The notes: generated by a model from the letters alone, not told the origin. A stretch of 54,652 nucleotides of DNA from an uncultured Clostridia bacterium (GCA_947627475.1 CANQWE010000001.1:73069-127720), one strand, 5' to 3'; positions 1 to 54,652 are shown, counted from the stretch's first letter. Program-made: numbers and translations.

Positions 1-2
1 AG

Positions 3-794
3 CTGTATTTTGCCGGAACCGGTCGCCACTTTGCCCATAACGTTCACTCCGTACGGGTGTTAGACGGCATCTTTCCTTATAATATAACGCTGCAGACCCT
101 CAACGGCATCCTGTCCCATGACGGGGAGATCGAGTGTGACGAATACCGCCCGCGACCGATGGAGGACTTTTCCGACTTGGATGCAGCCGTAGACGCCTGC
201 TACCGGGACCGGGCCAACAACCGGCGTCTGATGCCTTCCACTTTGGAAGGCTGTCTGGTGCGCATCTGCGATATCATCTCTTATTTGGGAAAGGACCGGC
301 AAGACGCCAAAAAAGCAGGACTGATTTCAGAGGATGCTTTTGCGTATGGTGCCATAGGCCGAATCAACGCGGAGATCATCAACAATTTAAGCGTCAATAT
401 TATCGAAAACAGCTATGGAAAGCCCTACATTAAAATCGACCAGGAGTATTTTGACGCCCTTTCCGCAGCCAAACGCAGCAACTATCAGCAGATATACCAA
501 AGCCCTGCTGTGGCTGGTCCCCAGCGGGATGTGATCCGGCCTATGTTTGAACGTCTGTACCGACGGCTGGTGGAGGATGTGAAAAAAGGCCGCAGCACTT
601 CTCCTGTGTTCCGCCACCATATCGAGTTTGTCACAGCCGGCCATTATGTTCGGGAACTTCCCTATGAGGAAACAGATCCAGATACGATCGTCACCGATTA
701 TATTGCATCCATGACGGACGATTACTTTGTGGAATTGCATCAATATTTGTTTCCTGGAGAGAAAACCATGAAATATCATGGATATTTTCAGTGA
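3..794 (+). CDS. HD-domain phosphohydrolase, dGTP triphosphohydrolase-like (5'-truncated by window edge)
   Basis: Frame is open from base 3 (LYFAGTGRHFAHNVHSVRVLD...). It has HNxxSxRV, ILSHDG, DIISYLGKDRQDA and a C-terminal DYIASMTDDY, typical of dGTPase-like HD proteins. Confidence 0.8.
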   Translation: MYFAGTGRHFAHNVHSVRVLDGIFPYNITLQTLNGILSHDGEIECDEYRPRPMEDFSDLDAAVDACYRDRANNRRLMPSTLEGCLVRICDIISYLGKDRQDAKKAGLISEDAFAYGAIGRINAEIINNLSVNIIENSYGKPYIKIDQEYFDALSAAKRSNYQQIYQSPAVAGPQRDVIRPMFERLYRRLVEDVKKGRSTSPVFRHHIEFVTAGHYVRELPYEETDPDTIVTDYIASMTDDYFVELHQYLFPGEKTMKYHGYFQ

Positions 795-800
795 ACTGTA

Positions 801-829
801 TTGACAAGCCACCTTTTCTTTGTTATAAT
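801..829 (+). promoter_or_regulatory. sigma-A promoter for tRNA-Thr
   Basis: TTGACA (801-806), 17 bp, TATAAT (824-829); perfect consensus. Confidence 0.85.
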
Positions 830-869
830 AGGCAGGCGGAAATCACAAGAAGGCATTTTTCGCCTGTTT

Positions 870-945
870 GCTGATATAGCTCAGCTGGCAGAGCACGTCA
901 TTGGTAATGACGAGGTCGGCGGTTCGAATCCGCCTATCAGCTCCA
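870..945 (+). tRNA. tRNA-Thr(GGT)
   Basis: 76-nt cloverleaf: GCTGATA/TATCAGC acceptor stem, anticodon arm CGTCA-TTGGTAA-TGACG, GGTTCGAATCC T-loop, encoded CCA. Confidence 0.97.
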
Positions 946-976
946 AAAACCGTTCGTGGCAGCGAACGGTTTTTTG
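945..976 (+). terminator. Rho-independent terminator after tRNA
   Basis: AAAAACCGTTCG-tggcag-CGAACGGTTTTT hairpin with T tail. Confidence 0.8.
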
Positions 977-1007
977 CTTTTGTAAGGGAGAGATACGGCG
1001 GACACCC

Positions 1008-1088
1008 CCCCAGTGTCTCGAAGCGACTCTGGAGGAGTCGCCTCGCGTGCCACATCACAGGGGAGCCAAAATATGTGTATGCGCTTTG
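1008..1088 (+). repeat. 81-bp dispersed repeat, copy 1 (copy 2 at 29919-29999)
   Basis: Gapless manual alignment to 29919-29999, about 69/81 identical. Confidence 0.85.
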
Positions 1089-1146
1089 CAGGGGCTCCCC
1101 GGGAGTCGCCTGGAGATATTTGCTCTCCCTCGCATTGCACCCCCAA

Positions 1147-1190
1147 GTCCCCCTCTGACTGAGGGGGACAGCGTTCGCTGACAGGGGGAC
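1147..1190. repeat. REP-like palindromic element
   Basis: GTCCCCCTC-tgact-GAGGGGGAC followed by CAGCG-tt-CGCTGAC-AGGGGG; same layout as 29746-29796. Confidence 0.65.
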
Positions 1191-1481
1191 AGATATACAG
1201 ACTTCCCTTGTATGTTCCTTGACAATGTACTGCGGCACAGCCTTAAAAAAGAAGAAACTTTGACAAAATGTCTAAACAAAATATGAATAAAGTAAATATT
1301 TTGAAACGGATTCGTAAAAAAAGAAACAATCAAATTATAATAATAGAATTTTTCTCAATATGTTGATTTTGCAGTATACATTGCCTCAATAAGTAGGGGA
1401 GGGCTGTCTAAAACACACGCTGTTTTTTCAAAAATCCCTTTGTCTGCTCTGTAAAATGCACAAAAAAGTGCCGAAAAAGTA

Positions 1482-1510
1482 TTGACAATTTGTTATAAGA
1501 ATGCTACAAT
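1482..1510 (+). promoter_or_regulatory. sigma-A promoter with extended -10
   Basis: TTGACA (1482-1487), 17 bp, TGcTACAAT (-10 at 1505-1510). Confidence 0.75.
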
Positions 1511-1542
1511 GATTTTACCAAAATTATATGGAGGTTTACCCT

Positions 1543-4419
1543 ATGAAAAAAGTATTAGCACTTGTGCTTACTTTGTCAATGCTCGTAGGCACGCTGGCCG
1601 TGGGCCTGTCGGCTGCCTTTGAGTTTACTGCTTCACCAGATGGGGATAAGTTTGAAAATGTATATTCTGTCCCGCTGGAAAACAATGCTGGAAGGGTTAC
1701 ATATTTTCACCTTGGCAGCCCTTCCTCTGCAAACCGCAATCTGGTATTTGATTTCTGGTTTGAAAAAGAGGAAGGCGGACTTGGCGTAAACTATGGCAGC
1801 GCGACTTATCCTTTTGTCAGAATTGACAGAATTGGATTGAATGTTGGCGGAGAGGAAAAAACGCTCGCTTACGATTTTGAAGTTGGAGAGAAATATAATA
1901 TTTCGCTTCGCACAGGCGACGCTGAGGCAGGCAAAACCGATGTCAAAATTAATGGACAGTCGATCGGTTCGATTGATGGTCAGCTTCACAGCGGCGATGC
2001 TATATATTGCGGCGCAGATGGTATCCTGATGGATAACATCAGACTGACAGATGGCAACGATACCCAGGCCGAATTTGATTTTGACGGTACTTCACGCGGA
2101 GGAGATACTGCTGGCGATACTGTCACAGCGCTTGAATTCCGCCGTGATTTGGGCAAGAAATATGGTATGGCTGATGCAAAAGCTTATACCTTTGCTAAGG
2201 TGGGAGAAGGCTGGAAAAATGAAGATGGCACCTTTGCAATTGAATTTGATATGAGTTTCATTAGCAATCCGACTACACAAAATGAATTGGAGCCCAACGG
2301 CAATGGTCCTTGGATCACCAATGAGAAAATCGGTGTTGGTTTAAACCAAGAGGGACAGAATGTGGCGTATTCCTTCCAGCCGGATGAATGGTACCATGTC
2401 AAATATGTCTCCCTGGCCGACAAGACAGAAATTTATGTAAACGGCGTACAAGTGGAAGGCACCTTCCCCAAAATGGAAGGAATGTGTATCAATGATAGTG
2501 GATATGTGTTCTGGCCTGAAGGTATGAAGATGGACAATCTCAAGGTAGGGAACAAAGCAGTCATTGACTTTGAGGGGGATAGCTGGAATTCCGTATTTGA
2601 AGGTTGCGCATTTTCACAGGTAGAGTATGTAGGCGAAGCTGTGAATATCTGGGATCACATCTCGACGCAAGAGGTAGAAGGCGAAGCTACGCTGATCAGC
2701 CCTGTATTCAACGAGGAGAAGAACCCCAACAAACCCAACACGAAAAATGGGGAAAACTATGCTGGGGCAAATGCTTTGTACCTGACAACCAAGTATAACA
2801 ACAAAGTTGGAAGCCAGTACATTGTAAACTTTGACCTTGCGATTTATCCGGACAAAGAAGGAACCATCTGCGATGATAAAACGCTGGATGGAGCTTGGCT
2901 TGAATTTATCGTGAACAAGTTTGCTTCCGGTGACGGTTCTCGTGTCAAGATCGGAAACAAATTTGTCGGGGTACATAAAGACTTGTACTACTATGGCGAA
3001 GACGCCGTAGGCGCTACTGACGCGGTAAAGAATATGACTCCCTGGACTGCCGGTGAATTCCATAACGTAACTATCCAGGTGCAGAACGGTACTTTGACAA
3101 TTTATTTGGACAAAGAAGTAGTTTACACCGCACCTGTAGGAATGAACTACTATGAAGATCTTGCAATTCTTTACACCAACAACTGTGGTGTTGTGATTGA
3201 TAACTTCTATGTATACGATGCAAAAACCTTTGATACATTGGTTACCGGACTGGATATCAACGATGGTTCCGACTATGAGAAAACCATTTCTGATGTAAAG
3301 GCTACCGGTGCAGACGCTTGTGCTGCAAATGGCGGGCATATTTATCATTGGGCAACAACTGCTCCCACAAAGTGCTATGAGCAGGGCACAAACACCTATA
3401 CCTGTTATGTTTGCGGTGCAACAGAAGAAAAACAGGAAATTCCGATGCTGGAACATAAATTCCAGGCGTATGACATTAACCGTGTAGAGACAGACGAAGA
3501 GGGCAATACCATTGCTTATACTAAGTGTCAGGAAAGCGATGGCTGTGTTGAAAAGAGATATGTAGTGCTTCCTACGGCAGAAGAGGATTACACTGGCACG
3601 CTCAACTTCTTCCACGACTTTACCGATGATTTTGTAAAAGTTACCACAGATTCCAGTGAGTGTGGTCTCATCTTTGAGGATGGCGTTGGCAGATACGTTG
3701 ATTCTGACTTAAACTATAATAGAATCAGACTGGGTACAAACATGACAAAAGAAGAGCTGAACGAAAAGGGTATGACCTACGGCTTTGATTTTGTCTACAA
3801 CGGAACATTCGATACCAATGATACTGTAGGTAACGGCCATTACTTCGGTGTTGGTATTGGTAAAAATCTGCTGGGAACAATGCAAGCTGGCTACGATGCG
3901 CAAGAGCAGGTGTTCTTCCTGCGGGCTAATCCGATTGCCGGCGGCGATTCAAAAAATGAGAAGAGTGATGTCATAAAGCTGATTGTTGGCGAGACTTATA
4001 ACTTTGAAGTGAAGTTGTACGCTCCGCAGCCTAAGGGTCCCGAAGACGCTGAAAAATGTGAGCTTGCTCTGTATCTTAATGGCGTAAAGGTTGTAAATAT
4101 GACTGGAATAGAAGTATTTACCCTTTGCAACTATGAACAAAACCTTGATTCCTTCTTCTTCTGGAACTTTGGTGTTGCTATGGATATGGATAACTACCAT
4201 GTCGGTAGCTATGATTTCGCTTGGAACAGAGAATATATGGGCGATGTAGACGGCGACTACTCCATCACTGTAGAAGACGCAGCGCTCATGAGACAGTATC
4301 TTGCAAAGATCATTGATGAAACCGGATTTGCTGCTGTTTCCAGAGCAGACGTAAATATGGACGGATTTATCGATGCAAAAGACCAGCTCCGGATCAGAAA
4401 GCATCTTGCTGGTGTTTAA
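1543..4419 (+). CDS. Secreted protein with about four ConA/LamG-like beta-sandwich repeats, a Cys/His-rich linker and a C-terminal dockerin
   Basis: GGAGG RBS then signal peptide MKKVLALVLTLSML. Four segments end in G-x-x-(M/I)DN-x-x-(L/V). The C-terminus has two Ca-binding repeats GDVDGDYSITVEDA and ADVNMDGFIDAKD. Confidence 0.8.
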   Translation: MKKVLALVLTLSMLVGTLAVGLSAAFEFTASPDGDKFENVYSVPLENNAGRVTYFHLGSPSSANRNLVFDFWFEKEEGGLGVNYGSATYPFVRIDRIGLNVGGEEKTLAYDFEVGEKYNISLRTGDAEAGKTDVKINGQSIGSIDGQLHSGDAIYCGADGILMDNIRLTDGNDTQAEFDFDGTSRGGDTAGDTVTALEFRRDLGKKYGMADAKAYTFAKVGEGWKNEDGTFAIEFDMSFISNPTTQNELEPNGNGPWITNEKIGVGLNQEGQNVAYSFQPDEWYHVKYVSLADKTEIYVNGVQVEGTFPKMEGMCINDSGYVFWPEGMKMDNLKVGNKAVIDFEGDSWNSVFEGCAFSQVEYVGEAVNIWDHISTQEVEGEATLISPVFNEEKNPNKPNTKNGENYAGANALYLTTKYNNKVGSQYIVNFDLAIYPDKEGTICDDKTLDGAWLEFIVNKFASGDGSRVKIGNKFVGVHKDLYYYGEDAVGATDAVKNMTPWTAGEFHNVTIQVQNGTLTIYLDKEVVYTAPVGMNYYEDLAILYTNNCGVVIDNFYVYDAKTFDTLVTGLDINDGSDYEKTISDVKATGADACAANGGHIYHWATTAPTKCYEQGTNTYTCYVCGATEEKQEIPMLEHKFQAYDINRVETDEEGNTIAYTKCQESDGCVEKRYVVLPTAEEDYTGTLNFFHDFTDDFVKVTTDSSECGLIFEDGVGRYVDSDLNYNRIRLGTNMTKEELNEKGMTYGFDFVYNGTFDTNDTVGNGHYFGVGIGKNLLGTMQAGYDAQEQVFFLRANPIAGGDSKNEKSDVIKLIVGETYNFEVKLYAPQPKGPEDAEKCELALYLNGVKVVNMTGIEVFTLCNYEQNLDSFFFWNFGVAMDMDNYHVGSYDFAWNREYMGDVDGDYSITVEDAALMRQYLAKIIDETGFAAVSRADVNMDGFIDAKDQLRIRKHLAGV

Positions 4420-4441
4420 GTTATAAAAATAGCTTAGCAAT

Positions 4442-4471
4442 AAAAAGCCTCCACAATGTGGGGGCTTTTTT
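4442..4471 (+). terminator. Rho-independent terminator
   Basis: AAAAAGCCTCCACA-a-TGTGGGGGCTTTTT. Confidence 0.75.
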
Positions 4472-4572
4472 GCAACGTTAATTCTGTAAAATAACTATAA
4501 AAAAAGGTGGATAAAATGTAAAAAAAATATAAAATATGCTTGTATTTTTCGTTTAAATATAATAGAAATGAC

Positions 4573-4601
4573 TTGACATTCAGCTTATAAACAGCTATAA
4601 T
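4573..4601 (+). promoter_or_regulatory. sigma-A promoter
   Basis: TTGACA (4573-4578), 17 bp, TATAAT (4596-4601); perfect consensus. Confidence 0.85.
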
Positions 4602-4635
4602 AAATATGTATTATAAACTTGGAGGTAAAATCCAG

Positions 4636-6996
4636 ATGAAAAAGCTTATTTCATTGCTGGTTGTGGCAGCAATGCTTGTTGCCGGAATAGTGGTCGTTGT
4701 TCCGGGAACAGCCGCTGATCTTCCTGATACAGATCTTTATACCCATGTTACCGGAGAGATCAGTGAAGACAAAAGCACACTGACTATGACAGTGGAGTTG
4801 GGAAACAACCCTGGCCTATGGTGCTATAGAACCTTTGTCAGCTACAATGCTGAGGCGCTGAAGCTCACGTCCATCGAAAATAAAGACGTGTGGTCGGCAC
4901 AGGAATATATTCCTGGCAATATCAACTCTAATCCTGTGACATATTATGCACAGTCAACGGCCTATAATCTCAACAATACCAATAACGGTGTTGTTGCTGT
5001 TTACACGTTCCAGATTCTTAACCAGGAAGCAGATTTTAACGTAAAGTTGTCTGTAAACGCAAATGAGGTCTTTGGTGTAACGGAGGACGGTACTAAGATT
5101 CCGCATACCATGCAGATCATCAACGAGTGTCCCCAGTATCTTCCTATTGACACAACCGAGTTGGATCAATTGGCTGCTGACGTGTTGGCGCTGCCCGCAT
5201 ATGAGGAACTGACAGAAGAGCAGATTACAAGCATGCTGGGTTATTATGAAAAAATTCATGGACTCCAGGGAAGAGAACAGGCTTATTTTACAGAGAGCCA
5301 TGCAGACGCTATTACGAAAATTGACGAACTCTATGCCGCACATCAGTGGGCTGAAGAAAAAGAGCAGCTGGATGCACTGGGCGCAAGAGTAGAAGCGCTT
5401 CCTGCATATGCAGAGATGAGCGATGAGCAGGTGCAGGAAATGCTTGCACTGCGTACAGAGCTTTCTGCATTGGAAGGCGATGCAAAAACTTATGTAGAAA
5501 CTACATATGCAGATGCAATTGCACGTTTGGAGGCTTCCTACGAAGCATTTATGCATGAGGAAGGTTTGAACGCATACGGAGAAAAACTGGCTGCGCTGCC
5601 TGCCTTTGAACAGATGAGCGAAGCACAGGTAGCAGAAATGTTGTCTTTGAAGGACGAGCTGGCCGCGCTGCCTGCCGAAGATTTGGACTATGTAAAAGCT
5701 ACGTTTGCAGAGGACTATGCAAGATTTGAAGCTTCTTTGGCTGCTTATGCCCATGCGGAAGAGCTGAAGGCTGTAGGCGAAAAGATAGAAGCACTTCCTG
5801 CATATGACGGGATGAGCGAAGCACAGGTAGCAGAAATGTTGTCTCTGATCGAACAGCTGAATGCTATGCCTGAAGCAGATGTAAACTACATTAAAGAAAA
5901 CTATAGCGAAGCCTACAACAGACTCCAGGATTCCTATGCAAGATATACCCGTGTTCAGGAATTGGATGCACTGGGTGCAAGAATCAACGCGCTGCCCGAA
6001 AACTACGCTGACATGACAGAAGAGCAGATTGCAGAAATGCTGGCTTTGGTAGAAGCCCTGGATGCAATCACAGATACAGCAGACCAGGAATATCTGATGA
6101 ACAATTATGCAGATGGCCTCACAAACCTGGAAATAAACTATATGCTTTATCTGTATGATATACAGGTAAAGGATATTATTGCTCGTATCGAAGCCCTGCC
6201 TGACTATAAAGTAATCACCGAGGAGTATAAGGAAGAAGTAACGGAATTGTATGTACTGGTGATGGGCAGTCTTGCTGCGCCTCAGATCAAAGCAGAGATT
6301 CCCGAGGCTTACGCAAACTTTGTAAACGCTTACTTTAAGCTGGTTTACGGCGGTACAGATGCGGTGGATATGGATAAAGTAAATTCCTTTGTGGAAACTG
6401 CAAATGGACTGATTGCATCGGAAGAATTGACGGATGAACAAAAGGAACAGATTCTGGATTTGCTGTATTCTATTGTATCGATGGAAGAAGACCAGATGAT
6501 CAATGTAGATTATATTGCACTCAATAATCCTGAAACTTTTATAGGTTTGATTGAAAAATACATTGAAATTATCAGCAGCGAAGAAGTCGATGAAGAACTT
6601 TTGATCAGCCTGACCGAAAAGGTAATGGGACTGCCTGCATATGAAGATATGACAGCAGAAGATATTGCTGCGCTGGAAGAAATCATTGATGCAATTTCTA
6701 ACTTGAATCCTGTAGAAATGTTCCAGTTTAAAGTATTAAGTCAAGAGGCATATGAAAAGTATCTTGCTCTGTATGAAGCTTATATGGCAGACAAGGGCGG
6801 TGAGGAGCCGCAGCCCCCTGTGACGACAGACACTGCCGGGGATGATACAACCGTTTCTGGCGGCAACAACGGTTCTGGAGATAAGAAGCCTCCCCAGACC
6901 GGCGACAATATGATGTATATTTTTATTGCGGCAGCTGTTGCAGCTGTAGCATGCACAGCAGTTGTTGTGATCCGCAAGAAAAAGGAAACTGTATAA
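4636..6996 (+). CDS. Sortase-anchored surface protein: N-terminal cohesin-like domain, about eight helical repeats, PPQTG sorting signal
   Basis: Signal peptide; cohesin-like segment (TLTMTVELGNNPGL...VSYNAEALKLTSI...NGVVAVYTFQIL); ~66-aa acidic repeats (ALPAYxEMSEEQVxEML); P/T/G linker; PPQTGD, hydrophobic helix, RKKK tail. Confidence 0.75.
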   Translation: MKKLISLLVVAAMLVAGIVVVVPGTAADLPDTDLYTHVTGEISEDKSTLTMTVELGNNPGLWCYRTFVSYNAEALKLTSIENKDVWSAQEYIPGNINSNPVTYYAQSTAYNLNNTNNGVVAVYTFQILNQEADFNVKLSVNANEVFGVTEDGTKIPHTMQIINECPQYLPIDTTELDQLAADVLALPAYEELTEEQITSMLGYYEKIHGLQGREQAYFTESHADAITKIDELYAAHQWAEEKEQLDALGARVEALPAYAEMSDEQVQEMLALRTELSALEGDAKTYVETTYADAIARLEASYEAFMHEEGLNAYGEKLAALPAFEQMSEAQVAEMLSLKDELAALPAEDLDYVKATFAEDYARFEASLAAYAHAEELKAVGEKIEALPAYDGMSEAQVAEMLSLIEQLNAMPEADVNYIKENYSEAYNRLQDSYARYTRVQELDALGARINALPENYADMTEEQIAEMLALVEALDAITDTADQEYLMNNYADGLTNLEINYMLYLYDIQVKDIIARIEALPDYKVITEEYKEEVTELYVLVMGSLAAPQIKAEIPEAYANFVNAYFKLVYGGTDAVDMDKVNSFVETANGLIASEELTDEQKEQILDLLYSIVSMEEDQMINVDYIALNNPETFIGLIEKYIEIISSEEVDEELLISLTEKVMGLPAYEDMTAEDIAALEEIIDAISNLNPVEMFQFKVLSQEAYEKYLALYEAYMADKGGEEPQPPVTTDTAGDDTTVSGGNNGSGDKKPPQTGDNMMYIFIAAAVAAVACTAVVVIRKKKETV
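5158..6790 (+). repeat. Intragenic ~198-nt tandem repeats encoding the helical stalk
   Basis: 34-nt exact repeat GATGAGCGAAGCACAGGTAGCAGAAATGTTGTCT at 5613 and 5811 (198 nt apart); protein motif recurs about 8 times. Confidence 0.8.
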
Positions 6997-7005
6997 AAGA
7001 TAAAT

Positions 7006-7039
7006 AAAAAAGGCCGCAGGATTTCCTGCGGCCTTTTTT
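7006..7039 (+). terminator. Rho-independent terminator
   Basis: AAAAAAGGCCGCAGG-attt-CCTGCGGCCTTTTTT. Confidence 0.85.
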
Positions 7040-7071
7040 ACAAAAATCCTATTTGAGTTCATAAAATGCTG

Positions 7072-7100
7072 TTGCAAAGCACGGGGACATCCTGTATAAT
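7072..7100 (+). promoter_or_regulatory. sigma-A promoter for glyA operon
   Basis: TTGCAA, 17 bp, TATAAT (7095-7100). Confidence 0.7.
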
Positions 7101-7148
7101 AAAAGTACTATCGAAACAAGCTGAAAGAAAAGAAGGGAATTTATAAAA

Positions 7149-8393
7149 ATGGTTCAAACAGTAATAGAAAAGCTGCAAAAAGCGGATCCGGAAGTTGGAG
7201 ATGCGATTGCTGCAGAACTGCAACGGGAAAAGAGAGGTCTGGAACTGATCGCCAGTGAAAATATGATTTCAGAAGCAGTAATGCTTGCTATGGCAACCCC
7301 ACCTGCAAATAAATATGCAGAGGGATACCCTGGCCGCAGATATTACGGCGGATGTGAATGTGTGGATGTAATCGAAACCATCGCCATACAGCGTGCGTGC
7401 AAGCTTTTTGGTGCAAATTTTGCAAATGTACAGCCCCACTCCGGCGCCCAGGCGAACACAGCAGTCTATATGGCGCTTCTTTCTCACGGGGACACAGTCA
7501 TGGGCATGAACTTGGCCCACGGCGGACATCTGACCCATGGAAGTCCTGTAAACTTCTCCGGTATAAACTACAACTTTGTTCCCTACGGCGTGGATGAGAA
7601 CGGATTTATCGATTACGATATTATGGAGAACACTGCAAAAGAATGCAGACCCAAGCTGATTATCGCAGGCGCGTCAGCATATGCCAGAACCATCGATTTT
7701 GAACGGATTTCCAAGATTGCTAAGAGCGTGGGCGCCTTGTTCATGGTGGACATGGCTCACATTGCCGGCCTTGTTGCAGCCGGACTCCATCCCTCGCCAA
7801 TTCCCTATGCAGACGTAGTTACCACAACTACCCATAAAACCCTTCGCGGTCCCAGGGGCGGCATGATCCTTTGCAACGATGAAGAAATTGCAAAGAAAAT
7901 CAATAAAGCGGTATTTCCCGGCATGCAGGGCGGGCCACTGGAGCATATCATCGCCGCAAAGGCGGTTTGCTTTGGAGAAGCCCTGGACCCCTCCTTTAAG
8001 GAATACCAGAAAAAAATCGTGGAAAATGCAAAAGCCCTGGCGGAAGGTCTCCTGGCGGAAGGCTTTGATCTGGTATCCGGCGGAACGGACAATCATTTGA
8101 TGCTGGTGGATCTGCGTCCCATGCATATCACCGGTAAGGAAATGGAACAGCGACTGGATCAGGTATATATCACAGTCAATAAAAACTCCATTCCAAACGA
8201 CCCCGAAAAGCCCTTTGTCACCAGCGGTATCCGGGTGGGTACCCCGGCGGTGACGACACGCGGCCTTGGCGTATCCGAAATGAAAACACTGGCAGAGCTC
8301 ATGGCTCTGGCCGCAAAAGACTTTGACGCCAAAGCAGATTCTATTCGGGACGCTGTTACACAAATTTGTAAAAAGTATCCGATTTATGAATAA
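7149..8393 (+). CDS. glyA: Serine hydroxymethyltransferase
   Basis: [26 protein letters not shown]-lysine motif [14 protein letters not shown]. Confidence 0.98.
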
Positions 8394-8435
8394 GAAAGCG
8401 GTATGTCTCGACCGAAGGAAGGTAAGAAGATAACG

Positions 8436-8963
8436 ATGAAGAAAACAGGAATATTGCTGGTATCCTTGCTGGTGATCCTGGGTATGGCACTGGGCGGATG
8501 TGCGAAGCAGGATCCGGACGTACCTGCAGGTATGCAGCTTGCCTCATCTGAGGATGCAGATTATTTGTTTTACGTTCCGCAGGGCTGGCGGGTAGATAAA
8601 TCCTCCCTTTACACGGCCGCTTATTTTTCATCCGGTGACGCCACCAGTATATCTGTTACAGCGTTTGGTATGAATATGACAGACGATTCTGTTTCTTCCT
8701 GGTGGGAGAGTTATAAGGAACAGTTTGCAGAGATTTATGACACAATGGAAGTCACCGCCGAAGAAGAGACGGAACTTGACGGCATGGACGGAATGAAATA
8801 TACATTTGACGCAACACTGAACGAAAAGGAATATCAGTATATTATCGCAGCCGTTTTGCGGGAGAATTATATATACTATATTACCTATACGTCTACACCG
8901 GAGTATTATGAAGATCATTTGGAGGAACTGGATCTGGTGTTGGAACACTTTGCATTTAAATAA
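8436..8963 (+). CDS. Lipoprotein, PsbP/DUF1795-like fold
   Basis: Lipobox LGGC after a hydrophobic stretch; YVPQGW and C-terminal YYITYTS...F pattern. Confidence 0.6.
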   Translation: MKKTGILLVSLLVILGMALGGCAKQDPDVPAGMQLASSEDADYLFYVPQGWRVDKSSLYTAAYFSSGDATSISVTAFGMNMTDDSVSSWWESYKEQFAEIYDTMEVTAEEETELDGMDGMKYTFDATLNEKEYQYIIAAVLRENYIYYITYTSTPEYYEDHLEELDLVLEHFAFK

Positions 8964-8974
8964 GGCGTAAGGAT

Positions 8975-10147
8975 ATGAAACAAATTTATTTGGACAACAG
9001 CGCAACAACAAAACCCTCAGAGGCTTCCCTGCAGAAAATGCGGGAAGCCTTGCGCATATGTTATGGGAATCCCGGCTCTGTGCATCAGGCGGGGATAGAT
9101 GCCCACCGTATGCTGGAAGAGGCCAGGCGATGTGTGGCAGCGTCTCTGGGGCTGCGCCGTCCTGCAGACGGACAAATTCTGTTTTGCTCCTGTGGAACAG
9201 AAGCCAACAATCAAGCGATTTGGGGAACAGTATATGCCAAAAGAAGACTGGAAAAGGGGAGCAGCCGAGGGAAAATCCTCATCACAGACGGCGAGCACCC
9301 CTCTGTTGAAAATACTGCGGCCAGATTGGAATCGGACGGATTTACCGTTGTGCGTATTCCCACCCGGGGCGGGACACTAAATTTGGAATACCTGGAACAG
9401 GCAGCTGACGACAGCGTAATCCTGGCTTCCATGATGCTGGTCAACAACGAGACAGGCGCTTTGTACCCTATCCGGGAGGCGGCAAGGATTATCCGAAGGA
9501 AAAGTCCCGGCGCGGTAGTGCACTGCGATGCTGTGCAGGGATATATGCGCGTTCCTGTGACGCCGACCGCCCTTGGAGTAGATCTGCTTTCCATAAGCGC
9601 GCATAAGATTTATGCGCCGAAAGGCGCAGGGGCGCTGTATGTCTCTGCTGAAATGCTTCGGGGAAAGCGAATGATTCCCCTGCTAATGGGGGGCGGGCAG
9701 GAAGGCGGACTGCGCAGCGGTACCGAAAATACGCCGGCAATCGCAGCCTTTGGGGCGGCAGTCTTAGAGGGAATGAAGGAGGCGGAGACGCGATCCCGGA
9801 CGGTGCAGCGTCTGCGGGCCTTTCTGCTGGAAAAGCTGCGTCCCTTGGTGCAAATCAACCAGCCGGAGAGCAGCGTAGATGCCATCGTCCATATAACGCT
9901 TCCCAGTATAAAAAGTGAGGTAATGCTGCGAGCATTATCTGCTGCAGGGATCTGCGTCAGTGCGGGAAGCGCCTGCAGCGCCCGGACGAAAAAAATAAGC
10001 CCCACGCTTTTGGCGTTTGGCCTGAGTCAGCGCGAGGCAGATTGTTCCCTGCGTATCAGCCTTTCCTATCAGAATACGGAGGAAGAACTTTCACAGTTTG
10101 CAGATGTATTGGAGACACAGATCCGCCGTTTGGCGCGAATGCGGTAA
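8975..10147 (+). CDS. iscS: Cysteine desulfurase (IscS/NifS family)
   Basis: IYLDNSATT, SAHKIYAPKG (PLP Lys), RSGTEN, SAGSAC catalytic Cys. Confidence 0.9.
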   Translation: MKQIYLDNSATTKPSEASLQKMREALRICYGNPGSVHQAGIDAHRMLEEARRCVAASLGLRRPADGQILFCSCGTEANNQAIWGTVYAKRRLEKGSSRGKILITDGEHPSVENTAARLESDGFTVVRIPTRGGTLNLEYLEQAADDSVILASMMLVNNETGALYPIREAARIIRRKSPGAVVHCDAVQGYMRVPVTPTALGVDLLSISAHKIYAPKGAGALYVSAEMLRGKRMIPLLMGGGQEGGLRSGTENTPAIAAFGAAVLEGMKEAETRSRTVQRLRAFLLEKLRPLVQINQPESSVDAIVHITLPSIKSEVMLRALSAAGICVSAGSACSARTKKISPTLLAFGLSQREADCSLRISLSYQNTEEELSQFADVLETQIRRLARMR

Positions 10148-10181
10148 AAAACTCCCTATCGATTATCCGATAGGGAGTTTT
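10148..10181. terminator. Bidirectional terminator between convergent genes
   Basis: AAAACTCCCTATCG-attatc-CGATAGGGAGTTTT perfect 14-bp stem. Confidence 0.85.
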
Positions 10182-10925
10182 CTAAACAGATATGGGAAAA
10201 TCAATTTCCCGCACATACTCAGGAAAAACGTGAGCCGTCAAATTAAACGACAGTGGAATTATATCATATTTTCCAACGGCGACCATAGCCACCGTACAGT
10301 TTTGTGTAATATTTGGTCCCAGTCCGGCACGACCGCCGGTCAACGAGGAAAACAACGCGTTCATAATGCCTCCGTGCGTTACGGCAACAATCCCTTGCTC
10401 CGCACTTGCAGAGCACAACTGAGAAAGGGTACGCTTCATACGCTGGGCAGCATGGGGAATGCTTTCCACATCTTTGGGATATTCTGCCGGCGTGGGATAC
10501 ATTTCTTTCTTTTTCGCAGGAGTCAGTCCGGAAAGGGACCCGTAGTCCCGTTCAATCAGTCCCCCTTCGATTGCAGGCCCCTCAAGGAGGAGACTCTCGC
10601 AGATATAAGACGCAGTATCATAAGCCCGCATTAAGGGAGACGTATACACCTTTTGCATTTTCAGCTTGTTTGTTACAAGTGCTCCCCCCAAAAAGGATGC
10701 GCAATGAAGCGCTTGTCTGCGTCCCTCTTCACTCAGAGGAATATCTTCTCTGCCCTGCAGCCGCATTTGTATATTCCAGTCAGTAAGGCCGTGGCGCACC
10801 AAAAAAACAGGCTTGCGTTCTTCAAGAAGCAAAGCAGTTGCCTGCGCGGGTGTACAGAAAAGCAGAGGTGTGCCTGTTGTGGGTGCAAAAGTGACATGTG
10901 TCCGTTTGCGGTCATTTTGGTCCAT
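10182..10925 (-). CDS. Histidine phosphatase (phosphoglycerate mutase family)
   Basis: LVRHGLTDWN, SPLMRA, ERDYG, VTHGG; start chosen after AAGGGG RBS. Confidence 0.88.
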   Translation of the reverse strand: MDQNDRKRTHVTFAPTTGTPLLFCTPAQATALLLEERKPVFLVRHGLTDWNIQMRLQGREDIPLSEEGRRQALHCASFLGGALVTNKLKMQKVYTSPLMRAYDTASYICESLLLEGPAIEGGLIERDYGSLSGLTPAKKKEMYPTPAEYPKDVESIPHAAQRMKRTLSQLCSASAEQGIVAVTHGGIMNALFSSLTGGRAGLGPNITQNCTVAMVAVGKYDIIPLSFNLTAHVFPEYVREIDFPISV

Positions 10926-11056
10926 ACGGATTTCCCCTTTATCAGTGGCTACATGTATATTATAACAAAATGTGCATAGGTTTGTCAACACAGCAGATAC
11001 GATCCCATTGTAATTTGCATAATACGGGAAATTGTGGGCAGATGGGGGAAAAACTA

Positions 11057-11085
11057 TTGAAAAAAACGATAAGGTATATTATAAT
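11057..11085 (+). promoter_or_regulatory. sigma-A promoter for dockerin/sugar operon
   Basis: TTGAAA, 17 bp, TATAAT (11080-11085). Confidence 0.6.
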
Positions 11086-11138
11086 TAAAGATACATAAAT
11101 CTTACGTGAAATGAATATAAACGGGTTGGAGAAATACT

Positions 11139-13178
11139 ATGCAAAAAAAGTTGTTTTCTGCATTCCTGATTGTTGCGGTGCTGTTATCTGCTATGGCCGT
11201 CACTGTGCCGGTTGGTGCGTCTTCCTTTCTGCGGGGCGATCTGGATGGAGATGGTGCACTCACTCCCCTGGATGCGCTTGATCTGGTGAAATATTTGGCT
11301 GGTGCTACCGATTGGGTGGAGTTGGATCTTGCAGATGTGGATGGAGATGGAGCGGTTTTGGCCACAGATAGCCTGGAGCTAAAACTGCATTTGGCGGGGG
11401 CCATCGATATTACAGAAAAATATCCCGTTCCCGATACCAATGTTGGAACCATTACCATTTCCGGAGTAAATATCGGGAAATATACTATTTTGGCAGCAGA
11501 TCCTGACAACGCCAATATTGAGTTTGCAGCCAGTGAGCTGCAGAAATATGTAAAGGAAGCCTGCGGTAGAACCCTTCCCATTACCGAGGGGACTTCCTCC
11601 GCTCCCTACCAGATCGTACTGTGCGCAGATGACGGCTCCAGGGACCTTGGAGACGACGGATTTTCTATTTCTGTGTCGGATGGGACCCTGACCATCATGG
11701 GCGGCGCTGTTAGAGGCGTGATGTACGGCGTGTACGAGTTGCTGGAGGAATATGTCGGGTATCGCTTCCTGGGATACAACGATAAGGTGCTGTACACTGC
11801 GCAAACGGTCGATCTGCCGGATGGCCTACGGGACGAACAGGTGCCTGCGGTCCGGTACCGCTGTATTACTATCGATCCCTATAAAAACGACTATACATAT
11901 GCTTCGGTGATTAAGCGTAAGCTCAGCGGATGCTCTGATCAGCCCAGTATGCTGCGGCCGGAATATGGATATGGAATCCAACGTCTGTTTTTGAATGCCC
12001 ATTCTCTGGACTATTTTATTCCCGATGCGGAGGTTCCCTGCCTGTCGCAGGAAGCCTCCTATGAAACCTGTCTTTCCAATATGAAAAAGCTGTTGGATGA
12101 GCGAATCGCAGCGGGAGGCGTCGTAGGAAAGGACATTACGGAAATTTCCTGCTCCTATTCTGCCGAGGGACGGTTCTGCGTGTGTGCAGAATGCAGCGCC
12201 ACCTATCAGGCTGAGGGAAGCCAGGCCGGTGTGCTGGTGCCCTTTGTCAACCGGATCGATGAGGCCCTGCGCCAGGAATATCCGGGCATTCGGGTGATTA
12301 CCAACGCCTACGGAGACGTGCGCATTCCTCCAAAGGACGCGGTGCTGAACGAGGAAGTGGTGCTGCTGTATTGCTGGAACGGATGCGCCAACCATCCGAT
12401 AGGCAGTGGGGAATGTCAAGAGGGCGGCAACAGCCTAGGCTATTCCAATACTAAGGAGGAAGCCTATTACCTTGGATGGACGGAGCACTGCTCCCAGACC
12501 TATATCTGGTACTACCCTACAAACATCTATTATCTGCTGTGTCCCCAACCCAATCTTGCCAATCTCTATAACGACTTTGTCTGGTTTATGGAGCATAAAG
12601 CCGAGGGCTTTTATGTAGTAGGCACGGCCGGCAGCTCCTTCGAAGCATTGGACGCATATCTGCTTTCCGAACTGATGTGGGACGGCGGTATGGTTGAGGA
12701 AGAATATATCCTGCGTATGAAGGAATACCTACAGGCATATTACGGACCGGGTTGGTCGTATATATATACCTACATCCAAATGCTCACCCAGGCGGGGGAC
12801 GAAATGGGCTGTGTCCTCAATGACTATGAATATCCCTTTGATATCTATTCCAAAACCTATTTTGCTGCTCACTTTGCAACCATGCAGGACCTGTTTGCAC
12901 AGGCCCTGGCAGCCTGCGAGGCGGATTGGCAGCGGGAAAATGTTCGCCGCCTGTCGGCGCATATGCTGTTTTTGGGATACAGCGCAACCTATGAGGACCA
13001 ATATAAAAATGGTACGCAGGAGCAGAGGGACGCCTATGCGGCGGGATACCGTGCCTGGTACGACTTGGTGAATGAGCTGGATATTCGGGTGACATATACG
13101 CAGACCGGCTTGGATAAAGCTTTTTCTCTTGCCGTCAGCCCCATGCAGTTTGTGTATGGAATTGACGGACAACGATAA
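11139..13178 (+). CDS. Secreted protein: N-terminal dockerin, hexosaminidase domain-2-like module, DUF4838-like putative glycoside hydrolase
   Basis: Signal peptide; GDLDGDGALTPLDA and ADVDGDGAVLATD repeats; FAASELQKY...RGVMYGVYELLEEYVGYRF; PCLS, FCxCxEC, YLLSELMWD, YYGPGW. Confidence 0.75.
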   Translation: MQKKLFSAFLIVAVLLSAMAVTVPVGASSFLRGDLDGDGALTPLDALDLVKYLAGATDWVELDLADVDGDGAVLATDSLELKLHLAGAIDITEKYPVPDTNVGTITISGVNIGKYTILAADPDNANIEFAASELQKYVKEACGRTLPITEGTSSAPYQIVLCADDGSRDLGDDGFSISVSDGTLTIMGGAVRGVMYGVYELLEEYVGYRFLGYNDKVLYTAQTVDLPDGLRDEQVPAVRYRCITIDPYKNDYTYASVIKRKLSGCSDQPSMLRPEYGYGIQRLFLNAHSLDYFIPDAEVPCLSQEASYETCLSNMKKLLDERIAAGGVVGKDITEISCSYSAEGRFCVCAECSATYQAEGSQAGVLVPFVNRIDEALRQEYPGIRVITNAYGDVRIPPKDAVLNEEVVLLYCWNGCANHPIGSGECQEGGNSLGYSNTKEEAYYLGWTEHCSQTYIWYYPTNIYYLLCPQPNLANLYNDFVWFMEHKAEGFYVVGTAGSSFEALDAYLLSELMWDGGMVEEEYILRMKEYLQAYYGPGWSYIYTYIQMLTQAGDEMGCVLNDYEYPFDIYSKTYFAAHFATMQDLFAQALAACEADWQRENVRRLSAHMLFLGYSATYEDQYKNGTQEQRDAYAAGYRAWYDLVNELDIRVTYTQTGLDKAFSLAVSPMQFVYGIDGQR

Positions 13179-13208
13179 AGAACCCTATAAGGAAGAAAGG
13201 ATTATACG

Positions 13209-14078
13209 ATGAAATTTGGAACACTGTATGCTTACTGGGTAAGCAATTGGGGCGCAGATTACTGCGAAATGGCCAGAAAGGCAAAGAAAGCCGGATTTGA
13301 TGTAATCGAGATCGGCGGCGGCGACCTGGTGAACATGAGCGACGCACAGCTTGCTGAGCTGCGCACTGTAACAAAGGAGCTGGGTCTGGAGATCTCTGCA
13401 AACCTGGGTCCCCCCAGAGACAAGGATGTGTCTTCTGCAGATCCGGCTATCCGGCGTGCCGGCGTGCAGTTCCTTGTGGACATCATGCATCAGATGGTAA
13501 AGATCGACTGCAATACCCTCATTGGTGCTCTGTACAACTGTTGGCCCTATGATTTCAAGGACCTGGATAAAGACGCTTTGTGGGAGCGGGCCGTTAGGGG
13601 TATGCAGGAGGTAGGAGACGAGGCAGACCGCTTGGGCATCACTATCTGCCTGGAGATCCTCAACCGGTTTGAAACCATTCTGCTGACCGACTGCGAGGAA
13701 GGCATCCGCTTCTGCAAGGATGTAAACCGGGACTCTGTGAAGCTGCTGTTGGATACCTTCCATATGAACATTGAAGAGGACGATCTGCCCGGCGCGATCC
13801 GCAAGGCAGGCGATCTCCTTGCCCATGTGCACGTGGGAGAGGGTAACCGGAAGCTGCCTGGGATGGGACACCTGCCCTGGGCTGAGATCGGTCAGGCTCT
13901 GCGGGATATCGGCTATGACAGAATGGTGGTTATGGAGCCTTTCATGAAATCCGGCGGTACCGTTGGCAGCGATATCAAGGTATGGCGGGATCTGTCCGGC
14001 GGCGCAGATGAAGCAGGCATGGACAAAATGATCGCAGATTCTCTTGTATTTTTGAAAAAACAATTTGTAGGGGCCTGA
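13209..14078 (+). CDS. D-psicose/D-tagatose 3-epimerase family protein
   Basis: N-terminal MKFGTLYAYW; metal/catalytic motifs LEILNRFE, LDTFHMNIEE, HVHVGE, VMEPF; IKVWRDL. Confidence 0.88.
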   Translation: MKFGTLYAYWVSNWGADYCEMARKAKKAGFDVIEIGGGDLVNMSDAQLAELRTVTKELGLEISANLGPPRDKDVSSADPAIRRAGVQFLVDIMHQMVKIDCNTLIGALYNCWPYDFKDLDKDALWERAVRGMQEVGDEADRLGITICLEILNRFETILLTDCEEGIRFCKDVNRDSVKLLLDTFHMNIEEDDLPGAIRKAGDLLAHVHVGEGNRKLPGMGHLPWAEIGQALRDIGYDRMVVMEPFMKSGGTVGSDIKVWRDLSGGADEAGMDKMIADSLVFLKKQFVGA

Positions 14079-14103
14079 GAGGGAAGCGGAAAGGATAGAA
14101 GCT

Positions 14104-15051
14104 ATGGCAGAAATTATGACCATGGGGGAAATCATCGTTGAGATCATGCGGGACGGTGTGGATAAGCCCCTGGATAAGGCAGAGGTGTTCCGCGGGCCGT
14201 ACCCTTCCGGCGCACCGGCGATTTTCATCGATACAGTGGCCCGGTTGGGCCATAGCGCCGCAATCGTAGGCGGCGTAGGCGACGACGACTTTGGAAAGTG
14301 TCTTTTGGACCGGCTGGAAGGAGACGGGGTGGACTGCTCCTGTGTGATCAAAAATGATCGGATTTCCACCGGCTGCGCCTTTGTTACATACTTTTCCGAC
14401 GGAGAAAGAAAGTTTATTTTCCACATCGGCAACACTCCTGCCGTGCTGGCCCCTGCGCCGGCGGCAGAAAAACTGCAGGGCCTTGGTTTTTTCCACATCA
14501 TGGGCTGCTCTCTCATGGCGGATATGGCCTTTGGACGCCGGATCGTGGAAACTATGCAGGCAGCAAAGGCGGCCGGTGCCAAGGTGTCCTTTGATCCCAA
14601 TGTTCGTCCGGAGCTGATGAAGGATCCCGAGGCGAAGGATTTGATTGCGGCTGTACTGAAGCAGACCAATGTGTTCCTGCCCGGCAAAAGTGAGCTGCGC
14701 ATGCTGTCCGGGTGTGAAGATATCGAAAAGGCAGTACAGGAGATGTTCCAGGTACATCCTGGTATGGAGATCATTGCACTGAAAAACGGGAAAAAGGGAT
14801 GTATCATTTATACCAGAGAAAAGCAGTTCTCCTTCGGTGTATATGCTGTGCCTGTGTTGGACGCCACCGGAGCGGGAGACAGCTTTGACGGCGCGTTCCT
14901 CTGCGCCCTGCTGGAGGGTAAATCCATGGAAGACGCGGCAAAAATGGCTACTGCTGCTGCGTCTCTCAACACGGCTGCATTTGGTCCCATGGAGGGGGAT
15001 ATTTCTCGGGAAAATGTTGAAAAAATGATTGCAGACAATATTTTAGAATAA
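14104..15051 (+). CDS. PfkB-family sugar kinase
   Basis: SGAPA, VGDDDFG, FDPNVRP, DATGAGDSF signature. Confidence 0.92.
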   Translation: MAEIMTMGEIIVEIMRDGVDKPLDKAEVFRGPYPSGAPAIFIDTVARLGHSAAIVGGVGDDDFGKCLLDRLEGDGVDCSCVIKNDRISTGCAFVTYFSDGERKFIFHIGNTPAVLAPAPAAEKLQGLGFFHIMGCSLMADMAFGRRIVETMQAAKAAGAKVSFDPNVRPELMKDPEAKDLIAAVLKQTNVFLPGKSELRMLSGCEDIEKAVQEMFQVHPGMEIIALKNGKKGCIIYTREKQFSFGVYAVPVLDATGAGDSFDGAFLCALLEGKSMEDAAKMATAAASLNTAAFGPMEGDISRENVEKMIADNILE

Positions 15052-15092
15052 GCTTTTGCACAATTTCAAGGAAAGGTATAGAGTACCAAAAA

Positions 15093-15935
15093 ATGTATAC
15101 AACAAGCAAAGAAATGATCCAAAAGGCCCGTGCAGGCGGATATGCCGTTCCTGCATTCAATGCAGAAAATCTGGAAATGGTGCAGGCGATCGTTGCAGCA
15201 GCCAGCCAACTTCGCTCTCCTGTCATGATTCAGACAACCCCCACTACGGTGAAATATCTCACCCTGCGCCAGGCAGTAGCCATGGTGCGTGCGGAGGGAG
15301 AGACCGCAGACGTGCCGGTCGCGCTGCATCTGGACCACTGCGAGAGCTTTGAAGGGGTAAGGGCCGCTGTACAGGAGGGGTACACCTCTGTAATGATCGA
15401 CGGTTCCAAGCTACCCTATGAAGAGAACATTGCACTGACCCGCAAGGTGGTGGAAATGGCTGCGGCCAGGGGCGTCACCGTAGAGGCGGAGCTGGGTACG
15501 GTAGGCGGTAAGGAAGACGGTCGAAGCGCCCAGATCGCATACACAGATCCTGCAGAGGCGGTGGACTTCTTCACCCGTACCGGTGTAGATATTTTTGCGG
15601 TTGCCATCGGCACAGCTCATGGATTCTACAAGGGGGAACCGAAGCTAAATTTTGATCTTTTGGCGACCCTGCGGGATAAAATTGACGCGCCTCTGGTGCT
15701 GCATGGTGGCTCCGGCATTCCCGACGAAATGATCCGCCGTACCATTGAACTGGGCATTAACAAGGTAAACTTTGCTACAGAACTGCGCGCAGCGGCTACA
15801 AAGGCCGTACGCGTCGCCCTGGAAGATGAAGCGATGATCGACCCCAAGAAATATATGGGACCGGCAAGAGAAGCAGTCATCGAGCTTTGCCGGCATAAAA
15901 TTCAGCTTTGCGGTTCTGACGGCAAAGCAGACTAA
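15093..15935 (+). CDS. Class II fructose/tagatose-bisphosphate aldolase
   Basis: YAVPAFN, LHLDH, VEAELG, AIGTAHG, LVLHGGSG. Confidence 0.93.
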   Translation: MYTTSKEMIQKARAGGYAVPAFNAENLEMVQAIVAAASQLRSPVMIQTTPTTVKYLTLRQAVAMVRAEGETADVPVALHLDHCESFEGVRAAVQEGYTSVMIDGSKLPYEENIALTRKVVEMAAARGVTVEAELGTVGGKEDGRSAQIAYTDPAEAVDFFTRTGVDIFAVAIGTAHGFYKGEPKLNFDLLATLRDKIDAPLVLHGGSGIPDEMIRRTIELGINKVNFATELRAAATKAVRVALEDEAMIDPKKYMGPAREAVIELCRHKIQLCGSDGKAD

Positions 15936-15957
15936 ATACATGAAGGCTAAGCAGAGA

Positions 15958-15987
15958 AAAAGGGCGGCATAAAATGCTGCCCTTTTC
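15958..15987 (+). terminator. Rho-independent terminator
   Basis: AAAAGGGCGGCAT-aaa-ATGCTGCCCTTTT. Confidence 0.75.
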
Positions 15988-16278
15988 CTGTTTCTGTTTT
16001 TTGCAAAATCTTGAGCTTTGCATTCATTTTGCTGCTTTCAAGCAGAATCCCGTATACATCTGAAGAAAATCTGTCTCGTAAAGACGCTGTGGAGACGTTG
16101 TCTTACACGTTGCAGGAAGCAGCGCACTGTTTACGGATGAAAGCAATTTTTTATCTCGCATATGGTTTTTTTGTGTCCGCATCATTTGTACTTTTGCCGT
16201 CACTTCCGAGATCACGTCGGTGGAGGCAGTTGCATGAATAGCAGCGAATTAACAAAAGTTAAAATTGTTCTTTTGGAG

Positions 16279-17256
16279 TCACTGCATCTGCTCCATCAGA
16301 AAGGCGGTGATGGCGTTAAAGGGGATGATCTCTGTACGATCATACAGATCCGTATGCACAGCCCCTGGAACAATCATCAGTTTTTTATTATCTCCTGACA
16401 GCTTTTCAAAAGCATCTCTGCTGAAATAACAGGAATGGGCCTTCTCTCCATGGACCAGCAGTACGGCACTGCGTATTTCCGTGCTGTACTGCAAAATAGG
16501 CATATTTAAAAAGGACAGGGCGGACGTACTGTTCCAGCCATCGTTGGAATTGAGGGATCTTTTGTGATAGCCCCGGCTTGTTTTGTAATAGTCATAATAA
16601 TCTTTCACAAAGAAAGGCGCGTCCTCCGGCAGCGGATCTACTACTCCTCCGGCCCGTGCATAGCTGCCGTTTTTGTAGTCTTCGATCCGCTGCGCATTGA
16701 GAGCCTTGCGCTTTTCATAGCGCAGTTCTGCGCTGTCCTCCGCATCAAAGTAGCCTTTTGCAATGACACGGGTCATATCATACATGGTTACAGCAACCGT
16801 AGCCTGAATCCGCGTATCGATTGCTGCCGCATTCAACGCCATGCCACCCCACCCACAAATCCCGATGATTCCGATTCTTTTTGGGTCTACTGTATCCTGA
16901 ACGGACAAAAAGTCTACTGCTGCCTGAAAGTCCTCTGTGTTGATATCCGGGGAGGCTACGTATCGGGGAAAGCCGCTGCTTTCTCCCGTAAAGGAGGGAT
17001 CGAAAGCAATGGCAGTAAACCCTCTTTCCGCCATCGTCTGTGCGTACAGTCCGGCAGCCTGCTCCTTTACTGCTCCAAAGGGGCCGCAGACAGCAAGGGC
17101 AGGCCGCTTTCCCATTACGCCTTCTTGGGGTTCATATAAATCGGCGGCTAAGGTGATTCCGTAGCGATTGTGAAATGTGATTTTTTTGTGGGTTACCCGA
17201 GAGCTTTCGGGAAAGGTTTTGTCCCACTCCGTTTCTAAATGCAGCGTTTCGTACAT
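16279..17256 (-). CDS. Alpha/beta hydrolase (YcjY-like, Cys nucleophile)
   Basis: GPFGAVKEQ, FTGESSG, GICGWGG nucleophile elbow, HTDLYD. Confidence 0.88.
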   Translation of the reverse strand: MYETLHLETEWDKTFPESSRVTHKKITFHNRYGITLAADLYEPQEGVMGKRPALAVCGPFGAVKEQAAGLYAQTMAERGFTAIAFDPSFTGESSGFPRYVASPDINTEDFQAAVDFLSVQDTVDPKRIGIIGICGWGGMALNAAAIDTRIQATVAVTMYDMTRVIAKGYFDAEDSAELRYEKRKALNAQRIEDYKNGSYARAGGVVDPLPEDAPFFVKDYYDYYKTSRGYHKRSLNSNDGWNSTSALSFLNMPILQYSTEIRSAVLLVHGEKAHSCYFSRDAFEKLSGDNKKLMIVPGAVHTDLYDRTEIIPFNAITAFLMEQMQ

Positions 17257-17274
17257 ATTTTTCTGTCTCCTCCT

Positions 17275-17817
17275 TTATTGGATTGCATTGCCCATGGTAT
17301 ATGCGCTTTCCAGCGCCGGGTGGCCGAAGATTTCTCCGGCGCCGTTCACCCCGCCGGCAAACACAGTCCCGATCAGGGCGGCTTTTTCAAAGCAGGCGAT
17401 CCACCCCTGCAGTCCGCTGATTGCTCGCTCCGGTACAGTTTCGGCGTTCTCTGCCGCTGTGGAAAGCATATAAATATCCCGAAATGCATAATCGGAAGCA
17501 TACAGCGAATTTGCCCGATCCAGCAGGGTTTTCATCTGTCCGCTCATTTCGTAGTAGTATATGGGAGTTGCAAAAGCAATAACATCTGCCCGGCGCATTT
17601 TTTCTACGATTTCTCCCGCGTCGTCTTGTATGACACATTTTTTTAGCTTCTGACAGGCCAGACATCCTTTGCAAAAGGCCAGGCATTTTTCCTGCAGCGT
17701 AATTTTTTCTGTTAAATTTCCCGCATCTTTTGCACCTGCAAGAAAAGCGTCTGCGAGGGCCTGTGAATTGCTCCTGCTACGCAGGCTGGTACTTATAATC
17801 AAAACATTCTTTGCCAT
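17275..17817 (-). CDS. Flavodoxin-family / NADPH-dependent FMN reductase with Cys cluster motif
   Basis: STSLRSRSNS, CKGCLAC...C, ATPIYYYEMSGQMKTLLDR; GGAGG RBS. Confidence 0.88.
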   Translation of the reverse strand: MAKNVLIISTSLRSRSNSQALADAFLAGAKDAGNLTEKITLQEKCLAFCKGCLACQKLKKCVIQDDAGEIVEKMRRADVIAFATPIYYYEMSGQMKTLLDRANSLYASDYAFRDIYMLSTAAENAETVPERAISGLQGWIACFEKAALIGTVFAGGVNGAGEIFGHPALESAYTMGNAIQ

Positions 17818-17839
17818 TTTGACCTCCATAATGAATCGA

Positions 17840-17868
17840 TTGACAGATTTTCTTTTTTGTGCTATGAT
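17840..17868 (+). promoter_or_regulatory. sigma-A promoter for merR-family gene
   Basis: TTGACA (17840-17845), 17 bp, TATGAT (17863-17868). Confidence 0.65.
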
Positions 17869-17869
17869 C

Positions 17870-17900
17870 AGTATAAACCCTAAACCTAACTTTATGTCAA
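17870..17900 (-). promoter_or_regulatory. MerR-type promoter with 19-bp spacer driving the flavodoxin/hydrolase genes
   Basis: Minus strand TTGACA-taaagttaggtttagggtt-TATACT; 19-bp spacer with imperfect dyad TAAA-N6-TTTA; adjacent to a MerR gene. Confidence 0.75.
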
Positions 17901-17960
17901 GGCTTTTTTGAAAAATTATAAAAAGCAAAAGGTAGATACAATAAAAACAGGAGCGTGTAT

Positions 17961-18398
17961 ATGTATACCATCGGTCAAGTGTCGCAGCTGTTTGAACTGC
18001 CAGTTTCTACTTTGCGTTATTACGACAAGGAAGGCCTTTTCCCGGATATGAAACGGGTTTCCGGGATCCGTCAGTTTGATGAAAAAGAAGTGGAGGCCAT
18101 CCGGGTAATCGAATGTCTGAAGAAATCCGGCATGGAGATCAAGGATATAAAGCAATTTATGGAGTGGTGTGCCCAGGGACCACAAACATATCCTCAGCGC
18201 AGGGAACTTTTTCTAAAGCGGAAGGCCTATGTGGAAGCAGAAATCGAACGGATGCAACAGGTGCTGGATATGCTTATCTTTAAATGCTGGTATTATGGGG
18301 AGGCCATGCGGGATGGAGATGAAACACGCCTGCAGCCTATAAAGCCGGAGGATATGCCGGAGCGTATCCGGCAGGCTTATGAAAACGCTCACAGATAA
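17961..18398 (+). CDS. MerR-family transcriptional regulator (AdhR/NmlR-like)
   Basis: MYTIGQVS...STLRYYDKEGL HTH; IECLKKSGM with the conserved Cys. Confidence 0.92.
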   Translation: MYTIGQVSQLFELPVSTLRYYDKEGLFPDMKRVSGIRQFDEKEVEAIRVIECLKKSGMEIKDIKQFMEWCAQGPQTYPQRRELFLKRKAYVEAEIERMQQVLDMLIFKCWYYGEAMRDGDETRLQPIKPEDMPERIRQAYENAHR

Positions 18399-18401
18399 CT
18401 G

Positions 18402-18447
18402 AAAAACCGGAGTTTAAGCAGTCACCCTGCTTAAACTCCGGTTTTTT
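18402..18447. terminator. Bidirectional terminator
   Basis: AAAAACCGGAGTTTAAGCAG-tcacc-CTGCTTAAACTCCGGTTTTT, 20-bp stem. Confidence 0.85.
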
Positions 18448-18448
18448 A

Positions 18449-20065
18449 CTATCCGCCAAAAGAAGCGGCGCCAAACACAGAGGCAATATATTTGGCAATC
18501 TCTGTGTTTTCCACTAAGGTACTGTGGAATATTTCCGTGCCGCCCCCCATGGCATATACTGGAACCGGCGTGCCGGTATGCTCTCCGTCAGAGGTCCAGG
18601 TGTAACTGCCATCCTCCAAAATTGTCAGACCGCCGGTTTCATGATCTGCGGTTACAATGACAGCCACATCCGGATGACAAGCAGCGGTGAGGGCTGCATA
18701 GGCAACGCAGTCGTTGAGGCGGGATACGGTACGGATGGTCTCATTATAATCCAGCTTGGTAGCATACTTGTCGATCATGGCCTCCTCGGCCATTAGAAAA
18801 AATCCGCTGTTATTGGCAGATGCCACGTGCAGGGCTTTCTGCAGCTGGCTTAAAAACCGATCGTCGTCATAGCTGCACCACAGAAAGTCGCACGCGAGAT
18901 CGCTTTCGGACAGGGCTTCCTGCTGCTGCTCTACAATGCTGTAATCGTACCGATAGCTGTGATGCACCAAAAATCCGTTGGGTGTTGCCCCGGTAATGCG
19001 GTCTGTAGAAAGAATGGCTGTAGTTTTTCCGGAAAGAGAGGCAAGCTCCCGTACATTTTGTACGGAGCGCAGGGAGTCCGTTTCACTGCCCAAAAACGCA
19101 TCCGGACGCATGCCAAGCACGCCGTTGTGCGTTTTCCACCCGGTGGCCAGCGCCGTAGCCGCTGCTGCAGAGTCTGTGACGCCTCCCAGTACGTTTCCCG
19201 TAGCGACAGTACCTGCCACAGGGAATTGGGCCGCCCAAAAGGTTTCAATGGAATCGGCTGCAGCCGGTGTTACCATTCCATCGGGATCCCTTACCCGTGC
19301 CTCTGGCTGGCAGGCCATACGGATATGATTTTCTCCCATGCCGTCTCCGATGATCAGAATGACGCTTTGAGGATTTTGCGGTTGATATTTTTGGAGTTGC
19401 CCTTCCGAAGAGATGGAGATATCCGCCTGCGTGTTCCATGCATCGCTGCTGCGCAGCAGCTCGTGAGTAAGATAGCCTACCCCGCCGCCTACCATAAAAT
19501 CCTGCCCTAAAAGTACGATTTTGGATCCTTGCGCATAAATCTTATAGGACAAGGGCGGGAAATCCTCACTGTCATCCTCGTCTACCCGATTGGTGTCGCC
19601 AATAAGAATTTCATATTCCGTTTCTTCTTTCTTATCTGAAACAATGGGGAGACGGACGCCGCAGAAATTTTCCAATGTATCGCTGAGCTGATCAGCTGCC
19701 CATTGTGCAAAGAGAGAATCGTCCTCGGATACTACAATTTGATACGCGTCCAGATCTGCTCCGTTGATGGTGATGGAAGCGTATCGGGTACCAGGCTTGC
19801 TAATCCCTGCAAGATACTGCGTCAGTACGTTTGCATCCGTCTCAGTAATGGAGCCGTCAAAGCTCAAATCCGCGTTTTCCTTGGAGATGGGCGTAAACCG
19901 ACCGGATAAATACCGACTCAGGACATATGCATCCTGCATGTCTACGATCCCATCTCCGTTTACGTCTCCGATCAGATACTTTGCATGAATGGTACATCCA
20001 GTCCATAGAAAAAGACTGCAGAGAACAAGAAATAGGACTGCCGAGGCCAAATGTTTTCGTTTCAT
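18449..20065 (-). CDS. Exported alkaline phosphatase-family protein with N-terminal dockerin and hexosaminidase domain-2-like module
   Basis: Signal peptide (possible lipobox WTGC); GDVNGDGIVDMQDA and ADLSFDGSITETDA repeats; AP motifs IGDGMG, VTDSAAAATA, TADHETGG, HT. Confidence 0.82.
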   Translation of the reverse strand: MKRKHLASAVLFLVLCSLFLWTGCTIHAKYLIGDVNGDGIVDMQDAYVLSRYLSGRFTPISKENADLSFDGSITETDANVLTQYLAGISKPGTRYASITINGADLDAYQIVVSEDDSLFAQWAADQLSDTLENFCGVRLPIVSDKKEETEYEILIGDTNRVDEDDSEDFPPLSYKIYAQGSKIVLLGQDFMVGGGVGYLTHELLRSSDAWNTQADISISSEGQLQKYQPQNPQSVILIIGDGMGENHIRMACQPEARVRDPDGMVTPAAADSIETFWAAQFPVAGTVATGNVLGGVTDSAAAATALATGWKTHNGVLGMRPDAFLGSETDSLRSVQNVRELASLSGKTTAILSTDRITGATPNGFLVHHSYRYDYSIVEQQQEALSESDLACDFLWCSYDDDRFLSQLQKALHVASANNSGFFLMAEEAMIDKYATKLDYNETIRTVSRLNDCVAYAALTAACHPDVAVIVTADHETGGLTILEDGSYTWTSDGEHTGTPVPVYAMGGGTEIFHSTLVENTEIAKYIASVFGAASFGG

Positions 20066-20095
20066 GTGTAGTGGAAAGCAAAGCAGGCAGACGGC

Positions 20096-21406
20096 TTAAA
20101 ACCGCATCCGCTTTTTTCCTTTCTTTTGACGTAAAATTGCTGTGCCGAAAATATAAATCAACGTAAATATAATGGCGGAAATCAGCGTGACGATAAAAAA
20201 ACGGCTTTTGGTAAACTGTTCGATTTTGTAAAGCCCGTACAGCAGGTCGCTTCTGGATACATCTGTTGTAGCAACAAGCTGGGAGGTACCGATCACCTCG
20301 CCGTCATAGATCGCGGTGACACTGCCTACCACCTGACCCTCATGGACCGGCGCCTGCAGGGATTCGCTGTTCGTAATATAGCTGATTTCAATTTCCTCAT
20401 CCACATTAATATCAGAGGGTAGGTATACCCGCAGCGTATCGGTAGATACCAGGGTCACGTAGTCCACCGCCGTAGACAGGGTCACTGGAATTTCACACAC
20501 GATCTGCTCCGGCGAGAGAACCTGGGTATATGTAAAAGAATCAAAAGCCCAGTCCAAAAGATTGGTTGCGTTGATATAGGAATAGACCTTTCCGTCTATG
20601 GTATCTGCGCCCATAACAACTACAATATAGGTGAGCTCTCCGTCTGTAGCGGCGGTTACTACGCTGTGCCCCCCTTCCGGAGTGGAGCCTGCGTTCATAC
20701 CTCTGGCCTGCTCGTTGTAGTAGTTTTTATCATAGTATACGGATAAGAGACAGTTGCGGTTATGCAGGGTGCGTGCCTGGGACACATTGGTTGCAGGCAT
20801 GGCATACCGGACCGAGGAGGTAGCTTCCATAAACAAATCCAGACTATAAGCGTACTTGGCAATTTGTGCCGTATCTTCTGCAGTGGTATACATGTTTTCG
20901 TCATGCATGCCGGTGGGATTGGTATAGTGGGTGTGATGCGCTCCCAGTTCCTTGGCCTTGGTGTTCATCTGCGTTACAAATTCCTGGGCAGAACCGGAGA
21001 TGGTGTAGGCCAGCACATAGGCCGCATCGTTTGCCCCATTGACCAGCAGGGCACGGATCATACTGTCTATGGTGACCATCTCGCCTGCAGCAAGTCCGAT
21101 ATTGTTGCCCCGCACTTCTGATAACATTTCTGCTGTTACAGTAATCGTTTCATCCAGGCGGCCGGAGAGATTTTCTATGGCGAGGATACCTGTCATGATT
21201 TTTACAGTAGAAGTAGGGTAAATCTGTTCTTCTGCGTTCAGAGAATAAACTGCCTTGTTATTTTCCAGGTTGTAGAGATAGATTCCCTTCGCGTTGGAAA
21301 TGGTGGGATCTTCCAGTGCACCCGCCGGTACACACATCCAAAGGAGTCCTGCTGCAAAAAGGATTACGGATAGAAGCATTGCCGCAAGGCTTTTTTTTCT
21401 GTGCAT
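20096..21406 (-). CDS. D-alanyl-D-alanine carboxypeptidase family (peptidase S11) with C-terminal membrane anchor
   Basis: PTSTVKIMT (SxxK), NPTGMHD, PBP5 C-terminal domain, terminal TM helix; SxN and KTG motifs are degenerate. Confidence 0.85.
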   Translation of the reverse strand: MHRKKSLAAMLLSVILFAAGLLWMCVPAGALEDPTISNAKGIYLYNLENNKAVYSLNAEEQIYPTSTVKIMTGILAIENLSGRLDETITVTAEMLSEVRGNNIGLAAGEMVTIDSMIRALLVNGANDAAYVLAYTISGSAQEFVTQMNTKAKELGAHHTHYTNPTGMHDENMYTTAEDTAQIAKYAYSLDLFMEATSSVRYAMPATNVSQARTLHNRNCLLSVYYDKNYYNEQARGMNAGSTPEGGHSVVTAATDGELTYIVVVMGADTIDGKVYSYINATNLLDWAFDSFTYTQVLSPEQIVCEIPVTLSTAVDYVTLVSTDTLRVYLPSDINVDEEIEISYITNSESLQAPVHEGQVVGSVTAIYDGEVIGTSQLVATTDVSRSDLLYGLYKIEQFTKSRFFIVTLISAIIFTLIYIFGTAILRQKKGKKRMRF

Positions 21407-21472
21407 GGGAATACGATCTCCTTTCTTACGTAGAAGCGCATCCAAGCCGGATGCGCTGCAGACCGGGCGGCG

Positions 21473-22423
21473 TCAACCGCCATATGTAGTTTCAAAATAA
21501 CGGATTGTGGCCTGTATGTCGCGCTGCACCTGTACTTTCAGCTGAGAAATGTCTGAAAACCGCACTTCATCCCGCAGACGGTGGAAAAAATCCACCTCAA
21601 TCTCTTTTCCGTACAGAAGTCCGTTGTAGTCGATAATATGGGTTTCACAGTTAATCGGCGCATGCCCCGCCGTGACGGTGGGACGCACGCCGATATTGGC
21701 GACTCCCAAAAAGATATCTCCCCCAACATTACAGGTACAGGCATAAATTCCGGTTTTGGGAATAATATGGCCGACGGGAAAGCTTTGATTGATGGTGGGA
21801 ATGCCGATGGTGCGGCCAAGCTGCTTGCCACGCACCACGGGAAAGGAAATGGAAAAAGGATGGCCTAAAAGCTCGCCAGCCATGTCCATGTCCCCGTCCA
21901 GAATGCAGCTTCGTACAGCACTGGAAGAAACGATCCGGTTTTTCCAAAGAACCGGCTTTTCGATCATAACAGGGATGCCTGCCGGCGCAAGATACGCCCG
22001 CAGCGCATCTGCGTCTCCTACGCCGCCTCTGCCAAATCGGAAATTAAAGCCGCAGACCACGCTGCCGGCCTGTATTTTCCCAGGCAAATAGTCTTCTGCA
22101 AATTCTGCGGGAGACTGAGAGCGTACCGCTTCAAAATCTTCCAGTACAGCATAATCCAAACCATAGGCTGCAAAAAGACGCAGTTTTGTATCTGTATCGG
22201 TGAGAAAAGGTACAGTGCTTGCAGGCTTTGCAAGGCTGGTAAACGTCCATGCGGCGCTGCCGGCGCCCCCGGCGCTTTTTGCCTTGAAAAATAACTGTTG
22301 ATGCCCTCTGTGCACCCCGTCAAAATTCCCCAGCGCCACGGCGGTGCCCGGCGGAAGCACATCCACCCTTGTATAAGCAGGGGCGCCGGTTTTTACGTTT
22401 GCTGATAATTTATAAACGATCAT
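21473..22423 (-). CDS. ribF: Bifunctional riboflavin kinase / FAD synthetase
   Basis: ALGNFDGVHRGHQ, GFNFRFG, GRTIGIPTIN, NIGVRPT, ETHI. Confidence 0.95.
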   Translation of the reverse strand: MIVYKLSANVKTGAPAYTRVDVLPPGTAVALGNFDGVHRGHQQLFFKAKSAGGAGSAAWTFTSLAKPASTVPFLTDTDTKLRLFAAYGLDYAVLEDFEAVRSQSPAEFAEDYLPGKIQAGSVVCGFNFRFGRGGVGDADALRAYLAPAGIPVMIEKPVLWKNRIVSSSAVRSCILDGDMDMAGELLGHPFSISFPVVRGKQLGRTIGIPTINQSFPVGHIIPKTGIYACTCNVGGDIFLGVANIGVRPTVTAGHAPINCETHIIDYNGLLYGKEIEVDFFHRLRDEVRFSDISQLKVQVQRDIQATIRYFETTYGG

Positions 22424-22453
22424 GCGCCAAGTCTCCTGCCAATATTTTTGGAC

Positions 22454-22714
22454 TCAGCCCAGTCCCAGATAGTATTTTACAAGGGCCCCCATCAACTCGT
22501 CCCGGTCGATCCGGCAAATCAGTGCCCGTGCATTTTTGTGGTTGGTGATATAGGTGGGATCCTCAGAGAGGATATACCCCACCATCTGGTTTATAGGGTC
22601 GTATCCCTTTTCCTGCAGCGCCTGATATACTGCCGTAAGTATATCTCGGATCGCCCGATCCCGATCATCATGCAGAGAAAAGGTTTGGGTTTTTGCGTGG
22701 GGTTGATCTGCCAT
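22454..22714 (-). CDS. IreB-family regulatory phosphoprotein (DUF965)
   Basis: [29 protein letters not shown]...AR...IDRDEL. Confidence 0.92.
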
Positions 22715-22730
22715 TGCCGTTCTCCTTTGT

Positions 22731-23654
22731 TTAACCGATTTGTTCAATGTTATACGGTGTGGTTTGGTATACGAAATAGTTCAGCCAGTTGGAATAAAGC
22801 AAATTTGCATGACTGCGCCAGGTGACCACAGGATCCTTTGTATCGTCCCCGCCGGGAAAGTAATTTTCCGGGGGCTGTGGATCTAAGCCTGCAGCCTTAT
22901 CCCGCAGGTATTCGCTTTTCAGGGTATCCCCGTCATATTCCGGATGGCCGGTGATAAAAATCTGACTGCCTCCTTGATTGGATACGGCGAATACGCCTAT
23001 CCGATCTTCTTCCCCTGAAGCCAGAATTTTCAGTTCCGGTACTGCTTCGATGTCCTGCCGGCGCACCATAGTATGCCGGGAGTGGGGGATCATAAAGCTG
23101 TCGTCAAAGCCCCGCAGCAAAATGGAGGTTTTCCGGTCCTTCTTATGGGGGAAAATGCCGGAGAGCTTTTCCTGCAGGGGATACTTTGGGACCCCGTAAT
23201 GGTAATACAGACCAGCCTGTGCTCCCCAGCAAATGTGGAATGTGCTGGTGACATGGGTCTTGGACCACTCCATGATCTGGCACAGCTCCTCCCAGTAGGC
23301 GACTGCTTCAAATTCCATTTTTTCCACCGGAGCGCCGGTGATGATCATCCCGTCAAACTTTTCATTTTGCACATCCTTCCAGGTACGATAAAAGGAAAGC
23401 ATGTGCTCCGCAGACGTGTGGCGCGCCTGGTGGGTGGCTGTGTGCAGCAGTTCCAGCTCTACCTGCAGGGGCGTATTGCCCAGCAGCCGTGCCAGCTGGG
23501 TTTCTGTGGTGATTTTAGTGGGCATCAGATTCAGGATGGCGATTTTCAGCGGACGAATATCCTGGGTGATGGCCCTGGTTTCTGTAATGACGAAGATATT
23601 TTCGCTTTGCAGCGTTTCTGTCGCAGGCAAAGCGTTGGGTATTTTGATAGGCAT
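22731..23654 (-). CDS. metA: Homoserine O-acetyltransferase (MetA family)
   Basis: MPIKIP, ILNLMP, ITGAPVE (Glu at the acyl-specificity position), [12 protein letters not shown]. Confidence 0.95.
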
Positions 23655-23691
23655 CGGCTTATCCTCCGCTTTCGTTTGTTATGCCTTTTCC

Positions 23692-24969
23692 TTATACCTG
23701 TGCCAGCGCGTTTTCAATATCGGCCAGAATATCGTCGATATTTTCAATACCCACGGACATGCGAATCAGATCCGGCCCAATCCCCGCGTCTACAAGCTGC
23801 TGGTCGGTGAGCTGCCGGTGGGTGGTGGAAGCCGGATGAAGCACGCAGGTGCGCGCATCTGCCACATGTACCACGATCTGGGCCAGCTGCAAATGATCCA
23901 TAAATCGCATGGCTGCGTCTCTGCCGCCTTTTACACCGAAAGAAACAACGCCGCAGGATTTGCCTTTCAGATATTTTTGACATTTTTCATATTGTGTGTT
24001 GGAGGACAGTGCAGGATTGTTGACCCAGCTGATTTTTTCATGTCCCTCCAGATATTTTGCTACGGCCAGCCCGTTTTCAAAGTGCCGCTCCATACGAAGG
24101 GCAAGGGTTTCCAGACCCAGATTCAAAATATACATAGCCAGAGGCTGGGGCGTTGTGCCCAGATCCCGCATCAGCTGTACACGGGCTTTGGTAATATATG
24201 CGGCATTGCCGAAATCCCGGGTGTATACTACGCCGTGGTAGCTTTCGTCCGGTGTGGTCAGCTCGGGGAATTTCCCGCTTTTCTCCCAGTCAAAGGCGCC
24301 GCTGTCTACAATCACGCCGCCTACCACACTGGCATGTCCGTCCATATATTTTGTGGTGGAATGGATCACAATATCCGCACCATATGCAAAAGGACGGCAA
24401 AGTACAGGCGTAGCAAAGGTGTTGTCGACGACCAGGGGCACATTGTGGGTGTGGGCAATAGCGGCGAATCGCTCAATATCCAGCACTTCCAGTGCCGGGT
24501 TGGCAATGGTTTCCCCAAAAACCAGCCGGGTTTTTTCGTCGAACAGGGCGTGGATTTCTTCGTCTGTCATATCCGGCGTAGCGAAACGCACTTCAATGCC
24601 CATGCGCTTCATGGTTACAGCAAACAGATTGACGGTGCCTCCGTAAATGGTGGAGCAGGAAATAAAGTTTTCTCCGGCGCTTGCAATGTTGAAAACGGCA
24701 AGCAGGGATGCAGCTTGGCCGGAGGAGGTGCACATAGCCCCCACGCCTCCTTCCAGAGAGGCGATCTTTTCTTCCACGCAGGCCACGGTGGGGTTGGAGA
24801 TTCTGGTGTACATATGTCCGGGCGCGGACAAGTCAAACAGCTTGCCCAGATGCTCGCCGCTGTCATACTTATAAGTGGTGCTCTGATAGATGGGAAGCAC
24901 GCGGGGCTCTCCGTTTTCCGGCTTCCAGCCTTCCTGAATGCACTTGGTTTCTACATGAAATTCTTTCAC
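23692..24969 (-). CDS. metY: O-acetylhomoserine aminocarboxypropyltransferase/sulfhydrylase
   Basis: PIYQSTT, YTRISNPT, VDNTFATP, HSTTKYMDGH, HPASTTH. Confidence 0.92.
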   Translation of the reverse strand: MKEFHVETKCIQEGWKPENGEPRVLPIYQSTTYKYDSGEHLGKLFDLSAPGHMYTRISNPTVACVEEKIASLEGGVGAMCTSSGQAASLLAVFNIASAGENFISCSTIYGGTVNLFAVTMKRMGIEVRFATPDMTDEEIHALFDEKTRLVFGETIANPALEVLDIERFAAIAHTHNVPLVVDNTFATPVLCRPFAYGADIVIHSTTKYMDGHASVVGGVIVDSGAFDWEKSGKFPELTTPDESYHGVVYTRDFGNAAYITKARVQLMRDLGTTPQPLAMYILNLGLETLALRMERHFENGLAVAKYLEGHEKISWVNNPALSSNTQYEKCQKYLKGKSCGVVSFGVKGGRDAAMRFMDHLQLAQIVVHVADARTCVLHPASTTHRQLTDQQLVDAGIGPDLIRMSVGIENIDDILADIENALAQV

Positions 24970-25209
24970 AATATATGGCTTCCTTTCCTGCTGTGAGGAT
25001 TTTTATATTCTTTTAGAAATACACAGTACATTATATAATAAATTCCATTTTATTTCAATAGAATCCTGGTAAATTCACAGTAAATTCAGACAAACGGGAG
25101 AAGTTGGCAGGAAAACGACTTGCGCAGGTATTAAATTTGTGGTATCATAAATAATGTGAGCTTGCGATATGTGGATGATAAGATAACAAGGGAAAGGAGG
25201 CGGCGGTTT

Positions 25210-26412
25210 ATGCCTATTGTGCAAAATGTAGGCGGAAAGCTTGGAATTTATGTGCATGTGCCTTTTTGCCGCAGCAAATGTGCGTATTGCGATTTTTATT
25301 CTTTTGTGCCGGGAGACGATACGATTTATGAGCGCTATGTAAACGCCCTGCTTTCCCATATGGAATATTATAAAAGCGCGGTGTCCCAGCGTACGCCGGA
25401 CAGTGTATACATTGGCGGCGGAACCCCTACGGCGCTGCCGGAGGAACAGTTGCTGCGGATTATCCGCGGGGTGCGCCGTACCTTTCATTTGGCAAAAAAC
25501 GCCGAATTTACCGTTGAGGTTAATCCAGCAACAGCGACTTATAAAACCTTTGTCCGCCTTCGCCGGGCTGGCGTAAATCGGATCAGCATCGGCCTGCAGT
25601 CTGCCCATGAAGGGGAGCTGAAAGCCCTTTCCCGGATCCACAGCCGGGGGGACTTTGAGCAGTGCTTCCGGGACGCCCGCCGGGCGAAAATTGAGAATAT
25701 CAGCGTGGATCTCATGTTTGGAATTCCACGGCAGACCCAGGAGAGTCTGCTTTGGTCCATCGACTATGTGACGCGTCTGCGTCCGGAGCATATTTCTCTG
25801 TATAATTTGAAAATCGAGCCGGGGACGCCTTTTTATAAGATCCGGCATCAGCTGCCCCTGCCGGATGAGGATACGGAATTCGATATGTACCGCGCCGCTT
25901 GTGCCATGCTGGAAAGGCGGGGGTACAAGCAGTATGAAATTAGCAATTTTGCTCAGCCTGGGAAAATGTGCAAGCACAACCTGAAATATTGGAACTGCGA
26001 GGAATATTTGGGCCTTGGCCCCAGCGCTCATTCTTACTTTAACGGCAATCGTTTTTCCTTTATCCCCAACGTGCAGGCATATATCAAGGGGATCGAACAC
26101 ATTGAAAACGACGTGGGTATTACCGCGTCCTCCGAGGAGATCAAGGGAAAGGCGCGGATGGGCGAATATATCATGCTGCGGTTTCGTCTGTCGGAGGGGC
26201 TGCCGCTGGGGGAATTTCAGCGCACTTTTGGTTGTGACTTTTTGGAATTGTACGGCGCCAAGCTTCCCTTTTATTTGAAAAAGGGCTATATGGTGCGGCG
26301 GGGAGACAATATTGCGCTGACCCATGCGGGGATGTTTGTATCGAATTATATTTTATCGGATATTTTAACCTTTGAAGATTTGAACGCCATTTCTCCGGCA
26401 AATCAGTTTTAA
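25210..26412 (+). CDS. hemW: Radical SAM heme chaperone HemW (HemN-like)
   Basis: YVHVPFCRSKCAYCDF, GGGTPT, YEISNF, HNLKYW. Confidence 0.88.
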   Translation: MPIVQNVGGKLGIYVHVPFCRSKCAYCDFYSFVPGDDTIYERYVNALLSHMEYYKSAVSQRTPDSVYIGGGTPTALPEEQLLRIIRGVRRTFHLAKNAEFTVEVNPATATYKTFVRLRRAGVNRISIGLQSAHEGELKALSRIHSRGDFEQCFRDARRAKIENISVDLMFGIPRQTQESLLWSIDYVTRLRPEHISLYNLKIEPGTPFYKIRHQLPLPDEDTEFDMYRAACAMLERRGYKQYEISNFAQPGKMCKHNLKYWNCEEYLGLGPSAHSYFNGNRFSFIPNVQAYIKGIEHIENDVGITASSEEIKGKARMGEYIMLRFRLSEGLPLGEFQRTFGCDFLELYGAKLPFYLKKGYMVRRGDNIALTHAGMFVSNYILSDILTFEDLNAISPANQF

Positions 26413-26435
26413 AGAGGGGCAAGGCCCCTCTTTTT
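26411..26435 (+). terminator. Terminator, AAGAGGGG family copy 1
   Basis: AAAGAGGGGC-aag-GCCCCTCTTTTT. Confidence 0.8.
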
Positions 26436-26451
26436 GATTTACGGGAGTTTT

Positions 26452-26593
26452 ATCCCCCGTCTTGCCTAGGGCGATCCACTCCCCTCTGACAAGGGGGCTT
26501 TTTAAATTATTATATCTATATCATTGCGCAATAAAAGATTGATGCAATACTCCCCTGGTAAGGGGAGGGGGACCGCGTTGGCAGTGGAACGAT
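26452..26593. repeat. Inverted pair of REP-like elements
   Basis: ATCCCCCGTC...CCACTCCCCTCTGACAAGGGGGCTT, AT-rich spacer, then CTCCCCTGGTAAGGGGAGGGGGACCGC...GTGGA. Confidence 0.6.
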
Positions 26594-26616
26594 CTTTGCG
26601 GGGACATGCTTATAGA

Positions 26617-26645
26617 TTGACAAGTTCTTCAAATCCTTGTATAAT
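26617..26645 (+). promoter_or_regulatory. sigma-A promoter
   Basis: TTGACA (26617-26622), 17 bp, TATAAT (26640-26645). Confidence 0.85.
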
Positions 26646-26734
26646 ATCTACATAAAAAAGCATTTATATCTCAACAATTTTGCTCTGATACAGATTCCTC
26701 TGCAAAAAAGTTTTGGAAAGGCACCGTTTAAATT

Positions 26735-29293
26735 ATGAAAAAAGCTGCAATTTTCATTGCATTATTGCTTATATTGACCAGTCTGATCCCCGCAGCTGCC
26801 GGAGCAGCCGCGGCGCCGGAGCGTACGGAAGCGTTTATTCCCCAATCCAGTGCGTATTTGGGGCATCCTGATTTTGCGCCCCTTGCGGTTTTGGCAGACG
26901 GATCTTTTTCTATAGGCGAGGATACGATCCATTTTGGCTATACCACGAAAATTGCACAAATTTATCGAAGTGAACCGTATCCTTCCACAGTGCATACGTT
27001 TTCTGATGGAAAGCTTCTCTATACGGTGCAGCTATTCGTCAGCCCTTTGTCTCTGGAGGAGGGAACGTGTCTGGTGTTATATGCCCGCCTCGCCACTGAA
27101 AACATTGCAGAGGAAAACGTGCCGTTTCCCACTGTATCGGACAGTCTGATTTCTTTGACGCAGGAGCCCGGTGAAGTTTCTCCTGGGAGTAAGGCTGTCT
27201 GTGACTTTGCAGTGGTTGTGGACGCGGAAGTGGAGTCGCTGCCTGCAGCAACACCAGAGCAGCTGGGGACCTTTGACGACAGCATGCAGGCCATGGAGGC
27301 GTATTGGGATACACAGCTTGCCGGCAGCTTTTCCTTTACAGAGATGCCGGAGGAAGCGGAAAATTTGGACCTTTCTCTGCAAACAGGATATATCGATCTG
27401 CTCTGCGGAATTTCTGGGGACAGCTGCGGAGACTATGCTTCTCTACTGCAAAAGCCCCCGGCGGATTTGTCTTCTATGACCTGTTTTGATACGGCGCTCT
27501 ACTTTATAAAAACGGGAGATACGGCCCTTCTTGATTCCAAATGGGAGGAACTCCAGAGCCGATACGAAGCTTTTTGCAGTGCAATAAAAACTTATACTTT
27601 TACGGCGGCAGGACAGGAAGAGACCGTGCATCTGCTGCCCGGTACCGATGCAGAATCAGCCTTGGCAGACAATTTGGACGCGTTGACTCAGCTGAAGGCT
27701 TTTGCATATTTGTGCCGTGCAAGGGACCCTGAAAGAGAGGTTGCGGTACAGACTGCTTATCAAAATCTGCTTTCCTCCGTGGAAACTACAATGCGCAATA
27801 CGGTATCTTACTGCACATCCCACTGGTCCGCTACAACTTTAAAAGGGGATCTTTCGGCGGGAATCTTTCCTTTATCTGCAAACAGCAGCGCTGCCGCTGC
27901 TGTTGAATGGTACAAAAAAGACGCTGTATTTGCTGCGCCGGGAGGCGGTACATACCTGAAACGGCTTGCACGTCAGCAGCTTCCCTATATAGATCAATCA
28001 GATTCTATTGATGCAGTGGTATATCAGCTGGAGGATGAAACCATTATACTTGGACAGGGAATTTCCGGCGCCTGGCTTCGTCAGGGGGAAACGCTTTCTT
28101 TTGAAAACTATCCGCTTGCGGGCGGCGGTAAGCTGGACTGTACCATTACCAGCGAGAAAGATGAGATCCAAGTCCAGTTGTCTCCTACTACGCCCACGGC
28201 AGCTTCCCTGGAGTTACCTGTTTTTTTGAATAATATAGAATATGCCTCCTGCGGATTTGATTCGGAAAACGGAATTGTCAGCGTTCCCGCGGGGATAACT
28301 GAGATTACAGTGCATCTTGAACAAAGCGTTGAGGAAGTTGTAAAGGCGCATCAGAATGAGCGTGGGCTGGAAATGGCCATTGCCGCTTATGAGGGAATAA
28401 ATTTAGATGTATATACAAGGTATTCCGTTTCCTTGTTTGAACCTGCATTGGAGGACGCCAAAGCCGCCCGTACCGGGCCGGCGTCGGATATGCACAACGC
28501 TGCGGCCCAGCTAAATAAGGCGGGGAAAATGCTGTCCCCCATCCAGTCTGGTTATGCATTGACTATGGCCCAGGAGAGCGACCGGCTGCCAAATACGCTG
28601 AAAGCAGAAAAAATTTGCCAGACCTTTTCTACCGCCGGTGCCGGTACACTGTCAGAAATATGGGTGACAGGGACATATACTGAGGGGATTACTGCCGCTC
28701 TTTACAGTCTGCAAAAGGACGGATATTCCCCGGGGGAACTGCTGGCGGAGGCCAAAGGCGTACAAGCAGATGGGGGCATTCTATTTGAGTTTTCCGCAGA
28801 TTTGGAGGCGGATGCCGGATACTTGCTGATTCTGTATGCACAGGCCGGAGAGGTGGAGCTGCCTGTATATCAGAAAACACAGGACGTACAGCTTTTGTAT
28901 GGACAGCAGGGGCAAAACAGCACAGCGTATGATCTTACCTGTATCGGTGTGACCATCCGGGTTACCCAGGCCAATTTGGAAGACTTGGATACCTTTTTGG
29001 AAAAGTGCGTCAGTGCGGACATTTCTTCCTATACAAAAGAATCCCGCAATCGTCTGGAGGAGGAAATGCAGGATGCAAAGGATGTTCTGTGTACCCAGTC
29101 TGTTTCAGAGGATGTATACCGATCTGTCTATAATGATTTAAAGGACGCTTATGCGTCGCTTGCTACCTATCCTTCTGACGATCCGGTTGAAGATACGCCA
29201 CCCGCCTTGTACATTGTGCTGGGTATTGCTGTGGCTTTGCTGATTGCCGGCGGGGTCGGCGCGGTAGCGTCTTATAAAAAGCGGGAATGGTAG
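26735..29293 (+). CDS. Large exported, C-terminally membrane-anchored protein with two FIVAR-like helical modules
   Basis: Signal peptide; YTRYSVSLFEPALEDAKA and YTKESRNRLEEEMQDAK repeats; C-terminal TM helix plus KKR. Confidence 0.65.
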   Translation: MKKAAIFIALLLILTSLIPAAAGAAAAPERTEAFIPQSSAYLGHPDFAPLAVLADGSFSIGEDTIHFGYTTKIAQIYRSEPYPSTVHTFSDGKLLYTVQLFVSPLSLEEGTCLVLYARLATENIAEENVPFPTVSDSLISLTQEPGEVSPGSKAVCDFAVVVDAEVESLPAATPEQLGTFDDSMQAMEAYWDTQLAGSFSFTEMPEEAENLDLSLQTGYIDLLCGISGDSCGDYASLLQKPPADLSSMTCFDTALYFIKTGDTALLDSKWEELQSRYEAFCSAIKTYTFTAAGQEETVHLLPGTDAESALADNLDALTQLKAFAYLCRARDPEREVAVQTAYQNLLSSVETTMRNTVSYCTSHWSATTLKGDLSAGIFPLSANSSAAAAVEWYKKDAVFAAPGGGTYLKRLARQQLPYIDQSDSIDAVVYQLEDETIILGQGISGAWLRQGETLSFENYPLAGGGKLDCTITSEKDEIQVQLSPTTPTAASLELPVFLNNIEYASCGFDSENGIVSVPAGITEITVHLEQSVEEVVKAHQNERGLEMAIAAYEGINLDVYTRYSVSLFEPALEDAKAARTGPASDMHNAAAQLNKAGKMLSPIQSGYALTMAQESDRLPNTLKAEKICQTFSTAGAGTLSEIWVTGTYTEGITAALYSLQKDGYSPGELLAEAKGVQADGGILFEFSADLEADAGYLLILYAQAGEVELPVYQKTQDVQLLYGQQGQNSTAYDLTCIGVTIRVTQANLEDLDTFLEKCVSADISSYTKESRNRLEEEMQDAKDVLCTQSVSEDVYRSVYNDLKDAYASLATYPSDDPVEDTPPALYIVLGIAVALLIAGGVGAVASYKKREW

Positions 29294-29300
29294 GGTATGG

Positions 29301-29329
29301 AAAAAGAGGGGTAAAGCCCCTCTTTTTTT
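29301..29329 (+). terminator. Terminator, AAGAGGGG family copy 2
   Basis: AAAAAGAGGGGT-aaa-GCCCCTCTTTTTTT. Confidence 0.8.
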
Positions 29330-29430
29330 GATGCCCCCAGGGAGGGAAAAACTCCTTTTGCCGCACCCGGCAAAAGGAGTATTTGCTTTCCGATACGGGA
29401 AAAATAGCATGAAGACTTCTGTTTCGGGGG

Positions 29431-29692
29431 TAGAAAAGAATTTGTTTCTTTCCAAAAGAAAGGAAGAATGTTCCTTTTCCAAGGGAAAAAGAAAAGGACG
29501 TTCCTTTTGTGATGTGACAAAAGGAACCAAAAACACAGAAAAGGGAAGGGGGATTCCCCTTCCCTTTTCAAACCCAACCCCTTTGACAAGTGCGGGCAAA
29601 GCAAACTTTTTGGTATGCACTGGGCTTGCAGAAACTGCAAGATGTATGTAAAACAAAAAGAAATAGAACAGAAAAGCAGAGACAAATAAAAT
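29431..29692. repeat. Structured intergenic module X, copy 1 (copy 2 at 43921-44178)
   Basis: Colinear similarity over ~260 bp, including the identical hairpin GAAAAGGGAAGGGG-gatt-CCCCTTCCCTTTTC, plus GGTATGCACTGG and GACAAATAAAAT. Confidence 0.85.
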
Positions 29693-29745
29693 ATGCAGAG
29701 ATATTATAAGCTTCCAAGGCGGTGTCAGCAAAGCCTCATTCCATT

Positions 29746-30027
29746 AAGCCCCCCTTTTTTAAAGGGGGGAAGTCAGCGTAGCTGACGGGGGGATTGTTAG
29801 GAATACAATCCATTTCCCGCTGCAGCAAGATGGAAGGAAACAACCCCTCAGTCGGCGCTGCCGCCAGCTCCCCTTAACAAGGGGAGCCATATAGTTTGAG
29901 CGTGCTCTGCCCACAGCACCCCAACGTCTCAAAGCGACTCTGGAGGAGTTTCCTCGCGTGCCGCATCACAGGGGAGCCATATTGTTTGTATGTGCTGTGT
30001 CGACAGCTTTCCTTTCTAAGGGGAGCT
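29746..30027. repeat. Cluster of REP-like units (one inverted, three tandem)
   Basis: GCCCCCC..GGGGGG-GTCAGCGTAGCTGAC, then three units ending in AGGGGAGC; GGGGAGCCATAT recurs at 29881 and 29971. Confidence 0.75.
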
Positions 30028-30039
30028 GAATAGATGCAA

Positions 30040-30305
30040 GCCCCCATAGAAGTTGCTACCGAGGGCGACGGGGGCTTACAAAGTCTGTACAAACTTTGCG
30101 TAAGGTGGATAGCCAAGGCAAGCCATTGCAGGGCCTGCAATAGTGCTGGGGTCAGACATCTGGGTACAGACTGAAAGTCAGTACCAAACAAGCGCGATAG
30201 CAAAGCCGAGGTCCGTGGGGCGCACTTTTGGTGTACTTTGTGCAGCAAAGTACCATTTTCCTGCGCTGAGGAAAAGTACCATTCGTTCCCTGCTTTCAAA
30301 AGCAG
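30040..30305. repeat. Structured intergenic module Y, copy 1 (copy 2 at ~43661-43922)
   Basis: Shared CAAACTTT, TGCAGG..CTGCAA, ATAGCAAAGCCG and ACTTTTGGTGTACTTTGTGCAG(C)AAAGTACCATT. Confidence 0.8.
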
Positions 30306-30365
30306 AAACTCCCCCGCGAGAGCGAACGAGAGCACATCTCTCTCGCTCCCATGTAGCGCGGAGCG

Positions 30366-31313
30366 TTAATAAAACGTAGCGACAGCCGGATCCGGTGCTG
30401 ACGCAGGTTCTACCTTTTGTGCCAGCAGCACCGGACCTTCTCCTGCATACACTTTGTGATTTTTTACCTGAATTTCCCCGGTCACCGTGATCCAATCATA
30501 ATTTTTATAGTCGTCGCTTCTGCCCCACTTACAGATCATAGCGCTGAACTGGATATCCTCTGCACAACAGATCATCACGTGACGGCCTGCAAACATCCAG
30601 CCGGTACCCAGGCTTTTCTCCTTTGCCACCATGGCCTTAAACTGCACGGTTTTGCCATGATACGCAGACAGATTTTCGCACAGATCCCGGTAAAAAATGG
30701 CGTAGTCTCTGTCCTCGATCACAACGATGGGGGCCTCCATGTCGTAGGGCAGAGGATCTTCTATATCATCGTAGGTGGTCTCACCATTTACGTTTTCATA
30801 TATAATAGACGCCATCCGAGAAAGACCCCGTACGATTTTGTGCAGCTCTGTACAATCTGCGCCCACCGCCGTGCGGTTGAAGATGATCATATCGGCGCTT
30901 TGGATCTTGTCCACTACCAGACTGCGCATGTTTTGATTGTAGGCGGAAAATGTGGTAGAGTCAAAAAATAGGATCTGCTGGCCGATGATCCAGTGCTCCG
31001 GCGCCGCTTCATATAAATCGGACATCTGCCACATACCGTTGTATTCTACCAGAATTTTGGTAGCGTCATGCTTTTTCTGTAAACGGATCAGCACCTCCGG
31101 AGACAGGTCCTCAGGCGAATCGATTTCTTCCAGGCATACGTCCGTCCCGGCAAATTCTGTGGGATCCAATTCTACCTCTCCCGTTTCACACAGCAGTACC
31201 AGGATCCGCTCTCCCTCACAAAACCGTTTGTCCATAAGGGTTTCCCTTATAAACGTTGTTTTTCCTGATTCCAGAAAGCCTGTTACCAGGTAGACAGGTG
31301 TATCTTGCATCAC
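30366..31313 (-). CDS. CobW/COG0523-like GTPase with C-terminal TIGR03943-like domain
   Basis: TGFLESGKTT, VEYNGMW, IFNR; C-terminal GRHVMICCAED. Confidence 0.8.
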   Translation of the reverse strand: MMQDTPVYLVTGFLESGKTTFIRETLMDKRFCEGERILVLLCETGEVELDPTEFAGTDVCLEEIDSPEDLSPEVLIRLQKKHDATKILVEYNGMWQMSDLYEAAPEHWIIGQQILFFDSTTFSAYNQNMRSLVVDKIQSADMIIFNRTAVGADCTELHKIVRGLSRMASIIYENVNGETTYDDIEDPLPYDMEAPIVVIEDRDYAIFYRDLCENLSAYHGKTVQFKAMVAKEKSLGTGWMFAGRHVMICCAEDIQFSAMICKWGRSDDYKNYDWITVTGEIQVKNHKVYAGEGPVLLAQKVEPASAPDPAVATFY

Positions 31314-31330
31314 TTGATTTCCTTTCCCCG

Positions 31331-32398
31331 TCAGCGGAACAATTCTTCAAGCGCCGCTTCCTGCAGACCGGATCCGATTACGCAGAGCCGGCCAGTTACC
31401 GCTGGCGTGCCTATACGGATGTCTGATTCTCCGGGAGTGTAGTCAAAGTGGAACCAGCCCGCGTCACCTGCTACAATCCCCTTGGCCCGCAGTACCATGC
31501 CGAATCGGCTCTCGTCTTCCAGTGCATGTAAAATCTCTTCCAGCCTGGCACGGGTATAGTGGGTTGCCGTTTCCTGTCCCCAGCTGATGAACACCTCGTC
31601 CGCGTGGTGGTGTCCTTCTCCATGGTGATGATCGTGTCCGCAGGAGCATCCCTCTTCATGGTGGTGGTGCCCGCAGCTGCAGTCCTCCCCATGATGATGT
31701 TCCGACTCGTCGTGCCCATGCCCGCAGCAGCCCGCTTCGTGATGATGGTGATGATGGCCGTCCTGTCCGCACACAGGGCAGGACTCCTCCGCCAATAGAG
31801 ACGCCTGGGGCTGCTCCATTGCCTTCAGCAGCTGCTCTCCGGTGAGCATGTCCCAGGGAGTGGTGACGATCAGCGCATGGCTGTTCTTCTCTTTTAACAA
31901 AGCAATGCAGTCGTTAATCTTTCCTTCCGCCATGTCCCCGGTATGACTGAGGACGATGGTACCGGCATGCTGGATCTGGTCGTTGAAAAATTCACCAAAG
32001 TTTTTCATATACATTTTACACTTTTTCGCATCCACCACAGTGGTACAGCTATTCAGGGAAAGCCCCGCATCTGCCGCGCCTTCTACTGCCCGGATCACAT
32101 CGGACAGCTTGCCCACGCCGGAAGGCTCAATGAGGATCCGGTCAGGGGCATAATCGCGATATACCTGCAGCAGGGCGGTGTTGAAATCCCCTACCAGAGA
32201 ACAGCAGATGCAGCCGGCGTTCATTTCCCGGACCTGCACCCCGGATTCCTCCAGAAATCCCCCGTCGATGCTGATGTCTCCAAATTCATTTTCGATAATT
32301 ACCAGCTTTTCTCCGGTATAAGCCTGGGCAATGAGTTTCTTAATCAGCGTGGTTTTTCCCGCACCAAGAAATCCGGAAAAAAGATCGATTTTTGTCAT
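31331..32398 (-). CDS. CobW/COG0523 GTP-binding metallochaperone with His/Cys-rich insert
   Basis: SGFLGAGKTT, ENEFG, GCICC, IEPSGVG, poly-His stretch, LRAKG; GGAGG RBS before MTKID. Confidence 0.9.
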   Translation of the reverse strand: MTKIDLFSGFLGAGKTTLIKKLIAQAYTGEKLVIIENEFGDISIDGGFLEESGVQVREMNAGCICCSLVGDFNTALLQVYRDYAPDRILIEPSGVGKLSDVIRAVEGAADAGLSLNSCTTVVDAKKCKMYMKNFGEFFNDQIQHAGTIVLSHTGDMAEGKINDCIALLKEKNSHALIVTTPWDMLTGEQLLKAMEQPQASLLAEESCPVCGQDGHHHHHHEAGCCGHGHDESEHHHGEDCSCGHHHHEEGCSCGHDHHHGEGHHHADEVFISWGQETATHYTRARLEEILHALEDESRFGMVLRAKGIVAGDAGWFHFDYTPGESDIRIGTPAVTGRLCVIGSGLQEAALEELFR

Positions 32399-32552
32399 GT
32401 AAATACCTCCGACTGCCGTAGAAATTTTTTGCAAGCGGCAGAAGCTTTCATAATCTTTCTCTTTGAGATATGCTCCTGCTTTTATTACGGCAGAAACACG
32501 TTTTTTTTGACTTTGCCCCATTGAAAGGTTGCGGAGAGAGTCGTCTGTTGTC

Positions 32553-32621
32553 ATCTCTCCCCCGACAGCTGCGCTGCCACCGCCCAAGCATCTTCCGCAC
32601 AGCCGCGTCAGAGGGGGCAAG
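32553..32621. repeat. REP-like element with expanded loop
   Basis: ATCTCTCCCCCGACAGCTGCGCTGCCACCGCCC...AGAGGGGGCAAG. Confidence 0.55.
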
Positions 32622-32697
32622 ACGCTGTCATCATAGGTGACTAAGGGGCAGTCCTTCTAACTCGCCTTTTGGGGACAGCGTCTTTCTTTTTATGAAA

Positions 32698-33423
32698 TTA
32701 CAGCTTTCGCACACGTTTCTTTATTTTATGGATATCTCCCAGCATATGCAGAGCATCGCCTACAATATGGATTTTAGAATCCCGATGGTTGATGATTCGT
32801 ACGGGCATTTCCGTAAGAGGATATCCTTTCTTCTGGGCAATTTTAATCATTTCCAAGTCAAAGGAAAAGCCGTCGATGGTGCACAGAGAAAAGATTTCCC
32901 GGGCGCATGCCCCGTCAAAGCATTTGAATCCGCACTGGGAATCGGTCAGACGAAACCCGGCACACACGGCGATCACTTTAATATATATTTTCGACGCCAT
33001 GCGCCGCAGGGGAGTATACCCTGCGTATCCATCCCGCCTTAAATTGCGGGATCCCAAAACGATTTTGTCTCCGGCAAGGATTTTTTTTGCTGCCGATCCG
33101 ATCACGTCGGTACCATAGGCCAAATCGCAGTCTGTATAAAGAACGATATCCCCTGTGGAGGCCAGCACAGCTGTACGCACAGCCGCTCCCTTGCCCCGGT
33201 TCTTTTCGTATCCGATACACTGTACTCGGGCAAGTCCCTCTTTTTGTATGGCCATCTGCAAAGCCTTTCGGCTGCCGTCCGTAGATCCGTCGTCGCAAAA
33301 CAGGATTTCCCAGTCCAGACCCTGCCGGGTACAAAAGGCAGAAACGGCGCGGGAAAGGGCGTGAGCAGTGTCCACACAAATCTCACGTTCGTTATACATT
33401 GGGATACAAACGGAAAGTTTCAT
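32698..33423 (-). CDS. GT2 glycosyltransferase (DPM/DPG-synthase-like)
   Basis: SVCIPMYNE, DDGSTD, NRGKGAAV, DCD, DSQCGFK, FSFDLE. Confidence 0.9.
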   Translation of the reverse strand: MKLSVCIPMYNEREICVDTAHALSRAVSAFCTRQGLDWEILFCDDGSTDGSRKALQMAIQKEGLARVQCIGYEKNRGKGAAVRTAVLASTGDIVLYTDCDLAYGTDVIGSAAKKILAGDKIVLGSRNLRRDGYAGYTPLRRMASKIYIKVIAVCAGFRLTDSQCGFKCFDGACAREIFSLCTIDGFSFDLEMIKIAQKKGYPLTEMPVRIINHRDSKIHIVGDALHMLGDIHKIKKRVRKL

Positions 33424-33434
33424 AATTGCTCCAT

Positions 33435-34289
33435 TTATAAAGTCAGTACGGTGAAATCCACTTCCACCTTTACGGTCAGGCTCTCACAGGCCAGCAGCCG
33501 CTGTCTGCCTTCGCTGGGACAGCGATAGTAAAAGGGAGTCATGGCAAATAGGCAACGGATCGCATCCTGGTGTGGCAGATGGATCGCATAGGAAAGAGTC
33601 TCTTTGTGGGCGACCGCAAAGCCTGCCGGCATTTGTACCCCTTCTCCTACACGGGGCCGTCCATACAGCTGACAGCGCAGCTCCCACAGATGCTCCCGTC
33701 CGGCACAGGCCACGATCAACGCGCCACCCGGCTTTAATATCCGGGCCGCCTCGACACCTGGGATGGGGGCGAAAATACTATACACAAGATCTGCGCATTG
33801 GTCTTCCAGGGGCATGGCAAAAATATTGCCGGCGATAAATTGCACGCCGTCTATTCCCGCGGCTCTGGCAAGCTTGGCTCCTGCCGCCGCACCGCTTTTG
33901 GCGGCGTCTATGCCGATACCAAAACAGGACGCGCTGCCATCCGGCAGATTCCGGGCGATGTTGCAGGTGTGGTATCCTTCGCCGCAGCCCGCATCTACGA
34001 AAAATTTTTTTGGATCCTTGTCAGTCGCTTCTCCGCCCAGCCGGGCGGCCGTCTCGGATATGGGATCATACCATCCCCCGGAAAGAAACCGGCTGCGGCA
34101 GCGGAGCATTTCCTTGTCGTCCCCTGCCCGGGCATTGTTTTTCTTGCCGGGAGGCAGCAGATTCACATATCCGGCGGCGGATATATCATAGCAGTGCCGT
34201 CGCGCTCCCCTGCAGTATAGACTGGCTCCTTCTTTTGTCAGGAGCGTGCCGCATATGGGACAGATCAGATGGGCAAATGTTTCTCCCAT
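33435..34289 (-). CDS. RlmA-like SAM-dependent rRNA (guanine-N1) methyltransferase
   Basis: N-terminal CPIC...C..H Zn finger, GYVNLL, DAGCGEGYH, MTPFY. Confidence 0.82.
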   Translation of the reverse strand: MGETFAHLICPICGTLLTKEGASLYCRGARRHCYDISAAGYVNLLPPGKKNNARAGDDKEMLRCRSRFLSGGWYDPISETAARLGGEATDKDPKKFFVDAGCGEGYHTCNIARNLPDGSASCFGIGIDAAKSGAAAGAKLARAAGIDGVQFIAGNIFAMPLEDQCADLVYSIFAPIPGVEAARILKPGGALIVACAGREHLWELRCQLYGRPRVGEGVQMPAGFAVAHKETLSYAIHLPHQDAIRCLFAMTPFYYRCPSEGRQRLLACESLTVKVEVDFTVLTL

Positions 34290-35431
34290 CAGCTGACCGT
34301 CTCCACAAGCTTTGCATGGAGGGCGTATCTGCCATCCGGCGCACCGTTGGTGCAGGTGGAGAAGGTGATCATCGTATCCCCGGAGGAAAAGGTTGCGTCA
34401 GAGGGAAATTTGGAGTTGGACACCACTTCTTTTGCAAATTCTAAGAAGGAGGCCTCTGTACCAAATTCGGTACGGAAATACTGATAGTCGGCGGTGGTTT
34501 GATAAATGGATACCGGCTGATAAATATATACGCCGTCCATGGTATAGATATAAATTTTCGAGTTGTAGAACGTGTCTTCATTTAAAAATTTGGTCACGTC
34601 GTGGAACATCATAGATCCCGCCGCTACGTTATGTCCGTACAGGACTGCATTATAGTTGTCGGTGATCAGGTCTTTGGTAGTAAAGTCTAAGAAAATAGAT
34701 CCGATAGGCAGATAGTTGTGATTATAGGAGTGATCCAAATAGTAATCGTTGTCCGTACCCCGCAGGATGGGGTAATTGATCTTCGTGTTTTCCACAAAGA
34801 TCCATCCGTATACGTCGCTGTTGATTTCCCGCAGGGACGTAAGGCTGGCGCGCATCTGCTCCAGCTGCTGGTCGTATCCGGTATTGTTAGAAGCGCCGCC
34901 GTCTCCCCTTCCGGAGTTGATTCTGTCAAACAGGGACTGGAGGGCCGCATCGCCGGAAAGGCAGGCCAGCGTGTTGTTCCATGGATATGCGCCGGAGGCG
35001 TTTGTCTGACCGGGGATAAACAAATTGAAGTTCTCTGAGGCGTCGTCGTATATCTTGCCGCCCTCGATTTTGCCCCAAATGTTCTGGCCCAGCATAATCA
35101 GGCTGACCACAAGAATAGAGCCGAAAATTCCAAGCAGAGCCAGCTGCAAAATATTTGCCGCCTTGCTTCTTTTTTTCGGGGGCGTACTTTCTGTATCGGA
35201 CGCCGCAGCTTTTTTTGCCATAAGCTCCTCCCTGGTAATTGTATCTACAGACTGGGTAAAATCCTCCTGGGTAAAGTCTTTGCTGCGGGGGATTTCCACA
35301 TCCGGTGCAGGCATCATGATAGGATCATCGTCTGTCTCATGTATTTCGTGAACTGTTTCTGTGACAGAAGCAGTCTCCTCTGCCGGTTCATCCTGGATAG
35401 GCAGGGCTTTTTTCTTTTTCTTTTTGGACAT
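34289..35431 (-). CDS. srtB: Class B sortase
   Basis: One TM helix; INSDVYGWI, INYPI, DNDYYL, YGHN, TFSTC...R catalytic residues. Confidence 0.88.
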   Translation of the reverse strand: MSKKKKKKALPIQDEPAEETASVTETVHEIHETDDDPIMMPAPDVEIPRSKDFTQEDFTQSVDTITREELMAKKAAASDTESTPPKKRSKAANILQLALLGIFGSILVVSLIMLGQNIWGKIEGGKIYDDASENFNLFIPGQTNASGAYPWNNTLACLSGDAALQSLFDRINSGRGDGGASNNTGYDQQLEQMRASLTSLREINSDVYGWIFVENTKINYPILRGTDNDYYLDHSYNHNYLPIGSIFLDFTTKDLITDNYNAVLYGHNVAAGSMMFHDVTKFLNEDTFYNSKIYIYTMDGVYIYQPVSIYQTTADYQYFRTEFGTEASFLEFAKEVVSNSKFPSDATFSSGDTMITFSTCTNGAPDGRYALHAKLVETVS

Positions 35432-35553
35432 GGCTGCTCCTTTCATTGGCATAAGGTAAAATACTACATCTTGATTATAGCCCCTGCCCTCTGGAATTAC
35501 AATAAGAAATATGTAAACAATCCCGAAATTTTATAGTTTCTTTTCATTTTCCA

Positions 35554-35582
35554 TTGCAAAAGTGCCCTATTTCATGTACAAT
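35554..35582 (+). promoter_or_regulatory. sigma-A promoter upstream of long hairpin and pth
   Basis: TTGCAA (35554-35559), 17 bp, TACAAT (35577-35582). Confidence 0.65.
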
Positions 35583-35602
35583 ATTACTCTGACAGAAAAA
35601 GT

Positions 35603-35818
35603 GCAGTCCCAGCAAATATGTGAAGGGAAGCGATAAGGACTCCCCTACCGCCGCTGACGTAATACCCAGCCTCTTGATATGACTGTGAAAGAGGCGTCCA
35701 GCAGCCTGCGTACAAGAGGATGGTGTATCCTCTCTAACGCCCCCTCATCAGAGGGGGCGCGCAGCGAGTCGGAGGGAGAGAAATGTAGATGTTCCATTTA
35801 TTCATTTGCCGGGACTGC
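35603..35818 (+). ncRNA. 216-nt rod-like structured element (6S RNA-like, or an enclosed REP doublet)
   Basis: 5' GCAGTCCCAGCAAAT pairs with 3' ATTTGCCGGGACTGC; the stem extends to a central bubble and an inner stem; lies just after a promoter. Confidence 0.4.
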
Positions 35819-35897
35819 TCCATAGAAACTACAGGCACCCGCCACGGCTTTCGAGGCGGGCTTGTTGCGTGTATAAAAGGCGGAAAGGAAACGGATC

Positions 35898-36566
35898 GTG
35901 GCAGATATTTTTGAACTGTTTAAAAAAATTGGGAGTGAGAAAAAGGAGCCGGCCGGTGCCCCTACCCATTTGATCGTGGGATTGGGCAATCCCGGATCGG
36001 AGTATATCCGAACCCGACACAACGCCGGCTTCATCGCTGCGGATCATATTGCCCGGCGGTGCGCTGCAGAGTGTACCCGGGTCCGATTCCACTCTATGAA
36101 TGCATCTGTTGAGATCGGCGGCCACCGGGTGCTGCTGATGAAGCCGCAAACCTTTATGAATCAGTCCGGGCAGGCAGTGGGGGAGGCGGCAGCCTTCTAT
36201 AAAATCCCGCCGGAGAATATCATTGTTTTGGTAGACGATATTTATTTGCCGCCGGGACGGATGCGGATCCGTGCCGGTGGAACAGACGGGGGACATAACG
36301 GCCTGAAGGATATTATTTATCATTTGGGCGCAGATACATTTCCCCGTATTCGTATCGGTGTGGGCGAAAAAAAGCAGGGGGATCTGGTAAGCTGGGTGCT
36401 GGGAAAGCTTGGCGACGCAGACCTGGAACAGATGGCCCCGTGCTTTGCGGCATGCTATGAGGCCGCTGCGCTGATTATGGATGGAAAACCGGAGGAGGCT
36501 ATGGGCCGTTTCAACGGTATGAAGCCTGCTCCTTCCCAAAAGACACAAGCGGAGTACGACACATGA
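35898..36566 (+). CDS. pth: Peptidyl-tRNA hydrolase
   Basis: LIVGLGNPG, TRHNAGF, KPQTFMNQSG, GGHNG, RIRIGVG. Confidence 0.96.
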   Translation: MADIFELFKKIGSEKKEPAGAPTHLIVGLGNPGSEYIRTRHNAGFIAADHIARRCAAECTRVRFHSMNASVEIGGHRVLLMKPQTFMNQSGQAVGEAAAFYKIPPENIIVLVDDIYLPPGRMRIRAGGTDGGHNGLKDIIYHLGADTFPRIRIGVGEKKQGDLVSWVLGKLGDADLEQMAPCFAACYEAAALIMDGKPEEAMGRFNGMKPAPSQKTQAEYDT

Positions 36567-39500
36567 ATCATCCAACACTTCTATTGCACGCTATGCGGGG
36601 CTGCAGGGAATATACAGCCCTTACCGACGCGGTGGCCGCATCCCGCCGCCGGGCGGTGCCGCGTCCCATTTGCGTCAACGGACTGTGCGAGGGCGCATCC
36701 CCTTTGTTTCTCGCCGCCCTGACTGCCGATGAGACGGCCGCATCCCGCCGGGTTCTCCTTTTGTATTCCAGCGACCGTGCCGCCGCGGACGCGGCTCTTC
36801 GTCTGTCGGATATGGGCATAACAGCATATCATTTTCCCGTACGGGACTATCAGTTTCACAATACCACTGCCTCTCGTGACTATGAGCAAGAAAGGCTTTT
36901 TGTACTGTCTGCCATGTTGTTTACCGAGGAGCCTATGGTAGTCTGTGCCACGGTGGAGGCCGTGCTGCAAACTACCGTCCCGCCGGAAGATCTGATCCAC
37001 CTCACCTATGTGGTGGATATGGACCGCCCCCTGGATACAGCCCGCCTGGCAGAAGTTTTGGTGCGGGGCGGGTACACCCGGGTAGAGCTGGTGGAGGGTC
37101 CCGGTCAGTTTGCAATGCGCGGAGGGATCATTGACGTATTTCCTCCTGCAAAGGCCCCTGTACGTATTGAACTGTTCGGAGACGAAATCGACCGGATGGG
37201 TCATTTTGATCCGGTCACCCAGCGATTTACCGAGTCAGTTCGGGAGCCGATCCGGATTCCTCCTGCAGGGGAGATTCCAGTCAGCGATCAGAGCAGGGAA
37301 CTGATTCGCGCCGCCTGTGAAAAACAGCTGAAAAAACTCCAGGGTACGGAAAATGCCCGGGCTATAGATATTCTAAAGGGTGAGCTTGCCTCTCTGGACA
37401 GCGGTGCATCCATTAGCTTTGCAGACAAGTATATTCCCCTGATTTATCCGGAGGCTTCCTGCTTCTTGGATTATTATGACGGCTTGGCTGTGCTGTGTGA
37501 CGCCGCTGCGGTTCATCAGCAGGCCCAGGCAGCGGAAATGCTCACCATGCAGACCCTGGAGGAAATGATCGGAGCAGGAGAGATGTATCATAAGGTGCGG
37601 GGCACCTATATCCATCCGTGGGCGCGGATGGAAAAGGCGCTGGAGGTGCTGCCCAGTATTCTGATGGATCCTTTTGCCCGCAGCCATCCGGGCCTTGTCC
37701 CCGGAGCGGAGTTTCACTTTGTCACCAGGCATATTCCTGCATATGGAGGGAACACCTCCCTGCTGCTGGAAGATCTCGCCCAGCTTGTGCAGGCAAAATA
37801 CCGCACAGCAGTGCTGTGTGCCAATGAAGCAGAAGGCAGAAACATTGCAGATATGCTTATGGGAGAGGGATATACCGCTGCCCTGTGGGACGGAGCTCTT
37901 ACCTTTTTTGACGGGGCGGGAGACCGTAAACCGATTGCTGTACTTTACGGAGAGGGGGACGCGGGCTTTGAACTGACCGGAGACCGGTTTGCTTTTTTGA
38001 ATTTTTCTGGAATACCGGGTGTGGCTGCCGGTAGAAGAGGGCGCAAAAAAAAGTCTGTGCCCAAAAAGAATCGGGAGGCGATTCTCTCCTACAGCGACCT
38101 GACCGAGGGGGATTATGTGGTCCATGAGGCGTATGGAATCGGTCTGTTTGAAGGCATCGAAAATCTGACCGTAGACGGCATGTCCCGGGACTATGTCAAG
38201 ATTAAATACGCAGGCACAGACCAGCTATTTTTGCCGGTGGACCAATTGGATCTGCTTTCTAAATATATCGGCGCCTCCGCCGAGGGGGGCACGGTGCGTC
38301 TTTCCAAAATGGGGGGCGCCGACTGGACAAGAGCCAAAAGCCGCGCCAGCGCCTCCGCTAAGGAGATGGCCAAGGAGCTGATCGAGCTGTACGCCCGTCG
38401 CAGGCGGGCGAGGGGGATTGCCTTTCCGCCCGAGGACGATATGGGGCGGCAGTTTGCGGCGGCCTTCCCCTATGAGGAAACGGACAGTCAGCTTTCTGCC
38501 ATCGCAGATGTAAAGCGGGACATGGAAGCGGAGTATCCCATGGATCGGATCGTGTGCGGAGACGTAGGATACGGAAAAACAGAAGTGGCACTGCGTGCGG
38601 CTTTCAAGGCAGTGTCCGGGGGATGCCAGGTGGCGATTTTGGTGCCTACCACCATTTTGGCCTATCAGCATTATCAAACAGCCCTCAGCCGGTTCCGGGG
38701 GTTTCCTGTTACGGTAGATATGCTGTCCCGGTTCCGGACGAAGGCCCAGCAGGCTGCGTCCCTCCGCCGGCTGCGCCGGGGCGAAACAGATATTGTCATC
38801 GGTACCCATCGGCTGATTTCCCAGGACATTGCATTTAAAAATTTGGGTCTTGTAATCGTAGACGAGGAGCAGCGCTTTGGAGTGGCCCAAAAGGAAAAGC
38901 TGAAGGAGACCGCCATCGGCGCGGATATGCTCACCTTAACTGCGACGCCCATTCCGCGGACGCTGAACATGGCAATGGGCGGCATATTGGATATGAGCGT
39001 CCTGGATGATGTGCCGGGGATGCGCTCTCCTGTGCAGACCTATGTGATGGAGCATGAAGACGGAATTCTGTATGAAGCCATCCGTCGGGAGCTGCGCCGG
39101 GGCGGGCAGGTATTTTACCTGAACAACAACGTGGAGTATTTGTATACCATTGCCGGCAAATTGGGACGGGCCATTCCCGAGGCCCGGTGCGCCGTGGCCC
39201 ACGGACGTATGGACCGGGACGAGCTGGAAGAAGTGTGGGAAGGACTGGTGCAGGGAGAAATCGATGTTCTGATCTGTACCACGATCATTGAAACCGGCGT
39301 AGATATTCCCAACGCAAATACCCTGATTATTGAAAATGCAGATCGGTTCGGCCTGTCCCAACTCCATCAGATCCGGGGCCGGGTAGGACGCTCCAGTCGC
39401 CGGGCATATGCGTATTTTACCTATCCTAAAATGAAGCAGCTGTCGGAGATTGCGGACAAACGGCTCCAGGCGATCCGGGAATATGCGGCTTTTGGGGCGG

Positions 39501-40111
39501 GATTTAAAATCGCCCTGCGGGATCTGGAAATCCGGGGCGCCGGCAATTTGCTGGGTGAGCAGCAGCACGGCCATATGGAAGCGGTAGGGTACGATATGTA
39601 TATCAAGCTTTTGGAAGAGGCGGTGCTGGAAGAAAAGGGCGAAGAGAAAAAAGCGCGGGTGGAATGTGCGGTCAATGTGCGCGCGGACGCCTATCTTCCC
39701 AAAAGCTATATCCGGGATCAGTCCCAGCGTATGGAGATGTATCGTAAGATCGCCAGAATCCAACGGGAGGAAGATTTCTCCGACATGATCGATGAGCTGT
39801 GCGACCGGTTTGGAGATCCGCCCAGAAGCGCGATGATGCTGTGTCGCATCGCCCTTTTACGGGGGCTGGGTATCCAGGCGGGAATGGAAAAAATCGAAGA
39901 GCGGGACAAAGAGCTACTTCTCCAGGGTAAAAGCCCGGACCTCACAGCGGTGCAGCAGCTTGCCGGCAAATATCCGGGGGCAATCCGCATGACCATCGGC
40001 GCCATGCCGGCCATTACGGTGAAAAAGCCCCGGGGCGCACAGACCGTAGACTTTTTGTGCGATTTGTTAACGGAATATATACAGTTTCTTCCGAAAGACG
40101 TACAGGAATAA
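36563..40111 (+). CDS. mfd: Transcription-repair coupling factor
   Basis: RGGIIDVF, GDYVVH, CGDVGYGKTEVA, DEEQRFGV, QIRGRVGR, RDLEIRGAGNLLG. Confidence 0.97.
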   Translation: MNHPTLLLHAMRGCREYTALTDAVAASRRRAVPRPICVNGLCEGASPLFLAALTADETAASRRVLLLYSSDRAAADAALRLSDMGITAYHFPVRDYQFHNTTASRDYEQERLFVLSAMLFTEEPMVVCATVEAVLQTTVPPEDLIHLTYVVDMDRPLDTARLAEVLVRGGYTRVELVEGPGQFAMRGGIIDVFPPAKAPVRIELFGDEIDRMGHFDPVTQRFTESVREPIRIPPAGEIPVSDQSRELIRAACEKQLKKLQGTENARAIDILKGELASLDSGASISFADKYIPLIYPEASCFLDYYDGLAVLCDAAAVHQQAQAAEMLTMQTLEEMIGAGEMYHKVRGTYIHPWARMEKALEVLPSILMDPFARSHPGLVPGAEFHFVTRHIPAYGGNTSLLLEDLAQLVQAKYRTAVLCANEAEGRNIADMLMGEGYTAALWDGALTFFDGAGDRKPIAVLYGEGDAGFELTGDRFAFLNFSGIPGVAAGRRGRKKKSVPKKNREAILSYSDLTEGDYVVHEAYGIGLFEGIENLTVDGMSRDYVKIKYAGTDQLFLPVDQLDLLSKYIGASAEGGTVRLSKMGGADWTRAKSRASASAKEMAKELIELYARRRRARGIAFPPEDDMGRQFAAAFPYEETDSQLSAIADVKRDMEAEYPMDRIVCGDVGYGKTEVALRAAFKAVSGGCQVAILVPTTILAYQHYQTALSRFRGFPVTVDMLSRFRTKAQQAASLRRLRRGETDIVIGTHRLISQDIAFKNLGLVIVDEEQRFGVAQKEKLKETAIGADMLTLTATPIPRTLNMAMGGILDMSVLDDVPGMRSPVQTYVMEHEDGILYEAIRRELRRGGQVFYLNNNVEYLYTIAGKLGRAIPEARCAVAHGRMDRDELEEVWEGLVQGEIDVLICTTIIETGVDIPNANTLIIENADRFGLSQLHQIRGRVGRSSRRAYAYFTYPKMKQLSEIADKRLQAIREYAAFGAGFKIALRDLEIRGAGNLLGEQQHGHMEAVGYDMYIKLLEEAVLEEKGEEKKARVECAVNVRADAYLPKSYIRDQSQRMEMYRKIARIQREEDFSDMIDELCDRFGDPPRSAMMLCRIALLRGLGIQAGMEKIEERDKELLLQGKSPDLTAVQQLAGKYPGAIRMTIGAMPAITVKKPRGAQTVDFLCDLLTEYIQFLPKDVQE

Positions 40112-40158
40112 GCGTTTTTGTATGATACAATAAAAAAGCGGGCCTGTCCGCAGAAAGG

Positions 40159-41280
40159 ATGCCTTTTATGAAACAAAGATATAAAAGTGTCGCGGCGTTG
40201 CTGGGCCTGCTTCTGTTCTTTACCGGCTGCCTGCAGGGGTGCGGCAAAGATTCCAGCCCGCCTGTGCTGACGCTGGGTGATGTATCGATCAGCGAAAATG
40301 TATATCATTACTGGGCCAGCACGTATAAAGGAGACTTTTTATACAGATACGAGGACGTAGAGAACACAGAGGACTTCTGGAATGGAGAGCTGATCGACGG
40401 AATGACCGCGGCAGAGTACTTTGACGCGGTGATTTTGGAAAATATTCAGTATACCCTGGTGTGTATGCAGCTATTTGAGGAGTACGGGCTGGTGATTTCC
40501 GCGTCGGAAAAGGAGAGCATTCAAAACCTTGTTTCCGATTATTTGAAGGAGTATGCCCAGGGCAATCGGAACCTGCTCAATCAGGCGCTGGGTGAATACG
40601 GGGTCAATATGGAGCTTTTAGAGAAAATCTATATTGACGACGCCAAGACCACCAAGGTATATGAATACCTGTATGGGGAAAACGGGCAGACGCCTATTGA
40701 TAATGCACAGATGGAGGCGTATTATCAGGAAAACTTTGTGCATTTGCAAATGATTTTTATCAACAATAAATATCGATATCAGACAGACAGCAGTGGAAAA
40801 TACATCACCGACGAGAATGGGCAGGCCGTCACCGAAGAGCTGGATGCGGATACAAAGGCACAGAAGGACGAGGCCATCCGAAAGGTGCAGGAGGGTATAA
40901 AGAACGGCATATCCTTTGGAGAACTGTACGAGACATATTCTGAGCTGAAGGCATATGAGAACGGATATTATTTCAGCAAGGGAACTACCTACGATGACCA
41001 GATCTATTATGATATTATACAGGAGGCGTTGAACATGGAGCCTCAAGAGACGGCGGTTGTGGAAGGAGACTACGGAACCTGTATTATCCAAAAGCTGGAG
41101 CTTGACCCGGGCGCATGGCAAGACAAGGAGAACTCTGATTTCTTTGATGAATTCCAGAATACTGTAGGGGATACAGTATTCCGGGAGTTTTTGCGGGAGC
41201 ATTTTGACGAGATCGAAGTGCATGAAGACGTCATCGCTTCTTACTCCATAGGGACGGTTACACCCAATTACACGTTTTAA
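40159..41280 (+). CDS. Acidic lipoprotein, PrsA/SurA-like foldase
   Basis: Lipobox LQGC; SurA-like N-terminus and degenerate parvulin-like region; position after pth-mfd. Confidence 0.55.
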   Translation: MPFMKQRYKSVAALLGLLLFFTGCLQGCGKDSSPPVLTLGDVSISENVYHYWASTYKGDFLYRYEDVENTEDFWNGELIDGMTAAEYFDAVILENIQYTLVCMQLFEEYGLVISASEKESIQNLVSDYLKEYAQGNRNLLNQALGEYGVNMELLEKIYIDDAKTTKVYEYLYGENGQTPIDNAQMEAYYQENFVHLQMIFINNKYRYQTDSSGKYITDENGQAVTEELDADTKAQKDEAIRKVQEGIKNGISFGELYETYSELKAYENGYYFSKGTTYDDQIYYDIIQEALNMEPQETAVVEGDYGTCIIQKLELDPGAWQDKENSDFFDEFQNTVGDTVFREFLREHFDEIEVHEDVIASYSIGTVTPNYTF

Positions 41281-41308
41281 CAAGAGGGGCTTACCAGCCC
41301 CTCTTGTT
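41279..41308 (+). terminator. Terminator, AAGAGGGG family copy 3
   Basis: AACAAGAGGGGCT-tacc-AGCCCCTCTTGTT. Confidence 0.75.
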
Positions 41309-41389
41309 CATTTATGAGATGGAGAAGATTATTCTCCCCTTATTTTATGCTGCAGCCTTTCTCCCCCATCTTTTGTCTAATACAAAATC

Positions 41390-41490
41390 TGCCTCTGCTG
41401 GCAAGGGGCTGTTTAAGGATTGTATGAATCCCTTGCAAAAGGCCTCAGCGGAGGACTTAGAGAATTGTCAGCGATAGCTGACGGATGGGT
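41390..41490. repeat. Degenerate REP-like element
   Basis: GCCTCTGCTGGCAAGGGGC and TGTCAGCGATAGCTGACGGATGGG. Confidence 0.5.
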
Positions 41491-41534
41491 TATCGGCCAT
41501 GAAGTGCCTTTCAAATTTATTTTAAAAAAAGGGG

Positions 41535-41584
41535 TTGACAAGTGCGGCAAACTATTGTATTATTGTGTTAGTACAATAATACAA
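41535..41584 (+). promoter_or_regulatory. sigma-A promoter overlapped by YtrA-type operator
   Basis: TTGACA (41535-41540), 17 bp, TATTAT; palindrome TTGTATTATTGT-gttagt-ACAATAATACAA (41555-41584). Confidence 0.85.
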
Positions 41585-41599
41585 GAAAGGAGTGCCGCT

Positions 41600-42019
41600 A
41601 TGGCTTGGACATTTGATCAAACCATTCCAATCTATTTGCAGGCAGCGTATCGAATACGCTCTGATATCGTTTGCGGGCGATACTGTAAAAACGAAAAGCT
41701 GCCGTCTGTACGGGAATTTGCACTGACTGCGTCCATTAATCCCAATACCATTCAGCGTGCTTTCGGCCTATTGGAGGAAGAAGGGCTGGTGGTGACCCAG
41801 GGAACTGCGGGACGGTTTGTCACTTCCGACAATACTGTGATCACCCGGGCGCGGGAATCCATTGCAAAGCAGCTGGTGGAAGGATTCGCTGCAAAAATGA
41901 CAGAGCTGGGCTATTCCCCTGAGGAAGCCGCGCGACTGACAAAATCTTACTGGGGCAAAACATCCCCGACAAACATTCTAAAAAAGGAGGCACAATCGGA
42001 TGAATCTGCCGATTCTTGA
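41600..42019 (+). CDS. GntR-family regulator (YtrA subfamily)
   Basis: PIYLQ, KLPSVRE, INPNTIQRAF, LEEEG, GRFVT; followed by ABC genes. Confidence 0.92.
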   Translation: MAWTFDQTIPIYLQAAYRIRSDIVCGRYCKNEKLPSVREFALTASINPNTIQRAFGLLEEEGLVVTQGTAGRFVTSDNTVITRARESIAKQLVEGFAAKMTELGYSPEEAARLTKSYWGKTSPTNILKKEAQSDESADS

Positions 42020-42704
42020 ATGCCGCAATTTGAGCAAAAGCTACGGACAAAGCGATTTGGCGCTGAATAACTTCAGCATTGCACTGCCCAGGGGAAAAGT
42101 GATTGGATTGCTGGGCCCCAATGGAAGCGGCAAAACCACTCTGATCAAGCTGATCGCCGGACTTCTGACGCCTACATCCGGAGAATTGCTTGTAAACGGT
42201 ATGCCCATAGGCGTAGAAACCAAACGGATCGTATCCTATCTGCCGGAACGCACATATTTTGATCCTGGTATGCAAGTGGAGGAAACCATTCGGTATTTTG
42301 CAGACTTTTACATGGATTTTAACGCAGAAAAGGCCCGAGCAATGCTGGAGGATTTGGGCGTAGACACAAATAAAAAAATGAAAGCGCTGTCCAAAGGCAC
42401 CAAGGAGAAGGTCCAGCTTGTGCTGGTCATGTCCAGAGACGCCCAGCTGTATCTTCTGGACGAACCTATCGGCGGTGTGGACCCCGCCACAAGGGACTAT
42501 ATTTTGAACACAATCGTGTCTAACTACAATCCGGATTCTACTGTGCTCATTTCCACGCACCTGATCTCCGATGTGGAAAAAGTGCTGGATGAATTTATGT
42601 TCATCCACAATGGGGCCCTGGTAATGTACAACTCTGCAGACAACGTCCGGGAAGAGCTGGGCAAAGGAATTGACGAACTGTTTCGGGAGGTTTTCAGATG
42701 CTGA
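42000..42704 (+). CDS. ABC transporter ATP-binding protein
   Basis: GPNGSGKTT, LSKG, LLDEP, STH. Confidence 0.95.
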   Translation: MNLPILECRNLSKSYGQSDLALNNFSIALPRGKVIGLLGPNGSGKTTLIKLIAGLLTPTSGELLVNGMPIGVETKRIVSYLPERTYFDPGMQVEETIRYFADFYMDFNAEKARAMLEDLGVDTNKKMKALSKGTKEKVQLVLVMSRDAQLYLLDEPIGGVDPATRDYILNTIVSNYNPDSTVLISTHLISDVEKVLDEFMFIHNGALVMYNSADNVREELGKGIDELFREVFRC

Positions 42705-43558
42705 AGAAATTATTTCGCTACGATATGAAGTACACTGCCAGATTGGTGCTGCCGCTGATGCTGCTGACACTGGGTACTACGGTTTTGGGCAGTGTTGCAA
42801 TGAAGATGCTGGGCAGCCTGGAATACAGCGACTTCAGCCAGACCTTCGGCGCTACCCTGCTGCGGATTGTGCTGGGGCTGATTGTGGCAGGTACCTGTTT
42901 TATCCTTGTTGCCTTTGCAATTATCACCTCCATCGTTGTGTTTATGCGGTTTTATAAACACTTTTTCTCCGACGAAGGATATCTGACGCACACGCTGCCG
43001 GTAAAGACCTCTACCCACATGTTTTCTAAAACATGGTCGACCCTTTTGTGGATCGTCATCACCACAGTCGCCACTCTATTCTTTATCTTTCTTTATATTT
43101 TAATTGGTACAGCCCCCCATGGGTCACTGCTAAACACAGAAGCCTTTCGGGCAGTAGGGGAATTTTTCCAGGGCATCTTCCCCTATATGACACCGTCATA
43201 CTGGATCATAGGGCTTGAAACTTTGCTTCTCACGCTGGTCTCCGTCGTTTTTTCCACATTTATGATTTTTACGGCGATAACCATTGGAGCTGTGGTCGCA
43301 AAGAAGCACAAAATTTTGGCGGCAATCGGATTTTACTATCTGATCAACATGATTATATCCATTGTTACCGTGCTTGTTTTTGTTCTTGTAACGCTATCAA
43401 CAGTGGGCAACACTATGCTTACCGGTTCGCTGCTACACAGTCCGGAAGGTTCTACACACTTTCTGCTGATTTTTGCAATTTTGCTTTATTCAGGGCTGTC
43501 CGCTGGCGGGTTTGCCTTGTGTAATCATTTTTTAAAGAAAAAATTAAATTTATCATGA
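42698..43558 (+). CDS. ABC transporter permease
   Basis: About six hydrophobic helices; EGYLTHTLPV motif; overlaps the ATPase gene. Confidence 0.85.
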   Translation: MLKKLFRYDMKYTARLVLPLMLLTLGTTVLGSVAMKMLGSLEYSDFSQTFGATLLRIVLGLIVAGTCFILVAFAIITSIVVFMRFYKHFFSDEGYLTHTLPVKTSTHMFSKTWSTLLWIVITTVATLFFIFLYILIGTAPHGSLLNTEAFRAVGEFFQGIFPYMTPSYWIIGLETLLLTLVSVVFSTFMIFTAITIGAVVAKKHKILAAIGFYYLINMIISIVTVLVFVLVTLSTVGNTMLTGSLLHSPEGSTHFLLIFAILLYSGLSAGGFALCNHFLKKKLNLS

Positions 43559-43559
43559 G

Positions 43560-43584
43560 AAAAAGAGGGGCTCAGCCCCTCTTT
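43560..43584 (+). terminator. Terminator, AAGAGGGG family copy 4
   Basis: AAAGAGGGGC-tca-GCCCCTCTTT. Confidence 0.75.
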
Positions 43585-43660
43585 ATTTGAGCTGATCCCA
43601 AGACAGGTGGCGTGCGTCTCCCCCCACTCGGGAAAGCCGTGCTCCCTTGCATTACGCAAG

Positions 43661-43922
43661 GCGCCTCTGGCGAGCCGCGGCGTAAAATGCCCAGGGGGCA
43701 AAAAAGTTTGAGCAAACTTTCGCGTAAAGCGGGTCGGCAAAGCAAGGCCCTGCAGGATCTGCAAAAGTACTGAAGTCGTGCAGACCGGAGCAGAGTGACA
43801 GTCCGCAGAAAACAAACGCCATAGCAAAGCCGGGGACCACGGATCGCAGGGCGATCCGAGAGCGTACTTTTGGTGTACTTTGTGCAGAAAGTACCATTCG
43901 TTTCCCTTGATTCGAGAAGCAG
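43661..43922. repeat. Structured intergenic module Y, copy 2
   Basis: Colinear with 30040-30305; has an extra hairpin CGGATCGC-agg-GCGATCCG. Confidence 0.8.
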
Positions 43923-44178
43923 GGAAGAACCTACTTCTTTCTAAGAGGAAGGAAAGAATATTTCTTTCCCAAGGGAAAAAGAGAAGGACGTTCCTCTTCC
44001 ATGTGGAAAAGGAACCAAAAGACAGAAAAGGGAAGGGGGATTCCCCTTCCCTTTTCGATCCCTTTCCCTTTGACAGCAAGGTGGGGACAAACTTTCCGGT
44101 ATGCACTGGATTAGCAGCATCTGCAGGATATGTAGAAAACAAAAAGATATAGAAATATAAAGCAGGGACAAATAAAAT
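43921..44178. repeat. Structured intergenic module X, copy 2
   Basis: Colinear with 29431-29692. Confidence 0.85.
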
Positions 44179-44263
44179 CTTTATGGCATCCAGCTGCAGT
44201 GTTTCGCGAAAACTTTGCAAGCCCCCACTGAGGCATTTCGTGAACGGCGTCAGAGGGAGTATA

Positions 44264-45697
44264 TTAAACAGTCAGCTCTGCACCGTCTCCCATAGAAGCG
44301 CGGTTCTTTTCTAACAGAGCATCGATGGTTTCAACAAAAGTACAAACCTGTTCTGCGCTGCGCCCGGTATAATGTTCCGGCTGAAGCTGGGCTTCGATTT
44401 CTTCTTTGGTCAAAGGGAAAAGAGGATCTGCCTCGATTCGCTGAATTAGATCGTGCCGCTTCCCGTATTTCTTCACCTGCTCTGCGCTGGCAATGGAGTG
44501 GACCCGAATGCGTTCGTGAAGCTCCTGCCGGTCCCCCCCCCGTTTTACTGCTTCCATCATAATGTTTTCGCTGGCCATATAGGGCAGGTTGTCCATCACT
44601 CTGGAACGGATCACCATAGGATTGACCACGATTCCCTGGGAGATGTTGATATAAATATTCAGAATGGCATCTACCGCAAGAAAAGCTTCCGCCATGGAAA
44701 TACGCTTGTTGGCACTGTCGTCCAGGGTGCGTTCAAACCACTGGGTACCGGCGGTGATGGCGGGATTGAGAGAATCAGTGATCACATAGCGGGCCAGAGA
44801 TGCAATCCGTTCACTGCGCATGGGATTGCGCTTGTAAGGCATGGCGGAGGATCCGATCTGATGCTTTTCAAAGGGCTCCTCCATTTCCATAAAGGACTGG
44901 GCGATCCGCATGTCCCCGGAAAATTTATATGCAGACTGCGCGATACCGGATAGAACGGACATGACCCGGCTGTCGTGCTTTCTGGTGTAGGTTTGGCCGC
45001 TGACAGGTACGCATCCTGCAAAGCCGAACTTTGCGGCAATATATGCTTCTGCCCGTGCAACCTTTTCACTGTCCCCGTCAAAGAGCTCCAAAAAGCTCGC
45101 CTGGGTGCCGGTGGTTCCCTTGGAGCCCAGCAGAAGCAATCCATTTGCCACGTAATCCAGATCCTCCAAATCCAACATCAGATCATAAAGCCACAGGGTG
45201 GCGCGCTTGCCCACCGTGGTCAGCTGAGCGGGCTGGAGATGCGTATATGCCAGGGCAGGCATGTCCCGGTATTCCATAGCAAAATTCCGCAGGTTCTGCA
45301 TCACCCGCAGCAGCTTGCCCCGCACCAGCTCCAGCGCTTTTTTCATGATGATCATGTCGGTATTGTCTCCTACATAGCAGGAGGTGGCTCCCAGATGGAT
45401 GATGGGCCGCGCGCCGGGAATCTGATCCCCCCAGGCATGGATATGGGCCATTACATCGTGCCGCAGCTTTTTCTCATAAGCGGCGGCAGCTTCGTAGTCC
45501 ACGTCCTTTTCATGGGCTCGCATCTGGGCAAGCTGTTCATCTGTGATGTCCAGTCCCTCCTGCTGCTCCGCTTCGGCTAAGGCGATCCACAACGCTCGCC
45601 AGGTGGTAAATTTCATGTCGGCAGAAAAAAGATACTGCATCTCCGCGCTGGCATATCTTGTGGAAAAGGGGCTTTCATAGTTTTTGTTACTGTTCAT
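44264..45697 (-). CDS. purB: Adenylosuccinate lyase
   Basis: RHDVMAH, TSCYVGDN, THLQPAQ, GSSAMPYKRNPMRSE. Confidence 0.96.
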   Translation of the reverse strand: MNSNKNYESPFSTRYASAEMQYLFSADMKFTTWRALWIALAEAEQQEGLDITDEQLAQMRAHEKDVDYEAAAAYEKKLRHDVMAHIHAWGDQIPGARPIIHLGATSCYVGDNTDMIIMKKALELVRGKLLRVMQNLRNFAMEYRDMPALAYTHLQPAQLTTVGKRATLWLYDLMLDLEDLDYVANGLLLLGSKGTTGTQASFLELFDGDSEKVARAEAYIAAKFGFAGCVPVSGQTYTRKHDSRVMSVLSGIAQSAYKFSGDMRIAQSFMEMEEPFEKHQIGSSAMPYKRNPMRSERIASLARYVITDSLNPAITAGTQWFERTLDDSANKRISMAEAFLAVDAILNIYINISQGIVVNPMVIRSRVMDNLPYMASENIMMEAVKRGGDRQELHERIRVHSIASAEQVKKYGKRHDLIQRIEADPLFPLTKEEIEAQLQPEHYTGRSAEQVCTFVETIDALLEKNRASMGDGAELTV

Positions 45698-45908
45698 TTT
45701 CTGCGGCGTCCTCCTGGGTATTTTCCCGCGGCAGCTGAACCGCCGCCGTATTAATTTTTCCGTGGGTTTTCTCGTAGTACTGTACGTTGCTGCGGATGAT
45801 GTGTAGAAGATGGTTGTTCAGCGTGTTGTTCTCATGCTGGGCAACGTACAAAAGTTTTTTATACAGCTGGGTATCCAGACGTACGGTAAATGTCTGTTTT
45901 TCTTTCAT
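45687..45908 (-). CDS. Small ribbon-helix-helix (Arc-like) DNA-binding protein
   Basis: FTVRL strand followed by two helices (LYKKLLYVAQHE, TLNNHLLHII); overlaps the purB start. Confidence 0.65.
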   Translation of the reverse strand: MKEKQTFTVRLDTQLYKKLLYVAQHENNTLNNHLLHIIRSNVQYYEKTHGKINTAAVQLPRENTQEDAAENEQ

Positions 45909-46079
45909 TGATCATCCCGCCCTTTTTATTTCCTGTAAAATACAGTATACCAGAATGATACCGGAAAATCAAGCCGGGGGGCGGGCAGACGCCGATAGAA
46001 TATTTACAAAAAACTGTGGAAAGGGACGGGAAAGTATGATACAATAATACAGCTTTAAAGAAACTGAGGATTCACAAAG

Positions 46080-46619
46080 GTGAAGGATACAAATAAAAGA
46101 GAGGAGCAGCGCAGTTTGGCAGACCGTCTGCGGGAAGCCAGGGAAAAGGCGGGACTATCCCAGCAAGAGCTGGCGCAGCGGCTGGAGGTATCGCCGGAGA
46201 TCTATGCTGCTTGGGAAGCGGGGACACAGTCGCCAGACACAGAGACTGTACGACGGGCTGCGTCTGCTTTGCATGTTACCGGCAATTATCTGTTGTTTGG
46301 CTTGTCCCGTGAGGGAATGGTAGGGGCTATGTTTCCCAACAAGGCCACGCCAGCTGTGCTTCCCGGATGGTACGGCTGCAGGATGGCAGGCGTGGCGCTG
46401 CTGTTTTGCGGCGGCGCGGGCATGCTTCTGCTGGCATTTTTGGATCGTGGCAGGGAAGGTGCAGGCGCGACGCTGCTGTCCTATCTTCCGTTCCAGATTT
46501 TTTTGGCAATATATACTGTGGGCGTAGCTTTATGTACGATATCCGCAGTTTTGCACAGCAGAGATAAGAAAAAGAAGCGTGTGAAGGAGCAGGACCATGA
46601 AAGAGAAAAGGGCAAATGA
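46080..46619 (+). CDS. XRE-family HTH protein with two C-terminal TM helices
   Basis: RLREAREKAGLSQQELAQRLEVS...WEAG...P; two hydrophobic segments. Confidence 0.8.
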   Translation: MKDTNKREEQRSLADRLREAREKAGLSQQELAQRLEVSPEIYAAWEAGTQSPDTETVRRAASALHVTGNYLLFGLSREGMVGAMFPNKATPAVLPGWYGCRMAGVALLFCGGAGMLLLAFLDRGREGAGATLLSYLPFQIFLAIYTVGVALCTISAVLHSRDKKKKRVKEQDHEREKGK

Positions 46620-48000
46620 AGCCGGCTTGAAAAAGGGGATGACGAAAAAAAGCATTTGGATTACCGTGATTCTTTCTGCCGTGGTTTTGCTTATTGCTGG
46701 CAGTGCTGTACTCATATTTTTGCTTACAAGGGATAAGGAGGTGCCGGACGGGCAGAACGCAGACGGCGCATCTCTTGTGCTGGAGAATCAGAAATGGGAG
46801 GACTTTCTTTATTCTGTGTACGATGACGGCACAGCTACGCTTACTGGTTACACGGGAGATGACAAAGTGGTAGAAGTCCCGGCAGAAATCGAAGGGCATA
46901 CAGTGAATACCATTGGAATTGGGTGTTTTAATGTAGGGGAAGAATGTCCTATGGAAGAAATTTTGCTTCCGGATACGATCAAGCGGTTTGAGGCACATTC
47001 GTTTGGTAATGCCAAAAATTTAAAACGGATTGCCATTCCACAGGGAACTACAGAAATTGAACTTGGAACATTTGTATATTGCTCTTCCCTAGAGGAAGTA
47101 AGCATTCCCGATACGGTTACAGAGATTGGAGAAGGGGCATTTTCCTTCTGCTCTGCGCTGGAAGGGATAGAGCTGCCGCCAAATCTGAAGACAGTGGGAG
47201 ACAGCGCGTTTTATATGTGCAAGGCACTGAAAAGTATTGCGCTTCCAAAGGGAGTAATGTCCATTGGAGAAGGCGCTTTTGAAGGGTGCTATGCGTTAGA
47301 AGAAATCGATATGCCGGACACGGTGGAGCAGATCGGAGCAAATGCGTTCAATCTGTGCGAATCGCTGACAGAGGTCAAGATATCTGAAGGCGTCACGGTT
47401 ATCGAAGAGGCTACCTTCAACAACTGCCTGGCGCTGGAGAAGGTGATTCTGCCCTCCCGTTTGGAATCCATTGAAGCAGCAGCCTTTTACTACTGTGAAA
47501 AATTGGAGTCCATCCCTTTGCCGGACACCCTGAAAAGTATCGGCGAATATGCGTTCTGCCACTGTATCGCTTTGCCACAGATCGAGCTGCCGGATTCGGT
47601 AGAAACTTTGGATAAGTCTGTGTTTGCCGATTGTACTGGTCTGAAAAAGGCGACGCTTTCGGATTCTCTTACGTCTATACCGGATTATACTTTTGCTCAG
47701 TGTACCAGTTTGCGCAGTATTGTGCTGCCTAGGGGTATTCAAAGCATTGGTGTGTATGCCTTTGTAAGCTGCGGGGAGATTACGGAGCTTTCCATTCCCG
47801 ATGGGGTGACGCTGGTAGATGCGTATGCGTTTTCTGAGATGAACAAGCTTGCGTCTATCACTGTACCGGATACGGTGGAGCAGATCGGAGAAGGCATACT
47901 TGCTTATACAGAGCAGGTGACAGTGCACTGCAGGGAGGACAGCACGATACACGAGTACTGCAGCGCCAATGAGATCCCCGTATCAATCTTAGATGATTGA
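46597..48000 (+). CDS. Membrane-anchored BspA-family (LRR_5) leucine-rich-repeat surface protein
   Basis: N-terminal TM; about 13 repeats of IxLPxxVxxIGxxAFxxCxxL. Confidence 0.92.
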   Translation: MKEKRANEAGLKKGMTKKSIWITVILSAVVLLIAGSAVLIFLLTRDKEVPDGQNADGASLVLENQKWEDFLYSVYDDGTATLTGYTGDDKVVEVPAEIEGHTVNTIGIGCFNVGEECPMEEILLPDTIKRFEAHSFGNAKNLKRIAIPQGTTEIELGTFVYCSSLEEVSIPDTVTEIGEGAFSFCSALEGIELPPNLKTVGDSAFYMCKALKSIALPKGVMSIGEGAFEGCYALEEIDMPDTVEQIGANAFNLCESLTEVKISEGVTVIEEATFNNCLALEKVILPSRLESIEAAAFYYCEKLESIPLPDTLKSIGEYAFCHCIALPQIELPDSVETLDKSVFADCTGLKKATLSDSLTSIPDYTFAQCTSLRSIVLPRGIQSIGVYAFVSCGEITELSIPDGVTLVDAYAFSEMNKLASITVPDTVEQIGEGILAYTEQVTVHCREDSTIHEYCSANEIPVSILDD

Positions 48001-48035
48001 CAGGGGAGGCGGACCTATCGAATATTTTGTAAAGT

Positions 48036-48067
48036 AAAAAACCGGCAGCAAAGCTGCCGCTTTTTTT
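48036..48067. terminator. Bidirectional terminator
   Basis: A-run, CGGCAGC-aaa-GCTGCCG, T-run between convergent genes. Confidence 0.7.
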
Positions 48068-50328
48068 TACAAATTTGTCAAGGTCACAGAGAAAGCATCC
48101 GTCGGGGAAAACCCGGGGATTTCCAGCTTACCGCAGCGCCGGTTTGCATCATAGGTAAAGGCAGTACCTTTGGGCGCGTCTGCACAGCGGGCTTCTTCTA
48201 TGTCCCAGAGCTCCAAGGTGAGAGTCCTGCTTGTACATTCTCCGGGGTATCCGTCTCCGGTGGGCGTATAAGAAAAAGTACGGTTTTTGCCGTCGTATTT
48301 GTAGATAAGCTCTGTGGCCCTGTACGCGCCGGACATATAGCCTTCTGTGATGCCATCGTCTTCAAACAGGGTGAAGCTGTCGGAAAGAGTTTCTTCTCCT
48401 CCAAAGATTCTTACGATCAGATGAGAGAGGGGCGTACTGGTCATCCGGTTGGTGTAGGGCTGCATTGGAAGGGGCTTACCTGCCCTTACAAACAGAGGAA
48501 AGGAATACAGATCATTTTGTATGGTGATCACCTGGCCGCCTTTATACCGAATCCCTGTAAAGTAGTCGTACCAAGTGCCTGCAGGAAGATATACCTTTGA
48601 GAGAGCAAGAAACGTCTCCCCTTCTCCCGGCTGACAAACAGGAGCAGCCAGCATAGAACCGCCCAGGTAATAGGTAGTGGGGTGATCGTATGCTTCTTTG
48701 TTTTCACTGTCGAAGAAATACAGCGGGCGTAGCATGGGAACACTGTCCCGATAGCTCTCGTAGGCAATGGAATACAGATAGGGAATCAGCATAGACCGCA
48801 GATGGAACATCTCCCGCATGGCGGAGCAGTAGGGCTCTCCCCATGTCCAGGGCCGGCGGTCGATTTTTTCATTGCCGCACACATGGAGCCGAAGCGCCGC
48901 GGAGGTAATGCCGAACTGGACCCAACGCACGTATAGCTCGGACTGCTTCTCGGGACTTGGATCTTCAAAGCCGCCGATATCGTGACTCCACCAGAAGCAG
49001 CCTGCATTCCCCGCACTGACAGTCATATAAACCTGGAAGGCAAGGGTATCCCAGGTAGAGACCGTGTCTCCGGAGAAGTAGATCGGATGCTTGTGATCGC
49101 CGAACCCACCCCAACGGGAGAAGGACATGCCCCGCAGCCCATTTTTTCTGGAATGGGCATAATACAGGTAGTTCAGCCAGGGCAAATGGGTGAGCGTCCC
49201 CAGCCCGTTTACCGTGGGATACAGATAATCCTGCTGCCAGTCCAGCCACCAGAAATCTACCCCCATTTTTTCATACTGGGTGTGGGTGCTTTCAAAAAAA
49301 GCTTCCATATAATCCCGGCTGCCGGCGTTGAACCGGAAGTTTACTACATCCCGTTTGCTGTTTTCCCGTTCCCGCTCCGATTGCTTGTCCGGGATAAGGG
49401 GCACTTCTTCCTGGTAATGCTTTTCACGCAGCATCTTCGTAAATGCGGGATAGGTCTCCTCGTGATCCCGGATCCCGTCTGCAGGGTGGTCGTTGAGGGT
49501 AACGGCGATCCCCCGCCGGTGCAGCTGTGCCAGCAGTCCCGCCGGGTCAGGAATTTCCCGCCGGTTCCAGGTATATCCGGTCCATCCCAGATTTCCTCCG
49601 GCGTGGCCGTAGCCGTAAAGGGCCCGGGGATCCCCTTCTTCATACCCCCAGTCCTGATAGTGCCAGTCCATATCCATCACCAGAATATCCAGAGGAAAAT
49701 CGTTGGCGTCGTATTCGTCTACAAGCTGGAGAAATTGTTCTGCACTGTACCTCCACCAGCGGGAATACCAGGAGCCCAGTGCATACTTGCGGGGCAGAGC
49801 CATTTTTCCGGATACAAATGCCAAATCCTGCAGAGCCGCCGGATAGTCATGCCCATATGCGAAGAGATACAGATCACACAGGTGCTCTTGACTGCGGCAC
49901 TGGAGCCAGCCGTCTACAAAAACGGGGGTTCCCGAATCGTCGATCACGTGCCATCCGTCCCGGGACAGCAACCCATCCGGCAGGGGCCTGTGCCCGTCTA
50001 CTCCGTCCAGAGTAGCCAGGGTCCCCCCCAAATTGTTTTCGTTTTTGTCCCCATACTTCCAAGTGGTTTCTACCTTCCCCGTGTGAATTTTGGCAGACAG
50101 GCTTTCCGGTGCAAAAGGCGCGCCGACACGGTAGGTGAGGGTTAGTTTTTTTGTAGCGATGGTGACGATATCCCCTTCCTGCGTAAAGGCTGCCCCTGCG
50201 GCAGGACAGGAACGATTGGCAAACAAGGTGGCGCCGTCTGCAAAGACCGCGTCCTTTGTGTATTCCATGCGGATCACCCCATCGGTGATTGCGGTGAACC
50301 GGGCATTTCCGACAGTCCATTGATTCAT
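48067..50328 (-). CDS. Glycoside hydrolase family 31 (cytoplasmic)
   Basis: FPLDILVMDMDWH, WWLDW nucleophile, WSHDIGG acid/base, ELYVRW, LIPYLY, FEDDG. Confidence 0.92.
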   Translation of the reverse strand: MNQWTVGNARFTAITDGVIRMEYTKDAVFADGATLFANRSCPAAGAAFTQEGDIVTIATKKLTLTYRVGAPFAPESLSAKIHTGKVETTWKYGDKNENNLGGTLATLDGVDGHRPLPDGLLSRDGWHVIDDSGTPVFVDGWLQCRSQEHLCDLYLFAYGHDYPAALQDLAFVSGKMALPRKYALGSWYSRWWRYSAEQFLQLVDEYDANDFPLDILVMDMDWHYQDWGYEEGDPRALYGYGHAGGNLGWTGYTWNRREIPDPAGLLAQLHRRGIAVTLNDHPADGIRDHEETYPAFTKMLREKHYQEEVPLIPDKQSERERENSKRDVVNFRFNAGSRDYMEAFFESTHTQYEKMGVDFWWLDWQQDYLYPTVNGLGTLTHLPWLNYLYYAHSRKNGLRGMSFSRWGGFGDHKHPIYFSGDTVSTWDTLAFQVYMTVSAGNAGCFWWSHDIGGFEDPSPEKQSELYVRWVQFGITSAALRLHVCGNEKIDRRPWTWGEPYCSAMREMFHLRSMLIPYLYSIAYESYRDSVPMLRPLYFFDSENKEAYDHPTTYYLGGSMLAAPVCQPGEGETFLALSKVYLPAGTWYDYFTGIRYKGGQVITIQNDLYSFPLFVRAGKPLPMQPYTNRMTSTPLSHLIVRIFGGEETLSDSFTLFEDDGITEGYMSGAYRATELIYKYDGKNRTFSYTPTGDGYPGECTSRTLTLELWDIEEARCADAPKGTAFTYDANRRCGKLEIPGFSPTDAFSVTLTNL

Positions 50329-50366
50329 AGGATACCTCCAAATCGGCAAGTTGCGTTGTCTGTTTC

Positions 50367-50395
50367 ATCATACAGGAGCAGGGAGAAAATGTCAA
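50367..50395 (-). promoter_or_regulatory. sigma-A promoter for GH31
   Basis: Minus strand TTGACA, 17 bp, TATGAT. Confidence 0.7.
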
Positions 50396-50398
50396 TGT

Positions 50399-52726
50399 CT
50401 ATTCCCTTGGAAAGACAAAATAATATGGAGACGCAGGCTTGCCTTCTATATGTACATATTCCAGGGCCTCACCCGTGCGAAATACTGCTCCTACTGCTGA
50501 AAGCTCCGATACGTATATGTCGGCTTTATATAAAGGTCCGTGGGCGCCAAACCATAAAACCTCCGTATCCTGTGTTTGGAATTCATCCAATCTGCAGGCT
50601 TCTGCCCAGGATGCCCCCAAATAGACCAGACGGCTGGCCCCTGCCTCTACGTCCAACCGGATGATCGGCTGAACCGACCGGTCCAGATATTTGCTTTCGT
50701 AGGTGACGATCCGGGCACCCTGAAAGGAGAGGATCTCTCCGGGGGTATATGTAACGATCTCCACTCCTGCAGCCGCGGCCTTTTCATACAGGCGGTAGGC
50801 CGTCTCCGTATCCTCGTCCGGTATCCAAATCTGCCGTACCATTTCCCGTTTCCACAGCTTTTCCAGGGATTCGATATGCTTATTATGCAAGTGGGTCAGC
50901 ATCACCGCTTCAATTTCTGTACAGTAAAGGGGTTTGGATACGTCGGCTCCCCTCCGCAGGGCGGCGTATCCTCCAGCCGTTATATCAATAAGAAGGGCAT
51001 GTTCGCCCTGTGTTACAACCAGGCCGTCGTTTTTGGCTGTCCAGGTTCCGTTGTCCATGCCGCTGTTGATCATGACCGCTGCAGTTTGATCTGCGTGGGC
51101 CGTACGCCATCCTACGATACAGCCGCTAAGCACCAGCAGTGTGGCTACCGTACAGGAAACCGGGACGCGCCGCTTTCCTTTTCGTGCAGCCAGCGCCCAT
51201 AGGACAAAGCAAAATACGGCGATTGTCAGCAGGGGCGCAAATGGATAGTACGTGGAAATGCAGACATTGCGCAGTACGGACAGGGCTGCGGAAAGATCTA
51301 TGGTCAAGTCACAGATCCATCGCACGATGGGGAGCAGGAGCCCGGTGAACAGAGGAGAGGGGGATGTAAGCAGTAATAGGGGGAGCATCCAAAGCAGCAT
51401 GGTGGCCAGCGGACTGAAAATCACGCAGGAGAGGGGCGCCAATACAGAAACCTGACCAAACAGCAGGCAGGTGAGCGGCAGCATGAATAATACTACGCAC
51501 ACGGATAAAAGGAAAAAGCTTCCTACCGATTTGATCCGCCGGAGCAGCGCGGCAAGGATGCCGGATTTTTGCTCTTCCTCAGAAAATGCGGGCTTCTTTG
51601 TGGCTTGATTATACAGTAGCACTGCCAGAACACCCCAAAAGGAGAGCAACAGTCCTACATCCCGGGCGGCGCCGGGACTGCACAAAAGAATTGTGCATAC
51701 GGCGATGCCCAGGTTGGTAAAGCTGTCGCTTCCCTTTCCAAAAATTTTCAAAAACATGCAAATCAGCAGCATAATCCCTGCTCGGGTGACAGAAGGGGTA
51801 AAGCCAGAAATAATCATGTACAAAATGGCTACCCCTATGGAAAATCCTGTTCCCCAACGTCGGCCGATCCTTCGTCCCAGTGCGCCGGCAAATCCGGTAA
51901 CCACAGTCAGGTGCATGCCGCTCAGCGCCAGGATGTGGGAAATGCCCAGCCGTCCAAAATCCCGTTTGACCTGGTCCGGCAAAACATCCCGGTCTCCCAA
52001 AAACAGGGCGGCTGCAAACCCGCCTGCATCCTCTTCAAGCAAATCTGTCAGAATGGCAGAGAGATATTTTTGCACACCTTTGCCCCACAGCAGAATTTGT
52101 TGTACCGGCGGGGCGGCCTTGTCCACAAACTGGATATCCATGGCTACCGCTTCTGCCCGCACCCCTTTGGATCGGGAATATTCCCGCTGGTCCGGATCGA
52201 ATATCTGTTGCGCTCCCAGCTTTTCAAAGGAGAGGGTGCCCTCTACGCCGGCGCCTACCTCCAATTTCTCTTCTGTTTCCATACTCACCAGAAAGCTGTC
52301 TTTTTCATCGTCAATGGAATCGATATAAACTGTATATATATTGCTATAGGCAGAGGTCCATTTTTCTTCCATAATGATGCCGGTTATATGAGACTGCTGT
52401 CCTGACAGGGCGTCATAATGCTCTTGTCGAATTTCCTCGCTTAGGGTGAGCAGATTGGCTATGCAGCAGCCTATCAAAAGAGCAATCACAAACGGGAGCC
52501 AGGTACCGATAGTGCCTGCTCCCGTCTTTCGCCTTTGTTTGATTTTACACGGTCGAAACCACAGGATCAGCACAGCGGCGACAGCCAGAAAAAACAAAAT
52601 CCCAAGAGCGGCCCGGATTTCTTTTCCACAAATACTGTGGGCCAAAAGAGCATTGAGCCCCCATGCACCCAGATACATCCCCAGGCATCCGCCAAACAAA
52701 GGCCGCAGACGCAATTCCTTGTTCAT
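50399..52726 (-). CDS. comEC: ComEC/Rec2 competence channel with beta-lactamase-like C-terminus
   Basis: GISHILALSGMH, PSVTRAGIM, GLLLSF, many TM helices, THLH..H. Confidence 0.88.
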   Translation of the reverse strand: MNKELRLRPLFGGCLGMYLGAWGLNALLAHSICGKEIRAALGILFFLAVAAVLILWFRPCKIKQRRKTGAGTIGTWLPFVIALLIGCCIANLLTLSEEIRQEHYDALSGQQSHITGIIMEEKWTSAYSNIYTVYIDSIDDEKDSFLVSMETEEKLEVGAGVEGTLSFEKLGAQQIFDPDQREYSRSKGVRAEAVAMDIQFVDKAAPPVQQILLWGKGVQKYLSAILTDLLEEDAGGFAAALFLGDRDVLPDQVKRDFGRLGISHILALSGMHLTVVTGFAGALGRRIGRRWGTGFSIGVAILYMIISGFTPSVTRAGIMLLICMFLKIFGKGSDSFTNLGIAVCTILLCSPGAARDVGLLLSFWGVLAVLLYNQATKKPAFSEEEQKSGILAALLRRIKSVGSFFLLSVCVVLFMLPLTCLLFGQVSVLAPLSCVIFSPLATMLLWMLPLLLLTSPSPLFTGLLLPIVRWICDLTIDLSAALSVLRNVCISTYYPFAPLLTIAVFCFVLWALAARKGKRRVPVSCTVATLLVLSGCIVGWRTAHADQTAAVMINSGMDNGTWTAKNDGLVVTQGEHALLIDITAGGYAALRRGADVSKPLYCTEIEAVMLTHLHNKHIESLEKLWKREMVRQIWIPDEDTETAYRLYEKAAAAGVEIVTYTPGEILSFQGARIVTYESKYLDRSVQPIIRLDVEAGASRLVYLGASWAEACRLDEFQTQDTEVLWFGAHGPLYKADIYVSELSAVGAVFRTGEALEYVHIEGKPASPYYFVFPRE

Positions 52727-52736
52727 GCGGATATCC

Positions 52737-53162
52737 TCATCTGTTCGATTCAAAAAAAGCAGGGTCCATCAAATCTTCTAAGGTAACAGCATCCAGATAT
52801 GCGGCTACGACTTTGTCCAGGCCCTTCCACAACGGCAGGGTTTTACACGCTCCGGACCGGTCGCATACCCCGTCGGCACATTCCGGGCAGGATACAGACG
52901 CCATGGTGCTTTCTGTCAGCTGTAAAATGTTCCCCACTGTATAATCTGCTGGGGCTTTGGCAAGCCGGTAGCCGCCGCCTCTCCCCCGCAGCGCGTCCAC
53001 AAATCCGGCCCGACTGAGGATCACAAGAATGCTTTCCAAATATTTTAGAGAAATATCTTCTTTTTCTGCGATTTCCTTTAAGGGAACAAAGCTGCCATCC
53101 TGTATTTCTGCAAGGGCCAGCATAACCCGCAGCGCATAGCGACCTTTTGTGGATATGATCAT
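52737..53162 (-). CDS. Rrf2-family transcriptional regulator
   Basis: ISTKGRYALR, ISLKYLE, RGRGGGYRL, Cys cluster CPEC...C...C. Confidence 0.93.
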   Translation of the reverse strand: MIISTKGRYALRVMLALAEIQDGSFVPLKEIAEKEDISLKYLESILVILSRAGFVDALRGRGGGYRLAKAPADYTVGNILQLTESTMASVSCPECADGVCDRSGACKTLPLWKGLDKVVAAYLDAVTLEDLMDPAFFESNR

Positions 53163-53279
53163 GGGTTCACCTTCTTTATAAAATTTTCTGTTTAACATAA
53201 TACAACATTTTTCGAGAAAAAACAAGGTTATAAAGTGATTTGAAGGAATATAGCACAATTTCTGGAAATAAGAAAAAGA

Positions 53280-53308
53280 TTGACAGCTTTTGCTGGATTG
53301 TGTACAAT
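53280..53308 (+). promoter_or_regulatory. sigma-A promoter
   Basis: TTGACA (53280-53285), 17 bp, TACAAT (53303-53308). Confidence 0.7.
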
Positions 53309-53464
53309 ACTATTATATAAAGAAAGATTATATTGCATTAAATTCAGTATAGGATTTTACGCAAAAATTCTTCTTTAAATCGGAGCAGGCCCATTTTTTC
53401 TGAAAAAGGAACAGCCAAATTTCACTACTATTTTGCCGCCGCCTGCGGCGGAACGGAGATTATT

Positions 53465-54433
53465 ATGAAAAAAAGATGGCGCATGATACAAAAAACGGCT
53501 CTATTGTTGTCAGCCCTTTTGCTATCCGGCTGTGCGCAGTCGGCGCTGCGGCCTGCTTCCCCCTCAGCCCCGGAGGAGGATTCCCGACTGATCACAGAAG
53601 ATGGGCAGTCTACCGCTGACGCCGTTCCAAGTACTGCACCTGAGACCACTGCGCCGATCCCCGAAACGACAGTGCCTCCGCAGCCGGAAAGCACCGCGCC
53701 GCCTCCGTTGGAGACGATAGAAATTATAGGCGGCGGAGAAATTGATCTTTCTGCAGATCCTTTTGCCGAAGGTAGAGAGCCGGCGGGACAATATGCACCT
53801 TCTGCATTGATGTATCATTTGATTTTAGAAGAACCTTATACCAATTTAACCGATTTGTTTGTGCGTCCGTCAGAGTTTGAGGACCACTTGCAGGTGCTCA
53901 CAGCCGCCGGCTGCGAATTTTTGTTTGCGGGTGAGTATGGTACGACAGAAGGCAGGAGCATTATTCTTACGTTTGACGATGGGTATGAGGACAACTATAC
54001 GGAAATGTTTCCCATTTTAAAAAAATACGGTGCCCGGGCTACGGTATTTATGATCACGGCCAACATCAATGCGCCTGGGTATCTTACGGAAGATATGATC
54101 CGGGAAATGGCGGACAGCGGTTTGGTGCGGTTTGAGTCTCATACGGTTACTCATCCCACGCTGACATCTCTGTCCAGGGAAGGACTGCAGGAGCAGTTTG
54201 CAGGATCTGCCAATAGACTGTATGAGCTGACAGAAAGGTATCCTACCGCTATCTGTTATCCGGGCGGGACGGTCAATGACTTTGTGATTGGAGAGGCGAC
54301 CCGGTATTATACGTTTGGCTATACTACGGTAAACAGCGCAAATACTTCCGGATGCAATCCGCTGGCAATTCCCAGAGTGCGCGTTTCCAGGGGAATGAGC
54401 GGTGCGGCCGTGATGTCGAAATTGGGCTGGTGA
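53465..54433 (+). CDS. Polysaccharide deacetylase (CE4) lipoprotein
   Basis: Lipobox LSGC; P/T/E linker; LMYH, TFDDGY, SHTVTH, YPGG. Confidence 0.9.
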   Translation: MKKRWRMIQKTALLLSALLLSGCAQSALRPASPSAPEEDSRLITEDGQSTADAVPSTAPETTAPIPETTVPPQPESTAPPPLETIEIIGGGEIDLSADPFAEGREPAGQYAPSALMYHLILEEPYTNLTDLFVRPSEFEDHLQVLTAAGCEFLFAGEYGTTEGRSIILTFDDGYEDNYTEMFPILKKYGARATVFMITANINAPGYLTEDMIREMADSGLVRFESHTVTHPTLTSLSREGLQEQFAGSANRLYELTERYPTAICYPGGTVNDFVIGEATRYYTFGYTTVNSANTSGCNPLAIPRVRVSRGMSGAAVMSKLGW

Positions 54434-54589
54434 TCCATTGCAGAATTTTGCCGCAGGCAAAAAGACGAGGGAAAGATGGTCTTTTTTTATCTCCACAGGG
54501 GAAAGTACCAGCTTATTGAAGCAAGGAAACGGTGGTACCTTTTGCCGGGGCTGGTCATGTACGTGTCTTGTATGACGTAGGATTATATA

Positions 54590-54652
54590 AAAGCCCCCTT
54601 GTGAAAGGAGAGCCTGTTGGCAGAGCCGACTGTGAGGGGTAGTTTGCTTCCA
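54590..54652 (-). repeat. REP-like element (inverted copy of 29831-29888)
   Basis: Reverse complement TGGAAGCAAACTACCCCTCACAGTCGGCTCTGCCAACAGGCTCTCCTTTCACAAGGGGGC resembles TGGAAGGAAACAACCCCTCAGTCGGCGCTGCCGCCAGCTCCCCTTAACAAGGGGAGC. Confidence 0.75.

Follow-up and report, generated by a model that had tools for sequence, protein, structure and literature searches.

The stretch of DNA analysed here, referred to as the window, comprises 54,652 nt (contig C1:73069-127720) of G000, a 2.13-Mb assembly of an uncultured gut Clostridia species that consists of 111 contigs and is 95.9% complete. Two blocks free of called genes were found in it. Block 1 (29294-30365) is flanked by genes at 26735-29293 on the plus strand and 30366-31313 on the minus strand, and block 2 (43559-44263) by genes at 42698-43558 on the plus strand and 44264-45697 on the minus strand. 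Gene calls were made using a crude codon-usage ORF scorer of our own, and confirmed the placement of both blocks between convergent genes that had been reported in a first-pass annotation of the window. Modules within the blocks were assigned using a repeat finder, BLASTN searches of the assembly with each block as query and, for every module, a two-round nhmmer search. The features are as follows.

29300-29331, plus strand: terminator hairpin T of the upstream 852-aa gene (repeat finder; similar copies at 26408-39 and 43559-90)
29337-29410, plus strand: module H, with a 13-bp-stem hairpin at 29351-29380 that is terminator-like on both strands; low copy, 4 kept hits
29438-29703, plus strand: module X, copy 1, a chain of hairpins around a near-invariant core
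29500-29527, 29528-29537 and 29538-29569: core of X copy 1, made of a hairpin, an A-rich linker and a 14-bp palindromic hairpin, respectively
29721-29797, plus strand: module P, a small REP-like palindromic unit
29830-29893, plus strand: module Q, a small REP-like palindromic unit
29908-29996, plus strand: module R, 16 kept hits genome-wide
30067-30311, plus strand: module Y, copy 1, a chain of about nine hairpins
43559-43590, plus strand: terminator hairpin T of the upstream 286-aa gene (repeat finder)
43694-43925, plus strand: module Y, copy 2
43927-44183, plus strand: module X, copy 2, with its central 14-bp hairpin at 44025-44056
44184-44263, no strand: unique spacer before the purB stop codon, with no second match in the genome by BLASTN
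998-1085, plus strand: solitary R module, directly 3' of the tRNA gene at 870-942
54595-54652, minus strand: Q module, at the point where both the window and contig C1 end

Block 1 reads T, H, X, P, Q, R and Y, followed by approximately 50 unique bases that precede the stop codon of the convergent cobW-like gene. Block 2 reads T, approximately 100 unique bases, Y and X, followed by the 80 unique bases that precede the purB stop codon. BLASTN and the repeat finder both bore out the earlier observation that two modules of ~250 bp are common to the two blocks, in the same orientation and in swapped order. The two X copies share 80.8% identity over 250 bp by BLASTN, with gapless blocks that are 80-86% identical, and the two Y copies share 69% over 207 bp by BLASTN, with gapless blocks of 130 nt at 70% and 29 nt at 93%. 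The segment of block 1 previously described as a REP cluster resolved into the three small repeat modules P, Q and R, of which P and Q resemble each other on opposite strands, and Q also occurs alone at ~25 loci and in congeners. The segment of block 2 previously described as a REP-like tail (44184-44263) had zero other copies in the genome by BLASTN.

The first-pass annotation had left room for the two blocks holding the only copies of these modules. BLASTN, nhmmer and the covariance models revealed dozens of further copies, well beyond what chance would yield, and the census amounted to ~100 module copies in the genome: approximately 44 copies of X and 54 of Y, spread over 63 arrays of the 2.13-Mb assembly. 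The six modules were found by nhmmer at 109 loci, and 63 arrays hold X or Y. Non-overlapping hits numbered 74 for Y, 58 for X, 37 for Q, 21 for P, 16 for R and 4 for H, and cover 31.6 kb, with X and Y together accounting for 26,902 bp or 1.3% of the assembly. Near full-length copies amounted to 36 for X and 44 for Y, and covariance models of the cores returned 37 X matches of at least 100 bits and 54 Y matches of at least 60 bits. All these copy counts are approximate because the assembly breaks inside the repeats, as seen by the 22 of 63 arrays that touch a contig end.

Within the arrays, X and Y are co-oriented and alternate head to tail (Y-X-Y-X) for up to 3.5 units, as exemplified by C44:3381-4741 (H-Y-X-Y-X-Y-X) and C2:72305-73469 (Y-X-Y-X-Y). 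Lone Y-X and lone X-Y arrays are about equally frequent, and 14 of the 63 arrays contain a single Y hit. The junction from Y to X is tight, the model hits overlapping by ~20 nt, and P, Q and R are confined within arrays to the junction from X to Y, where the order X-P-Q-(R)-Y was found at five loci. Therefore, the modules that had been described as reshuffled alternate regularly, and the swapped order in the two blocks is a difference in phase of one alternating array. Furthermore, a covariance model of the Y core aligned collinearly, hairpin for hairpin, to the reverse strand of X with scores of up to 43 bits, and matched the opposite strand of 30 of the 36 full X copies (E<=0.001). Applied to 31 further genomes of the genus, the model stayed without a match at this threshold in 28. 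Plain alignment of the reverse-complemented X consensus to Y was weak (score of 25 vs a shuffle maximum of 23), and the inverted likeness of X and Y in G000 is visible only by covariance model. Based on this model, we conclude that one ~250-bp unit exists as two diverged forms, X and Y, each inverted with respect to the other, and that the arrays consist of such units in alternating orientation.

The blocks contain open frames of 197, 153 and 231 aa on the minus strand. A coding reading of these long frames was rejected because variability by codon position is flat (X, 0.153/0.151/0.152; Y, 0.217/0.227/0.232), copy lengths are evenly spread over the three classes modulo 3, and arrays frequently contain open frames of 100-230 aa, on either strand and in any of the six frames. 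For the same reasons, the absence of a credible ORF from the two blocks, as annotated earlier, holds. Frames remain open because stop trinucleotides and their complements are depleted threefold in the arrays, with an observed/expected ratio of 0.36 vs 0.66 in other spacers. No open frame spans a long array, and the codon-usage scorer called no gene in any of them. The arrays fragment the genome bin and yield spurious open frames of 100-230 aa, and annotators should mask them.

A single Y-X unit folded better than its shuffles on both strands (z = -6.9 and -10.2). Owing to indels, RNAalifold detected no more than 2-3 helices when whole modules were aligned with MAFFT, and hand-set helices were used for the cores. 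The five helices of the Y core pair in 85.6% of cells, vs 32-43% for slid partners; changes on both sides affect 16 of the 40 pairs, and in 500 shuffles the observed value was never reached on four of five measures. In the X core, 96-97% of cells are paired in the two main helices; its covariation score, which was reached by 30 of 500 shuffles, is little informative because the core is too invariant. Stem mismatches were of the G-T vs A-C type in 83 vs 70 cases for X and 70 vs 106 cases for Y, and neither folding energy nor G-U counts favoured one strand. Among copies, the hairpins vary by a flipped loop or an optional inserted hairpin. This strand symmetry, the flipped loops and the optional hairpins are the signature of DNA palindromes or of elements that act on both strands, not of one strand-specific RNA, and the lack of strand asymmetry in pairing argues against a dedicated RNA. 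At the gathering threshold, Rfam identified only a tRNA in the window. A permissive search returned best sub-threshold matches of 24-27 bits against thresholds of 44-75, which we regard as noise; a likeness to PrrB/RsmZ (26.5 bits vs a threshold of 44) was judged compositional.

The centre of X is a perfect palindrome with a 14-bp stem, 8 pairs of which are G-C, and a 4-nt loop (29538-29569 and 44025-44056). A scan for terminators listed it as terminator-like: on the minus strand the hairpin is followed by a U-rich tail, and on the plus strand by a shorter run of T. Pairing of this helix is kept in 97% of cells, and among 34 copies the linker from which the tail is formed varies hardly or not at all. 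The X centre displays the anatomy of an intrinsic terminator, namely a G+C-rich stem, a short loop and a U-tract. Furthermore, among the 41 arrays for which both flanks are known, 17 lie in convergent, 21 in co-directional and 3 in divergent spacers. Convergent spacers house 41% of these arrays vs 11.5% of all spacers, the genome-wide shares being 76% for co-directional and 12% for divergent spacers (chi-square p ~1e-8). Orientation of the arrays was unbiased in co-directional spacers (13 vs 8, p=0.38), and an apparent excess of upstream genes that point the same way as the array (38 vs 15) proved to be mostly a by-product of convergent sites. It is reasonable to infer from anatomy and placement that the X core looks like a two-way intrinsic terminator, and the family probably supplies transcription stop signals. 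We found no consensus promoter at conserved positions of the modules.

The distribution of the family was assessed in searches that took in ~330 genomes. Apart from one 49-nt hairpin match, BLASTN of the Y-X unit came up empty in 24 congeners and in 16 genomes from elsewhere in the order. The nearest good genome, G041, belongs to a sister species whose gene order is almost collinear with that of G000, with ~80% DNA identity in genes. It contains one strong X match (118.6 bits), which is the sole content of a 265-bp convergent spacer, and one partial Y (55 bits) located 3' of jag and its terminator, a locus orthologous to an X-Y array in G000. Both are single modules at separate loci, and at the site of the G041 X, G000 has a Q-like unit instead. 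Another congener, G009, has a partial X match and a weak Y match, and the others have only weak hairpin-level X matches. This comparison shows that the family expanded ~fifty-fold in the G000 species.

Ten orthologous spacers measure 10-103 bp in G041 vs 336-1424 bp in G000. They share no residual similarity, so that no target duplication or clean empty site can be read and insertion is indistinguishable from replacement. The G041 counterparts of the genes around one of the arrays (G000 C38:3408-4544) are separated by only 10 bp, and a strong terminator at this site would be harmful unless the array is leaky or bears a promoter. Mean identity among copies in the genome is 78% for X and 68% for Y, and for 31 of 36 X copies and 37 of 44 Y copies the most similar copy is found on a different contig. 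Two loci whose flanks are unrelated share, at 98.5% identity, a stretch of 263 bp that corresponds exactly to X, indicating that copying of entire modules continues. At both blocks, the flank-to-repeat junctions are identical in contigs from 4 runs of 4 studies, and no empty-site joint was seen in these 4 conspecific metagenome runs; the joints that did turn up there belong to other array copies, which map to more than one place. Within the species as sampled, the arrays are therefore stable.

Beyond the genus, X-core matches at E<=1e-6 were found in 11 of 150 other genomes of the order. Genus g7, which belongs to another family, stood out with at least 15-20 X-core matches in each of 4 of its 6 genomes, among the best 21 candidates scored. 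In g7, the core is located in both arms of a foldback of 470-700 bp, the arms being 55-72 nt long and 79-93% complementary. An alignment of 39 rows was built from 23 full-length g7 sequences (51-62 bits), 12 from G000, the G041 copy and three lower-scoring ones. Four helices of the X core pair in 91.4% of its cells vs 47-62% when slid, and 31 of 40 pairs changed on both sides, in an alignment that was fitted to the model and is limited to two clades. Both lineages conserve the linker that separates the two main hairpins. The g7 foldbacks thus resemble module X in their homologous two-hairpin core with linker and compensatory stem changes, and resemble the X/Y arrays in being multi-copy, non-coding and located between gene ends. 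They differ in that g7 carries the core in both arms of a single foldback, with clear terminal inverted repeats as in MITEs, whereas in G000 the two arms appear to have diverged into X and Y and to have been chained into arrays.

Searches for mobilising enzymes supported the earlier statement that none lies nearby. Y1_Tnp, OrfB_IS605, RVT_1 and DDE_Tnp_1 had 0 matches in the whole G000 assembly, whereas control genomes responded; since the assembly breaks in repeats, transposase genes or insertion sequences could be unassembled. PF01797 (Y1_Tnp), which matched 6 of 14 known genomes used as a control, was found neither in G000 (95.9% complete) nor in any of five related carriers, namely G041 and four genomes of the other family. 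No parent insertion sequence with matching ends and a transposase was found among these four families. Two rve genes are present on contigs C13 and C18, both of which are devoid of arrays. Integron, CRISPR and group II intron readings were dropped on anatomy; among the genes expected of such systems, the reverse transcriptase (RVT_1) was searched for, with 0 matches.

Repeat density per contig ranged from 18% on C44, which carries dnaN, dnaA, parA/parB and serS, down to <3% on long contigs. Eight of the ten repeat-dense contigs placed on G041 (C46, C57, C62, C38, C50, C20, C44 and C41, the last one via the jag locus) fall in one region of ~175 kb (C2:269-362 kb and C8:0-81 kb) that holds dnaN, dnaA, parA/parB, jag, yidC and rnpA. 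The two remaining dense contigs, C36 and C33, map to G041 contig C1, as does the contig of the window. With 6.8% of the assembly, the eight contigs account for 32 of the 63 arrays, a count that is inflated by splits at contig ends. Neither GC skew nor the gene strand of the region predicted how the arrays are oriented. The concentration around replication-start genes is real, and both local copying and selection could produce it. A simple selfish-repeat model does not account for it.

Taken as a whole, these observations are best explained, in our view with good likelihood, if both blocks are arrays of one lineage-restricted, non-coding interspersed mosaic repeat family. Its building block is a ~250-bp chain of short hairpins existing in two inverted forms, X and Y, that alternate along the DNA, with the small REP-like units P, Q and R placed at the X-to-Y junction. 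Copying would act on DNA, by none of the searched transposase types, and would move whole modules into spacers after genes, often by extending arrays that already exist. The X centre, with an A-run on one side and a conserved U-tract on the other strand, would by its anatomy work as a two-way intrinsic terminator, and the arrays may be retained at the ends of genes as portable stop signals and as spacers. Outside this centre, the modules would most likely be kept as hairpins by DNA-level processes or weak selection rather than by a role as a dedicated RNA. Counting against this explanation, no orientation-dependent role is visible in co-directional spacers.

Several other explanations deserve consideration. 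The modules could be RNA genes, such as sRNAs ending at the X hairpin, or parts of one large structured RNA made of X and Y, as the first-pass annotation had proposed in its second reading. The far better folding of the Y-X unit than of its shuffles, the covariation of the hairpins, the maintenance of four X-core helices across two bacterial families despite changes on both sides of 31 of 40 pairs, and an alternation of U-G and U-A in two weaker X helices are consistent with such an RNA. We nevertheless find it unlikely: the modules form a plain chain of local hairpins with optional insertions and flipped loops, they reach the threshold of no Rfam family, neither wobble type is in excess and no strand is clearly more stable, and the cross-family alignment is model-fitted and limited to two clades. 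In addition, modules vary in number and order, arrays stand in either orientation relative to their neighbours, and they lack a conserved consensus promoter. We attach a similarly low probability to the arrays being DNA sites selected by the host near the replication origin, either for binding or loading of a nucleoid, segregation or topology protein, or as insulators between replication and transcription. BIMEs contain IHF and gyrase sites. The location of 8 of 10 placed dense contigs in one dnaA region, with 32 of 63 arrays on 6.8% of the assembly, the 18% repeat content of the dnaA contig, the near-invariance of the X core and the strand-symmetric pairing, as expected for double-stranded or cruciform DNA sites, all fit this idea. 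However, the sister species does without arrays at the same ten sites, C36 and C33 map elsewhere, orientation ignores GC skew and regional gene strand, and no candidate binding protein was found; moreover, clustering could result from local copying, and split arrays inflate the counts.

The main reading of the first-pass annotation, that X and Y are independently mobile non-autonomous elements accumulating at the same type of site, survives in part. They are non-autonomous, non-coding and accumulate at gene ends, whereas their being unrelated is contradicted by their relationship as inverted relatives. That X and Y are unrelated MITEs, each transposing on its own and sharing a site preference, would agree with the copying of X alone as a 263-bp block, with the single X and single Y at different G041 loci, and with the 14 of 63 arrays that hold a single Y. 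Yet it seems quite improbable given their strict alternation as inverted relatives, the tight Y-to-X junction and the restriction of P, Q and R to the X-to-Y junction, and since no parent transposase of the families searched was found; terminal inverted repeats were not recognised either, nor were target duplications in spacers that share no residual similarity with those of G041. Finally, the division of the metagenome bin into 111 contigs and the 22 of 63 arrays touching a contig end raise the question of an assembly artefact or chimera. The same gene-to-repeat junctions recur in 4 runs of 4 studies and many arrays lie inside contigs, flanked on either side by syntenic genes, which makes such an origin extremely improbable.

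Within the preferred explanation of a mosaic repeat family, we tentatively suggest, as a rather doubtful possibility, that the core of two hairpins and a linker is the recognition site of a non-RAYT copying activity, either an enzyme or host replication or repair, that would duplicate units of ~250 bp in alternating orientation and place them preferentially in gene-end spacers around the origin. If so, this would represent a new route of mobilisation for bacterial interspersed repeats, and origin-proximal arrays may be taken over for chromosome organisation. The burst is unusually clean and recent, with one of each module in the sister species vs about a hundred module copies in G000. Its occurrence without the searched transposase types, together with the concentration around dnaA, makes it a good natural case for RAYT-free repeat spread, and these two features and the structure of X and Y as inverted relatives make the family worth following up.

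In Proteobacteria and pneumococci, interspersed mosaic repeats have been well investigated. To our knowledge, they are barely described in uncultured gut Clostridia, which dominate many animal guts, and none of the papers listed by a full-text literature search described such a repeat family in Clostridia. The REP unit is a short imperfect palindrome of ~20-40 bp present in over 100 copies. Like REP/BIME elements (see PMC2817692), the X/Y arrays are extragenic and located at gene ends, form hairpins, consist of alternating units with two kinds of junction, and vary in length; both can act on transcription, as predicted in the case of the X/Y arrays. The two systems differ in that X/Y units are ~250-bp chains of 5-9 hairpins, ~seven times larger than the single ~35-bp palindromes of REP, and amount to ~100 module copies rather than hundreds. 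Furthermore, REP/BIME elements have a cognate RAYT/Y1 transposase whereas none was found in G000 or in five related carriers, and the host of X/Y is a Firmicute whereas those of REP/BIME are enterobacteria and pseudomonads. The alternating orientation of REP/BIME is thus shared by the X/Y family, and neither a single short palindrome in more than 100 copies nor a cognate RAYT was found. Because these two defining features are missing, the X/Y family is not a member of REP/BIME but a new family of a known kind, the bacterial interspersed mosaic repeat.

The BOX and SPRITE repeats of Streptococcus pneumoniae offer a second comparison, made by description and not by sequence, using part of Croucher et al. 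2011 (PMC3049150). According to that part, these repeats proliferated in one species, are sparse in its sister and nearly absent beyond, and turn over slowly; SPRITE is a terminator-like repeat enriched just 3' of coding sequences, and large BOX elements have open frames on both strands. BOX follows a fixed A-B(n)-C order of ~50-nt modules, whereas two inverted relatives of ~250 bp alternate here, and the clustering around dnaA seen for X/Y is not among the features reported for BOX/SPRITE in the part of PMC3049150 considered. Like X/Y, BOX/SPRITE as described there are composite modular repeats with permuted modules that underwent a species-restricted burst in a Firmicute genome of ~2 Mb.

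Comparison with G041, the nearest good genome, which belongs to a sister species, showed where arrays of the hairpin-chain modules X and Y have come to lie between genes of G000, the assembly that holds the window. One such site is on contig C38:

G000 C38:3408-4544 (locus L036/L057), array of 1.1 kb between two co-directional genes

In G041 the genes flanking this array are only 10 bp apart, and the array seems to have split an operon. Furthermore, the break between the end of contig C2 and the start of contig C8 in G041, an assembly that is otherwise near-complete, coincides exactly with the Y-X array at C38:11659-12394 of G000. G041 may likewise carry a repeat at this break, left unassembled. 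Two spacers of G000 (C46:5492-5829 and C44:15769-16177) measure 336-407 bp versus 29-46 bp in G041, and they contain none or one of the six defined modules; G000 holds more repeat or filler sequence beyond those catalogued.

Alignments A1 and A2 revealed that in some copies of X and Y the loop of a hairpin is reverse-complemented with its stems unaltered, as in the following rows:

X, flipped loops: L016, L026, L045 and L040
Y, flipped loops: L055, L011 and L025

Such inversions of the loop suggest that the palindromes have undergone events at the level of DNA. Stop trinucleotides and their complements are also about 3-fold rarer than expected across the X and Y copies (observed/expected ratio of 0.36, compared to 0.66 for other spacers). 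As a consequence, each of the six reading frames can contain open frames of at least 100 aa, and the minus strand of X is wholly open in 26 of 36 copies. These open frames are non-coding.

Small palindromic modules were also found outside the arrays, including a solitary copy of R detected by a repeat finder and nhmmer:

window 998-1085, R module, directly 3' of a tRNA gene (870-942)

This copy shares 84% identity over 87 nt with the R copy at 29913-29999. Downstream of purB, the REP-like units P and Q, often several at one place, were observed in four congeners (G021, G002, G044 and G003; L076, L078, L079 and L080, respectively). Since these genomes carry P and Q without X and Y, the P/Q units are older and spread across the genus.

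Repeats of other kinds occur within genes of the window. The gene of a 796-aa LPXTG-anchored surface protein (4606-6996) contains three 198-bp tandem repeats at 5366-5847, and the gene at 46597-48000 encodes BspA-type leucine-rich repeats.

Finally, a perfect 16-bp palindrome common to both species (G000 C44:~7245-7270; G041 C8:~42340-42362) directly borders, on the left side, the X-Y array that G000 carries at C44:7270. It looks like a parS-type site, for which we consider it a candidate only.
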